DNA of 64,000 nucleotides, taken from positions 45,439 to 109,438 of the forward strand of contig JACOSL010000039.1 in the NCBI GenBank assembly GCA_016179045.1. The letters are read 5' to 3'. Position 1 is the stretch's first letter; the number at the start of each line of letters is the position of its first letter. Of this stretch, positions 1-64,000 are shown one piece after another. The notes below the pieces were generated by a model that searched no databases, was not told where the DNA came from, and saw nothing but the letters and a program-made list of their open reading frames with translations. Origin of the DNA: Fimbriimonas ginsengisoli (lineage in GTDB: Bacteria > Armatimonadota > Fimbriimonadia > Fimbriimonadales > Fimbriimonadaceae). The position numbers and the translations under genes are program-made.

Positions 1-476
1 GTAGTTCTCGTACTTCTCCACCAGCCCCATCGATTCCCACCTGCGCACTTGCTCGTCGAGCGCGTAGAGAAGCTGCTGGCCGGTGGTGGCGCCCGCGAAG
101 GCGGTGCGGTGCTTGAGGGTGCCCCCAAAGCGGCGGAACGCGAGCAGGCCTTCGGAGGTGCGGTTGAACGGCACCCCCATCCGGTCGAGGAGGTCGATGA
201 TCGCGGGCGCGCGCTCGGCCATCCGCATGACGGGCGGCTGATGGTTGAGGAAGTCGCCGCCGGTGATCGTGTCTTCGAAGTGCAGGTAGGGCGAATCGCC
301 CTCGCCGCGCAGGTTCACCGCAGCATTGATGCCGCCCTGCGCGCACACGCTGTGGCTGCGCTTGACCGGGACGAGGCTGAAGAGCTTGACCTTATGGCCC
401 GCCTCTGCGAGCTTCATCGCCGCCATCAGGCCGGCGAGGCCTCCTCCGACGACGGCGACGGTTCGTTCTGCTGGCA
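1..476 (-). CDS. sdhA: succinate dehydrogenase/fumarate reductase flavoprotein subunit, N-terminal part (gene continues past the left edge)
   Basis: Absent from the ORF track because it is open to the window edge. My reverse-complement translation from the ATG at 476-474 gives MPAERTVAVVGGGLAGLMAAMKLAEAGHKVKLFSLVPVKRSHSVCAQGGINAAVNLRGEGDSPYLHFEDTITGGDFLNHQPP...RRFGGTLKHRTAFAGATTGQQLLYALDEQVRR. It shows the GxGxxG FAD fold plus the RSHSVxAQGGI and GATTGQQLLYALDEQV blocks of Bacillus-type SdhA. The 49..564 + ORF is its antisense shadow. Confidence 0.9.
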
Positions 477-587
477 TGGGCGGCCTTCATTATGCCCCCC
501 GGAGCCGCTCCTGAGCGTGGCAGGGGAGGGGCACGCTCGTCGTGCCCGCGGGCGATCCGATTAAGATTGCCCTCCACCTGGCGGTGG

Positions 588-716
588 AGCACCACCCCCC
601 GCGCTTCGCGCGACCCCCGCCGTGAGGCAGGGGTTTCATGTTTTTCTTTGGCTCGCTCACGCCCTCCGGGCCCTCGCTCACCGTTTCTTTGCGGGATGCC
701 ATCCTTGGCGTCCTGA
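588..716. repeat. copy A of a three-hairpin GC-rich interspersed repeat (between the sdhA start and the stop of the Cys-rich protein gene)
   Basis: By-eye alignment with 49692..49833 and 53078..53184. H1 is CCCC-GCC[GTGA]GGC-A-GGGG (about 614-634). H2 is GCCC[TCC]GGGC, flanked by GGCTCGCTC and CTCGCTCAC. H3 is GGATGCCA[TCCT]TGGCGTCC (694-713). Confidence 0.75.
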
Positions 717-749
717 AATAACGGAGGCGTGCGGCTGACCTAGCGCGGC

Positions 750-1181
750 CTAAGCCTTCATGTCCATCACATGCTTGACCATCTTGTCCCCGCACTTGGG
801 GCAGTTGCCTGCCTTAAGCGCAGTCACGTGGCACTTATCGCAGGCGTAGGTCTCGGCCACCTTGGTCATCGCCTTGCCGCACTTGGGGCACTTGCCCGCC
901 TTGGCGGCAGTGGTGTGGCAGTCCTTGCAGGAGTAATAAACCTTCGCGGTGATCTTCTCCATCTTGTCGCCGCACATCGGGCAGGCGCCCGGCTTGCTGC
1001 TGGCGATGTCGCACATCCGGCAGGAGTAGACGGCGGCTTTCTTGACCGTACGGGTGTGCTTGGCTTTGGCGTGGGACTTCGCCTGGGGCTTCGCCTTCGG
1101 CGTGGGCGTGTCTTGCGCCAGAACGAGCGACAGGCCTACGCATAGAGCTAGCAGGACGAGACAGAACTTCGAAGCACGCAT
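750..1181 (-). CDS. secreted Cys-rich protein with three tandem CxxC...CPxCG (zinc-ribbon / heavy-metal-binding-domain-like) modules
   Basis: The track ORF is 750..1229. I prefer the ATG at 1181 (MRASKFCLVLLALCVGLSLVLAQD, signal-peptide-like), which has GGAGG 6 nt upstream. The three ~30-aa modules are VYSCRMCDIASSKPGACPMCGDKMEKI, VYYSCKDCHTTAAKAGKCPKCGKAMTKV and TYACDKCHVTALKAGNCPKCGDKMVKH. Confidence 0.75.
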   Translation of the reverse strand: MRASKFCLVLLALCVGLSLVLAQDTPTPKAKPQAKSHAKAKHTRTVKKAAVYSCRMCDIASSKPGACPMCGDKMEKITAKVYYSCKDCHTTAAKAGKCPKCGKAMTKVAETYACDKCHVTALKAGNCPKCGDKMVKHVMDMKA

Positions 1182-1258
1182 GATTAACCTCCGGCCGCGC
1201 GATCGCATCCGCGACCCACCGTTGACCATTCTACAGGCTGTTCCGGAAATTTTCCGGG

Positions 1259-1963
1259 CTATGAGGCGGGTTTGAGGCCGATGTACAGCCCCCGGCCTAT
1301 GAGTCCCTCGGGATCGCGCTCCGGGGCGAGACCCGCCGCCTCGAAAGCGCCCCGATAATCGGTCTCGGTGAACAGGCCCATTTCGTGCCGCTCTACGAAG
1401 TGGTCGACGCCTTGAGGGGTACCGACTAAATAGTTGAAATCGATGATCGACCGGCCTCCCTCACGCCGCGATACGTGGATGCGCGCGACTTTGAGATCGT
1501 CGTGATCGACGTACAAGCTGCCCAGGTGATTATCGATGAAGGCTTTCGGTTCGATCCACGGCTCGACCATGAGCAGCCCGCCGGGCGTGAGGTGCCGGGC
1601 CTGGCAGGCAACCGCGGAGTTCAGGCCATCGACGGTCTGCGCATAACCGATCGAGCTGAAAAGACAGGTGATCACATCGAAGCGCCGTCCAAAGTCGAAA
1701 TCGCGCATGTCGCCGACGCGGAACTCGACCTCGGGATTGCGCCGGGAGGCGATGTCGATCATCTGGGGGTCGAGGTCCATGCCCGCGCAGCGGAACTTGC
1801 GTTTGAGCACGGCTAGGTGCATGCCGGTGCCGCACGCGACGTCAAGAAGGGACGCGGCCTTGGGGCAGCGCGCCTGGATTAGGTCTTCCAGCCGCTCGGC
1901 CTCGCCCACGTAGTCCTTGAAGGAGTACATGGCGTCGTAAAACGCCTCGGACTTCGAGAACAT
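1259..1963 (-). CDS. class I SAM-dependent methyltransferase
   Basis: SAM motif I LLDVACGTGMH, an acidic post-I residue (GMDLD) and FDVITCLFSSIGY. The overall layout resembles small-molecule or sugar N-methyltransferases. Substrate unknown. Confidence 0.8.
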   Translation of the reverse strand: MFSKSEAFYDAMYSFKDYVGEAERLEDLIQARCPKAASLLDVACGTGMHLAVLKRKFRCAGMDLDPQMIDIASRRNPEVEFRVGDMRDFDFGRRFDVITCLFSSIGYAQTVDGLNSAVACQARHLTPGGLLMVEPWIEPKAFIDNHLGSLYVDHDDLKVARIHVSRREGGRSIIDFNYLVGTPQGVDHFVERHEMGLFTETDYRGAFEAAGLAPERDPEGLIGRGLYIGLKPAS

Positions 1964-2025
1964 GCTTCATTGTAGCGAAGCAGCGCAAGGCACCGCGCCC
2001 TGGAACCCGGACCGCACGTCGGCGG

Positions 2026-2220
2026 TTGGATGGATCAAGGAGTCACCCTTTGCGATTCTTTGAAGACGGAGATGGTTTGAACATCCTGGCCGCAACCGGA
2101 GTGGTCTCTGCGTTTCTGCTTGGGCTGCTCCTCCTTGCCTTCATGGTGATGCTCGAGCCACTGTCGCTCGTGTGGTATGCCCTCGAGGTGGCCTTCCTAG
2201 ATAGGCAATTGCGCGACTAA
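2026..2220 (+). CDS. possible small membrane protein (64 aa)
   Basis: Only ORF in the gap between the methyltransferase and folE2. TTG start and one hydrophobic stretch (LNILAATGVVSAFLLGLLLLAFMVML). No recognisable family. Confidence 0.25.
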   Translation: MDGSRSHPLRFFEDGDGLNILAATGVVSAFLLGLLLLAFMVMLEPLSLVWYALEVAFLDRQLRD

Positions 2221-2224
2221 AGGC

Positions 2225-3031
2225 CTAGCGGGCCTTCGCCCGCGCCAGACGCGCGTAGGCGTTGTGGTCGTGGATCGACTCGTGGTTCTCCACCTCGATC
2301 TCGTATGAGGCCACGCGCGGGTCGTTATCGAAGGCCGCCGATACCTCGCGCACGAGGTCCTCGACGAAGCGCGGGTTGTCGTACGCTTGCTCGGTCACGA
2401 ACTTTTCGTCGGGACGTTTGAGGAGCGGGTACAGCGGCGCGGAGCCACAGGCTTCGATGAGGTCGATCACATCCTCGAGCCAAAGCAGGGCGGTCGGGCG
2501 GACCCGCACGCTCACGTAGCCTCGCTGGTTATGGGCGCCCCGTGAGGCGATCTCTTTGGAGCATGGGCAGAGCGTAGTAACGGGAACGGTGAGAAGCAGC
2601 TCAAAATCGTTCACCGCGCCGCCGGTAGCGGAAAAGCCGCATTCGTAGCCCATCATGCCCTTGCCGCCGGTCACGGGGGCCGCCTTCTCGCGGAAGAAGG
2701 TGAAGCGCACTTCGAGGTGGGCCGAGTCGGCATCGAGCCGTTCGCGCAGGCGTTTGAGGATGCCGGGGATGGTTTCCGGGCCAAGGTCGTGGTTGTGCTG
2801 GGAAAGCACTTCCAGGAACCGGCTCATGTGGGTGCCCTTGTAATGCTTGGGCAGGTCGACGGTGAGGGTGAACGTGCCGACCGTGTGCTGCAGCCCGTTG
2901 TCCTTATTGCGGACGTGCATCGGATAGCGCACGTTGCGCACGCCGACGCGGTCGATTGCGATGTCGCGATCGTCGGGCGAACTCTGGACGTCGACGAGGG
3001 CGGCGGTTTTCATGGTGCTGTGGGGCGGCAT
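2225..3031 (-). CDS. folE2: GTP cyclohydrolase FolE2/MptA family (GTP cyclohydrolase IB)
   Basis: DVQSSPDDRDIAIDRVGVRNVRYP, HMSRF, LCPCSKEIS..GAHNQR and the C-terminal ENxESIHxHxAYA are the family blocks. The start is set at the ATG at 3031 (MPPHSTMKTAALVDVQ) to avoid running into the glcF 3' end. 3013 is also possible. Confidence 0.85.
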   Translation of the reverse strand: MPPHSTMKTAALVDVQSSPDDRDIAIDRVGVRNVRYPMHVRNKDNGLQHTVGTFTLTVDLPKHYKGTHMSRFLEVLSQHNHDLGPETIPGILKRLRERLDADSAHLEVRFTFFREKAAPVTGGKGMMGYECGFSATGGAVNDFELLLTVPVTTLCPCSKEIASRGAHNQRGYVSVRVRPTALLWLEDVIDLIEACGSAPLYPLLKRPDEKFVTEQAYDNPRFVEDLVREVSAAFDNDPRVASYEIEVENHESIHDHNAYARLARAKAR

Positions 3032-3050
3032 GGGCTTGGCCCCATCCGTC

Positions 3051-4274
3051 CTACGTTCGCTCCGCTTCGGCAGTTTGCTTCGCCCCATCGCAGAACCATT
3101 CTAGTCCGATGAACGCGGCTTCGAGCGCTTCGGCGGTGTGGAGCACCGTCAGCCCCCGTGCCTTCGCGGCGGGCGCGAGCCACAGGTGGCACCCGGGATT
3201 GCCTTGAATGAGCAGGCTTGCGCCGGTTGCTTGGGCGTTTTCGAGCTTTCTTGTTTGGAGGGCGACCGCCTGGCTCGGGTGGGTGAGGTTGGATATCCCG
3301 CCGCTTCCGCAGCAAAGGTCCGATTCGGGCATGGGAAGCAGGGTGAGGCCGGGGATGGCGGTAATCAGCTCGCGCGGCTGGCTCCGGATGCCCTGGGCAT
3401 GGGCGAGATGGCAGGCGTCGTGGTAGGTGGCGACGGCCCAGTAGCCGGGCGCCTTCTTGAGCGCCTCGCCGAGCCCGTTTTCGTGGAGCAGCTCGCTTAG
3501 ATCGAGCACGCGACGCTTGCCATGCGCCTGCTCCTTGAGCCAGCTGCCGCACCCTGCGGCGGTGGCGACGAGTACGTCATTTTCCGGCAGCCGGGCGAGC
3601 ACCCGCCGGGCCATCGCCGCCCCCTGAGCAACGTATCCCGAATGGGCGTGGAGTGCGCCGCAGCATCCGCTCGCGAGCCGCTTCGGCGCTAGGCCGACGC
3701 GGCGCAATAGCCGGGCGGACGCCTCCTGCACCCTAGGGAATAGCGATCCCATCGCGCACCCATCGAGGATGAATGCTTGCCCCGTGATCGGCATTAGAAG
3801 GGTCTCGTCGAGCGGCGGGAGCATTCCCGACCACTGGGCGACGGGCAGACCGGCGACGGGCGGTTCGTTCGAGAAAAGTAGCCCGAGGATGCGGGGCATC
3901 CTCGCCCCCGGCAGGCGCCGACCGAGTGCGCCGAGCCGACGAAGCACCCCGGGCCGGGTGAGCATCCCCAGCAAGAGGCGCAGCCCGGGGGCGGCACGTC
4001 GTGCCGCGATTTCCTCACGAGCAAGTTCGACGATTTGGCCGTATTGCACCCCGCTCGGGCATGCGGTCTCGCAACCGCGGCAGCCTAGGCACGCATCCAG
4101 GTGGGGCGCGGCCTGACGCCAGTCGAGGCGACCCTCGAGGGAGCCTCGGGCTAAGTAGATGCGCCCGCGGGGGGATTCGGTCTCTTCGCCGGTGACGAGA
4201 AAGGTGGGGCAGGATTCCAGGCAGAAGCCGCACCGGATGCAATGGGAAGCCAGTTCGCTCAGTTCGGCGTTCAT
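3051..4274 (-). CDS. glcF: glycolate oxidase iron-sulfur subunit
   Basis: Two ferredoxin-type clusters (CIRCGFCLESCP, CLGCRGCETACP) followed by CCG repeats (GCCGALH, LCCGSGG). The ATG at 4274 overlaps the glcE stop in an ATGA arrangement. Confidence 0.85.
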   Translation of the reverse strand: MNAELSELASHCIRCGFCLESCPTFLVTGEETESPRGRIYLARGSLEGRLDWRQAAPHLDACLGCRGCETACPSGVQYGQIVELAREEIAARRAAPGLRLLLGMLTRPGVLRRLGALGRRLPGARMPRILGLLFSNEPPVAGLPVAQWSGMLPPLDETLLMPITGQAFILDGCAMGSLFPRVQEASARLLRRVGLAPKRLASGCCGALHAHSGYVAQGAAMARRVLARLPENDVLVATAAGCGSWLKEQAHGKRRVLDLSELLHENGLGEALKKAPGYWAVATYHDACHLAHAQGIRSQPRELITAIPGLTLLPMPESDLCCGSGGISNLTHPSQAVALQTRKLENAQATGASLLIQGNPGCHLWLAPAAKARGLTVLHTAEALEAAFIGLEWFCDGAKQTAEAERT

Positions 4275-5176
4275 AGTTCGCCCCACTCGCCCGGATTGAG
4301 TTTCCCGTCCGGATCGAAGATGGCCTTGGCCCTAAGCATCAGCCGTCGTTGCATTGCTTCCTCGACGACCGCGTTTTGATTGCCGCATCCTCGCCGCAAT
4401 ACCCAGTCGCCGTCGAAACGAGGCAGCGATTCATCGCAAGGCAAGGCGGCCACGAGTGTGAACGTGCCGGGATCGAAGAGGCACAGCCTGTCGCCCGCTG
4501 CTTCGCGGGCGGCGATCGCATCTTGCGGCAGGGTCCGCTGAATCCACAGCGGACCAGCCGAGAGCGGCGCGCCCTGCTCTAGGCAGGCAGCAGGCGGATG
4601 CGGCCTAGGAAACGTCCGCAAAATCACCTCGGCAACCACTCCAAGCCAGCCGCGAGCGCCCACGAACATCTTGGCGACATCGTAACCGGCGACGTTTTTC
4701 ACAACCCGGCTGCCGCACCGAGCGAGCTTCCCATCGGGCCGCGCGACGGTCAGGCCAAGCACCCAGTCGCGCCATGAGCCATGCTTCGCCTCGAGACCGT
4801 GAGGCAGATTCATCGATAGCGCGCCACCCACCGTGCCCGCGCCCAAGTAGGGATCATAGGGCAGGCAGTGGCCCACGGTTTCAAGGGCTGTCTGCAGCTT
4901 CTGCAGGCTCGCACCAGCCTGAACGACCGCGACTTGGTTCGCCGGATCGAGATCGACGATTTCGGACAGACCGTCCAGGCGAACCGTCCGGGCTCCCGCA
5001 GTCGATCCGACTCGGAACGAGGCCGACGACCCCGAGCCCTCGATCCAACACGCTCCTGGCTCCGTGAGCGCCTCGCAAAGCTCGCCGACGCTGCCCGGGC
5101 GAAACGCTACCACGCCACCCCCCGCCACCGCGCGCGATGCTCGATGCAACCCTTTTGGGAAGGAAACACCTTGCAT
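4271..5176 (-). CDS. glcE: glycolate oxidase FAD-binding subunit
   Basis: FAD/PCMH-type domain (VVAFRPGSVGELCEAL...VKNVAGYDVAKMFVGARGWLGVV) lying between glcD and glcF. Start uncertain: the ATG at 5176 overlaps glcD by 70 nt, and the GTG at 5113 overlaps it by only 7 nt. The track start at 5398 is rejected. Confidence 0.75.
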   Translation of the reverse strand: MQGVSFPKGLHRASRAVAGGGVVAFRPGSVGELCEALTEPGACWIEGSGSSASFRVGSTAGARTVRLDGLSEIVDLDPANQVAVVQAGASLQKLQTALETVGHCLPYDPYLGAGTVGGALSMNLPHGLEAKHGSWRDWVLGLTVARPDGKLARCGSRVVKNVAGYDVAKMFVGARGWLGVVAEVILRTFPRPHPPAACLEQGAPLSAGPLWIQRTLPQDAIAAREAAGDRLCLFDPGTFTLVAALPCDESLPRFDGDWVLRRGCGNQNAVVEEAMQRRLMLRAKAIFDPDGKLNPGEWGEL

Positions 5177-6558
5177 GGATTGCACAGATCGCCCTCGTTG
5201 AAGATGCGCTTGGCGTCGGCCTGGAGGCACAGGTCGTCCGGCGAGAACATGAGACTCATGAGCTCGCTCTTCTCGACACCTACCCCATGCTCGCCGCTGA
5301 GGCTGCCGCCAAGCTCGACGCACTTCCGCAAGATCTTCTCGCCCGCTTCGACCACTTGGCGTATCTGCTCGGGATCGCGGTCGTCGAACCCGAAGCACGG
5401 GTGGAGGTTGCCGTCGCCGGCGTGGAAGATGTTGGCAACCAGCAAGCGATGCTGCTCGGCCACCTCGTACACGAATCGCAGCATTTCGGGCAGCTTCGAG
5501 CGGGGGATCACGCCGTCATGGGTGACGATGCTGGGGGCCAGGCGGCCCATCGCGCCAATGCCCTTTTTCCGTGCAATCCAGAGGCGCTGACGCGCGGCTT
5601 CGTCCTCTGCGATTTCGACCGCGAGCGCCCGGTGAGCTCGACAAATCCGCTCCGCCTCGGCTGCTTCCTTCGCGGAGGCCTCGGGAGCTCCGTCGCATTC
5701 GATGAGGAGCAGGGCGCGCGCCCCCTCCGGATAGCTCAGGCGAAAGGCCTGGGACACGGCTCGCATAATGCCCTCATCCATCATTTCGAGGGCGGCGGGC
5801 AAGATGCCGGACCCGACGATCTCGGCAACGGAGGCCGTGGCTTGGTCGATCTCGGCAAAGGAGGCCAGCAGGGTGTGCACGGCCTCGGGCAAAGGCGTCA
5901 GCTTGACCCAAGCCTCGGTCACGATGCCCAGCGTTCCTTCCGCGCCCACCACCAGGCCCACGAAGTCGAGCCCTGGACCGCCCGTCGCATCTCCCCCCAG
6001 ATGCACAACCTCACCGGTGGGATCGACGAGGGTGAGGCCAAGAATGTGCTGGGCGGTGACGCCGTATTTGAGCGTGTGGGGCCCACCCGAGTTTTCCGCG
6101 ATGTTTCCGCCGAGGGTGGAAACCGTCTGGCTGGAAGGATCGGGCGCGAAGTGAAGGCCTGCGGCCGCCACCGCATCGGATAGGCGCTTATTGGCGATAC
6201 CCGCTTGGGCAAGGATGCGGCGGTTGGGCAGATCGACCTCGAGGATCTGCGTCATTCGCTTGGTCGAGACGATGATGCCGCCTCTGGCCGCCATCGCCCC
6301 CCCGCTTAGGCCGGTGCCGGCGCCTCGCGGGGTGAAAGGCACGCCGTGACGCACGCACCAACGGACCAGCACGGCCACTTCTTCGGTGCTCTCCGGAAGG
6401 GCGATCGCCCACGGTTCGGCGCGATCCACCGTGTAGGCGTCGCATTCGTAAGCCCGCGCAGCCGCCGCCCCCACCCGAATCCGATCGGGTGCCAGCAGGG
6501 CGCCAAGCTCGCGGGCGAAGAAGCCTTCGGTGGGGCGGGGCGCCTCCATATTCAGCAT
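5107..6558 (-). CDS. glcD: glycolate oxidase subunit GlcD (FAD-linked oxidase)
   Basis: FAD-binding PCMH domain (VPFTPRGAGTGLSGGA) and a C-terminal FAD-oxidase_C block (HAGDGNLHP...GGSLSGEHGVG). The start is set at the ATG at 6558 (MLNMEAPRPTEGFFAREL). The longer track ORF to 6825 would run antisense through tmk. Confidence 0.88.
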   Translation of the reverse strand: MLNMEAPRPTEGFFARELGALLAPDRIRVGAAAARAYECDAYTVDRAEPWAIALPESTEEVAVLVRWCVRHGVPFTPRGAGTGLSGGAMAARGGIIVSTKRMTQILEVDLPNRRILAQAGIANKRLSDAVAAAGLHFAPDPSSQTVSTLGGNIAENSGGPHTLKYGVTAQHILGLTLVDPTGEVVHLGGDATGGPGLDFVGLVVGAEGTLGIVTEAWVKLTPLPEAVHTLLASFAEIDQATASVAEIVGSGILPAALEMMDEGIMRAVSQAFRLSYPEGARALLLIECDGAPEASAKEAAEAERICRAHRALAVEIAEDEAARQRLWIARKKGIGAMGRLAPSIVTHDGVIPRSKLPEMLRFVYEVAEQHRLLVANIFHAGDGNLHPCFGFDDRDPEQIRQVVEAGEKILRKCVELGGSLSGEHGVGVEKSELMSLMFSPDDLCLQADAKRIFNEGDLCNPCKVFPSQKGCIEHRARWRGVAW

Positions 6559-6592
6559 TGTGGAGGCTCGAAAGCACAAGTAACATGACGGA

Positions 6593-7234
6593 GTGTTTGT
6601 CACCTTCGAAGGGCCGGAAGGCGCAGGGAAGACGACCGTGCTCAAAGCCGTCGCACGGCGGCTAGAAGCGGATGGCCAGCGAGTAGTGATGACGCGGGAG
6701 CCGGGCGAGGGCGAGATTGGAGCGAAGATTCGAGATATCTTGCTCTCGGGCGGCGACCTCAGCCCGGCGGCCGAGCTCTTCCTGTTCCTGGCCGACCGCG
6801 CCCAGCATGTCGCCTCGGTGATCAAGCCCGCTTTGGCTGCGGGCGCTTTCGTTCTTTGCGACCGATATTCGGATTCAACGTTGGTCTATCAGGGGTACGG
6901 CCGCGGCCTCGACCTTGAGACGCTGCGCGGGCTTAACCAACTGGCGACGGGCGGCCTGACGCCCGACTTGACCCTCCTTCTCGACCTCGACCCTGAGCTC
7001 GGGCTCGCGCGGCTTTCGCTGGACAAGATGGATCGCATGGATCGGGAGTCGATCGAATTTCATCGAAAGGTGCGCGACGGATTCCTGCGGGAGGCGAAAC
7101 GCGAACCGGCACGGTGGCGCGTCATCGACGCCGCCGTGCCCATCGCAGGTGTGATTCTGGCTTGTTGCCAGGAGGTTGAGGCGGCGGCCGCCATTGTGGG
7201 ATGCCTCCAGGCTCGCAGTTTGGAGGCTAATTGA
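6593..7234 (+). CDS. tmk: thymidylate kinase
   Basis: N-terminus FVTFEGPEGAGKTT (P-loop), DRY motif (CDRYSDSTLVYQG) and a lid region. GTG start. Confidence 0.9.
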   Translation: MFVTFEGPEGAGKTTVLKAVARRLEADGQRVVMTREPGEGEIGAKIRDILLSGGDLSPAAELFLFLADRAQHVASVIKPALAAGAFVLCDRYSDSTLVYQGYGRGLDLETLRGLNQLATGGLTPDLTLLLDLDPELGLARLSLDKMDRMDRESIEFHRKVRDGFLREAKREPARWRVIDAAVPIAGVILACCQEVEAAAAIVGCLQARSLEAN

Positions 7235-7282
7235 CGGCCGTTGTGGGCCGGGCCGCCACGCTGGCGCTGCCTCAGGAAGAAA

Positions 7283-7307
7283 CCCTCCAGACGAAACGTC
7301 TGGAGGG
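7283..7307. repeat. perfect 11-bp-stem hairpin CCCTCCAGACG-AAA-CGTCTGGAGGG, one of two near-identical copies in the window
   Basis: Read directly from the sequence, 49 nt after the tmk stop. The core CCTCCAGACG-NAA-CGTCTGGAGG recurs at 51518..51542. No U-tract follows, so it is not a classical intrinsic terminator. Confidence 0.8.
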
Positions 7308-7384
7308 ATTCCGGATTGGGTATCCCCTTGCGAGCTAAGGTCGATAACGACCACACTGGGGGCACAGGAGTCTTCTCCCCAGCT

Positions 7385-8494
7385 ATGATCGCCTTCCTCG
7401 CCGTCCTCGCCCCGCCCGACGCGCCCGCCATCCTCGCCATCGAGCGGTTCAGCACGTTTATGCGCGGCCTGCCCCAGGCGGAGGTGCAAGTCGCGGTGAA
7501 GACCTCGAGAATGCCGCAGGGAGGCGAGGGACGCATTCTGATTTCCCGGCCGGGCGATTGCGCGTACCGCCTCACCTTCGGCAAGGAGCGCTTCGAATTT
7601 GGCCAGTCTCACGGAGAATGCGTGGAGGTCTACACCCCCACCCATGGGTTCGACGACTATCTGACAGCGCCGGAGATCGAATCGCCGTCCTTCCGCATGT
7701 CGGGAATTGGGATGAGGCTTGCATATCCCGACTACATCGCCCTCGGCAGCATCCGGGCGGCGCTATCGAAAGGCGCTTCGTATCGATATGGCGGGCGCTC
7801 GAAGACAGGCGGAACTCCAGTAGATCTGGTGAATGTGGTTCTGAATACGCCCGCAGGGACACGCTACGCGAAGCTCTTCCTAGCTGACGACGGCCGCCTC
7901 TTGCGCGACGAGGAGACGTGGGATTTCATCGGGGGCCGGCTCACCCGTACCTTGGAAATCAAGTCCTATAAACTCAATGCGAACTCCGCTACCGCGCAAT
8001 TCGCGATCAAGGTCCCACGGGGGTTTTCGCCTTTCACCACCCCGCCCGAGCCGCAGCCCCTTGGGCTGGACAATGCCCTCCCGTCGGGCTCGGTGGTCGA
8101 ATTCGGCTCCGGTCGGCGAAAGCCTGTGGCGGACGCGGTGGGAAAGCCGGGGCTGCTCGTCGTTACCGATCCAGCCTGGGCGGCCTCCACGATCGGCGCC
8201 CAAGCCCTTGCAGAAGCGGGCAAGTTGCTGGCAGAGTTCCGCGGCAACGTGACCTTGCTTGCGGCTACGAGGGGCCCATCCGCGCTCCCGACCGACTTTT
8301 TGTATGATCCGACCGGCGCCGTCCTGGCCGCCCTGTCGCCGCCGGGCTACCCAATGTTCTATCTGGTCGATAAAGAGGGGAAGATCGAGCGCATGTGGCT
8401 AGGATTCAACCCGAAGGAGACCAAGCTGATGATGCGCGAAATGCGGGGCGCGCTGGAGAAGGGAGACGAAACGCGCCGCTTCCCTCGCCCGTAA
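7385..8494 (+). CDS. hypothetical protein, LolA-like N-terminal half and thioredoxin-fold-like C-terminal half without CxxC
   Basis: The start is moved to the ATG at 7385 (AGGAG 14 nt upstream) because the track N-terminus is translated through the 7283 hairpin. The C-terminal GLLVVTDPAW...YPMFYLVDKEGKIERMWLGF resembles TlpA/redoxin beta-alpha-beta topology, but no redox cysteines are present. The fold assignment is by pattern only. Confidence 0.5.
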   Translation: MIAFLAVLAPPDAPAILAIERFSTFMRGLPQAEVQVAVKTSRMPQGGEGRILISRPGDCAYRLTFGKERFEFGQSHGECVEVYTPTHGFDDYLTAPEIESPSFRMSGIGMRLAYPDYIALGSIRAALSKGASYRYGGRSKTGGTPVDLVNVVLNTPAGTRYAKLFLADDGRLLRDEETWDFIGGRLTRTLEIKSYKLNANSATAQFAIKVPRGFSPFTTPPEPQPLGLDNALPSGSVVEFGSGRRKPVADAVGKPGLLVVTDPAWAASTIGAQALAEAGKLLAEFRGNVTLLAATRGPSALPTDFLYDPTGAVLAALSPPGYPMFYLVDKEGKIERMWLGFNPKETKLMMREMRGALEKGDETRRFPRP

Positions 8495-8515
8495 CGCTCG
8501 GGTGGAGATGGGGAG

Positions 8516-9436
8516 ATGATAAATCCGCTTCCGGGAATCGTGTTCGCGGTGCTTGCCGGGCTGGGGTGGCTTCTGTTTGGGGGCACGATCGCTCAATCGG
8601 GCGGCGTTCTCTATGCCGGTTGGCTGTTGGCAAGCGGGCTGGCCGCGTCGAGTCTGCGCCTCGCCGCGCAGTGGGAAAAGGCGCTCGTGTTTCGGCTTGG
8701 CCGGTTTCGCTCGACGAGGGGACCGGGGATTTTCACGGTCATGCCGTTGCTCGATTCGGTTCGGCTCGTCGATACGCGCATCCTCACCCTCGCGATCCCG
8801 ATGCAGCAGGCGATCACGAAGGACAACGTGCCCGTTTCGCTCGACGGCGTGATATTCCTTAAAGTGGAAAACCCGGCGGACGCGATCATCCGGGTTCAGG
8901 ACTTCATGCACGCCATACGCCAATACGCCCAGACCGCCCTGCGCGACGTGATCGGCTCAATCACCCTCGACGAAATCCTTGCCGACCGCGAGGGCGTCGG
9001 CAAGCGCAGCGGGCAGATGGTGGACCAGGAGATCGTGGGCTGGGGCCTACAGGTGGCCGCGATCCGCATCCAAGACCTCATCCTGCCCGAAGACCTCAAA
9101 AAGGTGATGGCGCGCCAGGCCTCCGCCGAGCGTGAGAAGCGCGCGAACATCACCAAGTCGGAAGGCGACCGCCTCGCGGCGGAAAACCTTGCCGCTGCGG
9201 CGTCTACGATGGCGACCAGCCCGGGCGCGCTGCAGCTCCGGACGCTCCAGACGCTGGACAGCCTGGGCACATCGACTTCGAACACGGTCGTGCTCGCGGT
9301 GCCGGTGGAGGTCATGCAGGCGATCCAGGCCCTGCCGGGCCTTGCCTCCGTCCTCGGGCCGAAGGCGCTTGAAGCGCCCGCCGCGCCGGCTTCTCCAGCG
9401 CCCGCCAAGGCAACCGCCCGCGAGCATAAGGCCTAG
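8516..9436 (+). CDS. SPFH/band-7 (stomatin-like) membrane protein
   Basis: Two N-terminal TM helices followed by the SPFH core (EKALVFRLGRF...TKDNVPVSLDGVIFLKV...YAQTALRDVIGSITLDEILADRE...ILPEDLKKVMARQASAEREKRA). Confidence 0.88.
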   Translation: MINPLPGIVFAVLAGLGWLLFGGTIAQSGGVLYAGWLLASGLAASSLRLAAQWEKALVFRLGRFRSTRGPGIFTVMPLLDSVRLVDTRILTLAIPMQQAITKDNVPVSLDGVIFLKVENPADAIIRVQDFMHAIRQYAQTALRDVIGSITLDEILADREGVGKRSGQMVDQEIVGWGLQVAAIRIQDLILPEDLKKVMARQASAEREKRANITKSEGDRLAAENLAAAASTMATSPGALQLRTLQTLDSLGTSTSNTVVLAVPVEVMQAIQALPGLASVLGPKALEAPAAPASPAPAKATAREHKA

Positions 9437-9455
9437 CGCGCCATACTTAATAGGT

Positions 9456-9911
9456 ATGCGGGAGATAAAAGGACGCATGGACGCGTCCGGCAAGCGCTTT
9501 GTGGTGATCGTCAGCCGGTGGAATGAGCTGGTCACCAGCGCTCTCTTATCCGGGGCGCTCGACGAACTGGCCCGCCACGGCGAGCCGGAAGTCGAGGTCA
9601 TCCACGTTCCCGGCGCGTGGGAGATTCCCGCCGCGGCGAGCGCGGCGATCGAGAAGAAGCCCCCAAGCGCGATTTTGGCGCTCGGATGCATCCTGCAGGG
9701 CGAGACTCCCCACGCGGGCAACCTCGCCGCCGAGGTGGGGTCGGCTCTGATGCGGATGCAGGTCGAAAAGCACCTACCCATCGCTTGGGGCATCCTCACG
9801 CCCGACAGCGTCGAGCAGGCACTGGATCGGGCTGGGCTCAAGCACGGGAACAAGGGCCGCGAAGCGGCGTTGGCGGCGATTGAGATGGCGGATCTGTTGG
9901 GAAGGCTCTGA
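9456..9911 (+). CDS. ribH: 6,7-dimethyl-8-ribityllumazine synthase
   Basis: In-frame ATG at 9456 inside the 9132..9911 track ORF. KRFVVIVSRWNELVTSALLSGA, HVPGAWEIP, LGCILQGETPH and GNKGREAALAAIEM are the family blocks. Confidence 0.9.
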   Translation: MREIKGRMDASGKRFVVIVSRWNELVTSALLSGALDELARHGEPEVEVIHVPGAWEIPAAASAAIEKKPPSAILALGCILQGETPHAGNLAAEVGSALMRMQVEKHLPIAWGILTPDSVEQALDRAGLKHGNKGREAALAAIEMADLLGRL

Positions 9912-9913
9912 GT

Positions 9914-10696
9914 TTGTTCGAGTTTCGAACGGCCCACACGTTGTTAGAACTGACCCTGCTGTTTTTCGTGGGCGCTGTCGCCTCTGCGATCAACGCGGTC
10001 GCGGGCGGAGGTTCGCTGCTGACCTACCCGTTCCTAACCGTAGGCTTGGGGATCGCGCCGGTGACGGCGAACGCTTCGAATTCAGTAGCCCTTTGGCCCG
10101 GTTCGCTTGCGGGCGCCCTTGGATTGCTGAACCAGCTGGCGCGAACGGGAAGGTACTTCTGGAAGTTCGCCCTGCCGACCGCGATCGGCGCGGCGGTTGG
10201 CGCCGAACTGCTGGTGCACACGAGCCAGCGGTCGTTCGTGCGGATCGTACCGTGGCTGATTCTGATTTCCGCGGTCGTCATCGCCGCGCAACCTAGGATT
10301 AAGACCTGGACAACTACGGTTAGCCACCATGCCTCCTCCGTCTGGAGTCTGGGGCTTCAGGTCCTGGTCGCGATCTACGGCGGCTACTTCGGCGCGGGCA
10401 TGGGGATCATGATGCTCGCCGCGTTCGCTCTGAGCGTCGAGGGCGATATCCACGAACTGAACGCGATCAAGAACTGGCTGGCGCTGCTGATCAACCTGGT
10501 TGCGTCGGTGTATTTCATTTCCGTCGGGATCGTGCTGGTCCACATAGCCCTCGTGCTGGCGGCGGGCGCGATCGTGGGCGGGCTCGTAGCCGCGCGGTTG
10601 TCGCAACGCATCGAATCGGAACGGCTCAGGGTCGCCATCGCGATCTACGGGTTCGCGATGGCGGCGTTCTTCTTCTATCGCGCTCTCGGCGCCTAG
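9914..10696 (+). CDS. TauE/SafE family sulfite/anion exporter membrane protein
   Basis: About 8 TM helices with the duplicated GGGS/GxG motifs (AVAGGGSLLTYP, GGYFGAGMGIMML) typical of DUF81/TauE. TTG start. Confidence 0.8.
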   Translation: MFEFRTAHTLLELTLLFFVGAVASAINAVAGGGSLLTYPFLTVGLGIAPVTANASNSVALWPGSLAGALGLLNQLARTGRYFWKFALPTAIGAAVGAELLVHTSQRSFVRIVPWLILISAVVIAAQPRIKTWTTTVSHHASSVWSLGLQVLVAIYGGYFGAGMGIMMLAAFALSVEGDIHELNAIKNWLALLINLVASVYFISVGIVLVHIALVLAAGAIVGGLVAARLSQRIESERLRVAIAIYGFAMAAFFFYRALGA

Positions 10697-11730
10697 CGGA
10701 GCGCAATACCCCGCAACGCGTCGATGCTTCGCAGGTTTTTCCTTTCCATCAGGGTTACTAGACGCCGCAGCGCGAGCGGCACAAGACTTGGGCCGCGGTA
10801 CACCCAGCTCGTGTAGACCTGGCACAGATTCGCGCCATGGGCGATGCGTTCGTAAAGGTCGTCGCCGTCCATGATGCCGCCCACCCCGATCAAGACTACA
10901 TTTGGGTTGCAGGACTTGTAAAGGTGCGAGAGCACGTCGAGGGCGCGGTGCTTGAGGGGCCGCCCGGAAAGGCCGCCCGTCTCCCGCGGATCGCGGCGGA
11001 GCCCTTCACGCAAGGCGGTGGTGTTGGTTGCGATCAAGCCGGTCAGGTTCGCCTCGTGGACCGCTTCGATCACGCGGTCGAGCGCGGCGGTGTCGAGATC
11101 GGGCGACACCTTCACAAACAAAGGGCGGTCGGGGTTAACCTCGCGCAGGGCGTGGATTATCTCAAGCAGCGGCCCTTTCTCTTGAAGCTCGGTGAGACCC
11201 GGCGTGTTGGGCGAGGACACGTTGATCGCGAAGTACGCGCCAAACGAGTGGAGACTCCGAAACGCCTCTTGATAGTCTTTTGCGGCTTGTTCGAAGGGGG
11301 CGGTACGGGACTTGCCGATGTTGATGCCATAGGGCAGTTGCGGGTTTGAGGTTGAGATGTTGCGTGAGACTTGATGGGCGCCTTCGTTGTTGAAGCCCAT
11401 CCGGTTGATGAGCGCCTGGTCCCTCGGCAGGCGGAAGAGTCGGGGCTTCGGGTTACCCGGCTGAGGCTGGGCGGTCACGGTGCCCACTTCGACAAAGCCA
11501 AAGCCAAGCTGGTGCCAATGAGCGAGCGCCTGGGCGCTCTTGTCGAATCCGGCGGCCAAGCCAAGCGGACTCTGGAAGTACACGCCGAAGAGCGTCTGGC
11601 GCAATAGGCGGTGGTAGGAGGGCCGCGCACGCACCAAGCCGTGACGGATAAACCAAAAGCCCAGGCTGTGCGCCCTTTCCGGGTCCAGGCGAAACAGGAG
11701 AGGCTTCGCCGCCGACTCGTAGAAACCCAT
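10693..11730 (-). CDS. pyrD: dihydroorotate dehydrogenase (quinone), class 2
   Basis: LLFRLDPERAHSL N-terminal quinone-site helix, GLAAGFDK, GFGFVEVGTVT, INIGK, NVSSPNTPGL, and GLSG and GVGGI near the C-terminus. Confidence 0.9.
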   Translation of the reverse strand: MGFYESAAKPLLFRLDPERAHSLGFWFIRHGLVRARPSYHRLLRQTLFGVYFQSPLGLAAGFDKSAQALAHWHQLGFGFVEVGTVTAQPQPGNPKPRLFRLPRDQALINRMGFNNEGAHQVSRNISTSNPQLPYGINIGKSRTAPFEQAAKDYQEAFRSLHSFGAYFAINVSSPNTPGLTELQEKGPLLEIIHALREVNPDRPLFVKVSPDLDTAALDRVIEAVHEANLTGLIATNTTALREGLRRDPRETGGLSGRPLKHRALDVLSHLYKSCNPNVVLIGVGGIMDGDDLYERIAHGANLCQVYTSWVYRGPSLVPLALRRLVTLMERKNLRSIDALRGIALR

Positions 11731-11853
11731 CCCTTTGCGCGATTATGCATCTGGCAAGGCCAGATCATCCTAGGACGCACGCCACTGCATCCAAGGACAC
11801 TCGCAAGCGGGCAGAATGGCCAACGAGTCGGGTAGACTCTAGGTTCAATTTGA

Positions 11854-14016
<2,163 letters not shown>

Positions 14017-14192
14017 GGGCGGCAGTTCGACACCTAGCGCCAGAGCGCAACGAGTACGGGGCGCACTCAAGCAAAGTGTCGACGATCATTCTCATATTCG
14101 TAGTACGCTATAACCATGCATGAGGCGTATTAGCAGCTATCGCTGATACCGCGGAGCGGCCAATCGCGCGACTCCGAGGCTCGCTACAACCC

Positions 14193-16289
14193 ATGGAAGC
14201 CCACCTACGACGCCTCACGCTGCTTCGTCAGGCCCTCGACGATTCTAAGGCTGAGTTCCGACCGGGCCAGGAGGACGCCGTCCAAGCTGTGTTCACACCG
14301 CCTTTTCGAGCGGTCGTGGTGCAGGCTACGGGCTGGGGCAAGAGCATGGTGTATTTCCTGGCAACGAGAATGTTGCGCGACCAGGGTAAGGGTCCCACTT
14401 TGGTGATTTCACCATTGCTTTCGCTCATGCGCGATCAACTGCGAGCGGCGTCGAGGCTGGGTCTGAAGGCGGCGCACTACACGAGCGGAAACGAAGAGGA
14501 CTGGCCAGCCGTTGAAGCTGATCTCAAAAAGGGCGTCACCGACCTTCTTCTGATTTCGCCCGAGCGACTAGCCAGCGATTCGTTTCGCGACTTGATCGCG
14601 TCATCCAGCCTTGCCAAGGTCGGCCTCGTCGTGATCGACGAGGCCCACTGCATCTCAGATTGGGGCCATGATTTTCGCCCCGACTACCAGAGGCTTGGTG
14701 CGATGATTCGCAAACTTCCGCCTACCACTTCGGTTTTGGCGACTACCGCCACCGCGAATAGTCGAGTCGTTGAGGATATTCAAGCTCAAATCGGACCCGC
14801 CACCAAGACCCTACGCGGCTCGCTGGCACGCAAGAGTCTTCGACTGCAGGTCGTCGCCGGCCTGGACGTGGCAGAGCGTCTGGCGTGGCTTTCGGACCAT
14901 CTCGACGACCTGCCCGGCAGCGGCATCATCTACACCCTGACAATACGCGATGCGGAGCGCGTGGCACGATGGCTACAAAGTCGAGGCCACGCGGTGTTGG
15001 CTTACCATGCCCGCCTCGGAGAGACAAGAGGCGGTGACGAAGAACGGGTTGAACGAGAAGACCTGCTTCTGAAAAACGATGTGAAGGCTCTCGTGTCGAC
15101 CGTCGCGCTGGGCATGGGCTTCGACAAACCCGATCTGGGCTTTGTCGTCCACTACCAGAGCCCGGGGAATCTCGTTGCCTACTACCAACAGATTGGCCGA
15201 GCAGGACGCGCCATTGATGACGCCGTCGCAGTCCTCTTCATGGCGAACGAGGATGCGGATATCCACCGCTGGTTTGTGGAGAACGCCCGGCCGCATGAGG
15301 CGGGTGTGAGGGCAGTCTTGGACACGCTCGAAAATGGGCCGCGCAGTATAGCCAGGTTGGCCAACGCTTTGAATTTGACCAGGCGGGAGATCGAGAGGAT
15401 TCTAACGACTCTAAGCGTGACCACTCCGTCGCCCGTTGTCAAAGTTGGCCGCGACTGGCAACGAACGCTGGTGCTTTACACGCAGGATGTCGAACGCGAG
15501 AAGAGGCTGAAGGAGCGCCGCTCCCTTGAGCGTGCAAAATTCGAAGACTTCGCCAAGACTGGGAAGTGCCTCATGATGGTCGTTCGAGAGGAATTGGATG
15601 ATCCGTCGGCCGAACCCTGCGGACGCTGCGCCAATTGCCTCAATGCTGAGATATTGCCGTCGACGTTCGACCCTGACACCCTTCAGTCCGCCCTGCTCTT
15701 CCTGCGCCGAAGCGAGGTTCCCATTCAACCTCGCAAGCTGTGGCCGGCCAAGGCCTTGACGAAGTACGGGTTCACGGGCAAAATCCCCGACCAGAATCGG
15801 TGCCGAGAAGGGCTCTGCCTATCGCTATGGGGCGACCCGGGAGTCGCGCGCTGGGTGAGGGAGGACAAGCTACGGGGCCATTACCGCGATGAGCTTGTTG
15901 ATGCCGCTGTGGAGGCCATCCGCCGGTCACCGTTCGACAACTTAGGATGGATATGTGCGGTACCCTCCCTTCGCAGCCTGACGGCTGTCCCTAACTTCGT
16001 TCGGAGGCTTGCATCGGCGCTCGGCTTGCCCTTCGCTGACGCCGTGTCCAAGATCAAGGAGACCGAACCGCAGAAGAAGCAGCTGAACAGCTTCCACCAG
16101 GCGGCCAACTTGGACGGCGCTTTCGCTGTTGGTGACTGTCCGCCAGGAACCGCCCTGCTGGTGGATGACCTGGTCGATTCGGGCTGGACGTTTGCGATCA
16201 TCGGAGCATTGCTCGTCGAGGCAGGAGCAGGAGCCGTGATCCCACTCGCCCTTTGTTCGTCCAGGAGCCGAGGAGACGATGATGAGTGA
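14193..16289 (+). CDS. RecQ-family SF2 DNA helicase fused to a C-terminal ComF/ComFC-type phosphoribosyltransferase-like domain
   Basis: Helicase motifs: Walker A QATGWGKSMVY, the RecQ signature VVIDEAHCISDWGHDFRPDYQRL, ATTATAN, STVALGMGFDKPDLGFVVHY, YQQIGRAGRA and the Zn knuckle CGRCANC. The C-terminus carries the PRPP-loop motif LLVDDLVDSGWTFA. Confidence 0.85.
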   Translation: MEAHLRRLTLLRQALDDSKAEFRPGQEDAVQAVFTPPFRAVVVQATGWGKSMVYFLATRMLRDQGKGPTLVISPLLSLMRDQLRAASRLGLKAAHYTSGNEEDWPAVEADLKKGVTDLLLISPERLASDSFRDLIASSSLAKVGLVVIDEAHCISDWGHDFRPDYQRLGAMIRKLPPTTSVLATTATANSRVVEDIQAQIGPATKTLRGSLARKSLRLQVVAGLDVAERLAWLSDHLDDLPGSGIIYTLTIRDAERVARWLQSRGHAVLAYHARLGETRGGDEERVEREDLLLKNDVKALVSTVALGMGFDKPDLGFVVHYQSPGNLVAYYQQIGRAGRAIDDAVAVLFMANEDADIHRWFVENARPHEAGVRAVLDTLENGPRSIARLANALNLTRREIERILTTLSVTTPSPVVKVGRDWQRTLVLYTQDVEREKRLKERRSLERAKFEDFAKTGKCLMMVVREELDDPSAEPCGRCANCLNAEILPSTFDPDTLQSALLFLRRSEVPIQPRKLWPAKALTKYGFTGKIPDQNRCREGLCLSLWGDPGVARWVREDKLRGHYRDELVDAAVEAIRRSPFDNLGWICAVPSLRSLTAVPNFVRRLASALGLPFADAVSKIKETEPQKKQLNSFHQAANLDGAFAVGDCPPGTALLVDDLVDSGWTFAIIGALLVEAGAGAVIPLALCSSRSRGDDDE

Positions 16290-17325
16290 ACAGAGCCATA
16301 CGACACAGCTGGCGATCCTGCTAACCGCGCGCTGGTCCGCAAACGGCTCGACACCGCTCTCGAACTCCGAATTCTTTGAGTTGCGTCGATGGATGGGAAC
16401 GGCTGAAGAGTCGGCCGAGGCCCTGCTGCTGGGAAACAGGGACCTTCAGGGCTGCCCAATCGAGCGAGAACGCCTAGATGCGCTACTTCACCGGGGACTC
16501 GGCGTCTTCCAATCGATCGACCGATGGCTGCAGGCTGGCCTGTGGGTCAGGTCCTCGGCAGATGCCGGGTATCCCGCACGGTTCGCGCAATTGAAGCACC
16601 GGGCGCCCGTCTTGCTGTTCGGTTGCGGGGATCCAAATGCGTTCGGCGATCGCGCCTTGGCCATCGTAGGCTCTAGGAACGCTTCAGACGAGCGTCTCTC
16701 TAAAGCTGCTGAGGTTGGCCGGGCCTGCTCTCAATCGAGCATAACGGTCGTATCTGGAGGGGCCAAGGGAGTTGATTCCGCTGCGATGGCAGCGGCGGTG
16801 GCTGGTCGTGGCACCGTCGTAGGCATACTCGCCGACTCTCTGTTGAGGGAGGCGGGCCAAAAGATGTATCGCGAGGCGATCCTGGATGGTCGGATGTGCC
16901 TGATGTCCGAAGTGCACCCCGAGGCAAGATTCGACGTCGGTACCGCGATGGCCAGAAACCGGCTAGCCTACGCCTGCGCGGAAGCCACCCTGGTAGTCGA
17001 ATGCGACCCGAACAAGGGCGGTACTTGGGCAGGGGCCATCGGGGCTCTCAGAGAGGGCAAATCAGTGTACGTGTTGCAGGGTGCCCGGGCGGAAGGCTTG
17101 CTTGAAGCCAAGGGCGCCGTTTGCCTCTCGATCGAGGATGCTTTGCAGCCCGAGCGTCTCATCGCAGGAGCACGGCCGCCTGCCGACGCCCAAATGGAGC
17201 CGTCGCTGTTCGATATTGAGCCCGAAGTCGATGCGTCTCAGCTCGCACCTCAGGTTATTTCGCGCGCTGTGTCTACTCGCCCTGGCGGAAAAAGTCGCGG
17301 TGGTGGCGTACGCCCTCCGGGGTGA
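16279..17325 (+). CDS. DprA/Smf-like (SLOG Rossmann) DNA-processing protein
   Basis: Start ATGATGAGTGA overlaps the last 11 nt of the helicase gene. Family blocks: YPARFAQLKHRAPVLLFGCGD, ALAIVGSRNAS, VVSGGAKGVDSAAMAAA, GTVVGILADSL and FDVGTAMARNRLAYA. The 3' end overlaps convergent yraN by 53 nt. Confidence 0.8.
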   Translation: MMSEQSHTTQLAILLTARWSANGSTPLSNSEFFELRRWMGTAEESAEALLLGNRDLQGCPIERERLDALLHRGLGVFQSIDRWLQAGLWVRSSADAGYPARFAQLKHRAPVLLFGCGDPNAFGDRALAIVGSRNASDERLSKAAEVGRACSQSSITVVSGGAKGVDSAAMAAAVAGRGTVVGILADSLLREAGQKMYREAILDGRMCLMSEVHPEARFDVGTAMARNRLAYACAEATLVVECDPNKGGTWAGAIGALREGKSVYVLQGARAEGLLEAKGAVCLSIEDALQPERLIAGARPPADAQMEPSLFDIEPEVDASQLAPQVISRAVSTRPGGKSRGGGVRPPG

Positions 17326-17620
17326 TGGCGACGAGATCGAACCGGATCGGACGGTCGCGCTCGTGCATCGCCGCCATGTAGGCGTCGGCGGCGGCCGAAA
17401 GCCTTGCCGCTTTGCGGTCGTCGATCGCCTCCTCCGGCGAGCCGCGCGGACCCCGGCTCTTGACCTCCACGAACACGAGGGTTTCGCCATCGAGGGCGAT
17501 AAGGTCGATCTCCCCTCCCCGCGCCGTGTAACGCCTGGTCACGAGCGTCAGGCCCTGTTCGAGCAGGAAGGCGGCGGCTCGATCCTCCGCCTCGCGGCCT
17601 AATCGACGAAGATCAGGCAC
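17273..17620 (-). CDS. yraN: YraN family (UPF0102) endonuclease-like protein
   Basis: [51 protein letters not shown] is the PD-(D/E)xK-like UPF0102 core. It follows rnhB, as in many genomes. Confidence 0.85.
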
Positions 17621-18207
17621 GGATGCTCCGCCTCCTGAACGGGCGCGAACGAGCGGCGGTGGATCGGGCAGGGGCCGAGGCGCCGGAGTGCCTCGAAATG
17701 CTGGGGGGTCGAGTATCCGAAGTGCTCCTCGAAGCCATAACCGGGGTGCACGACGGCCAGATCGCGCATGAGCGCATCGCGGTGGGTCTTGGCGATGATC
17801 GAGGCGGCGGCAACACAGGCCAAGGTGGCGTCCGCCTTGATGACCGCGCTCGCCATCCCTTGCAGGGAGTAGGGCAGCCGGTTGCCGTCGACAAAAATGG
17901 CCTCTGGAGTCAAAGCGAGGCTCCGCACGGCGCGCTCCATGCCAAGCATCGTCGCCTGCAGGATGTTGAAGCGATCGATTTCGGCCACATCCACCTCGAC
18001 CACCGCCCAGGCGGCGCCTTCCTTGATTCGAGCTGCTTGCTCCTCACGCTCGGCCGGGGTCAACTTCTTGGAGTCGTTCAAGCCGCGGCAGTTGAACCTC
18101 AGCGGAAGGATGACGGCGGCGACCACGACCGGCCCCGCGAGCGGCCCCCGGCCGGCCTCGTCCACCCCCGCCGCGCCCGGAATATGTTTAAGCCGCCCCC
18201 GCCCCAT
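17599..18207 (-). CDS. rnhB: ribonuclease HII
   Basis: [29 protein letters not shown] and HPGYGF..H.GY blocks. Confidence 0.9.
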
Positions 18208-18216
18208 GGGGCGGGT

Positions 18217-18903
18217 TTACCCCGCCGCGCGAGGCATTTCGCGTGGCGTCGCGGCAAGCGATACCGGCTCGAACTCGACGCCGAAAACTTCCTCAAACGC
18301 ACGTCGCACGGTCGGCTTGGCATCCTCCATCGTCACCGTCCTGCCAACCTCGCAGGATAGGCTGGTGACGCCGTAGCCCTTGATGCCGCAGGGCACGATG
18401 AGCTGGAAGGGCGAGAGATCGTTGTCGCAGTTGAGGGCGACGCCGTGCATCGAGACCCAGCGCCTGATCTTCACCCCGATTGCGGCGAGCTTCCGCTCGC
18501 CGACCCAAACCCCGGTGTGGGGCGAAAAGCGGCGGGCCTCCACGCCAAACTCGGCGGCGGCGAGGATGATCGTCTGCTCGAGATCGCGCATCCAGCGATG
18601 GAGGTCCTTGCCGTGGCGGGCGACGTCGAAAATCGGATAGACCACGAGTTGGCGCGGGCCATGGAAGGTGACGTCGCCGCCCCGGTCGGTGCGGACCACC
18701 TCGATGCCCTTCTTGGCGTAATCGGCAGGGGTGAAGAGCAAATTGTCGGCGTGAAATCCCGCGCCGAGGGTTAGCACCGCCGGATGCTCGACGAAAATGA
18801 GCACGCCAGGCGAGCCGGACGCCACCTGCTCGAGCACTTCGGCCTGAAGCTCCGCGCAAGGCCCGTAGGCGAGCGTTCCCAAATCGGCAAGGCCGTACTT
18901 CAA
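18217..18903 (-). CDS. lipB: lipoyl(octanoyl) transferase
   Basis: FVEHPAVLTLG, RGGDVTFHGPRQLVVYP, KLAAIGVKIRRWVSMHGVALN and PCGI blocks. Confidence 0.88.
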   Translation of the reverse strand: MKYGLADLGTLAYGPCAELQAEVLEQVASGSPGVLIFVEHPAVLTLGAGFHADNLLFTPADYAKKGIEVVRTDRGGDVTFHGPRQLVVYPIFDVARHGKDLHRWMRDLEQTIILAAAEFGVEARRFSPHTGVWVGERKLAAIGVKIRRWVSMHGVALNCDNDLSPFQLIVPCGIKGYGVTSLSCEVGRTVTMEDAKPTVRRAFEEVFGVEFEPVSLAATPREMPRAAG

Positions 18904-18957
18904 TTAGCCAGATTGTAGCAAGGGCGAACAACCCCCGTCATGAACTAGAATTCGGGT

Positions 18958-20121
18958 GTGGGCACAACCCTCCTCCTCGGCGCGGGCTTCGGCGGGCTCG
19001 CGGCGGCCAACGAACTCAAACAACTCGTCGGCACGCAACGCATCGTAGTCGTCGATGGCGGCGAGGGCTTTCGGATCGGGGCGACCAACACGTGGCTCAT
19101 GCTAGGGGCGACCGGCCCCGAAGTCGCAACCCACTCGTGGGCGGGCCTTGCTGCGAAGGGGATCGAGTTCGTTCACGCACGGATCGAGTCGATCGATCCA
19201 GACATCCGTTCGGTCGAGACCGATGCGGGCAAGCTTCAAGGCGACCAGTTGGTGATCGCGCTCGGCGCGGACCTCAACCTCAGGGCCATGCCTGGCCTTG
19301 CGGAAGCCGCCCACCACTTTTATTCCGGTGGCGGTGCTGCCGACCTTCGAGACGCACTTGCCGCGTTCGAGGGCGGACGCGTGGTCATCGTCATCCCGAG
19401 AACGCCCTACAAGTGCCCGGCCGCGCCCTATGAGGCCGCGCTGTTGCTGACCGAATTCCTCTCCAAACCGGGCCGGAAGCGTCCGTCGACGGTGTCGATT
19501 CACACGGTGGAGGGCCAGCCAATGCCGACGGGCGGGACGGAAGTGGGCAAAGCGGTACGCGATCTCCTCGAAGGGGCGGAGATCGGGTTCTTCCCCCAAA
19601 TGAAATTGGAGCGAGCGGATGCGACGACCCGCACCCTACACTTCGAAGGCGGCGAAAAGGTCGGCTACGACCTCCTGATCGCGGTCCCTCCCCACGAGCC
19701 ACACGCCTGCGTTCGGCACGCTGGACTTTTGGGGCCGAGCGGTTGGGTTGCGGTCGACTCTCGGACGCTGGAGACGCCCGGATTCGAGAACGTGTTTGCG
19801 GTGGGCGACGTGAACGGGGTGTCTCTGCCTGGGCGTTACAAGCCCGACGTCCCCCTCTCGATGCCAAAGGCGGGGGTGATGGCGGAAGCCGAGGGTCGGG
19901 TGGTGGCGGGGATCATCGCGAGCCGGCTCGGGCACGGCGAGGCGGCAACCTTCGATGGGCGCGGCTCCTGCTATCTGGAAACGGGCGGCGGTAGGGCGCT
20001 CCGCGCGGAAGGGTCGTTTTATGAAATGCCGGCACCGGTGATGCGACCCGGCGTGGCGAGCGAGGCGGAACTGGCCGACAAGCGGCGCTGGGTTCATGAA
20101 ACGTTCGCGCGGCTGCTATGA
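18958..20121 (+). CDS. FAD-dependent pyridine nucleotide-disulfide oxidoreductase, sulfide:quinone oxidoreductase-like
   Basis: N-terminal LLLGAGFGGLAAA dinucleotide fold, YKCPAAPYEAAL (the SQR-type KCxxAP cysteine motif) and the FAVGD second FAD motif. GTG start. Confidence 0.7.
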   Translation: MGTTLLLGAGFGGLAAANELKQLVGTQRIVVVDGGEGFRIGATNTWLMLGATGPEVATHSWAGLAAKGIEFVHARIESIDPDIRSVETDAGKLQGDQLVIALGADLNLRAMPGLAEAAHHFYSGGGAADLRDALAAFEGGRVVIVIPRTPYKCPAAPYEAALLLTEFLSKPGRKRPSTVSIHTVEGQPMPTGGTEVGKAVRDLLEGAEIGFFPQMKLERADATTRTLHFEGGEKVGYDLLIAVPPHEPHACVRHAGLLGPSGWVAVDSRTLETPGFENVFAVGDVNGVSLPGRYKPDVPLSMPKAGVMAEAEGRVVAGIIASRLGHGEAATFDGRGSCYLETGGGRALRAEGSFYEMPAPVMRPGVASEAELADKRRWVHETFARLL

Positions 20122-20145
20122 GACGTTGGGTGCGCGTCACAATAG

Positions 20146-20485
20146 AGTTGGGAGTCGGCCGGGTGGCGGCCCCGATCGAGCTTCGGCAAGGTCGGGGAGG
20201 AAAGTCCGGACTTCACAGAGCGCGGCGCCCGGCGCAAGCCGGGGCAGGGCGACCTGACGGAAAGTGCCACAGAAACGACACCGCCGGCCCGCAAGGGCCG
20301 GTAAGGGTGAAATGGTGAGGTAAGAGCTCACCGGCGTTGCGGGCAACCGCGACGCCGGGCAAACCCCGCCGGAAGCAAGGCCGAATAGGGAGGGGTTGAC
20401 GCGGCTCGCCGACCCTCCGGGTTGGCCGCATAGACAAATCGCCACACAAACACAGAATCCGGCTTACAGACCGACTCCCAAACGG
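20146..20485 (+). ncRNA. rnpB: RNase P RNA, bacterial type A
   Basis: P1 pairing TTGGGAGTCGG (20148-20158) with CCGACTCCCAA (20471-20481). Universal blocks GGAGGAAAGTCCGGAC, ACAGAAAC, GGTAAGGGTGAAATGGTGAGGTAAGAGCTCACC and ACAGAATCCGGCTTACAG are all present. Confidence 0.93.
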
Positions 20486-20548
20486 CTCGTCGAGCGATTG
20501 TCGGACTATGGTCGAACGATGGTCTGACATTGCCGGAGAAATCGACCG

Positions 20549-22315
20549 TCAGCTAGCCTGGCGCAGTGCGGGCAGCATCTCCGGCTCGACGACCGCTTCG
20601 TGCTCCCATTGCGATTCGAGCAGAATTTGACGCCTCGCCTCTTCCAGCGAGGTGTGTCCACTCAAAACCAGTCGCAGGGCATGGTGAGCCAGCGGCAGAT
20701 ATCCATAAACCGCCGCTCGCTCGCGCAGCCGTTCCAGGGGCTCGCCCGAGGAGATCGCGCTGGAAATCTCCGCATTGATCGACATGATCTCGTGCACGGC
20801 GGTGCGGCCCTTGAAGCCGGTTTGAAAGCATTTGCCGCACCCTTTGGCCTTCCAAAGCACGGGCACTTCGTTCGGGCGCAACGCTCCTGAGATGAACTGG
20901 AGTTCCTCTTCGGTCGGCGCAACGCTCTCGCGGCAATCCGGGCAGAGCAGCCGCAGCAGCCGCTGCGAGACCACGCCCACAAGACAGGTGCTCAGCAGGA
21001 AGGGATCGACCTCCATGTCGAGGAGCCGGGGGATCGACGATGGGGCGTCGTTGCAGTGGAGGGTGCTCAGCACGAGGTGGCCGGTGAGGGCGGCGCGGAT
21101 GGCGGTGTCGGCGGTCTCGCCGTCTCGGATTTCACCAACCATGATGATGTCGGGGTCCTGGCGCAGAGTCGCGCGCAGTTGCGAGGCAAAGGTTAGGCCC
21201 ACCTTCTCGTTCACCTGCGATTGGCTGATCCCGTCGATCTCATATTCGATCGGGTCCTCGCAGGTCATGATGTTGGTCGAAGCGCCCTTGAGTTCGGAGA
21301 GGGCGGCATACAGGGTGGTGGTCTTGCCACTTCCAGTCGGGCCGGTAACGAGCAGAATGCCGTAGGGCTTGCGGATTTGAGTTCGGAAGACCCGCAGGTG
21401 GTCTTCGGAGAAGCCGATCTCCTGCAGCGTCTTGAAGGAGGCGGTCTTGTCGAGAATCCGCAAGACGATGCGCTGGCCATGCTGGTTCGGGAGCACGGAA
21501 ACGCGCAGGTCAATAGTACGATCGTCCAACTCGACTGTTACTCGGCCGTCTTGGGGCACGCGAAACTCGACGATATCGAGCTGGGCCATGATCTTGAGCC
21601 GGGTGGCGAGCATCGGGTGCAGGCTGAGAGGCACCTCGCGCACCTTGAGCAGCATGCCGTCGACCCGGTAGCGGATGTCGACTTGCCGGGCGCGCGGTTC
21701 GATGTGCACGTCGCTCGCGCCAAGCCGGATGGCGTCGGCGAGAATCTGATTGACGAGGCCAACCACAGGGCGCGTGTCGGCTTCGGTGAGGTCCTCGCGC
21801 TGGGCGACGCGGTTCGGATCGATCTTGTAATCCTTGAGCGCCTGGCTGACGAGGCCGTCCAGTCGCCCCTGCGCGGTGGGCGCTCCGCCGTGGCTTTCGT
21901 CGATCGCTTTGACGAGGCGGTCGGATGCCGCGAGCACCGGCTCGATTCGCATGTTGGAGAAATTGCGCACGAGATCGATCGCATCCAGGTCGAGCGGGTT
22001 GCGCATTGCGAGCACGAGCAGATCGCCCCGGACCGCGACGGGCAGCACGTGGTAGGCCCGGCAGATGTGGCCGGGAACGCGGCGCAACGCCTCGACGGTG
22101 GGCGACTTCTCTTCCAATCGCCAAGGCGATACGTTCATCTGCGAGGCGAGCGCGTTAAGCAACAGGTCTTCCGAGAGGAAGCCGAGCGAGACGAGGATGC
22201 TGCCGAGGGGGGCTGGGGTTTCGCGCTGGATGGCAAGGGCCTGGGCGAGCTGCTCGTTCGTTATGAGCTTGAGCGAAACGAGATGCTCCCCAATGCGCTT
22301 CTTGACGTTCGCCAT
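20549..22315 (-). CDS. pilB: type IV pilus assembly / type II secretion ATPase (PilB/GspE family)
   Basis: N-terminal T2SSE_N domain (LITNEQLAQALAIQ), Walker A GPTGSGKTTT, DPDIIMVGEIRD, the His box TGHLVLSTLH and a tetracysteine CPDC...CGKC. No other pilus genes are adjacent. Confidence 0.88.
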   Translation of the reverse strand: MANVKKRIGEHLVSLKLITNEQLAQALAIQRETPAPLGSILVSLGFLSEDLLLNALASQMNVSPWRLEEKSPTVEALRRVPGHICRAYHVLPVAVRGDLLVLAMRNPLDLDAIDLVRNFSNMRIEPVLAASDRLVKAIDESHGGAPTAQGRLDGLVSQALKDYKIDPNRVAQREDLTEADTRPVVGLVNQILADAIRLGASDVHIEPRARQVDIRYRVDGMLLKVREVPLSLHPMLATRLKIMAQLDIVEFRVPQDGRVTVELDDRTIDLRVSVLPNQHGQRIVLRILDKTASFKTLQEIGFSEDHLRVFRTQIRKPYGILLVTGPTGSGKTTTLYAALSELKGASTNIMTCEDPIEYEIDGISQSQVNEKVGLTFASQLRATLRQDPDIIMVGEIRDGETADTAIRAALTGHLVLSTLHCNDAPSSIPRLLDMEVDPFLLSTCLVGVVSQRLLRLLCPDCRESVAPTEEELQFISGALRPNEVPVLWKAKGCGKCFQTGFKGRTAVHEIMSINAEISSAISSGEPLERLRERAAVYGYLPLAHHALRLVLSGHTSLEEARRQILLESQWEHEAVVEPEMLPALRQAS

Positions 22316-22575
22316 AAGCTTCTACCCGCCCTAACTCCTGACATGCCACCGGGCGTGGACTCGGCCCGACCCGAGAACTTCATCGGTTTCTAAACCTCGA
22401 TACCCAAGCGCCCGAGCCCCGTCCTCAGATTCAATGCCAGGTAGGGGCTCGCGACAAACCCGTGATCTTGCCGGGATCGTTCGGGAGCCCGGACCGCGCC
22501 GGGTATCCTATCCGCCAGCTTTGGCTCTCTGCCCCCGGCGAGTCCGCGGGGGCCGCAAGCCCAGGGGGAGCACCC

Positions 22576-22869
22576 ATGAACGATCGCAAATACGAAGCCT
22601 TCTATATCGTCAAGCCGGACCTAAGCGACGCCGAGGTCCAGAATATCGCCGACCGATTCAAGTCGGTTGTGGAGGAAAAGGGCGGCGCGGTGGAGAAGGC
22701 TGCAAAATGGGACAAGCGTAAGCTGGCCTATGAGATCAAGGGGCACCGGGAAGGGAACTACGTGCTGATGAATTTCTCCGTCCCGGCGAACGCACTGGCC
22801 GAGATCAACCGACTTATGCGCATTTCAGACGACCTCATCCGCCATCGAATCTACACCATCGAGGAGTAA
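22576..22869 (+). CDS. rpsF: 30S ribosomal protein S6
   Basis: ATG at 22576 with GGGGGAG upstream. YEAFYIVKPDLSD....WDKRKLAYEIKGHREGNYVLMNF is the family pattern. Confidence 0.92.
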   Translation: MNDRKYEAFYIVKPDLSDAEVQNIADRFKSVVEEKGGAVEKAAKWDKRKLAYEIKGHREGNYVLMNFSVPANALAEINRLMRISDDLIRHRIYTIEE

Positions 22870-22874
22870 CTATC

Positions 22875-23291
22875 GTGCTTAACCGCGTCGTGCTCATCGG
22901 CCGCCTCACCCGCGACCCAGAACTGAAGACCACCGCCTCGGGCAAGAGCGTGGTCGATTTCAGCATCGCCGTCCAGAAGCGAATCAAGCCTGCCGAGGGG
23001 CCCGACGCGGACTTTTTCCGCATCACCGCCTGGGAGAAGACGGCCGAATTCGTGGCGAACTACCTGCACAAGGGCCGCCTCGTGTCGGTCGACGGAAGGC
23101 TCCAATCGCGCAAGTACACCACCACCGACGGCCAGAACCGCGAGGTGGTCGAAATCGTGGCGGATAGCGTCCAATCCCTCGACCGGCCTCGCGAGGACGC
23201 CGCGGGCGGCGGCGCCGAGCCGGTGGGCGTGGCGGCGGGGTCCACATCCGCTCCGAGCGCGGACGAGTACGACCCGTTTGCGGACGAGTAG
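22875..23291 (+). CDS. ssb: single-stranded DNA-binding protein
   Basis: OB fold LNRVVLIGRLTRDPELKTTASGKSVVDFSIAV, FFRITAWEKTAEF, a Gly/Ala-rich linker and the acidic tail DEYDPFADE. Confidence 0.93.
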   Translation: MLNRVVLIGRLTRDPELKTTASGKSVVDFSIAVQKRIKPAEGPDADFFRITAWEKTAEFVANYLHKGRLVSVDGRLQSRKYTTTDGQNREVVEIVADSVQSLDRPREDAAGGGAEPVGVAAGSTSAPSADEYDPFADE

Positions 23292-23297
23292 CCTGCT

Positions 23298-24362
23298 TTG
23301 ATCGATCCCAGGCTAAACGACCGCGGATTCGTGACGCGCCACGACCCTAAGGGCATGCTCGGCCTCTTCGAGGCGTTCCCCGACCAGTGCCGGGAGGCGC
23401 TCAAGATTGGCCGCACGGTCGAGCCGCCGCGCATGGGTGCACGGCCGGGCGTAGTATGCCTAACCGGCATGGGCGGCTCGGCGGCGGGCGGCGACCTGGC
23501 CCGCGCCCTGTTCGAGGCTCAGGGCATTTGCCCGTTTCTGGTGAATCGCGATTACGGCTTGCCGAAGTATGTAGGGCTCGGCGATCTCGTGTTCTGCGTC
23601 AGCTATTCAGGGAACACCGAGGAAACGCTGGCCGCCTACGAAGCGGCGCGCGCGGCGGCAGCCAAGATCGTTGTTGTCGCGAGCGGTGGCCGCCTAGCCG
23701 ACCTGGCGCGCAAAGATCGAAATCCGCTCGCCCTCATCCCGCCTGGGTTGCCGCCAAGGACGTCGCTCGGCCATCTGCTGATGCCGGTGCTGGCCGCGTG
23801 CGAGTCGATGAAGCTCCTGCCCGCGCAGGACTATGAGGCCGCCTTCGCCCTGCTCGACCGGTGCCGCGACATATGGACGGTAGAGGCCAAGGGCGATAAT
23901 CCGGCCAAGACTATTGGCGCCGCGCTCCACGGAGAGCTCGGCGTGCTGATGGGGCTCGGCAGCTGGCAGGGGGTGGTAGCCAACCGCTGGAAGGGCCAAA
24001 TCAACGAAGACGCGAAGAACCTCGCCCTTGCTTCCACCTTCCCGGAGCTGAACCATAACGAGATACTAGGCTGGGCGCAGGCAGAGCGGCAGGGAGTGGC
24101 CGGCTACGTGGCGGTGGTGCTTCGGGATGGCAAGGAAGGCGAGAAGATGCGAACCCGCGAGCGGGTGACCCGGGAGCTCGTGGGTTCCAAGGCCGAGTTC
24201 CATGACGCGGTCGCGCTTGGCGAGAGCCTCCTCGAGCGGATGCTCAGCCTGACCTACCTCGGCGATTTCGTCTCGATCTATCTGGCCGCGCTGAACGGGG
24301 TCGATCCCGAAAACATCGACGCGATAAACGTTCTAAAGACCGAGCTCGGCAAAGTCCGCTAG
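23298..24362 (+). CDS. bifunctional phosphoglucose/phosphomannose isomerase family (SIS domain) protein
   Basis: SIS motifs GMGGSAAGGDL and VSYSGNTEET, plus a C-terminal ELNHNEILGW-type block characteristic of the archaeal/bacterial PGI/PMI family. TTG start. Confidence 0.7.
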   Translation: MIDPRLNDRGFVTRHDPKGMLGLFEAFPDQCREALKIGRTVEPPRMGARPGVVCLTGMGGSAAGGDLARALFEAQGICPFLVNRDYGLPKYVGLGDLVFCVSYSGNTEETLAAYEAARAAAAKIVVVASGGRLADLARKDRNPLALIPPGLPPRTSLGHLLMPVLAACESMKLLPAQDYEAAFALLDRCRDIWTVEAKGDNPAKTIGAALHGELGVLMGLGSWQGVVANRWKGQINEDAKNLALASTFPELNHNEILGWAQAERQGVAGYVAVVLRDGKEGEKMRTRERVTRELVGSKAEFHDAVALGESLLERMLSLTYLGDFVSIYLAALNGVDPENIDAINVLKTELGKVR

Positions 24363-24389
24363 AGCGGCTGCCGGCGACCCGCGCCTCCC

Positions 24390-24417
24390 TGGTCAAAGTC
24401 GCGCGTCTCGGTATAAT
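24390..24417 (+). promoter_or_regulatory. candidate sigma-70 promoter for the respiratory cluster: TGGTCA -16 nt- TATAAT
   Basis: A perfect -10 TATAAT at 24412-24417 and a 4/6 -35 at 24390-24395, about 120 nt upstream of ctaA-ctaB. Sequence pattern only. Confidence 0.35.
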
Positions 24418-24537
24418 CCTGGTCGCTAGGTAGGGCCTGCCACCGATGTTCCCCGGCGCCAAGCAGCCGATCCCCATGTCTCGGCCTTCCTATCCGCGAA
24501 TCTCGCCCCAACCACGAGCACTTGGGGGGGCCGGCCG

Positions 24538-26475
24538 GTGACGCGCACCAGATTCCCCGGGTTCGTCTGGGGCATTCTCATTTACAATTTCCTCACCGTC
24601 GCGTGGGGCGCATTCGTGCGCGCCTCTTTCTCGGGCGATGGGTGCGGCATCAACTGGCCCCTCTGCGACGGGCAGTTCATCCCCACCAATGCGAGCGCGG
24701 CACGCTGGATCGAGTTCAGCCACCGCGCCTCGGCAGGGTTCGTGCTCGTCCTCGTGGCCGCGATGGCGGTCTGGGCGTTCCGCGCCTTTCCCAAGGGCCA
24801 TCAGGCGCGGCCTTGGTCGATCGCATCGCTCGGCTTCACCTGCAGCGAGGCCCTGATCGGCGCGTGGCTCGTCAAGTACAAGCTGGTCGCTCACAACGAG
24901 AGCGCGTACCGGGCGGTGGCGATGACCACCCATCTCATCAACACGTTTCTGCTCCTTGCCGCCCTCACCATCACCCTCGCCTCGGCGACCCGCGACAAGC
25001 CCTTCCGGCTGAGAGGGCAAGGCGCGGTGCCGTGGGCGGTCGGGTTCGGGCTGTTGCTCGTCATCCTGCTCGGCATTACGGGCGCGCTCTCCGCGCTCGG
25101 CCACATGCTGCGGCCCGTGGACAACGTGCTCGCAAGCGCGATCATCCCCGGCGCCCACTACCTCAACCGGCTTCAGCCGCTCCATCCATTGATCGCGACC
25201 AGCGTCGGGCTGTACATCGTGCTGCTCGGCGGGCTGCTCATCCATCTTCGGCCCAGCGAGGAGGTGCGCAACCGGGTTCAGTGGACGGTCATCCTGTACG
25301 CCCTCCAGTTTTCGTTCGGTCTGCTCAACATCGCGCTTTCCGCGCCGGTGTGGATGCAGCTCGTTCACCTCGTGCTCGCCGACGCGCTGTGGGTGAGCCT
25401 TATCCTGACCGCGGTCTCCGCGCTCCGCGAGGGAGTACCCAGCCTCGACACGGTCGAGCGGGAGCAAATCGAGAGTGCGCCGCGCCCTCGCGGCAAGGAG
25501 CTGGTCAGCCACTACGTCAAGCTCACCAAGCCGCGCGTGATCTCGCTGCTGCTGTTCACGACCCTCGCCGCGATGTTCGCGGCGCAGCCCGGCTGGCCGG
25601 GCGGATGGCTGCTCCTCGCGGTGGCGGTGGCGGGCTACATGTCGGCGGGCGCGGCCAATGCGATCAACATGGTGATCGATCGCGACATCGACGCCACCAT
25701 GAAGCGAACCGCGAAGCGCCCGACAGTTACGCTCGAGATTTCACCCGCCAACGCCCTCGTGTTCGGTTTTGCCCTCGCGATCGGCTCGTTCATCCTGTTT
25801 TGGGCGGCGGCGAACCTGCTGGCGGCGATGCTTTCCCTGGCGGGGCTCGTCTTCTATGTCATCGTCTACACCCTCGTTCTCAAGCGGCGAACGTGGCAAA
25901 ACATCGTGATCGGCGGCGCGGCGGGCTGCTTTCCGCCCCTCGTGGGCTGGGCGGCGGTGCGCAACGAGCTTTCCCCTCTGGCCCTCGTGCTATTTGCGAT
26001 CGTGTTCGTGTGGACGCCGGTTCACTTTTGGGCGCTCGCCCTGCTCATCAAGGACGACTACGCCAAGGCGGGCATCCCCATGCTGCCCGTCGTGAAAGGC
26101 GTGCGAACGACTGTCATCCAGATTACCCTCTATGCCGCGTTCACCATGATCGTGTCGGTCCTGCCCCTGGTGCAAGGCGAAGCGAGCTGGCTTTACATGG
26201 GCTCGATCGTGCTGCTCAATGCATTCCTGCTGGCGCGCTGCATCGGGCTGATCCGCACCACCGACAGGCCGCATGCTGTGTCGCTGTATAAGTTTTCGAT
26301 GCTGTATCTGGCACTTCTTTTCCTGATGGTGGCGGCGGATCGGGCGATGATTTGGCATCCAATCGCGCGCACGGATCGGGGTAGTATCAGCGAACTCCCG
26401 AGAGGCATGACGGGGCCACTGGCCTCGCCGGAGGGTCAAGCACGGATGGCGAGGGCGGATGGCTCAACTCTTTAA
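24538..26475 (+). CDS. ctaA-ctaB: fused heme A synthase (CtaA/COX15) and protoheme IX farnesyltransferase (CtaB/CyoE)
   Basis: The N-terminal ~300 aa is polytopic with [13 protein letters not shown] and conserved His-containing helices (COX15). From [17 protein letters not shown] onward it shows the UbiA-type prenyltransferase motifs ([26 protein letters not shown]). Single ORF, GTG start. Confidence 0.85.
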
Positions 26476-27214
26476 GCCGGCGGCAAACCAGGCCGCGAAG
26501 ATGTCGCTGATCTTCGGCACGACGCTGCCCATCGTGATCGGGCTTATGATCGCGGCGGTTTCGCGCTCGCCGCTCAACACCAAGGTCGAAGTGCCCAAGA
26601 ACCAGCCGGTGCCGTTCAGCCATCAGCACCACGCCTGGGAGCTTGGGATCGACTGCCGGTATTGCCACACCTCGGTGGAGAAGTCGTCGTTCGCGGGCAT
26701 CCCGCCCACCGAGACGTGCATGTCCTGCCATTCGCAAATCTGGACCAACAGCCCGATGCTGGAGCCGATCCGCCAGAGCTACGAGACGGGCACGCCGATC
26801 CGCTGGAACAAGGTGAACAAGGTTCCCGAGTTCGTGTACTTCAACCACAGCATCCACATCGCGCGCGGGCTCAACTGCAACACCTGCCACGGCCCCGTGC
26901 AGGAGATGAACATCACCTATAAGGGCAATGCGTTCCAGATGGCGTGGTGCGTGCAGTGCCACCGCGCGCCGCAAAACTATTTCTACAAAGACGAGAGCCG
27001 GCCCGACCTCTCGCCCCGCCAGCAGGTGTTCAACCTCTACTGGAAGCTGCAGGAGAAGGGTCGCAGCGGCCTGAGCGGGCGCGAACAGGATTTCATCGAG
27101 GGCCACGACCCGATTTCGCTTGCCAAGGACGACGTGGACAAGGGCCGCAAGCTCGTGAACGAATACGGAGTGAAGGTGCAGCAGCTCGCAGACTGCTCGG
27201 TGTGCCACCGATGA
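26459..27214 (+). CDS. actA: alternative complex III subunit ActA (pentaheme cytochrome c)
   Basis: N-terminal TM anchor and five CxxCH motifs (CRYCH, CMSCH, CNTCH, CVQCH, CSVCH). It directly precedes actB. Confidence 0.85.
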
Positions 27215-30200
27215 ACGAAGAGCGACCGGCGAGCATCGATCTGGCCAAGGCGCGCGAGGCCCTCGCGGGCAAGCGCGGGCAGGAATATTGGCGCAGCCTC
27301 GAACAGCTGGCGGAGACGCCCGAATTTCGGGCCTGGGTGGACGACGAGTTCCCCGGCCGCGCGACCTTGGCGCAGATCGACCGCCGCACGATTCTGAAGT
27401 TCATGGGCGCCTCAATGGCGCTCGCCGGCCTTGCGGGCTGTCGCGGCATGTTCCTCGATGAGCCGCGCGTCGTGCCCTACGTCAAGGCGCCGGAAGAGCT
27501 AGTGCCGGGAAAGCCCCTGTTCTACGCGAGCACGTTCTCGCTCGGCGGCTATGGGGTAGGAGTGCTCGTCGAAAGCCACGAAGGCCGCCCAACCAAGATC
27601 GAGGGCAACCCAGATCATCCCGCCAGCCTTGGCGCTTGCAACCCTTGGATGCAAGCATCCATCCTCGGTCTGTACGACCCGGACCGATCACAGAACGTGA
27701 CCAGCCAAGGCGACATCAGCACGTGGAACGCCTTCTTTGCCATTGCGCGCGAAGCGCTCGAAAAGCAGAAGGCTAAGGGCGGCGCGGGCATTCGACTCTT
27801 GACCGAAACTGTCACTTCGCCCACCCTGGCAAGGCAGATCGGCGAGTTCCTCGCCGCCTACCCGAAGGCCCATTGGCACCAATACGAGCCGGGGGCGCGC
27901 GATTCGGCTTACGAGGGCACGATGATGGCGTTCGGGCAGCCGGTCGAGACGGTCTACGACCTATCCAAGGCGAACCGGATCGTGTCGCTCGACGCCGACT
28001 TTCTCACCTCGATGCCGGGCAGCCTGGTTTACTCGCGCCAATTTGCGGATGGGCGCCGGTTGACGGAAGGGCGCACGTCGATGAGCCGACTGTACATGTT
28101 CGAGAGCGGGGTGAGCGTGACGGGGGCGAACGCCGACCACCGCTGGCCGGTGAAGCCGAGCGAGATCGGGGCGATTGCCGCCGAGTTGCTTGCCGCCCTC
28201 AGCGGCAAGCCCGCAACCGGCCCCTACAAGGCTCAGATCGAGCCGATCGCCCGCGACCTCAAGGCTCAGAACGGTGCCACCGTCGTCATCCCCGGTGACG
28301 ACCAGCCAGCAGCGCTTCACGCGACCTGCCACTCGATCAACGAGGTGCTTGGCTCTAAGGCGCGGCAGATCGTCGAGCCAGTCGCGGCTAAGCCCGTAAA
28401 CCATACACGAAGCCTGAGCGAACTTTGCGATGCGATGAAGACTGGCTCGGTGGACGCGCTGTTTATCCTTGGCGGCAACCCGGCCTACGACGCCCCCGCC
28501 GATTTTGGCATCGCCGACGCGCTTGCCAAGGTCAAGCTGAAGGTGCGCCACGGGCTTTACGAGGACGAGACCAGCGCGCTATGCGATTGGCACGTGCCCG
28601 CCACCCACTACCTCGAACACTGGAGCGACGCGCGCGCCTTCGACGGGACCGCATCGATCGTGCAGCCCCTCACCGCGCCCCTATTCGACGGACGCTCGGA
28701 TCATCAGTTGCTTGCAGGGCTCATGGGCAAGCCGGACGACGGCCACGACTTGGTGCAGGAGACTTGGAAGCAGCGCGGCATCCCGAACAGTCCGTTCCCG
28801 AACGACTTCGAGAAAAGCTGGCGCGAGGTGCTGCACGCGGGCTTCGTGCCTGGAACGGCGGCCAAGCTCCCAACTGAAAGTTGGGCCGGGCAGGCCTTGG
28901 TCAAAATGAAGAAGGAAGGGATACTGCTCGGCATCCCGGACGCACCACAGCGGAGCGGTGGCCCTGCTCTAGAAGTCGCCTTCCGGCTCGACCCCGCCCT
29001 CCACGATGGCCGCTTCAACAACCTCGGCTGGCTTCAAGAACTGCCGAGACCGATCACCCAGAACCTTTGGGACAACGCCGCCCTGATGGGCATCGGCGCT
29101 GCCGAGAAGCTCGGCGTCGAAGCCGGCGACATGGTCGAAATCACCGTGGGCGGGCGCACGATCAAGGTGGCGGCAATGCCGCAGCCCGGCCACCCGGAAG
29201 GCTCGATCACGATCCACCTTGGCTGGGGCCGCACCAAGGCGGGCACGGTGGGCAACGGCACCGGCTTCGACGCCTATCCGCTCAGAACCTCGGCCCGGAT
29301 GGGCCACGCGGGCGGCGCGCAGATCAAGAAGATCGACGGCTTCCACAAGGTCCAGACCACCCAGATGCACCACCAGATGGAGTCGTACGGGGACAAGCTG
29401 GACATAATCCGCACCGGCGCCCTCGCCGATTACGCCAAGCATCCGTCGTCGTTCGCGCCCACCATCCATGAATCGCCCGGGCCCGTGGACGAGGCGTTGG
29501 AGAAGAGCCACCACCCCGGCAACGACCAGAACCGCCAAGAGCAGCCCGCGATCACGATGTACGAGGAGGAGGTGTTCAAGACTAACCTGCCGCAGTGGGG
29601 GATGACGATCGACCTCAACTCGTGCATCGGCTGCAACGCCTGCGTGACCGCCTGCCAAGCCGAGAACAACGTGCCCGTGGTGGGCAAGACCCAAGTGGGC
29701 CGCGGGCGCGAGATGCACTGGCTGCGGATCGACCGCTACTACGGGCCTCGCGGCGGGCAGGGCTCGCTCGAGAATCCCGACATGCTGTTCCAGCCGATGA
29801 TGTGCGGCCACTGCGAAATCGCGCCGTGCGAGCCGGTGTGCCCCGTCGGCGCGACGCTGCACAGCCACGAAGGCCTGAACCAGATGGTCTACAACCGCTG
29901 CGTCGGCACCCGCTATTGCAGCAACAACTGCCCCTACAAGGTGCGGCGGTTCAACTTCTTCAACTTCACCGACAACCAAGACCAGTTCAGCACCCAGACC
30001 CCGCCCGACGTGCGCGAACCCAAGCACAACGGCATTCAATTGCTGAAGATGCTGAACAACCCGAACGTGACCGTGCGTGGGCGCGGCGTGATGGAGAAGT
30101 GCACGTACTGCGTGCAGCGCATCAACGATGCGCGCATCGAGGCGAAGAAGGGCGGGCGACCGATCGCCGACGGCGATATCGTCACCGCCTGCCAGCAGGC

Positions 30201-30369
30201 TTGCCCGGCCAGAGCGATCACGTTCGGCAACATCGCCGACAAGCAGAGCGCGGTGGCCAAGCTAAAGCGCGAGCCGCGCGCCTACCGGCTGCTCGAAGAG
30301 CTCAACACCCGCCCGCGCACCTCCTACCTCTCTAGGGTTAGAAATCCGAATCCGGAGGTGCCCGCATGA
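27211..30369 (+). CDS. actB: alternative complex III subunit ActB (molybdopterin-like plus 4Fe-4S domains, Tat signal)
   Basis: ATG at 27211 overlaps the actA stop (ATGA). Twin-arginine signal IDRRTILKFMGASMALAGLAGC. The C-terminal ferredoxin clusters are CIGCNACVTAC, CGHCEIAPCEPVCP, CVGTRYCSNNCP and CTYC...CQQACP. Confidence 0.9.
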   Translation: MNEERPASIDLAKAREALAGKRGQEYWRSLEQLAETPEFRAWVDDEFPGRATLAQIDRRTILKFMGASMALAGLAGCRGMFLDEPRVVPYVKAPEELVPGKPLFYASTFSLGGYGVGVLVESHEGRPTKIEGNPDHPASLGACNPWMQASILGLYDPDRSQNVTSQGDISTWNAFFAIAREALEKQKAKGGAGIRLLTETVTSPTLARQIGEFLAAYPKAHWHQYEPGARDSAYEGTMMAFGQPVETVYDLSKANRIVSLDADFLTSMPGSLVYSRQFADGRRLTEGRTSMSRLYMFESGVSVTGANADHRWPVKPSEIGAIAAELLAALSGKPATGPYKAQIEPIARDLKAQNGATVVIPGDDQPAALHATCHSINEVLGSKARQIVEPVAAKPVNHTRSLSELCDAMKTGSVDALFILGGNPAYDAPADFGIADALAKVKLKVRHGLYEDETSALCDWHVPATHYLEHWSDARAFDGTASIVQPLTAPLFDGRSDHQLLAGLMGKPDDGHDLVQETWKQRGIPNSPFPNDFEKSWREVLHAGFVPGTAAKLPTESWAGQALVKMKKEGILLGIPDAPQRSGGPALEVAFRLDPALHDGRFNNLGWLQELPRPITQNLWDNAALMGIGAAEKLGVEAGDMVEITVGGRTIKVAAMPQPGHPEGSITIHLGWGRTKAGTVGNGTGFDAYPLRTSARMGHAGGAQIKKIDGFHKVQTTQMHHQMESYGDKLDIIRTGALADYAKHPSSFAPTIHESPGPVDEALEKSHHPGNDQNRQEQPAITMYEEEVFKTNLPQWGMTIDLNSCIGCNACVTACQAENNVPVVGKTQVGRGREMHWLRIDRYYGPRGGQGSLENPDMLFQPMMCGHCEIAPCEPVCPVGATLHSHEGLNQMVYNRCVGTRYCSNNCPYKVRRFNFFNFTDNQDQFSTQTPPDVREPKHNGIQLLKMLNNPNVTVRGRGVMEKCTYCVQRINDARIEAKKGGRPIADGDIVTACQQACPARAITFGNIADKQSAVAKLKREPRAYRLLEELNTRPRTSYLSRVRNPNPEVPA

Positions 30370-31778
30370 TGGCGGACAAAGAAGGCCTCGGCGGACACGA
30401 CCCCCTGATCGGCGGGCAGCAAACCTTCCAGTCGCTGGACAACACGATCGCGAGCGTCGTGCAGGATCAGAAGCGGCACAGCAACAAGCCGTGGATGGCC
30501 ACCACCTTCATCGCCTTCATTTTTGTCAACATCCTGATGGTCTCGGTCGGATGGCTGGTGTACCAAGGCATCGGCATTTGGGGAAACAACGTGCCGGCGG
30601 GATGGGCGTTCGACATCATCAACTTCGTTTGGTGGATCGGCATCGGCCACGCGGGCACCCTGATCTCGGCGATCCTGCTCTTGCTTCGCCAGCAGTGGCG
30701 CAACTCGATCAACCGCTTCTCGGAGGCGATGACGATATTCGCGGTGATGTGCGCGGCGATGTTTCCGCTCTTCCACACGGGCAGGCCGTGGGTGGCGTTT
30801 TATTGGCTGTTGCCCTACCCGAACATCATGGGGGTTTGGCCCCAGTTCCGCTCGCCTCTGATCTGGGACGTGTTCGCGGTCAGCACCTACTTTACGGTTT
30901 CGCTCGTGTTCTGGCTGGTGGGCCTGGTGCCCGATTTCGGCACGCTTCGCGACAGGGCCGAGAAGGTCGCGATGAAGCGGTTCTGGGCGATCCTCGCGAT
31001 GGGGTGGCGAGGCTCGCAGAAGCATTGGCACCGCTACGAGCAGGCGTACCTCATCCTGGCCGGCATCTCAACCCCGCTCGTGCTGTCCGTGCACTCGATC
31101 GTGTCCCTCGACTTTGCGGTTTCGATCGTGCCCGGCTGGAACACGGCCGTGTTTCCACCCTACTTCGTCGCGGGCGCGGTGTTCGCGGGCTTTGCGATGG
31201 TGCTTCTGCTCGCGATTCCGATCAGGGCGATTTACGGGCTCAAGGACCTGATCACGATGCGCCACATCGACTGGTGCGCGAAGATCATGCTCACGACCGG
31301 CCTGATCGTGTTCTTCGGCTACATGCTGGAGGTGTATTACGGCTGGTACAGCGGCGAGATCCCGGAGACGAGGGTGATGCTGTGGCGGTTCTTCGGCCCC
31401 TACAAGTATCTGTACTGGCTGCTCATCCTGTGCAACGGCGTGATCCCGCAGCTAATGTGGTCGCCGAAGGCGCGGCGGCACATCCCGACCGTGTGGTTCG
31501 TGTGCCTCGTGGTGAGCCTCGGTATGTGGCTGGAGCGGTTCGTGATCATCCCGATGAGCCTCACGATCAACTACCTGCCCGCAAGCGACCGGATGTACTA
31601 CCCGACCCTTTGGGATTTCGGCATGTTCACGGGCACGATCGGCTTCTTCGTCTTCATGATGTTCCTCTTCGTTAGGTTCCTTCCCACGATCAACATGTTC
31701 GAGATGAAGGACCTGCTCCACACCCTTTCTCACGGCAAGGCGCGCAAGGTCGCGGTAGGCGCGAAGGGAGGCCGATAG
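30366..31778 (+). CDS. actC: alternative complex III subunit ActC (NrfD/PsrC-like quinol-interacting membrane subunit)
   Basis: Polytopic NrfD-family profile, a 4-nt overlap with actB and the canonical position in the cluster. Confidence 0.85.
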   Translation: MMADKEGLGGHDPLIGGQQTFQSLDNTIASVVQDQKRHSNKPWMATTFIAFIFVNILMVSVGWLVYQGIGIWGNNVPAGWAFDIINFVWWIGIGHAGTLISAILLLLRQQWRNSINRFSEAMTIFAVMCAAMFPLFHTGRPWVAFYWLLPYPNIMGVWPQFRSPLIWDVFAVSTYFTVSLVFWLVGLVPDFGTLRDRAEKVAMKRFWAILAMGWRGSQKHWHRYEQAYLILAGISTPLVLSVHSIVSLDFAVSIVPGWNTAVFPPYFVAGAVFAGFAMVLLLAIPIRAIYGLKDLITMRHIDWCAKIMLTTGLIVFFGYMLEVYYGWYSGEIPETRVMLWRFFGPYKYLYWLLILCNGVIPQLMWSPKARRHIPTVWFVCLVVSLGMWLERFVIIPMSLTINYLPASDRMYYPTLWDFGMFTGTIGFFVFMMFLFVRFLPTINMFEMKDLLHTLSHGKARKVAVGAKGGR

Positions 31779-31782
31779 CGCG

Positions 31783-32331
31783 ATGAGGCGGCATGGCACC
31801 AAGCTGCACGGCATCGTGGCCGAGTTCGATTCGCCCGAGGCGATCATCGCGGCCGCCAACGCGGCGCGCGCGGCGGGCTACAAGCGGATGGATTCGTACA
31901 CCCCGTTTCCGGTCCACGGCCTTTCCGAAGCGATGGGCTTCCGCTCGTTCGTCGTGCCGTTCACGTTCTTCTTCGGCGCCGTGCTGGGGGGTTTGGCCGG
32001 GCTCGCGCTCGAGTGGTATGTGAGCGTGGCCGACTACCCGATCAACGTGGGTGGCAAGCCGCTGTTCTCGCTCGGCTCGTTCGTGCCCCCTGCTTACGAG
32101 TGCGTGATCTTGTTCAGCGCGCTGATCGGCACGATCGGGATGTTCGCGTTCAACGGCCTGCCCAAGCCTTATCATCCAATCTTCGGCGCCCCCGGCTTCG
32201 AGCGGGCCTCACAGGATCGGTTCTTCCTCTGCCTGGAGGCGGACGATGAGATGGTGGAGGAAGACGCGACGAGCAAGTTCCTACAAGGGCTGCGGCCGCT
32301 CTCCATTTCGGTGGTGGAGGACGAGGAATGA
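31783..32331 (+). CDS. actD: alternative complex III subunit ActD (DUF3341)
   Basis: LHGIVAEFDSPEAIIAAANAARAAGYKRMDSYTPFPVHGL is the DUF3341 signature, followed by two TM helices. Confidence 0.85.
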   Translation: MRRHGTKLHGIVAEFDSPEAIIAAANAARAAGYKRMDSYTPFPVHGLSEAMGFRSFVVPFTFFFGAVLGGLAGLALEWYVSVADYPINVGGKPLFSLGSFVPPAYECVILFSALIGTIGMFAFNGLPKPYHPIFGAPGFERASQDRFFLCLEADDEMVEEDATSKFLQGLRPLSISVVEDEE

Positions 32332-32930
32332 AGCGCCTCCTGATCCTCGCCCCGGTCGCTGTTATCCTCGGGGGCTGCCACACCGACATGTGGCAGCAGC
32401 CCAGACTGTCGCCGCTCGACGAATCGGGCTGGCACGGCTATGAGGGGCAGGCCTCGCGCCCGCTTCCGAAGGGCACGGTGGCGCGCGGGCACCTGCAGAC
32501 CGACGACGCGTTCTTCACCGGCCGCGTGAACGGCAAGTACGTCGAAGAGTTCCCGATCCAAATCACCAAGGACGTGCTGCTGCGCGGGCAAGAGAGGTTC
32601 AACATCTACTGCACGCCGTGCCATGGACGCCTTGGCGATGGCAACGGCATGATCACAAAGCGCGGCCTCGCGCTGCGCCGCAAGCCCGCCAGCTACCACA
32701 CCGACCGTCTCCGCAAGATGCCGGTCGGGCACTTCTACGACGTGATCACGAACGGGTACGGGGCGATGTTCTCGTACGCCGCCCGGGTCGAGCCTCAGGA
32801 TCGATGGGCGATCGCCGCGTACATCCGCGCGCTGCAACTTAGTCAAAACGCGAATGCGGCCGACGTCGATTCGAGGGACTTGGCCAAGCTGCAGAGCGCG
32901 CCGAAGGCTGAAAAGGAGGTGGCGCGATGA
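32328..32930 (+). CDS. actE: alternative complex III subunit ActE (monoheme cytochrome c, lipoprotein-like)
   Basis: Signal/lipobox-like LGGC, a single CTPCH heme site and a distal Met region (GYGAMFSY). Confidence 0.85.
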   Translation: MKRLLILAPVAVILGGCHTDMWQQPRLSPLDESGWHGYEGQASRPLPKGTVARGHLQTDDAFFTGRVNGKYVEEFPIQITKDVLLRGQERFNIYCTPCHGRLGDGNGMITKRGLALRRKPASYHTDRLRKMPVGHFYDVITNGYGAMFSYAARVEPQDRWAIAAYIRALQLSQNANAADVDSRDLAKLQSAPKAEKEVAR

Positions 32931-34123
32931 GCGAAGTTCACGCCGCCCAAGCGCCCGAGGCCAACGTCGCCAAGCTCGGCCCCGCCGGCCTCCTGATCGG
33001 CGTTCCGCTGCTGGGCGTGTCCATCGGGCTGATGTATCTCGCCCCCGACCAGCGAGTGGAGATGGCGCAGTCTTACCTCTTCGGCTGGGTGTTTTGGGCG
33101 GCGCTCACGCTCGGTTGTTTCGGCCTAACGTTGCTCCATCACACCGTGCGCGGCTCGTGGGGGCTTTCGATCTTGAGGATGCTCGAGGCGGGGGGAGGGC
33201 CGAGAGCACTTAGCCTGATGGCCCTGCTCTTTCTGCCGGTCGTGGGAATGTATGGCGTGCTTTATCCGTGGGCGGACAAGGCAAGAGTCGCCGCCGATAC
33301 GATTCTGCAGCACAAGTCAGGCTGGATCAATCCGCAGATGGTTACGGGCCGAACCTTCGTGCTGTTTGCGATCTGGGCGTTGGCGGCGGCATGGCTTCGG
33401 CGATCCAGCGCGCGGCAGGACGAGAGCGGGGACGAAACTGAAGCACAGAAGCGCACCAACTTCGCCGCGCCCGGGATCGTGTTCTTCGTGATCACCGTCA
33501 CGCTCGCCGTGACCGACTGGGTCATGTCGCTCGACGCCCACTGGTATTCCACCATGTTCGGGCCGCTGTTCGTGGTGGGGCCCGCGCTCGGCGCGCTTGC
33601 TCTCTGCACCCTCATCGTTTGCGTCAACGCGGACAAGAGCCCGTTCAACCAGATCATGTCTCTCAGCCTCACCAAGGACTTGGGCAACATGCTCTTTACG
33701 TTAAACCTGTTCTGGGCGTACTTCAACTTTTCGCAATTCATCATCTATTGGAACGGCAATCTGCCGACCCCGGCCGGCTACTACTTCCACCGGTCGGCGG
33801 ACGGCTGGAACTTCATTGGCGGATTTCTGATCGTGTTCCAGTTCCTCGTGCCCTTTTTCGCCCTGATGACCCCGCGCATCAAGGCCTCGCCACGCGCGCT
33901 GGCCTGGGTGTGCGGCTGGCTCATTCTCATGCGGTTCCTGGACGTGTACTACATCGTGACGCCCATGTACCGCACGACAGGCCCGATGGTGCACTGGCAG
34001 GACATCGTCGCCCTGCTCGGCGTCGGCGGAATCTGGTTGGCCGCGTTCGGCAGCCAGGTGAAGGGCGCGTCGGTGTATCCGGTGCACGACATGAGGCTGA
34101 TGGAGGCGGTCGAGCATGCATAA
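32927..34123 (+). CDS. actF: alternative complex III subunit ActF (NrfD-like membrane subunit)
   Basis: A second polytopic NrfD-like protein with a 4-nt overlap with actE, in the canonical position after actE. Confidence 0.8.
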   Translation: MSEVHAAQAPEANVAKLGPAGLLIGVPLLGVSIGLMYLAPDQRVEMAQSYLFGWVFWAALTLGCFGLTLLHHTVRGSWGLSILRMLEAGGGPRALSLMALLFLPVVGMYGVLYPWADKARVAADTILQHKSGWINPQMVTGRTFVLFAIWALAAAWLRRSSARQDESGDETEAQKRTNFAAPGIVFFVITVTLAVTDWVMSLDAHWYSTMFGPLFVVGPALGALALCTLIVCVNADKSPFNQIMSLSLTKDLGNMLFTLNLFWAYFNFSQFIIYWNGNLPTPAGYYFHRSADGWNFIGGFLIVFQFLVPFFALMTPRIKASPRALAWVCGWLILMRFLDVYYIVTPMYRTTGPMVHWQDIVALLGVGGIWLAAFGSQVKGASVYPVHDMRLMEAVEHA

Positions 34124-34538
34124 GCGCAAGCGCGACATCCCCGATCCCCTCATCAAGATGGGATACGAGGAAGAGCATCTCCACTTCAAGAGCATTTGGC
34201 GCTCGGTGATGCTGTTCTTCACGTTCGTAACCCTCACTTACGTGGCTGCGCTCGGCATTTTCTGGTGGTACAACCGCGAGGCGCTGGCGCAGAAGGAGGT
34301 CAAGGAGCCGTTCACCCGCCACGCCCCCGCGCCGCCCAACCCGCTCTTGCAGACCAACATCACCGCCAAGACCGATATCCAGGCGCTGAGACAGGGCGAG
34401 ACGGAGCAACTCAACACCGCCGCGATCTTGGATAAGAGCAAGGGCATTTACCGCATCCCGGTCGCCCGCGCCATCGATCTCGTGACGCCCCGGTTGCCAG
34501 TGGCTAAAGACGCCAAGCCCTATGGGGGCGCTCGATGA
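34116..34538 (+). CDS. small single-TM protein in the ActG position of the ACIII cluster
   Basis: Overlaps actF by 8 nt and the SCO gene by 4 nt. One TM helix (VMLFFTFVTLTYVAALGIFWW). Assigned by position only. Confidence 0.5.
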   Translation: MHKRKRDIPDPLIKMGYEEEHLHFKSIWRSVMLFFTFVTLTYVAALGIFWWYNREALAQKEVKEPFTRHAPAPPNPLLQTNITAKTDIQALRQGETEQLNTAAILDKSKGIYRIPVARAIDLVTPRLPVAKDAKPYGGAR

Positions 34539-35365
34539 AGGGCTGCCTTCTCGCGTTGATCGGAATTGGCGCTGGGTCGCTCGCCGCCGCTCAGCAGGTT
34601 CCGAATTTTTCGAATCCGCCCGGGCCCAACCTGAGCCGGATGGGCATCGACCAGAAGCTTGGCGCCCAGGTTCCGATGGATACGCAGTTCACCGACGAGA
34701 CCGGCAAGACGGTGCGTTTTGGCGATCTGTTCGCCGGTCGGCCGGTGTTGCTCGTGCCGATGTTCTACCAATGCCACGGCATCTGCGAAGTAACGGTCGA
34801 GGCGTTGCTCAAGACCACGGCCAAGCTGAAGAAGACCTCGGCGGTGGGAGAGAAGTTCGACGTGATCCTGCTCAGCATCCACCCGAAGGAGACTCCCGAG
34901 CAGGCGATGGCCAAGAAGAGGGAGATCCTCGAGGTCTACGAGCGGCCTCAGTCGGCGCCAAGCTGGCACTGCCTGACCGGCTCGCTCGAATCGATCCACC
35001 AGGTGACCGACGCGGTGGGCTTCCGGTACGACTACAAGCCGGAAACCGACCAGATCAACCACCCGGCGGGGGCGATCATCCTTACTCCGCGCGGCATGGT
35101 CTCCAGCTACATCTTTGGCGTCGATTACCCCACCATCGTGCTCGAAGACGGCTTCGCTCTTGCATCGCGCGAGGCGGTGGGCAAGAAGGCGGAGCCGATC
35201 CTGCTCGGGTGCATCATGCTCGACCCCTTGACCGGCAAGCGCACCCTGGTCATCGAAAACGTGCTGAAGCTCGCCGGAATGCTTACGGTCCTGATCCTGG
35301 GCCTTGCGATTCTCAAGATGTCGCTCGCCCACCGGACGCCGAAACTGCCAGGAGGTGTGGCCTAG
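34535..35365 (+). CDS. SCO1/SenC family copper chaperone (thioredoxin fold)
   Basis: Signal peptide, VLLVPMFYQCHGICE (CxxxC copper site), a downstream His (INHPAG) and a C-terminal TM helix. It sits between the ACIII and oxidase genes. Confidence 0.8.
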   Translation: MKGCLLALIGIGAGSLAAAQQVPNFSNPPGPNLSRMGIDQKLGAQVPMDTQFTDETGKTVRFGDLFAGRPVLLVPMFYQCHGICEVTVEALLKTTAKLKKTSAVGEKFDVILLSIHPKETPEQAMAKKREILEVYERPQSAPSWHCLTGSLESIHQVTDAVGFRYDYKPETDQINHPAGAIILTPRGMVSSYIFGVDYPTIVLEDGFALASREAVGKKAEPILLGCIMLDPLTGKRTLVIENVLKLAGMLTVLILGLAILKMSLAHRTPKLPGGVA

Positions 35366-35378
35366 GGCCCGCCGTCCC

Positions 35379-36523
35379 ATGCTGCACCTTCCGAACCTTC
35401 TGGGCCAGATGAACTTTCCGGTCGCGCCGGAGCAAGCCTCCAATTTCGCAGGCGAACACGATCTGATCTTTTACACGCTCGTAATCCTGACCATCGTGTT
35501 CACCGCCCTCGTCGGGCTCGCGATGGTGGCGCTCGCCGTCCGCTTCCGGCAAGGCTCGAAGGTCGATCGATCCAACCCCAAGCACGAGCATCTTGGGCTC
35601 GAGATCGGCTGGTCGCTGCCTCCCCTGCTTCTCGGGTTGGCGGTGTTCTTCCTGGGTGCGAGGCTGTTCATCAAGGAGCGCATCCCGCCGAAGGACGCAA
35701 TGGAAGTGTTCGTGATCGGCAAGCAGTGGATGTGGCACATGCAGCACGCCAACGGCATCCGCGAGAACAACACCCTGCACCTTCCGGTCGGGATACCGGT
35801 GAAGGTCACCCTGATTTCCCAGGATGTGCTCCACGCGTTCTACATCCCCGAGTTCCGGGTGCAGTACCACGTGGTGCCCGGCCGCTACGGCCACGTGTGG
35901 TTCACCCCGACCAAGGTCGGTCGCTACCACCTGTTCTGCGCGATGTACTGCGGCACCCAGCACTCCGAGATGGGCGGAACGGTGATCGTGCAAGAGCCGG
36001 CCGAATTCGCACGCTGGGTTCAGAACGGGGGCGACGAATTGGCGCCGATGACCGCCCCGCAGATGGGCGAGCAGGTCTGGAACCGCTATGGTTGCGGCAA
36101 CTGCCACGTGCAAAGCGACACCGAGCGCGCGCCGACTCTAGTCGGCATCGCCGGCACCGCCCGCAAGTTCACTGACGGCACGTCGGCGGTCGCCGACATG
36201 GCCTATCTGCGAGAATCGATCCTGCGCCCGTGGGACCGCCTCACCGTCGGCTACCGGGATACGATGCCCGCATACCAGGGCCAGATTTCCGAAGAGGACG
36301 TGGTGAACCTCGTCGCCTACATGAGGACGATGAGCCCGGAGAAGGGCGCGCTGGTGGCAGCCCCCCAAGGAGGCGGGCGACCCGAGGGCGCGAAGCCGGT
36401 CAAGGAGCGGGTCGCGGCGGTAGGCGCTCTCGCCTCGGAGAAGTACATGGATAACGCGCCGCCCCGCAAGCGGAACCTAGCAGTTGGCGCAATATCCGCC
36501 CAAGACGGCCAAGGATATCGAAA

Positions 36524-36527
<4 letters not shown>
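35379..36527 (+). CDS. ctaC: cytochrome c oxidase subunit II with fused C-terminal cytochrome c (caa3 type)
   Basis: Two TM helices, the CuA site HAFYIPEF...[13 protein letters not shown] and a C-terminal CGNCH heme c domain. The start is either the ATG at 35379 or the one at 35409. The track start at 35304 overlaps the SCO gene. Confidence 0.88.
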
Positions 36528-38227
<1,700 letters not shown>

Positions 38228-38911
38228 ATGGCGGCGATCGCTCAAGAAACACCCCAGGAGCACCATGGCCCGGTCCACCACCAGTTCGAGAACATCGTGC
38301 AGCAAAACGAGGCGTACGCCATCGGCATGTGGACGTTCCTCGTCACCGAGATCATGTTCTTTGGGGCGCTGTTCCTGAGCTACGGGCTCTATCGGTGGCG
38401 TTACCCGGTCGACTTTTCGCGCGTGCATGAGGAGCTGAACATCAACCTCGGCGCTTTCAACACGACCGTGCTGCTGGTCTCATCGTTCAGCATGGCGCTG
38501 GGCGTGCACTTCGCCCAGCTCAAGGACCGGGCGAAGGTGTTGAAGGCGCTTTCGGTCACGATCGCATGCGCGTTCACGTTCTTGGTGGTCAAGTACTTCG
38601 AATACGGCGCGAAGCTGGAGCACCACCTGTTTCCGGGGGCGAACTTCCGGCCCGAAGCCGAACACCTGCACGGGGGCAATCCGAACGTCGCCCAGATGTT
38701 CTACAGCCTGTATTTCGCAATGACGGGCCTGCACGGCATCCATGTGCTCGTCGGCATCCTTGTGATCGGCTTCCTGATGCTGCTCTGGGTCAAGAAGAAC
38801 CCGCTCGTGACCGAGGACTTCATGCCGACCGAGATGATCGGGCTGTATTGGCACTTCGTCGACCTTGTTTGGATTTTCTTGTTCCCGCTTTACTATCTGA
38901 TTCCCAAGTAG
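38228..38911 (+). CDS. ctaE: cytochrome c oxidase subunit III
   Basis: FLVTEIMFFGALF, YFAMTGLHGIHVLVG and YWHFVDLVWIFLF blocks. Confidence 0.9.
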   Translation: MAAIAQETPQEHHGPVHHQFENIVQQNEAYAIGMWTFLVTEIMFFGALFLSYGLYRWRYPVDFSRVHEELNINLGAFNTTVLLVSSFSMALGVHFAQLKDRAKVLKALSVTIACAFTFLVVKYFEYGAKLEHHLFPGANFRPEAEHLHGGNPNVAQMFYSLYFAMTGLHGIHVLVGILVIGFLMLLWVKKNPLVTEDFMPTEMIGLYWHFVDLVWIFLFPLYYLIPK

Positions 38912-38915
38912 GCCT

Positions 38916-39341
38916 TTGATGACATCCCACGACACCCCCTCGAACGGCGCCCACATCCTGCCGATCAGCGTTTATGCGAAGACCCTGCTGGTCCTGCTCG
39001 TGCTGATGGCGATCACGGTTTGGGCGGGCCAGCAGACCTTGCCGGGCGGCACCGTGGTGAACAACATCGTGGCGATGTCGATCGCGGTGATCAAGGCCTC
39101 GCTCGTGGTGATGTTCTTCATGCACGTGAAGTTCAGTTCGAAGCTCACCCAGTTCTGGGCGGTGGTCGGGTTCTTGTGGCTCACGCTGCTTTTTATGATC
39201 CTCGTGGACTACTACTCGCGCGCTTGGGAGCCGGTGGATTCTTGGAACCAGGCCGATCCCGGCAGCTCTACGCCGCGCGGCCGAATGGAGCCGGGGGGCG
39301 CGCACCCCGACCCGAACGGGTTCAACGTCCGGCCTCGTTGA
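38916..39341 (+). CDS. ctaF: cytochrome c oxidase subunit IV family (CoxD/QoxD-like) protein with a C-terminal extension
   Basis: Three TM helices with VIKASLVVMFFMHVK, the conserved block of the bacterial subunit IV family. It is the last gene of the cluster. Confidence 0.75.
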   Translation: MMTSHDTPSNGAHILPISVYAKTLLVLLVLMAITVWAGQQTLPGGTVVNNIVAMSIAVIKASLVVMFFMHVKFSSKLTQFWAVVGFLWLTLLFMILVDYYSRAWEPVDSWNQADPGSSTPRGRMEPGGAHPDPNGFNVRPR

Positions 39342-39429
39342 ACGCTTTGGACGTGAACTATAAATCCCATCGCCGAAAGTGTAAGCTTCCGTACACATTT
39401 CTGTATACTTACACTAAACGAGCACGACT

Positions 39430-40821
39430 CTAGCGAACCGTGAGCACGTAAACGTATCGGTGGCCCATCCGGGTACGGCCAACTATCCCACGCTCGAGGA
39501 GGTTCTTCAGGTCATGCCACGCCGTCAAGCGCGAAATGCCGAATAACGATTGGTAGGAATCGACGGTTATCGTCCTCTTGTCAGAAGACATGAGTCTAAC
39601 CAACTCGCGTTGTCTCGCATTCAACTCCTCCACGAAGAACCGTTCGTGCAGGGCTCGCTTGACAAGGGACACGCGAAACCGGCCGTCGGATTCCTCAAAC
39701 AGGGGTTGCGGAAGTCCGAGCCTTACGCAGTCCTCAACCATGCGCAGAGTTCCGGTTCCGAACTGCTCCACGTAACCGGCCTGGAATAAAGCCTGAGCAA
39801 GCCTCGGATTGCGTGGCTTGGATTCGTGATCCTTGAAGAGGTCGGAGATTTGCAACGGGGGGAGTAAGGTGCCGGGATTCCAAATCTCGAGTCTCGAAGG
39901 ATGGATCCGAACCTGGATATGGCTCGTGCTACCGTAATCGCGATGGCAAACGGCGTTCGCTAGGGCCTCCCGAGCAGCGACCAAAGACAGACTTGCGCGC
40001 TCTTCCCGAACGGCCCTGCCTGCAGGGACGCGAATTTCGCTGGAGACATGCTGGCGAACGAAGTCGAGCGCTGCCTCGATCTGCTCGAATACTGTTCCGG
40101 AAATTACGCGGCGGTCGGCGAAGTGGACAGGGTCGTCGGACTCAAAGACCGCGCAATGCACCTCCGCCGAAGGCAAGACCTCGTTGGGGTTGTTCGTTAA
40201 GCAAAGGACGCCGGCGAACGTCAGCGTATCGCCATCCGAAAATCCAACGGTGTTAAGCCAAGACATAGATTCGCGCATGGCTGCCGCTCGCTCGGGCGAC
40301 CTGGCGCCCACACGCTGCCCATAGGAGAGCAGCTTTTCGCGGCTAATTTCGGATACGGGCTGGCCAGACGACACCGAATCCCAACTCCGCCCACGGGTAG
40401 TTGAGTAGAGTTGATACTCTTCCTCCATGGAGAGCCTTCGGTTTGACCGCCCCACCCGACGGAAGCTGACAGTGCCAAATCTCACGGGCTTCAAAGGGCT
40501 TTCCTGGACCGAGACGGTGACCACATACCGGCCCTCCCCGACTGGACGCCACGTGATCGAAAGGATTGGCACCGGGTCTAGGTGCTGATACAAGTCGTTG
40601 GTGAGGGACTCAATCGTGTCGTGGCCAATCGCTATGCCAGGCTCACGACCGGCGTTATCTATCCCAATCTTGACCTCGCCTCCTGACGTATTCGCAAGAG
40701 CCGAAAGGCTCTCTCCGATCGCATCACGCTCGGAAAGCGAGCGCTTCCATTCAAGGCGTTGCCACTCGCCCTCATCCGAGCTCCATTCAATTGGCAAGGC
40801 AGGTTCAATTTCTGGCATCAC
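39430..40821 (-). CDS. AlbA_2 (Schlafen-like) DNA-binding domain plus HATPase_c_4-like domain plus C-terminal wHTH regulator (COG2865-type)
   Basis: N-terminal EWKRSLSERDAIGESLSALANTSGGEVKIGID (AlbA_2), central REALANAVCHRDYGSTSHIQVRIHPSRLEIWNPG (GHKL-like) and a C-terminal winged-helix-like tail. By eye its GC is lower than that of the flanking respiratory genes. Confidence 0.75.
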   Translation of the reverse strand: MMPEIEPALPIEWSSDEGEWQRLEWKRSLSERDAIGESLSALANTSGGEVKIGIDNAGREPGIAIGHDTIESLTNDLYQHLDPVPILSITWRPVGEGRYVVTVSVQESPLKPVRFGTVSFRRVGRSNRRLSMEEEYQLYSTTRGRSWDSVSSGQPVSEISREKLLSYGQRVGARSPERAAAMRESMSWLNTVGFSDGDTLTFAGVLCLTNNPNEVLPSAEVHCAVFESDDPVHFADRRVISGTVFEQIEAALDFVRQHVSSEIRVPAGRAVREERASLSLVAAREALANAVCHRDYGSTSHIQVRIHPSRLEIWNPGTLLPPLQISDLFKDHESKPRNPRLAQALFQAGYVEQFGTGTLRMVEDCVRLGLPQPLFEESDGRFRVSLVKRALHERFFVEELNARQRELVRLMSSDKRTITVDSYQSLFGISRLTAWHDLKNLLERGIVGRTRMGHRYVYVLTVR

Positions 40822-40986
40822 GCTATGTCTGCAGTTCTAAGCGTCCTGCAGGGACCGAGTATGGCAGACAAGAACTTGATGCTTTGTCCCGTCAGCAAGC
40901 TTGCTTCGGTTACTTCATCTTTCCTCGTTGAGTCTGGCCCCGGTGAACCTGAACCCGCTCGTGCGGAGTCATAATGGGTGCGACGC

Positions 40987-41062
40987 GGCCTCGTAGCTCA
41001 GAGGATAGAGCGCCTCCGTCCTAAGGAGGGCGTCGGGGGTTCGAGTCCCTCCGAGGCCGCCA
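40987..41062 (+). tRNA. tRNA-Arg (anticodon CCT)
   Basis: Hand-folded cloverleaf: acceptor GGCCTCG/CGAGGCC, D arm GCTC-AGAGGATA-GAGC, anticodon arm CCTCC-GTCCTAA-GGAGG (anticodon CCT), variable loop GCGTC, T arm GGGGG-TTCGAGT-CCCTC, discriminator G and an encoded CCA. Confidence 0.9.
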
Positions 41063-41104
41063 GAATCTTCCCACGCCCAACGGAAGGCCCCATACTCCAT
41101 CACC

Positions 41105-41530
41105 GTGAAGCTATCGACCAGCGCCCAATGGCAACTCTTAGCCATCCTCCTCTTCGCGGTCGCGCTGGCATTCAGCTGGGGAAGGATCTTCGGCCATCGG
41201 GCATGGGCTCAAGGGACATCGACGGTGCTTGGGCACATCGACGATATCCAAGCGTCGCGGAGGGTGCGGGTGATCCGGTATTCGTACGTCGTCGACGGCA
41301 AGTCTTATAAAGGCGAGATCACGGACCGGCACGCGTTCATATCGAACGTGCCCGCCATGGTCACCTATGCCACCAGCGATCCGTCAGTTTCCACCTTGCA
41401 GCCGGAACAGATGGACGCGCTGTACCGAAACAGTCTGATCGTGGTCGGCATCTGCGCTCTGCCGATGCTCTGGTTGTGGGCGGCGGGGATCCGGAACCTG
41501 CTGCGACGCCCGCCGCCCTCCGAGACGTAA
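41105..41530 (+). CDS. DUF3592-like membrane protein
   Basis: N-terminal TM helix, a beta-rich core (GHIDDIQASRRVRVIRYSYVVDGKSYKGEI) and a C-terminal TM helix, matching the DUF3592 layout. GTG start. Confidence 0.55.
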   Translation: MKLSTSAQWQLLAILLFAVALAFSWGRIFGHRAWAQGTSTVLGHIDDIQASRRVRVIRYSYVVDGKSYKGEITDRHAFISNVPAMVTYATSDPSVSTLQPEQMDALYRNSLIVVGICALPMLWLWAAGIRNLLRRPPPSET

Positions 41531-41541
41531 GAGGGCCACGA

Positions 41542-41994
41542 TCAGGTCTGGGTCTTGGAGGGTGGGCTGAGCAGCGCGGCGTTGGCGAACACCATTGAAA
41601 TCAGGATCGTGGCGAGATACACGATGGTCAGCGGCCGGCTATCGGGGACGTAGAGGTCCCCTTCGCCGCCTCCAGACCACACCAGCGTGTTACAGATCAG
41701 GGCAAGGGCGAGGAGAACGATGGATGCCGCGGCGATGACAGCCAGACCGGTCTTGCGCGCGTCGGGCCTGGTGGACCAGTCGCCCTCGCCAGGCGCGGCT
41801 ATCCTGCTTCCCGCCGAGTTGTAGCTCAGCAAGCCGCAGAACACGCCGAGGACGAACCAGATCGCGTAAGTCAGCACCGGGCTCTTCCATCGCAGCGGCG
41901 TCACATCGACAAGCGACGACACCAACACCCCGATCAGGTCGAAGGCGATTAGGTAGCCCAGCACGATGAGAGCGCATTGGGCCAGTTTCTTCAC
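41542..41994 (-). CDS. hypothetical four-TM membrane protein
   Basis: The start is set at the GTG at 41994 (VKKLAQCALIVLGYL...). The upstream 109 codons of the track ORF overlap the bPH gene in another frame and are Arg/Gln-rich with no family match. Confidence 0.5.
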   Translation of the reverse strand: MKKLAQCALIVLGYLIAFDLIGVLVSSLVDVTPLRWKSPVLTYAIWFVLGVFCGLLSYNSAGSRIAAPGEGDWSTRPDARKTGLAVIAAASIVLLALALICNTLVWSGGGEGDLYVPDSRPLTIVYLATILISMVFANAALLSPPSKTQT

Positions 41995-42011
41995 TAAGGC
42001 GCAATCCCCGC

Positions 42012-42362
42012 CTAGCGCGACTCGATCGCCTCGACGACCTTGTCGATATTCATCGCGCCGTAGTCGAAGGCGTGCTTGCTGCCATCGGTCAAGGTGAGGG
42101 TGGCCCTCTTGCTCAGCAGCTTCTTTGTCACCTCGACGCCCTGGATATCCTTCTTTTCGATCTCCAGGTATCCCTCGCTGCCCCACTTGATGAGCACCGC
42201 TTCGGCGACGATGCCCTTGAAGCTGGCATCGAACATCGCGTCGTACAGCAGTCGTTTGTTGGTGACCGTGAGCTTGCCGTTGTACTTGCCTCCGTTGGGC
42301 GGGAGATAGAAGAGGGTCCAAGTGCCGATATTGGTTTCTTCGGGTTGAAGAGTGATGTTCAT
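42012..42362 (-). CDS. small PH/GRAM-like (bacterial PH) domain protein
   Basis: ATG at 42362 (MNITLQPEETNIGTWTLFYLPPNGGKYNGKLTVTNKRLLYDA...). The GxLxxTNxRLxF pattern is typical of GRAM/bPH beta-sandwich domains. Confidence 0.55.
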   Translation of the reverse strand: MNITLQPEETNIGTWTLFYLPPNGGKYNGKLTVTNKRLLYDAMFDASFKGIVAEAVLIKWGSEGYLEIEKKDIQGVEVTKKLLSKRATLTLTDGSKHAFDYGAMNIDKVVEAIESR

Positions 42363-42459
42363 GTTGGGTCCCTGAGTCGGGGCATTATACACACGCACCC
42401 CGCCAGATAGAGTCCGCCCCGAGGCTGCCACCTCCCTCAGGCTGCTGAAACCGTGAGCC

Positions 42460-43410
42460 TCACGTGGCCCCGATCCACCCAGCGGCCTTCGCGAACAGAC
42501 CTCCCTCGTCGAATCCGTACACGTGGTGCAGCGCCGCATCGACGGGCTTGCCCTTAACGAGAGTCATCAGAACGTCCATCCAACGCGAATGATCGGGGAG
42601 AGCCGTGAGAAGGTCTACGAGCCCTTGGTCGGCGGCAAGGGAATGCAGGTAGCCCACCAGCACCGTCGCCTGGTCGTAAGCCGCCCCGACGCCCTCCAGG
42701 TTGGCAGGGTCGCGCCGATCCACTTCGAACGCCCCGCCCATCTGGAGCGGGCTTAGCCATTGCCCGCGCTGCACGGTCTGCTTTGCGGCCCGGGCCACTA
42801 CGCGACCTTCCATCAGGCACGCGATGCCTTCATCCAACCAGTGTGGAGCCAGCTTCTGGCCCATGTTGAGCACAACCACGTGGGCAAACTCATGCGCGGC
42901 GACCCTGGATAGCTCGGCCGGATCGGCACACACCACCTGGGGCAGGCAAATCTTGTCGTAAGGAACCTTGTCGACGCAGTAGCCATATCGCGAGTCGTTC
43001 CAGTCCGCGTCGGCCTCGGCGACGAGTACGGTGGCGAGGGTCGATTCGTGACGGTCCCACTTGAGGCGCGTGGAAACGGCGGAGGCCGCCTCCAACACCG
43101 CCTGTCCGGCGGCCGCGTGGTCGGGCACTTCCTCAGGAACCCACTCGAACTCGAGCCAAGACGCCAGCCTATAGCGCCGGCTCGCCCTACGCGTTCGGGC
43201 TTCGCCCTCGATCAAGCGATAGGTTCGCAGGAGCGATCCGTGGTAGGCGCCCGCCGAGGGCCCGGCGATCTCGAACGCGCCCTCCACCTTGTCCTCGTAG
43301 TAGAGCTCCATCGCCGCGCGCCATGCGGTTGCTCCTGGGTCGAGATCTAGGTGGACGCCGGCAATGGACCCCAAGCTTGCCATCGGTATATGTTGAACCA
43401 AAGAAGGCAT
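42460..43410 (-). CDS. Peptidase_MA_2-like putative zinc metallopeptidase
   Basis: AAHEFAHVVVLNMGQKLAPHWLDEGIACLMEG gives HExxH plus a downstream WLxEG glutamate (gluzincin pattern). The start is either 43410 or the ATG at 43383. Confidence 0.6.
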   Translation of the reverse strand: MPSLVQHIPMASLGSIAGVHLDLDPGATAWRAAMELYYEDKVEGAFEIAGPSAGAYHGSLLRTYRLIEGEARTRRASRRYRLASWLEFEWVPEEVPDHAAAGQAVLEAASAVSTRLKWDRHESTLATVLVAEADADWNDSRYGYCVDKVPYDKICLPQVVCADPAELSRVAAHEFAHVVVLNMGQKLAPHWLDEGIACLMEGRVVARAAKQTVQRGQWLSPLQMGGAFEVDRRDPANLEGVGAAYDQATVLVGYLHSLAADQGLVDLLTALPDHSRWMDVLMTLVKGKPVDAALHHVYGFDEGGLFAKAAGWIGAT

Positions 43411-43461
43411 CGAGCTTTCGCTCCGTCATGCCAGCGGGGGCATGGCGAGGGGCGTCCGGGC

Positions 43462-44649
43462 TCATGCAGGCTCCACGGGAACCGTGGCCCGCCTCAGCAT
43501 CGGCCCGACTGTAAGTCCCTGCACCACGATCGAGAAACCGACGACCACGAACGCCACCGCCACCACCGTATCGCGCTGAGGCAGACCGGCGGGAATGCCG
43601 AGCGCGAGGCCGAGGGCGAGCGCCCCGCGCAACCCGCCCCACACGAGCACCTTCTGATCCGCCCAGCCGATGCGGTGCCCGCCCCTGGAAAACAGCGCCG
43701 CCGAGCCGACAACCGCCACCGCCCGCCCGAACAGCACCAGCCCAATCGCCACCGCCCCATCCAGCCACACCAGGTGGTACGGGGCATGGGCCAAACGCAA
43801 CCCCATCAAAAGAAACACAAGCGAATTGGCGACGAAGGCGGCGAACTCCCAAAACGTCTCCGCGTCGTCGCGCCCCTTCGCGGTGAGGCCGCGCAGGGGG
43901 CCGTAGTTGCCAATCACGAGGCCCGCGCAGAGGGTGGCGAGCACGCCGGATAGGCCAAGGCGCTCGGCGAGCAGGAACGATCCGAAGGCGGCGACCGCGC
44001 TGAGGCAAATCTCGACCAGATGATCCTCCGCCCGCCCCATGAGGGTTACGCACGCGAACCCGACCGCCAGCCCCACCGCGATGCCGCCGATCGAAATGAG
44101 GGCGAAGGATTGAAGCGCCCCCGCCACACTGAGCGATCCACCCGCCGCGACCTGCAACGCCACCACGAAGAGGGCGGCGGCGGTGCCGTCGTTGAACAGG
44201 CTCTCGCCCTCGAGCAGCAGGCGCAGCCGGCCCTCGACTCCCCGCTCCTTCATCAAAGCGATCACGGACACCGGGTCGGTGGCGGATATGAGAGCGGCAA
44301 AGAGGGCGGCCGAGCGCCAATCCCAATGCAACAAGAACGCGAGCCCAAGCGCCACGACCGCGGTGGCGACAAATAGGCCGAGGGTGGCCATCAGCGTGAT
44401 GGGGGCGAGGTTCGCGCGCAGGCGGTCCCAACGCATGAGGAACGCGGCCTCGAACACGAGCGGGGGCAGGAACACGAGGAAGATGAGGTCTTTGGTGACG
44501 CTCACCCCCGCCGCGATGGGGGAAAAGGCGAGGGCGATCCCCGCGACGAGCAGACCGACGGTGTAGGATAGGCGCAGCCGGCGCGCGAGGATCGCCACGA
44601 GAGCGGCGACCAGCAAAAGCAACTCGCCTCTCACGACCGCCTCGCCCAT
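43462..44649 (-). CDS. nhaP: cation:proton antiporter (CPA1/NhaP-type Na+/H+ exchanger)
   Basis: About 11-12 TM helices with FNDGTAAALF and ISATDPVSV-type CPA1 motifs. Confidence 0.85.
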   Translation of the reverse strand: MGEAVVRGELLLLVAALVAILARRLRLSYTVGLLVAGIALAFSPIAAGVSVTKDLIFLVFLPPLVFEAAFLMRWDRLRANLAPITLMATLGLFVATAVVALGLAFLLHWDWRSAALFAALISATDPVSVIALMKERGVEGRLRLLLEGESLFNDGTAAALFVVALQVAAGGSLSVAGALQSFALISIGGIAVGLAVGFACVTLMGRAEDHLVEICLSAVAAFGSFLLAERLGLSGVLATLCAGLVIGNYGPLRGLTAKGRDDAETFWEFAAFVANSLVFLLMGLRLAHAPYHLVWLDGAVAIGLVLFGRAVAVVGSAALFSRGGHRIGWADQKVLVWGGLRGALALGLALGIPAGLPQRDTVVAVAFVVVGFSIVVQGLTVGPMLRRATVPVEPA

Positions 44650-44732
44650 GGCTGATTCTGAATCACGACGCCGCGGCCGCGCCAGAACAATCGTATCGGG
44701 CAGGTGCGTCCTCGCAGCAGGAGAGAGCTGTC

Positions 44733-46304
44733 ATGAAAAACCTGCTTCGTTGCGCCGGAATCGGACTTGTGGCCTGCGCCAGCGCCCAGCACCTAGAGCG
44801 CGCTTACAACCGCGATACGGTCGGAGAGTTCAAACTCAAGTCAATTCAGAGCGACGTGCTCGTCATGGGGCCGATCGTCAAAACTCAGACCAATTACGCC
44901 TTCGAGAACCCCTTCAACAAGCTGACGGAGGCGTCGGTGTGGTTCGACCTGCCGCAACCGGCCGTGCTCGGCGGATTCGGCTATTGGTACAAGAATGAGT
45001 TCGTTCCCGGTGTGCTCATGGACAAGAACCAAGCGTGGTTCATCTACACCGCGATCACGAGCCGGAATGAGGACCCGGGGATCATGGTGCAGACGACGCC
45101 GAGCAGCTACCACGCTCAGATCTATCCGCTCGCCGCGGGTTACGATTTCCGCTATCAGCTGTCGTCGATCGGCATACTCGGATCGAGTCACGGCGAATTG
45201 ATCGTGCCGCGAGCGCAAGGCAAGGACGGGATTGCCCCTGTCGTCAACGTCCACTCTTCTCAGCCCGGCGAAATCGAAACGAAGGCGATCGACGAAGTGC
45301 TTCAAACGCTGATTCACCGGCCGCGAGACCCGGTCTTGGACGCGCAGATCTACGCACAACGCTTCAAGGACGGCTACACCTACGTGGCGGGCCTAGTCCG
45401 AACGGACGCGCCGGACGCACCGCACATCGTGCGGGGAATCCACAACGTGTACTGGGCGAGGCCAGAAACGGGCGACACCAACGGATCGGTGAAGTATTTC
45501 TTCGGGCGGCAGCGCCAACCTGGAGATCTGCACATCACTGCGGGTAAGGGCGAAAGCACCCCCCGAGTCTCCTTGGTAAAGCAGGTGAAGGGCACCGAAT
45601 CCGGCGGAGATGCGGCCAAGCTGTGGGCGCACCAGAAACTGGTTCAGGACGAATGGAGAAGGCGCAAAGACGTGCTCCGCTTTAGCCTCAAGTATCAGGT
45701 GCCCTCGACTCAGACCGCGCTGCTCGCCGTTCCGCAAGAGCAAATGATCCGTTTCAAGCGGCTTGCGGCGGAATACAGGCGCAAGCAACGCGAAGAGGCG
45801 CGCTGGCGGCGCAAGTGGGACAACCAGAGGCCGCTCAATTGGAACCGGTCCCGGGGGGGTGACCCCGAGATTCGCGTGCTCCTGCCCGGCGCGATCTCGG
45901 CCTACGCGCTGCTCCCCGACAGACGTCGATTCGAGCTCAGAAAAGACGCGGACGGGTATTGGGGCGGCAACTTCGACATTCCCGCCGATGCGCCCGAAGG
46001 CCAGTACATGGTCCGCGCCATCGGGCTGAAGAGCGATGGCCAAAAGGTTGAGCGAGACATCCGCTACACAGTGGATCGAACCCCGCCAGCGGGCAAACTG
46101 TCCCTCGAAGCCGGGTTCTGGGTGGTGAGATCGGAGCCGGCGTTGGCCCGAGCAACGATGGTCTGGGGAGACGGCACGGAGGAGGACCTCGTCGAAGTCG
46201 ATCCGGGCCTTTACAAACTGCCGGTAGGATTCCGCCGACCTGTGAAGGTGGTCTTATTCGACCAAGCGCACAACCACCGCGATGTGGGATGGTCGCCGCG
46301 CTAG
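44733..46304 (+). CDS. secreted VIT (vault/inter-alpha-trypsin) domain protein
   Basis: Signal peptide MKNLLRCAGIGLVACASA. The VIT-like N-terminal beta domain reads SIQSDVLVMGPIVKTQTNYAFENPFNKLTEASVWFDLPQPAVLGGFGYW. There is no obvious vWA MIDAS motif. The C-terminal part is Ig-like and beta-rich. Confidence 0.6.
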   Translation: MKNLLRCAGIGLVACASAQHLERAYNRDTVGEFKLKSIQSDVLVMGPIVKTQTNYAFENPFNKLTEASVWFDLPQPAVLGGFGYWYKNEFVPGVLMDKNQAWFIYTAITSRNEDPGIMVQTTPSSYHAQIYPLAAGYDFRYQLSSIGILGSSHGELIVPRAQGKDGIAPVVNVHSSQPGEIETKAIDEVLQTLIHRPRDPVLDAQIYAQRFKDGYTYVAGLVRTDAPDAPHIVRGIHNVYWARPETGDTNGSVKYFFGRQRQPGDLHITAGKGESTPRVSLVKQVKGTESGGDAAKLWAHQKLVQDEWRRRKDVLRFSLKYQVPSTQTALLAVPQEQMIRFKRLAAEYRRKQREEARWRRKWDNQRPLNWNRSRGGDPEIRVLLPGAISAYALLPDRRRFELRKDADGYWGGNFDIPADAPEGQYMVRAIGLKSDGQKVERDIRYTVDRTPPAGKLSLEAGFWVVRSEPALARATMVWGDGTEEDLVEVDPGLYKLPVGFRRPVKVVLFDQAHNHRDVGWSPR

Positions 46305-47155
46305 CGGCGACCCTGTTGATCTCGGCGCCCACTCGCCCGCTAGTTGAAATCGGGGTATTGCAGGGTGCCGGCCTCCCGTGTGCGCGCGTGCATGGAATCG
46401 CTCGTTCGGGTTCGAAGTGGCTCGTTGGCGGCCTTCAGGGCCTGTTCCTCGGACAAAAGGGCGACTGGAAGAGGGTCAGCCAGCAGGCCGTTCGGCAGAT
46501 CGTTAAGTTGAAGGGCGACTGCTGGGTTCTGTACGGCGGAGGCAGCGTCGACAAGGTGGTGCTTTCCTCGGATCGCCTGTATTACGACGTGTTTCAGGAT
46601 GGAGTGAAGCGCCCGTTTGCATCTTCGCTCGCGGTCGAGGGTTCCACTCTGCTTTGCGGCTCCCTCGGAGGGTGGTTCGAGCGCGGGCCAAGGCGGTCGA
46701 TGGAGCGCTATTTGAAGGAAATGGGCCGACAACCGGTCACCGCGTTGGCAAGAACTCCGACGACCACATGGCTCGGGACTCAGAATGGCCTGTTTATCGT
46801 ACGTCGTGGCAAGACCACTCGGCTTGGCCTAGGGGCAGGCTTGCCCGATCCATGGATCACGGCGCTCGCGCCCTTTGGCGACTCGGTGCTCGCGGGTCTT
46901 TCCGATGGCGGCTTGGCGCTCTGCAAGGCAAGTGCTGTCCGCATGGTCTCGAGCCCCTCCAAGTCGGTGAGATCGCTCCTCTCCTGGAAGGGCCTGCTTG
47001 TCTTGGGCGCGCTGGATGGCTCATGGGTGAGATCGGGGCGAAACTGGTTTCGGCTGGCGAACTCGGAGTGCACTTGCCTTACCGCGGTCGGCTCGGAACT
47101 GCTGGTCGGGACGCCTACCTCCGTGCATCGCTTCTCCGTTGCCCCGAAGGCCTGA
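46289..47155 (+). CDS. hypothetical repeat protein, beta-propeller-like
   Basis: Overlaps the VIT gene by 16 nt. It has repeated G-x-x-x-GL motifs (GGLQGLFLG, TQNGLFIV, LSDGGLALC, ALDGSWV) resembling Reg_prop-type blades. Weak assignment. Confidence 0.4.
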   Translation: MVAALAATLLISAPTRPLVEIGVLQGAGLPCARVHGIARSGSKWLVGGLQGLFLGQKGDWKRVSQQAVRQIVKLKGDCWVLYGGGSVDKVVLSSDRLYYDVFQDGVKRPFASSLAVEGSTLLCGSLGGWFERGPRRSMERYLKEMGRQPVTALARTPTTTWLGTQNGLFIVRRGKTTRLGLGAGLPDPWITALAPFGDSVLAGLSDGGLALCKASAVRMVSSPSKSVRSLLSWKGLLVLGALDGSWVRSGRNWFRLANSECTCLTAVGSELLVGTPTSVHRFSVAPKA

Positions 47156-47254
47156 GCCGCGCAGAAGCCCCTGGTCCGGTGAATGACCGTTCGGCCCCCT
47201 CAGCCCGGGGTAGACGGGACCACTCTGCCGCAACCGGGATACAGTAGTCCAGAG

Positions 47255-48529
47255 ATGGGCGCTTTGCGGGGCACAGCAGGGGCGAGGAAGCGGGTCGTCA
47301 TCGTCGGAGGCGGCTTCGGCGGGCTTTACGCGGCCAAGGCGCTCGCGGGCAAGCCGGTCGACGTGCTCCTCATCGACCGGAATAACCACCACGTTTTCCA
47401 GCCGCTGCTGTACCAGGTCGCGGCGGGCGGGCTCTCGCCTGGGCAGATCGCGGCGCCGCTGCGCCACATCTTGCGGCGCGCTTCCAACATCGAGGTGCTT
47501 CTCGCAGAGGTCGCGGGCTTCGATCTGGACGGACGGACGTTGAGGCTAAAGGATGGCGCGGAGGTGGCCTACGACGCGCTCATCGTGGCGGTGGGGGCGC
47601 GGCACGCGTACTTCCACCACGACGCGTGGGAGGCGCACGCCCCCGGCCTCAAGACTCTGGAGGACGCGATCGAAATGAGGCGGCGCATCCTCACCGCCTT
47701 CGAGGAAGCCGCGCGCGAAGCGATCTTAACGGGCAAGGCGGAGCCGCTCACCTTCGCCGTGATCGGGGCGGGTCCGACCGGGGTCGAACTCGCGGGGGCG
47801 ATCGCCGACATCGCGCGGCGCATCGTGGCGGGCGACTACAAGGCAATCGACACACGCAAGGCTCGCGTTTTGCTCCTGGAGGGCTCGGACAGAGTGCTGC
47901 CAACCTTTCCCAACGAGCTTTCGATCAAGGCGCGTCGGCAACTGGAGGAACTGGGCGTGGAAGTGCGAACGAAGGCGCTGGTCACCGAAGTGGAGGCGAG
48001 GCGCATCCAGGTGGAAGGCGAGTGGATTCCGGTTCGGGCCGCATTGTGGGCGGCGGGGGTGGCCGCCTCGCCATTGGCGTCGCAGCTTGGCGCGGAGCTC
48101 GACGCAGCCGGTCGGGTGCTGGTGCAAGCCGACCTGAGCCTGCCCGGCCACTCCGATGTGTTCGTTATCGGCGACCTTGCCGCCCTGCGCGACGCGCGGG
48201 GTGTAGCGGTGCCGGGCATGGCTGCGGCGGCGGTGCAAATGGGACGCGCGGCGGCGGCAAACGCGCTCCGTCACCTGGACGGGGAGCCGGGAAGAGCCTT
48301 CATCTATAAGGACAAGGGCTCGCTCGCCACCATCGGTCGGAATCGGGCGGTGGCGCAGATCGGGCGCTGGCGGCTGTCCGGCCTGGTCGCCTGGCTCGTC
48401 TGGGCGCTCGTTCACGTGTCCCTGCTGATCGGTTTCGGCAACCGGGTGCGGGTGATGGGTGAGTGGATCTGGGCCTACTTCAAGCGCGAGCTGAGCGCCG
48501 GGCTGATAACGGGTGACAGGCGGCAATGA
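47255..48529 (+). CDS. ndh: type II NADH:quinone oxidoreductase (NDH-2)
   Basis: RVVIVGGGFGGLYAAK, a second dinucleotide fold FAVIGAGPTGVELAG, VFVIGDLA and a C-terminal membrane-anchoring helix. ATG at 47255 is preferred over the track start. Confidence 0.85.
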   Translation: MGALRGTAGARKRVVIVGGGFGGLYAAKALAGKPVDVLLIDRNNHHVFQPLLYQVAAGGLSPGQIAAPLRHILRRASNIEVLLAEVAGFDLDGRTLRLKDGAEVAYDALIVAVGARHAYFHHDAWEAHAPGLKTLEDAIEMRRRILTAFEEAAREAILTGKAEPLTFAVIGAGPTGVELAGAIADIARRIVAGDYKAIDTRKARVLLLEGSDRVLPTFPNELSIKARRQLEELGVEVRTKALVTEVEARRIQVEGEWIPVRAALWAAGVAASPLASQLGAELDAAGRVLVQADLSLPGHSDVFVIGDLAALRDARGVAVPGMAAAAVQMGRAAAANALRHLDGEPGRAFIYKDKGSLATIGRNRAVAQIGRWRLSGLVAWLVWALVHVSLLIGFGNRVRVMGEWIWAYFKRELSAGLITGDRRQ

Positions 48530-48531
48530 CT

Positions 48532-49017
48532 TTAACCACCGACATCCACGCCGTCAACGAACATCCCGTATGCCGACGCCGACAAGGTGACTTCGGCATA
48601 CAATCCGCCCGTATCCTTCCCGCTCTGGTCGAGGAAGTAGCGCGCGTCGAGGACCTGGGTGGCCGCAGTCTTCAGCTCAACCATCCGAGAACCCTGTGGG
48701 AGGAGTATCTTGACCGGACCGAGGGTGAGTCGGTCGTGCATCTCCTTGGCAAGGGTTGCGGTTTGGGGGCCCATCTTGAATACAAGCACCAACTTATCGA
48801 GGAGCTGCAGTCCCCCGCCGCGCCCGTCTCGAAAACTCTTCAGTGACACTTGAAAGTCAGTTAACGGTACTTGAACGGTCCCGCCGAAGATAGCAATCGC
48901 TTCTCTTGGCCGCACGAGTGGCGCCACGGTGGGAGGGGCGACGCGAACCTGTCCCCCCGAAGCGCCGACAAGACCCAGAATCAGTGCCGGAATGAAGAAG
49001 GCGTAGAGCTGTCTCAT
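48532..49017 (-). CDS. hypothetical secreted protein
   Basis: Signal-like N-terminus MRQLYAFFIPALILGLVGASG. No recognisable family. Confidence 0.45.
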   Translation of the reverse strand: MRQLYAFFIPALILGLVGASGGQVRVAPPTVAPLVRPREAIAIFGGTVQVPLTDFQVSLKSFRDGRGGGLQLLDKLVLVFKMGPQTATLAKEMHDRLTLGPVKILLPQGSRMVELKTAATQVLDARYFLDQSGKDTGGLYAEVTLSASAYGMFVDGVDVGG

Positions 49018-49152
49018 GCACTAACAGACGGGGCGGCTTGCGCGTCGAGTCGGCTACTGTCGTTGCACGTAGACACGCATTCGGTCGGCCCACGTCCAAC
49101 GTTACAATGGGTTGCAGGGCCTGCATTGGTGGTCCTAGGTTGGGAGGAAACG

Positions 49153-49659
49153 ATGAAAACACTCAGATTCGGTTTCGGTCTTGCCGCGCTAGTCGCGGCT
49201 GCTCTTGTGCTGGTCGCGTTATCGAGCGGGCCTGTGCTCGCCAACAAGGGCGCCACTTTCCATGCGTCGCCTGTCGATCCGGCCGCCCTGAGCGCGGTCG
49301 TCAAGAGCAGCACCACGAACAATTGGGGAACCCAGGCAATCGAAACGGTCCCCCTCTACACTGTGCCGTCGGGCAAGCGCCTGGTGGTCGAAACGATTTC
49401 GGGAACCGCGCATGGCGTGACCGGCCTGTCCTTGTCGACTAGCTTCGACACTAGATTGGATGGAGCCTGGAGCTATACCGGCGTCGTTTGGCAAAGTCAA
49501 GGCACGATTGGAAACATGTCTCGGTTCGCCTTCAACCATCCAGTTAGGCTCTACGCCGATGGCGGAACTCCGGTGAGCTTTGCGATCATGCGGAGCGATA
49601 CTTCGATCACGGGCGGGAGGACGATCGGCTTTTCGGGGTATCTGATCGACAAGCCGTAG
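49153..49659 (+). CDS. hypothetical secreted protein
   Basis: ATG at 49153 with GGAGG 6 nt upstream. Signal peptide MKTLRFGFGLAALVAAALVLVALSSGPVLA. The remainder is beta-rich with no recognisable family. Confidence 0.55.
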   Translation: MKTLRFGFGLAALVAAALVLVALSSGPVLANKGATFHASPVDPAALSAVVKSSTTNNWGTQAIETVPLYTVPSGKRLVVETISGTAHGVTGLSLSTSFDTRLDGAWSYTGVVWQSQGTIGNMSRFAFNHPVRLYADGGTPVSFAIMRSDTSITGGRTIGFSGYLIDKP

Positions 49660-49691
49660 GCACGATGGCCTTGCATAGCTGCACGGGCGAG

Positions 49692-49833
49692 GCGCCACCC
49701 CCCGGTTCGGCTTCCGCCTCACCGACCCCCGCCGCTTGCGGCAGGGGTAGTCCATTTATCCTTGGGTCGCTCGCGCCGTCCCGGCGCTCGCTCGCCGTTT
49801 CCTTTGCGGACGCCATCCATGGCGTCCCTCGAA
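49692..49833. repeat. copy B of the three-hairpin interspersed repeat
   Basis: H1 is CCCCC-GCCG[CTTG]CGGC-A-GGGG (about 49726-49747), H2 is GCGCCG[TCC]CGGCGC (49773-49787) and H3 is GGACGCCA[TCCA]TGGCGTCC (49808-49827). It shares the leader GCCACCCCCC with copy A. Confidence 0.75.
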
Positions 49834-49959
49834 CCAGCCACGCGAGACGTTCCGATATCCCATCACGGCGTTGGTTGGAGAAAGCGTGGCCTTCCCCCTG
49901 CCCGAAAGGAAATTTCCTCCTAGCAACGCAAAGCCATCGCAAAAGCGAAGCGAAGGGAT

Positions 49960-50316
49960 TGGTGGAGGCGGCGGGAATTGAACCCGCTTCCAAGATCGTC
50001 GGTCCCTCAGTCACCACGAGCGTCTCCCCTGTACTTTTTCTCGACGCCGCCCTCTGCCGGGGCCGCCTGGGCGGGCGTCCAGTTCGATTGTTTTAGGCCG
50101 GGTCGCTCCGAACAGAAGCTTCACGGACGGTTCGGATTTGGCTAGACCCGATTCTCTTCCCTACCGACTCGGGAGGAGGCGGACCCGCGGGGTTTTAGGC
50201 CGCGTAAGCGTAACTTTCGTTCGCAGTTGCTTTTTGCCGGATGATTAACGAGGCCAACCGACGTCCTCGGCTCGCAACCGAAGGTCGAACCGGCCCTGTC
50301 GAACCCGTTCGCCCCC
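49960..50316 (-). ncRNA. ssrA: tmRNA (SsrA)
   Basis: On the minus strand the 5' end is GGGGGCGAACGGGTTCGACAGGG and the 3' end is GCGGGTTCAATTCCCGCCGCCTCCACCA. That gives a tRNA-Ala-like acceptor with a G3:U pair, a T arm and an encoded CCA. The tag frame is GCA ACT GCG AAC GAA AGT TAC GCT TAC GCG GCC TAA (50230..50195), i.e. ATANESYAYAA. Confidence 0.93.
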
Positions 50317-50371
50317 AATCGTCACTCAGTATAGACCATCGGCGGGCACTGGCCGGTTCCCGAGGGCAGCC

Positions 50372-53008
50372 CTACAATCCCGCTGCTCGGAAGCGCAGGC
50401 GCAAGAGGCTCTTGATCTGCATCAGGGTGAAGCCGACGAGGATCGCGCCCATCACCCAGGCGGCGGCGGTGGCGTAGCCGAACTTGAGGAACAGGAACGC
50501 GCTCGTCCACACCTCCAGCCCGATCGTATGGGTCGAGTAGAGCGGCCCGCCCCCGGTGAGCACGAACACACTGTCCATCGCCTTGAACCCGGCGATAAAC
50601 ACGCCGAGGAGGTTGATCAGGATGAGCGGGCGAAGGCCGGGGAGCATAACGCGCCATATCTTCCCCCACCAACTCGCGCCATCAAGGTCGGCCGCCTCGT
50701 AGCGCTCAGCGGGAATGTTCTTGAGCGCGGCTAGATACAGAATCGAGCCGGGGCCGGCGCCCGCCCAGATGCCGGGGAGCACCACCGCGAACATTGCCAG
50801 GTGGGTGCTGCCCAACCAGTCGTGCGACTTCTCGACGTGCCACCAGGGCTGGATCGCGTTGAGCGCGTCGGCTATCGGGGCGAGTATCGAGTTCAAGATG
50901 CCGCTCTCCGAGCGGTCGTAGAACTGCCGCCAGAGGAAGGCGATCACGATCGGGCTGGTCATCGCGGGCAGATAGAACACGGTGCGGAAGAACACCTTGA
51001 ATCGAGGGATCTCGTTGAGGGCGATGGCAAGGAAGATGGGTAGGAAGAACCCGATCACGAGGCTGAGGGCCACGTAGAGAAAGCTGTTTAAGAGCGAGCG
51101 GTAGAAGATGGGCGAGGTGAACGCGGTGACGAAGTTGTCAACGCCGACCCAGCGGCTGCCTTTGACGATCCGGTAGTCCTGGAAGGCGATGATGAGGCCG
51201 CGCAGGAGGGGGTAGTACGCCCACACAATGAGGCTTGCGGCGGCGGGGGCCATGCAGAGGGCGACGAAGCGGGCGGCGCGGCGATGGGTGCGGGCCGACC
51301 CTCCTCCCCCTGTTCCAAGGGGGAGGGCCTGTGAGCGAGAGCGAACAGGGGTGGAGGTCGTCTGATTTGGAGGCGCACCTAAATCACCTCCATCCGGTCT
51401 CGGCAAGCCTTCGACCGACTTCCCCCTGCGCGGCAAGGGGAAGATGGCCGGAGCACTGGCACTCGTACCGTCCCTACCCGGATGGACCGACGCCGACCCA
51501 TCATCGGAGGGGGGATAGCCTCCAGACGGAACGTCTGGAGGCATGGCGAAACGCGCGGCACGACGCCATGCGGCGATACCCCACCAGGCGAGGGTGAGGA
51601 AAAACGCGCCCAAGATTCCGGTCGCCCAACCGCGCTGGCGCGCAAGCACGTCGGGCGGGGTGTAGCCGAGCAGCTTGCGATCCATCTGCCGGGCGACGTC
51701 GTGCAAGATCGAACGGGCGGGAGTATCGGGTTCGAGCACGGCGCGGTCGAGGGCTTCGTCGAGCACGAGATAGGCCTGCTGGCAGTTGCGGCCGTACGGC
51801 TCGGGGTGGCCGGACTTGAACACCTCGTCGTTGGCGCGCACCCACCCGGGATCGATGGTGGCAAGCTGGTCCTTGTAGCCGAAGCGGCGCAGCCAGGTCG
51901 GAATGACGAGGTTGCCCATCCCCATCTCAACGAAGCGCTGGGTGTTGATCTTCGCCGCCTCGTCGCCCGCGAAGTAACGGATGAACCGCCAGCAGGCGTC
52001 GAGCTTCTTGGGATCGGTGACGGAGGCGTTGATCGCCCACATGCCGGCGTTGATCTCGTTCGCATGGCCGTCGGGACCGGCGGGCAGCGCGGCGACCCCG
52101 ATGAGCGACGGGTTGAGGTCGGCCATGTTCATCACCACGTCGCCCGTGTAGCCCAGCCACATCGAGACCTTGCCATCGAGGATGTCTTGCGAATACGTGG
52201 GCGACACGGCGGCGACGGGGCCGTGGCTCTTGCCATCCTTGCCGGTCCAAGTCTCGGCCACGAGGCGGCGATAGAAATCAAGCGCGGTGGCCACCTGAGG
52301 CGTATCGATTGTGGAGCGCCAGAAACCGCCTTCGGCAGGCTCAACCACCTCGCCGCCCGCCTGCCAGACGAAGTCCACCCAGTGGTAACCGCGGCTGCCC
52401 ATGCCGTTGCTGAAGGCAAAGCCGTTGCGGCCCTCCTTTGATTCGGTCAGACGGCGGCCATAGGCGAGGAACTCATCCCAATCGCTTGGGGGCCGGTTCG
52501 GGTCGAGGCCCGCCTCGGCAAAATGGTCGCGCCGGTAATACAGCGCCATCGCGACCTGAAACCACGGGATCGCGTAGAGCTTGCCGTCGTAGCTGCGCAG
52601 CACCTTGCCGACGATCGGATTGAGTCGCTCGAGCGCTTCGGGGTTTTTGGCGACGAGGTCGTCGAGCGGGCGGCAGAAACCCTGATCGATGTAGTTGTAG
52701 TACTGGCGGAAGTTGACGTAGAACACGTCTGGCGCGGTATCGCCCGCCATCGACATGAGGAAGCCCGACTCCTGCATGTCGCCTTTCAGCTCCAAGCCGC
52801 CCGCGTTGACCACCTCGACGTCAGGGTTCTGGCGATGGAACTCCTCGAACACGGCGCGCCGGGCAAGCGAGCGGGGGTTGGTGTCTTCTTTGGGTGGGAT
52901 GCCCTGCGATGGGCCCGCCATCATGCGGATCGTGGTCTTCTGAGCCGCGGCGAGCGCGCAGGCGAGAAACGCCACGCAGCAGATGAGCGCCCGGCCCCAG
53001 ATCGGCAT
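50372..53008 (-). CDS. fusion of a family-1 extracellular solute-binding protein and a MalF/UgpA-type ABC permease, joined by an extra TM helix and a low-complexity linker
   Basis: A single uninterrupted 878-codon ORF. The N-terminus has a signal peptide plus an SBP_bac_1-like domain. The extra TM helix is GWATGILGAFFLTLAWWGIAAW. A ~100-aa Pro/Gly/Ser/Arg linker follows, then a permease with a 6-TM layout and an EAA-type loop region (AERYEAADLDGASWWGKIWRVMLP). Confidence 0.75.
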   Translation of the reverse strand: MPIWGRALICCVAFLACALAAAQKTTIRMMAGPSQGIPPKEDTNPRSLARRAVFEEFHRQNPDVEVVNAGGLELKGDMQESGFLMSMAGDTAPDVFYVNFRQYYNYIDQGFCRPLDDLVAKNPEALERLNPIVGKVLRSYDGKLYAIPWFQVAMALYYRRDHFAEAGLDPNRPPSDWDEFLAYGRRLTESKEGRNGFAFSNGMGSRGYHWVDFVWQAGGEVVEPAEGGFWRSTIDTPQVATALDFYRRLVAETWTGKDGKSHGPVAAVSPTYSQDILDGKVSMWLGYTGDVVMNMADLNPSLIGVAALPAGPDGHANEINAGMWAINASVTDPKKLDACWRFIRYFAGDEAAKINTQRFVEMGMGNLVIPTWLRRFGYKDQLATIDPGWVRANDEVFKSGHPEPYGRNCQQAYLVLDEALDRAVLEPDTPARSILHDVARQMDRKLLGYTPPDVLARQRGWATGILGAFFLTLAWWGIAAWRRAARFAMPPDVPSGGYPPSDDGSASVHPGRDGTSASAPAIFPLPRRGKSVEGLPRPDGGDLGAPPNQTTSTPVRSRSQALPLGTGGGGSARTHRRAARFVALCMAPAAASLIVWAYYPLLRGLIIAFQDYRIVKGSRWVGVDNFVTAFTSPIFYRSLLNSFLYVALSLVIGFFLPIFLAIALNEIPRFKVFFRTVFYLPAMTSPIVIAFLWRQFYDRSESGILNSILAPIADALNAIQPWWHVEKSHDWLGSTHLAMFAVVLPGIWAGAGPGSILYLAALKNIPAERYEAADLDGASWWGKIWRVMLPGLRPLILINLLGVFIAGFKAMDSVFVLTGGGPLYSTHTIGLEVWTSAFLFLKFGYATAAAWVMGAILVGFTLMQIKSLLRLRFRAAGL
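51518..51542. repeat. perfect 11-bp-stem hairpin GCCTCCAGACG-GAA-CGTCTGGAGGC inside the SBP::permease ORF
   Basis: Read directly from the sequence. It has the same core as 7283..7307. On the coding (minus) strand it is translated as PPDVPSGG. Confidence 0.8.
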
Positions 53009-53077
53009 GGCGCAAACTTACCCCGCCATTCGTGGCAGGCCACTTATCAGCACTGCCTCGTCCCCTCACCCAACCTG

Positions 53078-53184
53078 CCCCACCCTCAAGGGAGGGGATG
53101 TTCTTCTTTGGCTCGCTCGCGCCGATTTCATCGGGGCTCGCTCACCCGTTCTTTTCGCAACGACATCCCTGGCGTTGCCTGAAG
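53078..53184. repeat. copy C of the three-hairpin interspersed repeat
   Basis: H1 is CCCC-A-CCC[TCAA]GGG-A-GGGG (53079-53098), H2 is GCCGAT[TTC]ATCGG (about 53121-53135) flanked by GGCTCGCTC and GCTCGCTCAC, and H3 is CAACGACA[TCCC]TGGCGTTG (53158-53177). It lies between the SBP::permease start and the recA promoter. Confidence 0.75.
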
Positions 53185-53332
53185 TGGCCCTGTTCGAGCG
53201 AGGTCAAGGATCGCTCCCAAGGGAGGAAGCCGCAGCGCACCACCCCAGCTAGGCAACGCCTCTTGCAAATAACATATGCGTGGCCGCGCAAAGCATTTCT
53301 GTAGAAAATGTGCGCGACCCTGCAAAAACATG

Positions 53333-53361
53333 TTGACGCGCGTGCGCTATTCTGTTACACT
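53333..53361 (+). promoter_or_regulatory. candidate sigma-70 promoter of recA: TTGACG -17 nt- TACACT
   Basis: The -35 is at 53333-53338, the spacer is 17 nt, and the -10 is at 53356-53361, 30 nt upstream of the recA ATG. Sequence pattern only. Confidence 0.5.
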
Positions 53362-53390
53362 GTAGCTTGCGCGTCGATCCGAGGTACTCC

Positions 53391-54455
53391 ATGGCATCCG
53401 ACAAGTCCGTTCTTACTCCCCGCGAGGGCCGCCCCGAACGCGAGCGGGCGCTCGAACTCGCTCTCGGCCAGCTCGAGAAGACTTTTGGCAAGGGCGCGGT
53501 CATGCGAATGGGCGATGGCACCCGCGAGGCGGTGTCGGCGATTTCGACGGGCTGCCTCAGCCTCGACGTGGCGCTGGGAGTTGGGGGTCTGCCGCGAGGC
53601 CGTATCGCGGAGATTTACGGCACCGAATCTAGCGGTAAGACCACCCTGGCGCTGCACGTGATAGCAGAGGCGCAACGGCACGGGGGCCTAGCGCTCTTCG
53701 TGGACGCCGAGCATGCGCTCGACACGGAATACGCGCGGGCGCTCGGCGTCGATGTCGACAAGCTGTACATCGCCCAGCCGACCTCGGGCGAGGAGGCCCT
53801 CGAAATCGCCGACGCAATGATCCGCTCCGGCGCGATCGACATAGTCGTGCTCGACTCGGTCGCCGCGCTCGTGCCGAAAGCGGAGTTCGAAGGCGAGATG
53901 GGCGATTCGTTCGTCGGCATCCAGGCGCGCATGATGTCGCAGGCACTGCGCAAGCTAGGCGGAAACATCAGCAAATCGAACACGGTGGCGCTGTTCATCA
54001 ACCAGCTCCGCGAAAAGATCGGCGTGATGTACGGGAACCCCGAGGTCACCCCCGGCGGAAGGGCGCTCAAGTTTTGGGCCTCGGTTCGGCTGGAGGTGCG
54101 TCGCGGCGATGCGATCAAAGTCGGGACCGAGCAGATCGGTTCGCGCACCAAGGTGAAGGTAGTGAAGAACAAGGTCGCGCCGCCTTTCCGGTCGACCGAG
54201 TTCGACATCATCTATGGGCGAGGCATCAGCCGTGCGGGTGATTTGCTCGACGTGGCCGCCGGGCGCGGGATCGTAGGGCGCTCGGGCACTTACTTCAACT
54301 ACGGCGAGATCCGGCTGGGGCAGGGGCGAGACAACGCGAGGGCCTACCTGGAAGATAACCCGGCGCTGCTCAACGAGATCGACGGGAAGCTGCGCGCGCA
54401 GCACCAGAGCGATCGGGCGGCTAGCCAGGCCGTTGCTCTCGCCGGCGTCGACTAG
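53391..54455 (+). CDS. recA: recombinase RecA
   Basis: [23 protein letters not shown], Walker [34 protein letters not shown] and [27 protein letters not shown] at 53391. Confidence 0.97.
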
Positions 54456-54924
54456 GGAGTTGAGCAGCGATGCGCCCGACGCCCCGGTCTTGAGCGCCGC
54501 GCTTGCGCTCTTGCGCAAGCGCGACCGGTTTGAGGCGGAACTGCGGGCGATGCTGCTTTCAAAGGGGCATTCGGAATCCTCCCTTGAATCGGCCCTTGCT
54601 TGGCTTCGGGCGAAGGACGTGCTCAACGACCGACGTGCGGTTGAGTCAGCGGTGGCCCGTAGCGAAGGGCGCTCGGCAAAGGGGTGCGAGGCGCTACGCG
54701 ACGCCCTTGTGGCCCGCGAGGCGCCGCCAGCCCTGATCGACGAGGCTCTCGCCGCGTTGGAGCCAGAGCCGATCCGAGCTCGCCGCGCACTCGAGGCGGC
54801 CCCCTCCTCGACCCGAGCCAAGCGCACGCGGGCTGATCGATATTTGGCCTCGCGCGCGTTCGATGGGGAATCAATCTCGTCGGCATTGGAAGCTATGGGG
54901 CTGGGAAGCGCCACCGAATCCTAA
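54433..54924 (+). CDS. recX: RecX family regulatory protein
   Basis: Immediately downstream of recA and overlapping it. It has the three-helix-repeat pattern ([44 protein letters not shown]...). The start is uncertain. A TTG at 54460 is an alternative. Confidence 0.7.
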
Positions 54925-54955
54925 TCCCCGGCTCAGGTACCTTCGCTAAGGGGCA

Positions 54956-55756
54956 ATGGGCGGATACCGCATTCTCTTCATCGGCGACATCGTGGGCAAG
55001 CCGGGCCGCCAGATCCTGCGCGAGGGCCTGCCGAGCCTGCGGCAGACGCACGATCCCCTGTTCGTCATCGCAAACGGCGAGAACGCGGCCGGGGGGGTCG
55101 GAATCACGCCCGATATCGCGGAAGAGATCCTTTCCCAAGGCGTGGACGCCATTACCCTCGGCAATCACGCCTTCCATAAGCGGGAAATCTATCCATATCT
55201 CGATTCCGGGCGTCCAATTGTCCGGCCGTCGAATATGCCGCCCGGGGTGCCCGGCTCGGGTCTGGTTACGATCGAGCGGAGCGGCATTCGTCTGGCGGTC
55301 ATGAATCTCTGCGGACGCGTGTTTCTGGATACCTACGACGATCCCTTCCGCGAGATCGATCGGCTGATCGCAGGGCTCGACACCCCTCACCGGTTCGTCG
55401 ATTTTCATGCGGAGGCGTCTAGCGAGAAGCAAGCTTTCGCGTTCTATGTCGACGGGCGGGTATCCGCGGTTGTCGGCACGCACACCCACGTGCAGACTGC
55501 CGACGAGCGCTTGTTGGAGGGCGGAACCGCAACGATCACCGACGCGGGAATGACTGGGCCCGTTCCGAGCGTCATTGGAATGGATCGCGATATTATTCTC
55601 AAACGGTTTCTCACCGGCATGCCGCACCGCTTCGACGTTGCGGTTCAGCCTGGTGTAATCTGTGGGGTGGTCGTCGAGATCGACGAAGACAGCGGCCTCG
55701 CGCTCGGGATCGAGCGGTTTCAGTTTGGTGAGCGCGCCGCAGGGAGCCAGAGATGA
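54956..55756 (+). CDS. ymdB: YmdB-like (TIGR00282) metallophosphoesterase
   Basis: ILFIGDIVGKPGR, ANGENAAGG.GIT, TLGNH and VDFHAEA.SEK blocks. It occupies the recA-linked position seen in Firmicutes. Confidence 0.85.
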   Translation: MGGYRILFIGDIVGKPGRQILREGLPSLRQTHDPLFVIANGENAAGGVGITPDIAEEILSQGVDAITLGNHAFHKREIYPYLDSGRPIVRPSNMPPGVPGSGLVTIERSGIRLAVMNLCGRVFLDTYDDPFREIDRLIAGLDTPHRFVDFHAEASSEKQAFAFYVDGRVSAVVGTHTHVQTADERLLEGGTATITDAGMTGPVPSVIGMDRDIILKRFLTGMPHRFDVAVQPGVICGVVVEIDEDSGLALGIERFQFGERAAGSQR

Positions 55757-56775
55757 TGCGGTTTTGGACAGCGATGCTCGCGGTGGCGGGGCTGACAGTT
55801 TGGGCCGGCGCCGACCGCCCGGTGATTTATGCCGCGGGCCATTCCCTCAAAGATCAACGCATCGCCCTTACGGCGTGGGGAAGCGGCACCGTGGCCGAAA
55901 GCGATGAGACAGCGTTTGAGGGCACCAAGTCGATCCGGATCTCTTCGCGCAATTTCTTCCAAGGAGGAATCCTGTCTTTCGGCTCCCCGATCAACCTAAG
56001 CGAAGCCTTTTCCGATACCAACAATCTCGTGCGCCTCACATTCCGCTTCGCTGATTCCAACATGACGATCCCAGGTGGTCCCAATCCACAAGGGAACCCG
56101 GGCCGAGGCGGAGGCCGGGGCGGCGACGGATATGCGCCGGTGATCCCAGGCGTCTCAATCGGATTCGGCTTCATGCAGCGAGGCGGAGGTGGCGAGGGAG
56201 GCGGCGGCGGCCAAGGCCAGCCGCAGCCCGGCGCGCAACCTGTGGCGGTGCGTCCCCCGGTTCCCCCCGCGCTACTCGACACGATCCGGGTTATCGTCAC
56301 AACGACCGACAACCTGAAGTCCGAGCTTTACCTTCCAGTTGCCAACAGCTACCTTGCCGAACGAGGCTGGCGCACGACCTCGTTCCCGCTCCAGGCGGTT
56401 TCAGGCTTTGCCCGGACGAACAAGGTGGTCAGGCAGATCGCGGTTTCGCTCGAGTCAACGGCCACGATGTTCGTCGGCGACATTCGAGTGGTGCAGGATT
56501 CCACCCCGATCTCAGTGGACGTCAACGCGACCACGTTGAACTTAGCCCTGAACGACAAGGTGACTCTGCGTGCGCGGGGGTTCGCCGGCTCGACGCTGCT
56601 GAAGTACGAATGGAACTTCGACCAGGGCGATGCCAAGCAAGTCGACGCGGTGGGGCCCGTGGTGGCACGTGTGTTTCGCAAGCCGGGCACGTACTACATC
56701 ACGCTCACGGTGCGAGATAAGTACGGCCTGAAGCAGCCCGTAAGCAAGGTAATCACCGCGGTCGTCAACCCCTAG
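55753..56775 (+). CDS. secreted protein with a Gly-rich low-complexity core and a C-terminal PKD domain
   Basis: Signal peptide MMRFWTAMLAVAGLTVWAGA, a G/P/Q-rich segment (GRGGGRGGDG...GGGGEGGGGGQGQPQPG) and a PKD-like YEWNFDQGD...GTYYITLTVRDKYG. Confidence 0.65.
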   Translation: MMRFWTAMLAVAGLTVWAGADRPVIYAAGHSLKDQRIALTAWGSGTVAESDETAFEGTKSIRISSRNFFQGGILSFGSPINLSEAFSDTNNLVRLTFRFADSNMTIPGGPNPQGNPGRGGGRGGDGYAPVIPGVSIGFGFMQRGGGGEGGGGGQGQPQPGAQPVAVRPPVPPALLDTIRVIVTTTDNLKSELYLPVANSYLAERGWRTTSFPLQAVSGFARTNKVVRQIAVSLESTATMFVGDIRVVQDSTPISVDVNATTLNLALNDKVTLRARGFAGSTLLKYEWNFDQGDAKQVDAVGPVVARVFRKPGTYYITLTVRDKYGLKQPVSKVITAVVNP

Positions 56776-56879
56776 CCCCGCTGGTTTGCAAAGTTCCTCG
56801 CAAAAATCCTTGCTCGTGGAGCGAGGTTGTCATACACTGGAATGGGGCTCGGCCCGGTGTAGGGATCGTTGAGGGCACG

Positions 56880-57572
56880 GTGTTGATAACGAGGGCGGAC
56901 GTACGATCGGCCAGCTTTGGCCTGATGCACGACGAGGAGATGGTCGGCCTCGCCCGGGCCGGAAATCGCAATGCAGCCGAGTTTCTGATCTCGCGATATC
57001 GGCCGCTTGTGGAGAGCAAGGCCCGCTCCTACTTTGTGATCGGCGCCGACCGAGAGGATGTCATCCAGGAAGGGATGATCGGCCTATTCAAGGCGATTCG
57101 CGACTTTCGAGATGACCGCGCCAATAAGTTTCGCCCGTTCGCCGAGCTTTGCGTGACGCGGCAGATTATCACGGCGGTTAAGACGGCCACTCGGCAAAAG
57201 CACGGACCGCTCAACGCCTATGTCTCGCTGACCCGGCCGTATTCCGGCGATTCGGTCGATAGCCCCTTGCTCGACGTGCTTTCGGCCGAGGGACCGCCAG
57301 ACCAGGAGACCGCCGTCTTCGGGCATAGGGTGCCGCCGGACACGTACGAAGCGCTTGCGAAGACGTTGAGCCCGCTCGAACATAGTGTCCTGCGGCACTA
57401 TCTTTCGGGCATGTCTTATCGGGACATGGGAAGCGCGCTGTCATGCCAGGCAAAGAGCATCGACAACGCGCTGCAGAGAGTTAAGCGGAAGATCGGTGCG
57501 GTCCTCAAGGACTGGTGGTCCAATGAGGCGAATATCGCGTCTAAGCTCCCGGTATCGGCCAGGGACCTTTGA
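56880..57572 (+). CDS. sigH: sigma-70 family sigma factor of the SigH (Spo0H) type
   Basis: From memory, these blocks are near-identical to B. subtilis SigH: KARSYFVIGADREDVIQEGMIGLFKAIRDF, FAELCVTRQIITAVKTATRQKH.PLN and KSIDNALQRVKRK. The start is either the GTG at 56880 or the ATG at 56925. Confidence 0.85.
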   Translation: MLITRADVRSASFGLMHDEEMVGLARAGNRNAAEFLISRYRPLVESKARSYFVIGADREDVIQEGMIGLFKAIRDFRDDRANKFRPFAELCVTRQIITAVKTATRQKHGPLNAYVSLTRPYSGDSVDSPLLDVLSAEGPPDQETAVFGHRVPPDTYEALAKTLSPLEHSVLRHYLSGMSYRDMGSALSCQAKSIDNALQRVKRKIGAVLKDWWSNEANIASKLPVSARDL

Positions 57573-57621
57573 GTTGCGGACACTTGTTCTCGGGTGACCG
57601 TATGTGTCTATACTGAGGAGG

Positions 57622-57645
57622 ATTAACGCGACGCAATGCGTTAAT
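57622..57645. promoter_or_regulatory. perfect 8-bp inverted repeat ATTAACGC-N8-GCGTTAAT immediately upstream of the LuxR-type gene
   Basis: Read directly from the sequence in an AT-richer intergenic stretch. It ends 9 nt before the ATG at 57654. It is a candidate operator or 5' hairpin. Function unknown. Confidence 0.3.
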
Positions 57646-57653
57646 ATTTGCAA

Positions 57654-58262
57654 ATGCGAATTGCTCTCTGTTACAAGGAAAACCTTCTGAGAGAGGCGCT
57701 TGAGCGCATGCTCTCCTCTGAGGGCGGCTTCGACATCGTGGTCGGCACCAACAAGGCCAGCACCGCCATCTCAGCCGCGAAAGTGCATGATGCGCGAGTC
57801 TTGATCGTGGGGCAGCAGGGTCTCGACTCGGAAGATATTGAGCGCCTAAAGCCGCTTCGTGAAGAAGCGACGTTCCAGATTCTGATCCTTGGCGAGTCCG
57901 CCGAAGCAGTCGACAAAATGAACCTTCCTTATGACAAGGTGATGCCGACCAGCACGACTCGCCAGAAGCTGTACCGTCTGGTTCGCGATCTCGGGAGCCG
58001 AGACGCCCGCCACCGGTACATGGTGCGCGAGCGGCCGCCGATCTACGGGATGGTCACCGTCTTAACGCCCCGCGAGCATGAGATTTCGCTCAAGGTCGCG
58101 GAGGGGCTCTCGAACCGCGACATCGCCCAGGATCTTGGACTTGCCGAGCAGACGGTCAAGAACTTGGTAAGCGTCGTGATGCGCAAGATGGGCTGCAAGA
58201 ACCGGGTCCAGGTCGCGCTTCGCCTCGCTAAGGCCAAGCAAAACGATCCCTCGGCGACATGA
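57654..58262 (+). CDS. LuxR/FixJ-type HTH regulator with a degenerate (pseudo-)receiver domain
   Basis: The C-terminus LTPREHEISLKVAEGLSNRDIAQDLGLAEQTVKNLVSVVMRKMGCKNRVQ is a GerE/LuxR HTH. The N-terminal receiver-like fold lacks the acidic pocket (RIALCYKEN replaces the DD pair, and LIVGQQG sits at the phospho-Asp position). Confidence 0.75.
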   Translation: MRIALCYKENLLREALERMLSSEGGFDIVVGTNKASTAISAAKVHDARVLIVGQQGLDSEDIERLKPLREEATFQILILGESAEAVDKMNLPYDKVMPTSTTRQKLYRLVRDLGSRDARHRYMVRERPPIYGMVTVLTPREHEISLKVAEGLSNRDIAQDLGLAEQTVKNLVSVVMRKMGCKNRVQVALRLAKAKQNDPSAT

Positions 58263-59050
58263 CGCGTAGGGCGGTAACGGCCCTATGCCTTATCCCCGTT
58301 GTGCTGGCTTCATTCGCCTATGGCGAAGGCAGGGGGCTGGTCGTCCTCGCCTTCCTAGTCACGCTGGCAAGCTGGAAGGAGCTGCCACAGGTTCTCGACG
58401 GGCACCCTCTTCCCTTTCCCATTCTAGGGCTGGGCGTTTGGCTTGCGTGGATATTTCTGGGGCGGCAAGCCGACCCCGCCTGGGTTGCGTCGGCTCTAAT
58501 CGTGCTTTCCGCTGTCGGTATGTTCGCAGCTTGGCGGGGCGGTTCGCCGCTTTTGCTCGAATTGGGAACGCTTTGGGTATTTGCCCCCCTTCTCGCGCTT
58601 GTGTCTGCGCACTGGACGCTGACCCGGAGTGGATTTGCCCTTGATCAACCCGCGCTTATCCTCGTGTTGCCGATTTGGGCGGGGGACACGGCGGCGATGC
58701 TTGTCGGGAGGGCGTGGGGGCGTCACAAGCTCTCTGAGCGGATTTCCCCAAGCAAGACGATTGAAGGCGCGGCGGCCAATTTCGTCGCCTGCGTCGCGGT
58801 CGCGATCGGCCTTGCCGGATTGCTGCACGTTCCCATCGCGGCGGCGGCCACCATCGGTGTGCTTGCCGGAACGCTCGGGCAGGCAGGCGATCTATTTGAA
58901 AGCGCCCTCAAGCGTCGGAGCGGCGCCAAAGATAGCGGCAATCTGCTCCCAGGCCACGGGGGACTGCTAGATCGGATCGACGCGCTCCTTGCCTCTGCCG
59001 CGCCTTCGGCTCTTGTGCTCGTCCTGTCGCTCTCTGGAACCCAAAGGTAA
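58259..59050 (+). CDS. cdsA: phosphatidate cytidylyltransferase
   Basis: Polytopic, with the CTP-transferase signature SPSKTIEGAAANF...ESALKRRSGAKDSGNLLPGHGGLLDRID. Confidence 0.88.
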   Translation: MTRRAVTALCLIPVVLASFAYGEGRGLVVLAFLVTLASWKELPQVLDGHPLPFPILGLGVWLAWIFLGRQADPAWVASALIVLSAVGMFAAWRGGSPLLLELGTLWVFAPLLALVSAHWTLTRSGFALDQPALILVLPIWAGDTAAMLVGRAWGRHKLSERISPSKTIEGAAANFVACVAVAIGLAGLLHVPIAAAATIGVLAGTLGQAGDLFESALKRRSGAKDSGNLLPGHGGLLDRIDALLASAAPSALVLVLSLSGTQR

Positions 59051-59063
59051 CCTCACCCTAGCT

Positions 59064-60044
59064 ATGAACGCGATCGAGGTCGAGCAGCTTCGCAAGACTT
59101 ACGTCTCGCACAAGAAGGCGCCTGGAGTTTGGGGTGGCATCCGCAGCCTGTTTAGCCGCGAGAAGAACGAGGTCGAGGCGGTCAAGGACATCTCGTTCTC
59201 GATCGGCCAAGGCGAGATGGTGGGGTTCCTGGGCCCCAACGGCGCCGGCAAGACAACTACGCTGAAAATGCTCAGTGGCATCTTGTTTCCCACGTCGGGC
59301 ACCGCCCGCGTGCTGGGTTACACGCCGAGCGATCGCAAGCCCTCGATGCTTCGCAAGATCTCGCTCGTGATGGGAAACAAGATGCAACTCTGGTGGGACC
59401 TGCCCGCGATGGACAGCTTCCTCGTGCTCAAGGAGCTCTATGAAGTCGAAGACTCGGCATTCAAGAAGCGAAGCGAATTCTTGATCGAGACGCTCAGCCT
59501 GGCGGACAAGGTCAACACCCAGGTACGCAAGCTCAGCCTCGGCGAGCGAATGAAGTGCGAGCTAGTCGCCGCCTTGCTACATTCCCCCCAAATCGTGTTC
59601 CTCGACGAACCAACGATCGGCCTCGACGTCGTGAGCCAGAAGCGCATTCGCGACTTCCTCAAGGAGCTGCATCGCGAGGACAACTGTACTATTCTCCTCA
59701 CCAGCCATTACATGCAGGACGTGGAGGAGCTCTGCGAACGGGTGATCGTGATCGATCGCGGCGCCCTGATTTATGAAGGCACGCTCGACTCGCTGACGCG
59801 GCAGTTCAGCCCGATGCGACGCCTGCAATTCACATTTGGCGAATGCCCCGCCGCGGAGGCCCTCGCCAAGTACGGGAAGGTTGTCGAATCTGACGAGTGT
59901 TCGGCCGTCGTCGAGGTGGAGCGGGACAAGGTACCGGCAGTCGCGGCGGCCATCTTGACCCGGTTCGCGGTCGAGGACGTGTCGATCGGCGACGTCGACA
60001 TCGAAGAGGTCGTGCGCGACCTGTTCACTCAGCGCGGGGCTTGA
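59064..60044 (+). CDS. ABC transporter ATP-binding protein (ABC-2/exporter type)
   Basis: Walker A GPNGAGKTTT, Q-loop, signature LSLGERMK, Walker B IVFLDEPTIGLD and H-loop TSHYM. ATG at 59064. No cognate permease is adjacent downstream. Confidence 0.88.
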   Translation: MNAIEVEQLRKTYVSHKKAPGVWGGIRSLFSREKNEVEAVKDISFSIGQGEMVGFLGPNGAGKTTTLKMLSGILFPTSGTARVLGYTPSDRKPSMLRKISLVMGNKMQLWWDLPAMDSFLVLKELYEVEDSAFKKRSEFLIETLSLADKVNTQVRKLSLGERMKCELVAALLHSPQIVFLDEPTIGLDVVSQKRIRDFLKELHREDNCTILLTSHYMQDVEELCERVIVIDRGALIYEGTLDSLTRQFSPMRRLQFTFGECPAAEALAKYGKVVESDECSAVVEVERDKVPAVAAAILTRFAVEDVSIGDVDIEEVVRDLFTQRGA

Positions 60045-60062
60045 TGTTTCACGTGAAACATC
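60043..60062. repeat. perfect 20-bp palindrome GATGTTTCAC/GTGAAACATC spanning the stop codons of two convergent genes
   Basis: Read directly from the sequence and checked by reverse-complementing. It contains the TGA of the ABC ATPase (60042-60044) and the TGA (minus strand) of the methyltransferase (60049-60051). Confidence 0.85.
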
Positions 60063-60843
60063 GGGCGGGAAGGCGAGCAGTGTGCCGGCCTTCATGCCAG
60101 CCCTCCTCCGAGGTCTCGATCCGCAGGTTCCCGATGAGCATCGGTAGCTCGCCTGGCGCAAGGACCAGGCTTTCGCGTTTCGGTTTGCCAAAGTATTCGC
60201 GGTGGGCCAAAGTGAAGGTCTCGACGACCAAGCTGCCGCCAGGATTGAGGGCGGTTACCGCCCACTCGAGAAGCGGCCTATGAAGGAAAAAGAGGCAAGC
60301 GATCAGGTCAAAGCCGCTTTGGACGGGGGATGAAGCCTCCAAATCGTGCCGCACCCAATCGATGGGAGGCGCTCCGGTGAGGTAGCGACGCTCCAGGTCG
60401 CGTGCGCGGGCGAGGGCATCTTCGAGATGGTCGATTGCGGTGACGTGCCAACCCAGTGAGGCTAGGTAAACCGCGTTCCTGCCGGTGCCGCAAGCGAGGT
60501 CGATAGCGCGGCCTCGCTCCATGGCGGTCGTTTCATGGGCGCGCAGCCTTTCCTCAAGGAATGGATTTGGCTCCCAGAGGCGGAAGCACTCCTCGCTCCC
60601 GGGTGGCGCCCAGTCCCAATGGTCGACTGCGGTCCCGACTCGCCCGATCGCGCTAAGAGCCTCGATGGCTCGAGCCGCAGCTTCGCCCACGTTCGCAACC
60701 TCGATCTGACCGGCCCGTCTAGAAGGCGGCAGTTCATGCTGTCTGGTCGAAAGCTCATCCCAGGGGATGTTCGCGCCCCAAGCGATCGGGTGCAGCTTGG
60801 CCTCCGCCTCGGGCCTGGGATCAAGGAGTCGCGCCCTTTCCAA
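60049..60843 (-). CDS. SAM-dependent methyltransferase (TehB-like core) with an N-terminal rhodanese-like extension
   Basis: SAM motif I RAIDLACGTGRNAVYLASLGWHVTAID, then FDLIACLFFLH. The N-terminal GANIPWDELSTRQHELPP...IEV pattern resembles a rhodanese fold without the catalytic Cys. The start is uncertain. I chose the TTG at 60843 because the track start at 61020 overlaps valS by 110 nt. Confidence 0.65.
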   Translation of the reverse strand: MERARLLDPRPEAEAKLHPIAWGANIPWDELSTRQHELPPSRRAGQIEVANVGEAAARAIEALSAIGRVGTAVDHWDWAPPGSEECFRLWEPNPFLEERLRAHETTAMERGRAIDLACGTGRNAVYLASLGWHVTAIDHLEDALARARDLERRYLTGAPPIDWVRHDLEASSPVQSGFDLIACLFFLHRPLLEWAVTALNPGGSLVVETFTLAHREYFGKPKRESLVLAPGELPMLIGNLRIETSEEGWHEGRHTARLPARCFT

Positions 60844-60910
60844 GGCCCATTGTGGACCTTGACTGGTAGACTTCGGGCCAGTCTTTCGCGACAGGAAAGA
60901 AGGAGGCACG

Positions 60911-63523
60911 ATGTCGGACACGACTTTGCCGACGCGGTACGATGCGTCGGCGACCGAGAGCAAGTGGTACGCGCGCTGGGAAGAAGCGGGGCTGTTTGGG
61001 CCCGATCGCGACCCGAGCAAAGAGCGCTACACGATCACGATTCCCCCGCCCAACATCACGGGCTCGCTCCACATGGGGCACGCCTTGTGCTACCCCCTCC
61101 AAGACCTCTTTGGGCGATATCACCGCCTGCTCGGCAAGAGCGTGCTTGTCCTGCCTGGGCAAGACCATGCGGGAATCGCCACCCAGAGCGTCGTTGAGAA
61201 GGTGCTTCGCAAGGAGGGTACGAGCGGATCGGCAATCGGGCGCGACAAGTTCGTCGAGCGCGTGTGGGAATGGCGGCGCGAGAGCGGCAACACGATTTTA
61301 AGACAACTCCGCTCGCTCGGCTGCGCCTTTGATTGGAGCCGCAGCCGGTTTACGCTCGACGAGGCCTACGTCGATGCGGTGTACAAGGTGTTCATCGAGT
61401 GGTTCGAGCGCGGATTGATCTATCGGGGCAAGCGGGTCGTCAACTGGGATCCGGTGCTCCGCACAAGCGTTTCCGACATCGAAACGGAGCGGCGCACGAT
61501 CAGGGGCAAGCTCACGTATATCCGCTACCCATTCGCCGACGGTTCGGGGCACGTGACCATCGCCACCACCCGGCCGGAAACGATGCTGGCGGACGTGGCG
61601 GTGGCGGTTCACCCGAGCGACAAGCGCTACGCCGGACTCGTCGGCAAGACGATCCGGCTGCCCCTCCTGGGTCGCGAAATCCCACTGATCGCGGACATCT
61701 ATCCCGACCCCGGGTTCGGAAGCGGCGCCGTAAAGATCACCCCCGCGCACGACGCCAACGATTACGATGTGGGCGTGAGGCATGGCCTGCCGATGCCGGT
61801 CTTGCTGGACGAGGCTGGCCGCATCACCGCGGAAGGCGGCCCTTATGCCGGGCTGGACCGAATCGAGGCGCGCAAGCGGGTGGTGGCGGACTTGGAGGCG
61901 CTGGGTGTGATCGAGAAAATCGAGGATTACGACATTCCGATCCTGGTGAGCGAGCGTAGTGGCGAGCCGATCGAGCCTTTGCTGTCCGAGCAGTGGTTCG
62001 TCAGGCAAACCGAGCTCGCTAAGGCTGCGATCAAGGCCGTCGAGAGCGGCCAGGTGCGCTTTGCGCCCGAGCGGTACGCGAAGATATTCATCGCTTGGTG
62101 CGAAAGCATTCGCGACTGGTGCGTAAGCCGCCAGCTTTGGTGGGGCCACCGGATCCCCGTGTACTACGATGCGGAAGGTATTGCCTACGCGGCGCTCTCG
62201 AAGGAAGAGGCCCAAGCCAAGGCGGGGGCCAAGCCGATCGTCAGGCAGGAGGAGGACGTGCTCGACACGTGGTTCAGCAGCGGCCTCTGGCCGTTCGCCA
62301 CGCTCGGCTGGCCCGAAAAGACCGCCGACCTGCGCGAGCGCTACCCCACGAGCGTGCTCATCACGGACCGAAACATCCTCTATCTCTGGGTCGGGCGAAT
62401 GATGATGATGGGGCTCGACTTCCTCGGCGAGAAGCCCTTTTCCGACGTGATGATTTTCGCAACCGTGCTCAACGAGCAGGGGCGGCGCATGAGCAAGAGC
62501 TTGGGGACGGGCGTCGATCCGATGTCGATCATCGACAACCTAGGCGCAGATATATTGCGCTATACGCTACTTTCTCAGACGGGTACGAACCAAGATATCC
62601 GCTACAGCGAGCGGCGGACCGAAGACGCCCGAAACTTCGCCAACAAGATATGGAACGCCACCAGGTTCGTGTTGATGAACGCCCCTGAGGGCGACCTTGG
62701 CCCACCGGCCCCGGGGGATCTCGAGTTGGTCGACCGGTGGCTTCTCAGCCGGCTGACCGCCACCGAGCGAGCGGTGCGCGAGGCGTATGACGGCTACGAC
62801 ATCCAATCGGCGTGCCAGGCGCTGTTCCAATTCTTCTGGTCAGAGCTTTGCGATTGGTACATCGAGGTGACCAAGCACCGGCTGACCGACCCCGCCCGGC
62901 GTGCCGTGCCCCAGTGGGCGCTGCTGACCGCGCTCGATGCGTTCGTGAAGATGCTTCATCCCGTCATGCCGCATCTCACCGAGGAGATTTACAGCCACCT
63001 GCCGGTTCCCGATAAGGCTCCGTTTTTGATGTCGGCTCGCTGGCCGACGCCCGACCCGGGCCGGGCCAATCCGGCCGCTGAAGCGGAGTTCGAGCGGGCG
63101 CGCGAGATCACGCGAGCTTTGCGAGAGTTGAGAGCGGAAATCGGGCTTGCCGCGATGAGGACGATCCCGTGCGCCTACGTGGAAGGCGACCTCGGCGCTG
63201 CGGCGGCGATCGTGGCCTCCCAGGCGTGGGTCTCGGAGTTGAGGCAAGGGCGACCTGAGGGGGCGTTCCTCTCCGCAAGCTGCGCCGGCCTTGATCTGCA
63301 CCTTCCAGTCGAGGGGCTGGTCGACGTGGAGAAGGAGAGAGCGCGTTTGGCGCGCGAGGCGGAAAGGCTCACCGAAGAGTTGCAGAAGCTGCGCGAGCGC
63401 CTGGCAAGCCCGATGTTCGTCGACCGGGCCAAGCCGGAAGTCGTTCAGCGCGAGCGGGAGGCGGCGGCCGAGGCGGAGTCTCGGCTGGCGAAGGTTCTCG
63501 AGCGGCAGAAGGTGTTCGAGTAG
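60911..63523 (+). CDS. valS: valine--tRNA ligase
   Basis: AGGAGG RBS, HIGH motif PPPNITGSLHMGH, the editing domain, KMSKS (RMSKSLG) and a C-terminal coiled coil (EKERARLAREAERLTEELQKLRERL). Confidence 0.97.
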   Translation: MSDTTLPTRYDASATESKWYARWEEAGLFGPDRDPSKERYTITIPPPNITGSLHMGHALCYPLQDLFGRYHRLLGKSVLVLPGQDHAGIATQSVVEKVLRKEGTSGSAIGRDKFVERVWEWRRESGNTILRQLRSLGCAFDWSRSRFTLDEAYVDAVYKVFIEWFERGLIYRGKRVVNWDPVLRTSVSDIETERRTIRGKLTYIRYPFADGSGHVTIATTRPETMLADVAVAVHPSDKRYAGLVGKTIRLPLLGREIPLIADIYPDPGFGSGAVKITPAHDANDYDVGVRHGLPMPVLLDEAGRITAEGGPYAGLDRIEARKRVVADLEALGVIEKIEDYDIPILVSERSGEPIEPLLSEQWFVRQTELAKAAIKAVESGQVRFAPERYAKIFIAWCESIRDWCVSRQLWWGHRIPVYYDAEGIAYAALSKEEAQAKAGAKPIVRQEEDVLDTWFSSGLWPFATLGWPEKTADLRERYPTSVLITDRNILYLWVGRMMMMGLDFLGEKPFSDVMIFATVLNEQGRRMSKSLGTGVDPMSIIDNLGADILRYTLLSQTGTNQDIRYSERRTEDARNFANKIWNATRFVLMNAPEGDLGPPAPGDLELVDRWLLSRLTATERAVREAYDGYDIQSACQALFQFFWSELCDWYIEVTKHRLTDPARRAVPQWALLTALDAFVKMLHPVMPHLTEEIYSHLPVPDKAPFLMSARWPTPDPGRANPAAEAEFERAREITRALRELRAEIGLAAMRTIPCAYVEGDLGAAAAIVASQAWVSELRQGRPEGAFLSASCAGLDLHLPVEGLVDVEKERARLAREAERLTEELQKLRERLASPMFVDRAKPEVVQREREAAAEAESRLAKVLERQKVFE

Positions 63524-63530
63524 TCCTGGT

Positions 63531-64000
63531 TTAAGGCCGAGGGAAGGCGAGATCGGATGGCCAGAAAGCAAGCTCGCGCTTAGCCTGCGCCCAGCCGCCG
63601 ACGGGCCAGCACCACCAATGGCGTCGAAACACGTTGGGATCGCCTAGTCGCAACTCCCACAGCGCCAAGCCCAGCCAGTGCAAAAGGATGCGGGGAACGA
63701 TTTCGCCATCCACCTCACCCCCGTCGGAGCGATATTCGGCGAGCGTCAAAGGAATCACGCCCAAGGGCAGCGAGGAGAACTCGAGGGCGAGGTCGCCAAA
63801 GGCGGCGTCCCCCCAATCGATGATCGCCTCAAGCGTGCAAGTGCCGGGATCGACGAGCAGGTTCCATGGGTGAAGATCGCGGTGCAGAAACACCTTGCCG
63901 GGGGGCGCGCCGGGCGATGCTTCGAGCGCGTCGATCCAAGCCGCGATCTCCTCGATTTCTCCGGGCTCGAGCAGCTTCTGCGCCCTCGCCTTCTTGAGGT
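63531..64000 (-). CDS. aminoglycoside/choline-kinase-like phosphotransferase (APH family), C-terminal part; the gene starts beyond the right edge
   Basis: FLHRDLHPWNLLVD (HxDxxxxN catalytic loop) and IIDWGDAAFGD (DxD/DWG metal-binding). The frame remains open upstream to position 64000. Confidence 0.75.
   Translation of the reverse strand, partial: LKKARAQKLLEPGEIEEIAAWIDALEASPGAPPGKVFLHRDLHPWNLLVDPGTCTLEAIIDWGDAAFGDLALEFSSLPLGVIPLTLAEYRSDGGEVDGEIVPRILLHWLGLALWELRLGDPNVFRRHWWCWPVGGWAQAKRELAFWPSDLAFPRP

Follow-up and report, generated by a model that had tools for sequence, protein, structure and literature searches.

REP/BIME elements are short, GC-rich imperfect palindromes with a conserved mismatch, which occur in tens or more of extragenic copies. 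They form mosaics with other short motifs, are lineage-specific and lack both terminal inverted repeats (TIR) and target-site duplications (TSD). BOX of Streptococcus pneumoniae and ERIC/IRU of enterobacteria are modular, structured intergenic repeats of about 100–150 nt; they reach about a hundred copies and can be co-transcribed with neighboring genes. PATE, derived from IS200/IS605, carry hairpins near both ends, again with no TIR and no TSD. A three-hairpin repeat of an uncultured Armatimonadota bacterium shares all these traits of the first class, the modular structured organization and the size of the second, and the hairpin-bearing ends of the third. It is a new family of the ordinary bacterial "selfish" intergenic repeat kind, and is probably a lineage-specific, non-autonomous mosaic hairpin repeat of the REP/BIME/BOX/ERIC class, with dozens of copies.

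The repeat-bearing host is an uncultured Armatimonadota MAG from groundwater, whose RecA is 78% identical to that of an Armatimonadetes MAG and 75% to that of a Fimbriimonadaceae MAG. The sequence of the window (the whole stretch of 64,000 nt that was analyzed) is found in four groundwater-metagenome runs of one study, and SRR12113389 is the source metagenome run used for contig placement. Three full copies, A, B and C, are present where the original prediction placed them, all on the plus strand. They are homologous by blastn, nhmmer and a covariance model; A and B are 81.5% identical over 108 nt (E=1e-20, blastn), and A and C 76% over 87 nt (E=6e-11, blastn). Both the nhmmer profile and the covariance model, which was built from the three copies and run over the 64 kb with filters off, recover only these copies, with covariance-model scores of 122 bits for A, 114.6 for B and 106.3 for C, and at most 13.8 for the next best site. 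All three contain the hairpins H1, H2 and H3 as first described, with a CTCGCTC direct repeat bracketing H2, in a family unit of about 105–135 nt.

Copy A occupies 592–713 (some family copies begin at 574), as delimited by sequence, by a covariance-model match at 610–717 and by the edges of contig depth. It opens with a C-rich tract (592–599) and a small hairpin, CGCGC-TTC-GCGCG (600–612), which are followed by H1 (614–633), a variable T-rich spacer (634–647), TTGG (648–651), the first CTCGCTC (652–658), H2 (661–671), the second CTCGCTC (673–679), ACCGTTTCTTTGCG (680–693) and H3 (694–713). Copy B, from 49692/49695 to 49827 on the same kinds of evidence (covariance-model match 49722–49831), begins with a C-rich tract and the hairpin CGGT-TC-GGC[TTCC]GCC-TC-ACCG, and continues with H1 (49726–49747), GTCGCTC (49766–49772), H2 (49773–49787), CTCGCTC (49787–49793) and H3 (49808–49827). 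Copy C runs from 53074/53078 to 53177 (covariance-model match 53074–53181) and is without the left-hand hairpin found in A and B. Its H1 (53078–53097) has an A.A mismatch and an inner CCC/GGG stem, and is followed by the first CTCGCTC (53112–53118), a longer H2 (53119–53137), the second CTCGCTC (53137–53143) and H3 (CAACGACA..TGGCGTTG, 53158–53177). All of these modules were read from the plus strand.

The claim that these copies belong to an interspersed family is borne out by contig depth, which points to dozens of copies genome-wide. In the source metagenome, 62 other contigs align to copy A, 16 to copy B and 26 to copy C, and summed depth, 7–9 at baseline, peaks near 390 for A, near 257 for C and near 68 for B. 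The contigs listed have depths of 6.9–10.2, as against 7.3–9.2 for the host contigs, and the core is read as roughly 45 genome equivalents in one organism, a lower bound, since only copies with at least 80% likeness to the reference are counted; other organisms in the sample could be the source of some extra contigs. Depth also marks the edges of the element. On copy A it climbs from 7.3 to about 390 over 574–610 and is back to 8.9 at 713–717; on copy B it rises at 49692–49695 and falls at 49827–49831, and on copy C it rises at 53074–53078. The right end is thus sharp and is the end of the H3 stem, and the left end is the C-rich tract, with or without the small variable hairpin. Flanking sequence on the left varies from copy to copy and also among the consensuses of loose ends.

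Contigs of the source sample (Logan) terminate at the repeats, which accounts for the fragmentation of assemblies of this organism. On copy A, a gene caller has placed a 32-aa partial "protein" (MASRKETVSEGPEGVSEPKKNMKPLPHGGGRA; L093 1437–1532, which is window 702–607 on the minus strand). Together, the contig ends and this call indicate that the repeats break up assemblies and also give rise to spurious ORFs. A coding function was rejected, because indels of lengths not divisible by three put the copies in different reading frames.

The three stems are shown to be kept by compensatory changes. Imposing the three-hairpin structure on the alignment of the three copies gives standard pairs in 93.7% of the pair cells, with four pairs altered at both positions. 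Column shuffling matched this in just 4 of 500 trials, and slid controls pair at 35–48%. RNAalifold, with no structure supplied, predicts the same three hairpins from the alignment and lengthens H2 by pairing parts of both CTCGCTC repeats together. Folded as single sequences, A and B each form H1, H2 and H3, with energies better than those of dinucleotide shuffles (z -2.7 to -3.6); the energy of copy C is no better than shuffles (z -0.25 and -0.69).

The compensatory changes recur in the extra copies, as read from per-position counts and matching depths rather than from full sequences. In copy A coordinates, the H2 variants 664C>G, 668G>C and 671C>G are carried by the same 10 contigs at an identical depth of 92.4, and 661G>C by nine of these ten, so that the pairs 661–671 and 664–668 both flip. 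A further change, 672C>G (11 contigs), together with 659A>G, restores two outer pairs of H2 that are missing in A and present in B. Among the contigs placed on copy C, GCGCCC-TCC-GGGCGC is the H2 consensus of seven, and other contigs carry the H3 variant CAACGCCA..TGGCGTTG, which makes the swap of the outer H3 pairs from GG/CC to CA/TG a subfamily trait and not a quirk of copy C. H1 is nearly invariant in the extra copies, C.A mismatch included: neither mismatch position (618 and 629) has a variant at 5% or more among the contigs on copy A. The weak point of the structural argument as first put forward is its appeal to GNRA-like and CUUG-like tetraloops, for the H1 loop varies (625 A>T in four contigs, and TCAA in copy C).

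Stems that covary are also what would be expected of a multi-copy structured small RNA gene family, or of a cis element acting at the RNA level, whose hairpins would be selected in RNA. The H1 mismatch lends itself to this reading, since C.A on the plus strand is a G.T/G.U wobble on the opposite strand, and it is the minus strand that folds better, by 6–10 kcal/mol in all three copies. The strand evidence conflicts, as the H1 mismatch favors the minus strand and the H3 wobble of copy A (T.G) lies on, and favors, the plus strand; this counts against the mosaic-repeat reading. The surroundings of the copies argue against an RNA gene. The gene contexts named for A, B and C at the outset proved correct. 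Copy A lies between two minus-strand genes, an HMBD/zinc-ribbon lipoprotein (750–1229) and a FAD_binding_2 SdhA/FrdA-like gene that starts at 477; copy B lies between the end of a hypothetical plus-strand ORF (49659) and the 3' end of the minus-strand tmRNA (49960); and copy C separates two divergent gene starts, that of the SBP::permease fusion (minus strand, 53008) and that of recA (plus strand, 53388), and precedes a promoter-like site on the recA side (53333–53361). The three full-length copies are therefore intergenic, but their orientation to genes is inconsistent, antisense between tandem genes (A), between convergent genes (B) and between divergent ones (C), so that they are not tied to the regulation of one gene. 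In addition, a consensus scan found no promoter-like site within or beside the copies, and no RNA run contains the element, the metatranscriptome contigs covering only the tmRNA, of other organisms. With no Rfam match, and with no member of the family found in the relatives examined, which would be unusual for a functional RNA, a small RNA or RNA-level element appears unlikely.

Two observations on this context stand apart. The lipoprotein-like ORF beside copy A (750–1229, minus strand) is made of repeated CxxC...CPxCG units, matches the HMBD model in three stretches as well as a double zinc-ribbon model, and has a tandem periodicity of 87–93 nt in its DNA. An integron attC site was also considered as an identity for the element and rejected on context, since housekeeping genes surround it and a cassette array is lacking.

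The family is best read as lineage-specific, having not been found in the nearest-relative loci examined. No copy is present at the recA loci of Armatimonadota relatives (nearest 77–78% RecA identity), in the closest syntenic contig available (77% RecA) or in the contig of the best ortholog found (69% identical), and the orthologous spacer between the fusion gene and recA measures 140 nt in the relative L004 versus 380 nt here. The original statement that the repeat belongs to no known family agrees with a search of Rfam 15, in which no family reaches its gathering threshold on A, B or C (best E at least 0.12, far under thresholds); the only matches passing in the window are RNase P, tmRNA and one tRNA. 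Pattern scans with the H2 core over GTDB genomes, JGI metagenomes and viral contigs gave no Armatimonadota match, only chance matches and an unrelated Steroidobacteraceae repeat. A blastn search of plasmids found no family member, and a word-indexed protein search for copies via spurious ORFs found nothing. An exhaustive profile search via a spurious ORF returned five long proteins with several short matched stretches each, taken as compositional. In the literature on Armatimonadota, no paper describing repeat families was found.

The unrelated repeat retrieved by the H2-core scans is a palindrome, GGGCGGG-TTGGCTCGCTCGCGCC..GCGCTCGCTCGCC-ACCCGCCC, which carries a paired CTCGCTC core like that of H2. 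It was seen in six soil-metagenome sources (L085, L087, L088, L089, L091 and L092) and in Steroidobacteraceae and Gammaproteobacteria MAGs (L096 and L097). Its CTCGCTC pair could be due to chance or convergence, the likeness being confined to the pattern that was searched for.

It could be argued that the host has recruited the hairpins as intrinsic terminators or as mRNA-stabilizing 3' hairpins. On the plus strand, H1 is GC-rich and is followed by a T-rich stretch, and a consensus scan flags terminator-like stems in copy A (621–640, partly overlapping H1) and in copy C (53083–53096, within H1); the stem flagged in copy B is a different one, near H2. Yet no part of the element varies more among the contigs on copy A than the T-rich spacer, and terminator-like sites are not commoner than in shuffled sequence. 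Moreover, both genes at copy A are on the minus strand, where no hairpin has a T-run after it, and copy C sits between divergent gene starts, upstream of the promoter-like site of recA. A role as terminator or 3' stabilizer is thus an improbable explanation of the family.

A miniature inverted-repeat transposable element moved by a DDE transposase would fit the size, the copy number and the intergenic dispersal of the repeat, and a MITE-like nature was among the original suggestions. This option fared badly, since TIR and TSD were looked for and neither rises above chance. The left end scores 5–7 against the reverse-complemented right end, with a shuffle mean of about 5, and the flanks of the occupied sites share only words of 4–5 nt at inconsistent offsets. 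Besides, on its right the element stops where a hairpin stem does, and a MITE is therefore quite improbable. A dispersed protein-binding site, in which the two CTCGCTC repeats, 21–25 nt apart, would form an array for a DNA-binding protein, is highly improbable, for although these repeats are the best-conserved primary sequence of the element and the unrelated Steroidobacteraceae MAG family has the same paired motif, RNAalifold pairs parts of both as an extension of H2, their spacing varies (21, 21 and 25 nt in the three copies) and the Steroidobacteraceae match may be an artifact of the search pattern, about 1–3 chance matches being expected by our own estimate.

The model proposed for the mosaic hairpin repeat is that it spreads by copying and insertion as folded single-stranded DNA, by analogy with REP–RAYT and IS200/IS605, and that its foldability would be kept because the single-stranded form is what gets recognized. 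The imperfect hairpin of H1 type may act as the recognition unit for a trans-acting enzyme, and the putative mobilizer would most plausibly be an HUH/Y1 transposase like RAYT or the TnpA of IS200/IS605. The C-rich tract with its small hairpin, the H2 core and H3 would travel along as a mosaic, and any effects on neighboring transcripts would be secondary. No transposase (RAYT, IS200 or other) is recognizable by eye among the ORF translations of the window, eight ORFs of which were scanned against Pfam. A more far-reaching proposal, held with little confidence, is that Armatimonadota have an undescribed single-strand mobilization system which takes the H1-type hairpin, marked by an invariant C.A (G.T) mismatch, as its recognition unit; alternatively, the three hairpins together would make up a multi-copy RNA with a function of its own. 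If true, such a mobilization system would assemble mosaic elements and could place them within genes in frame.

A probable solo left module lies on the plus strand at 51385–51447, within the linker of the SBP::permease ORF. In this 60-nt unit, GAC joins a CGGTC..GACCG hairpin to a following H1-type one, CCCC-C-TGC[GCG]GCA-A-GGGG, in which a hairpin scan finds the C.A mismatch and the orientation of H1. It too is multiple, with 51 contigs and a depth of about 390 versus 8.7, and an exact 27-mer of it has no Armatimonadota match. Its small first hairpin is built like that in the left part of copy B, to which the unit has a local similarity score of 22, reached by 29 of 2000 shuffles; kinship with the left part of copy B, as a solo left module, is suggestive but not proven. 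The four H1-type hairpins in the window are all on the plus strand, which hints at a strand bias, n=4 being too small a number, and GC skew is positive on that strand across most of the window (1–64000).

The ORF that holds this unit (50372–53008, minus strand) has a linker of 95 aa, compared with 21 aa in the L004 ortholog, and the fusion protein measures 878 aa, all orthologs listed having 770–853 aa. The extra linker DNA (51265–51550) is made of hairpin repeats at 51298–51330, 51385–51447 and 51514–51544, and the frame stays open; judged by sequence, it looks like an in-frame repeat insertion of the kind made by Rickettsia palindromic elements (RPE). The last of these is a third small hairpin repeat, CCTCCAGACG-NAAA-CGTCTGGAGG (repeat family D17), which is also found at 7279–7309, with 87% identity between the two.

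Armatimonadota are poorly studied, and a repeat family with clear modules explains the fragmented assemblies of this organism and provides a marker for the host lineage. It is also a workable system in which to seek the enzyme that moves hairpin repeats outside Proteobacteria, and the in-frame insertion in a transporter linker suggests that such repeats can also reshape proteins.

With regard to known systems, the likeness to RPE lies in the 60-nt unit and the neighboring hairpin repeats, which sit in frame within a gene that stays unbroken; it is limited to 51265–51550, whereas the three full copies are intergenic. Neither BOX nor ERIC/IRU has any sequence relation to the Armatimonadota element, and in BOX, boxA pairs with boxC in one long stem, in contrast to the three independent local hairpins found here. 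The single-strand logic of PATE would explain the same-strand orientation of the copies. However, the rule in IS200/IS605 is that the left and right ends carry similar hairpins, and here H1 (CCCCCGCC..GGCAGGGG) and H3 (GGAYGCCA..TGGCGTCC) are dissimilar and unrelated in sequence; nor is there a fixed target of four or five conserved nucleotides 5' of the left end, the flanks of A and B being different. As for REP/REPIN, H1, with its 20–22 nt, has the dimensions of the imperfect palindrome of 20–40 nt in many extragenic copies. The window copies have no GTAG-like 5' tetranucleotide beside H1, and the window's four H1-type hairpins all face one way, none of them paired in an inverted doublet; for these two reasons the element is not filed as REP proper. 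It differs from REP/BIME also in combining three hairpins in one fixed unit of about 105–135 nt. Among the options named in the original prediction, it is nevertheless the REP/BIME-like one, read as a mosaic, that fits best.
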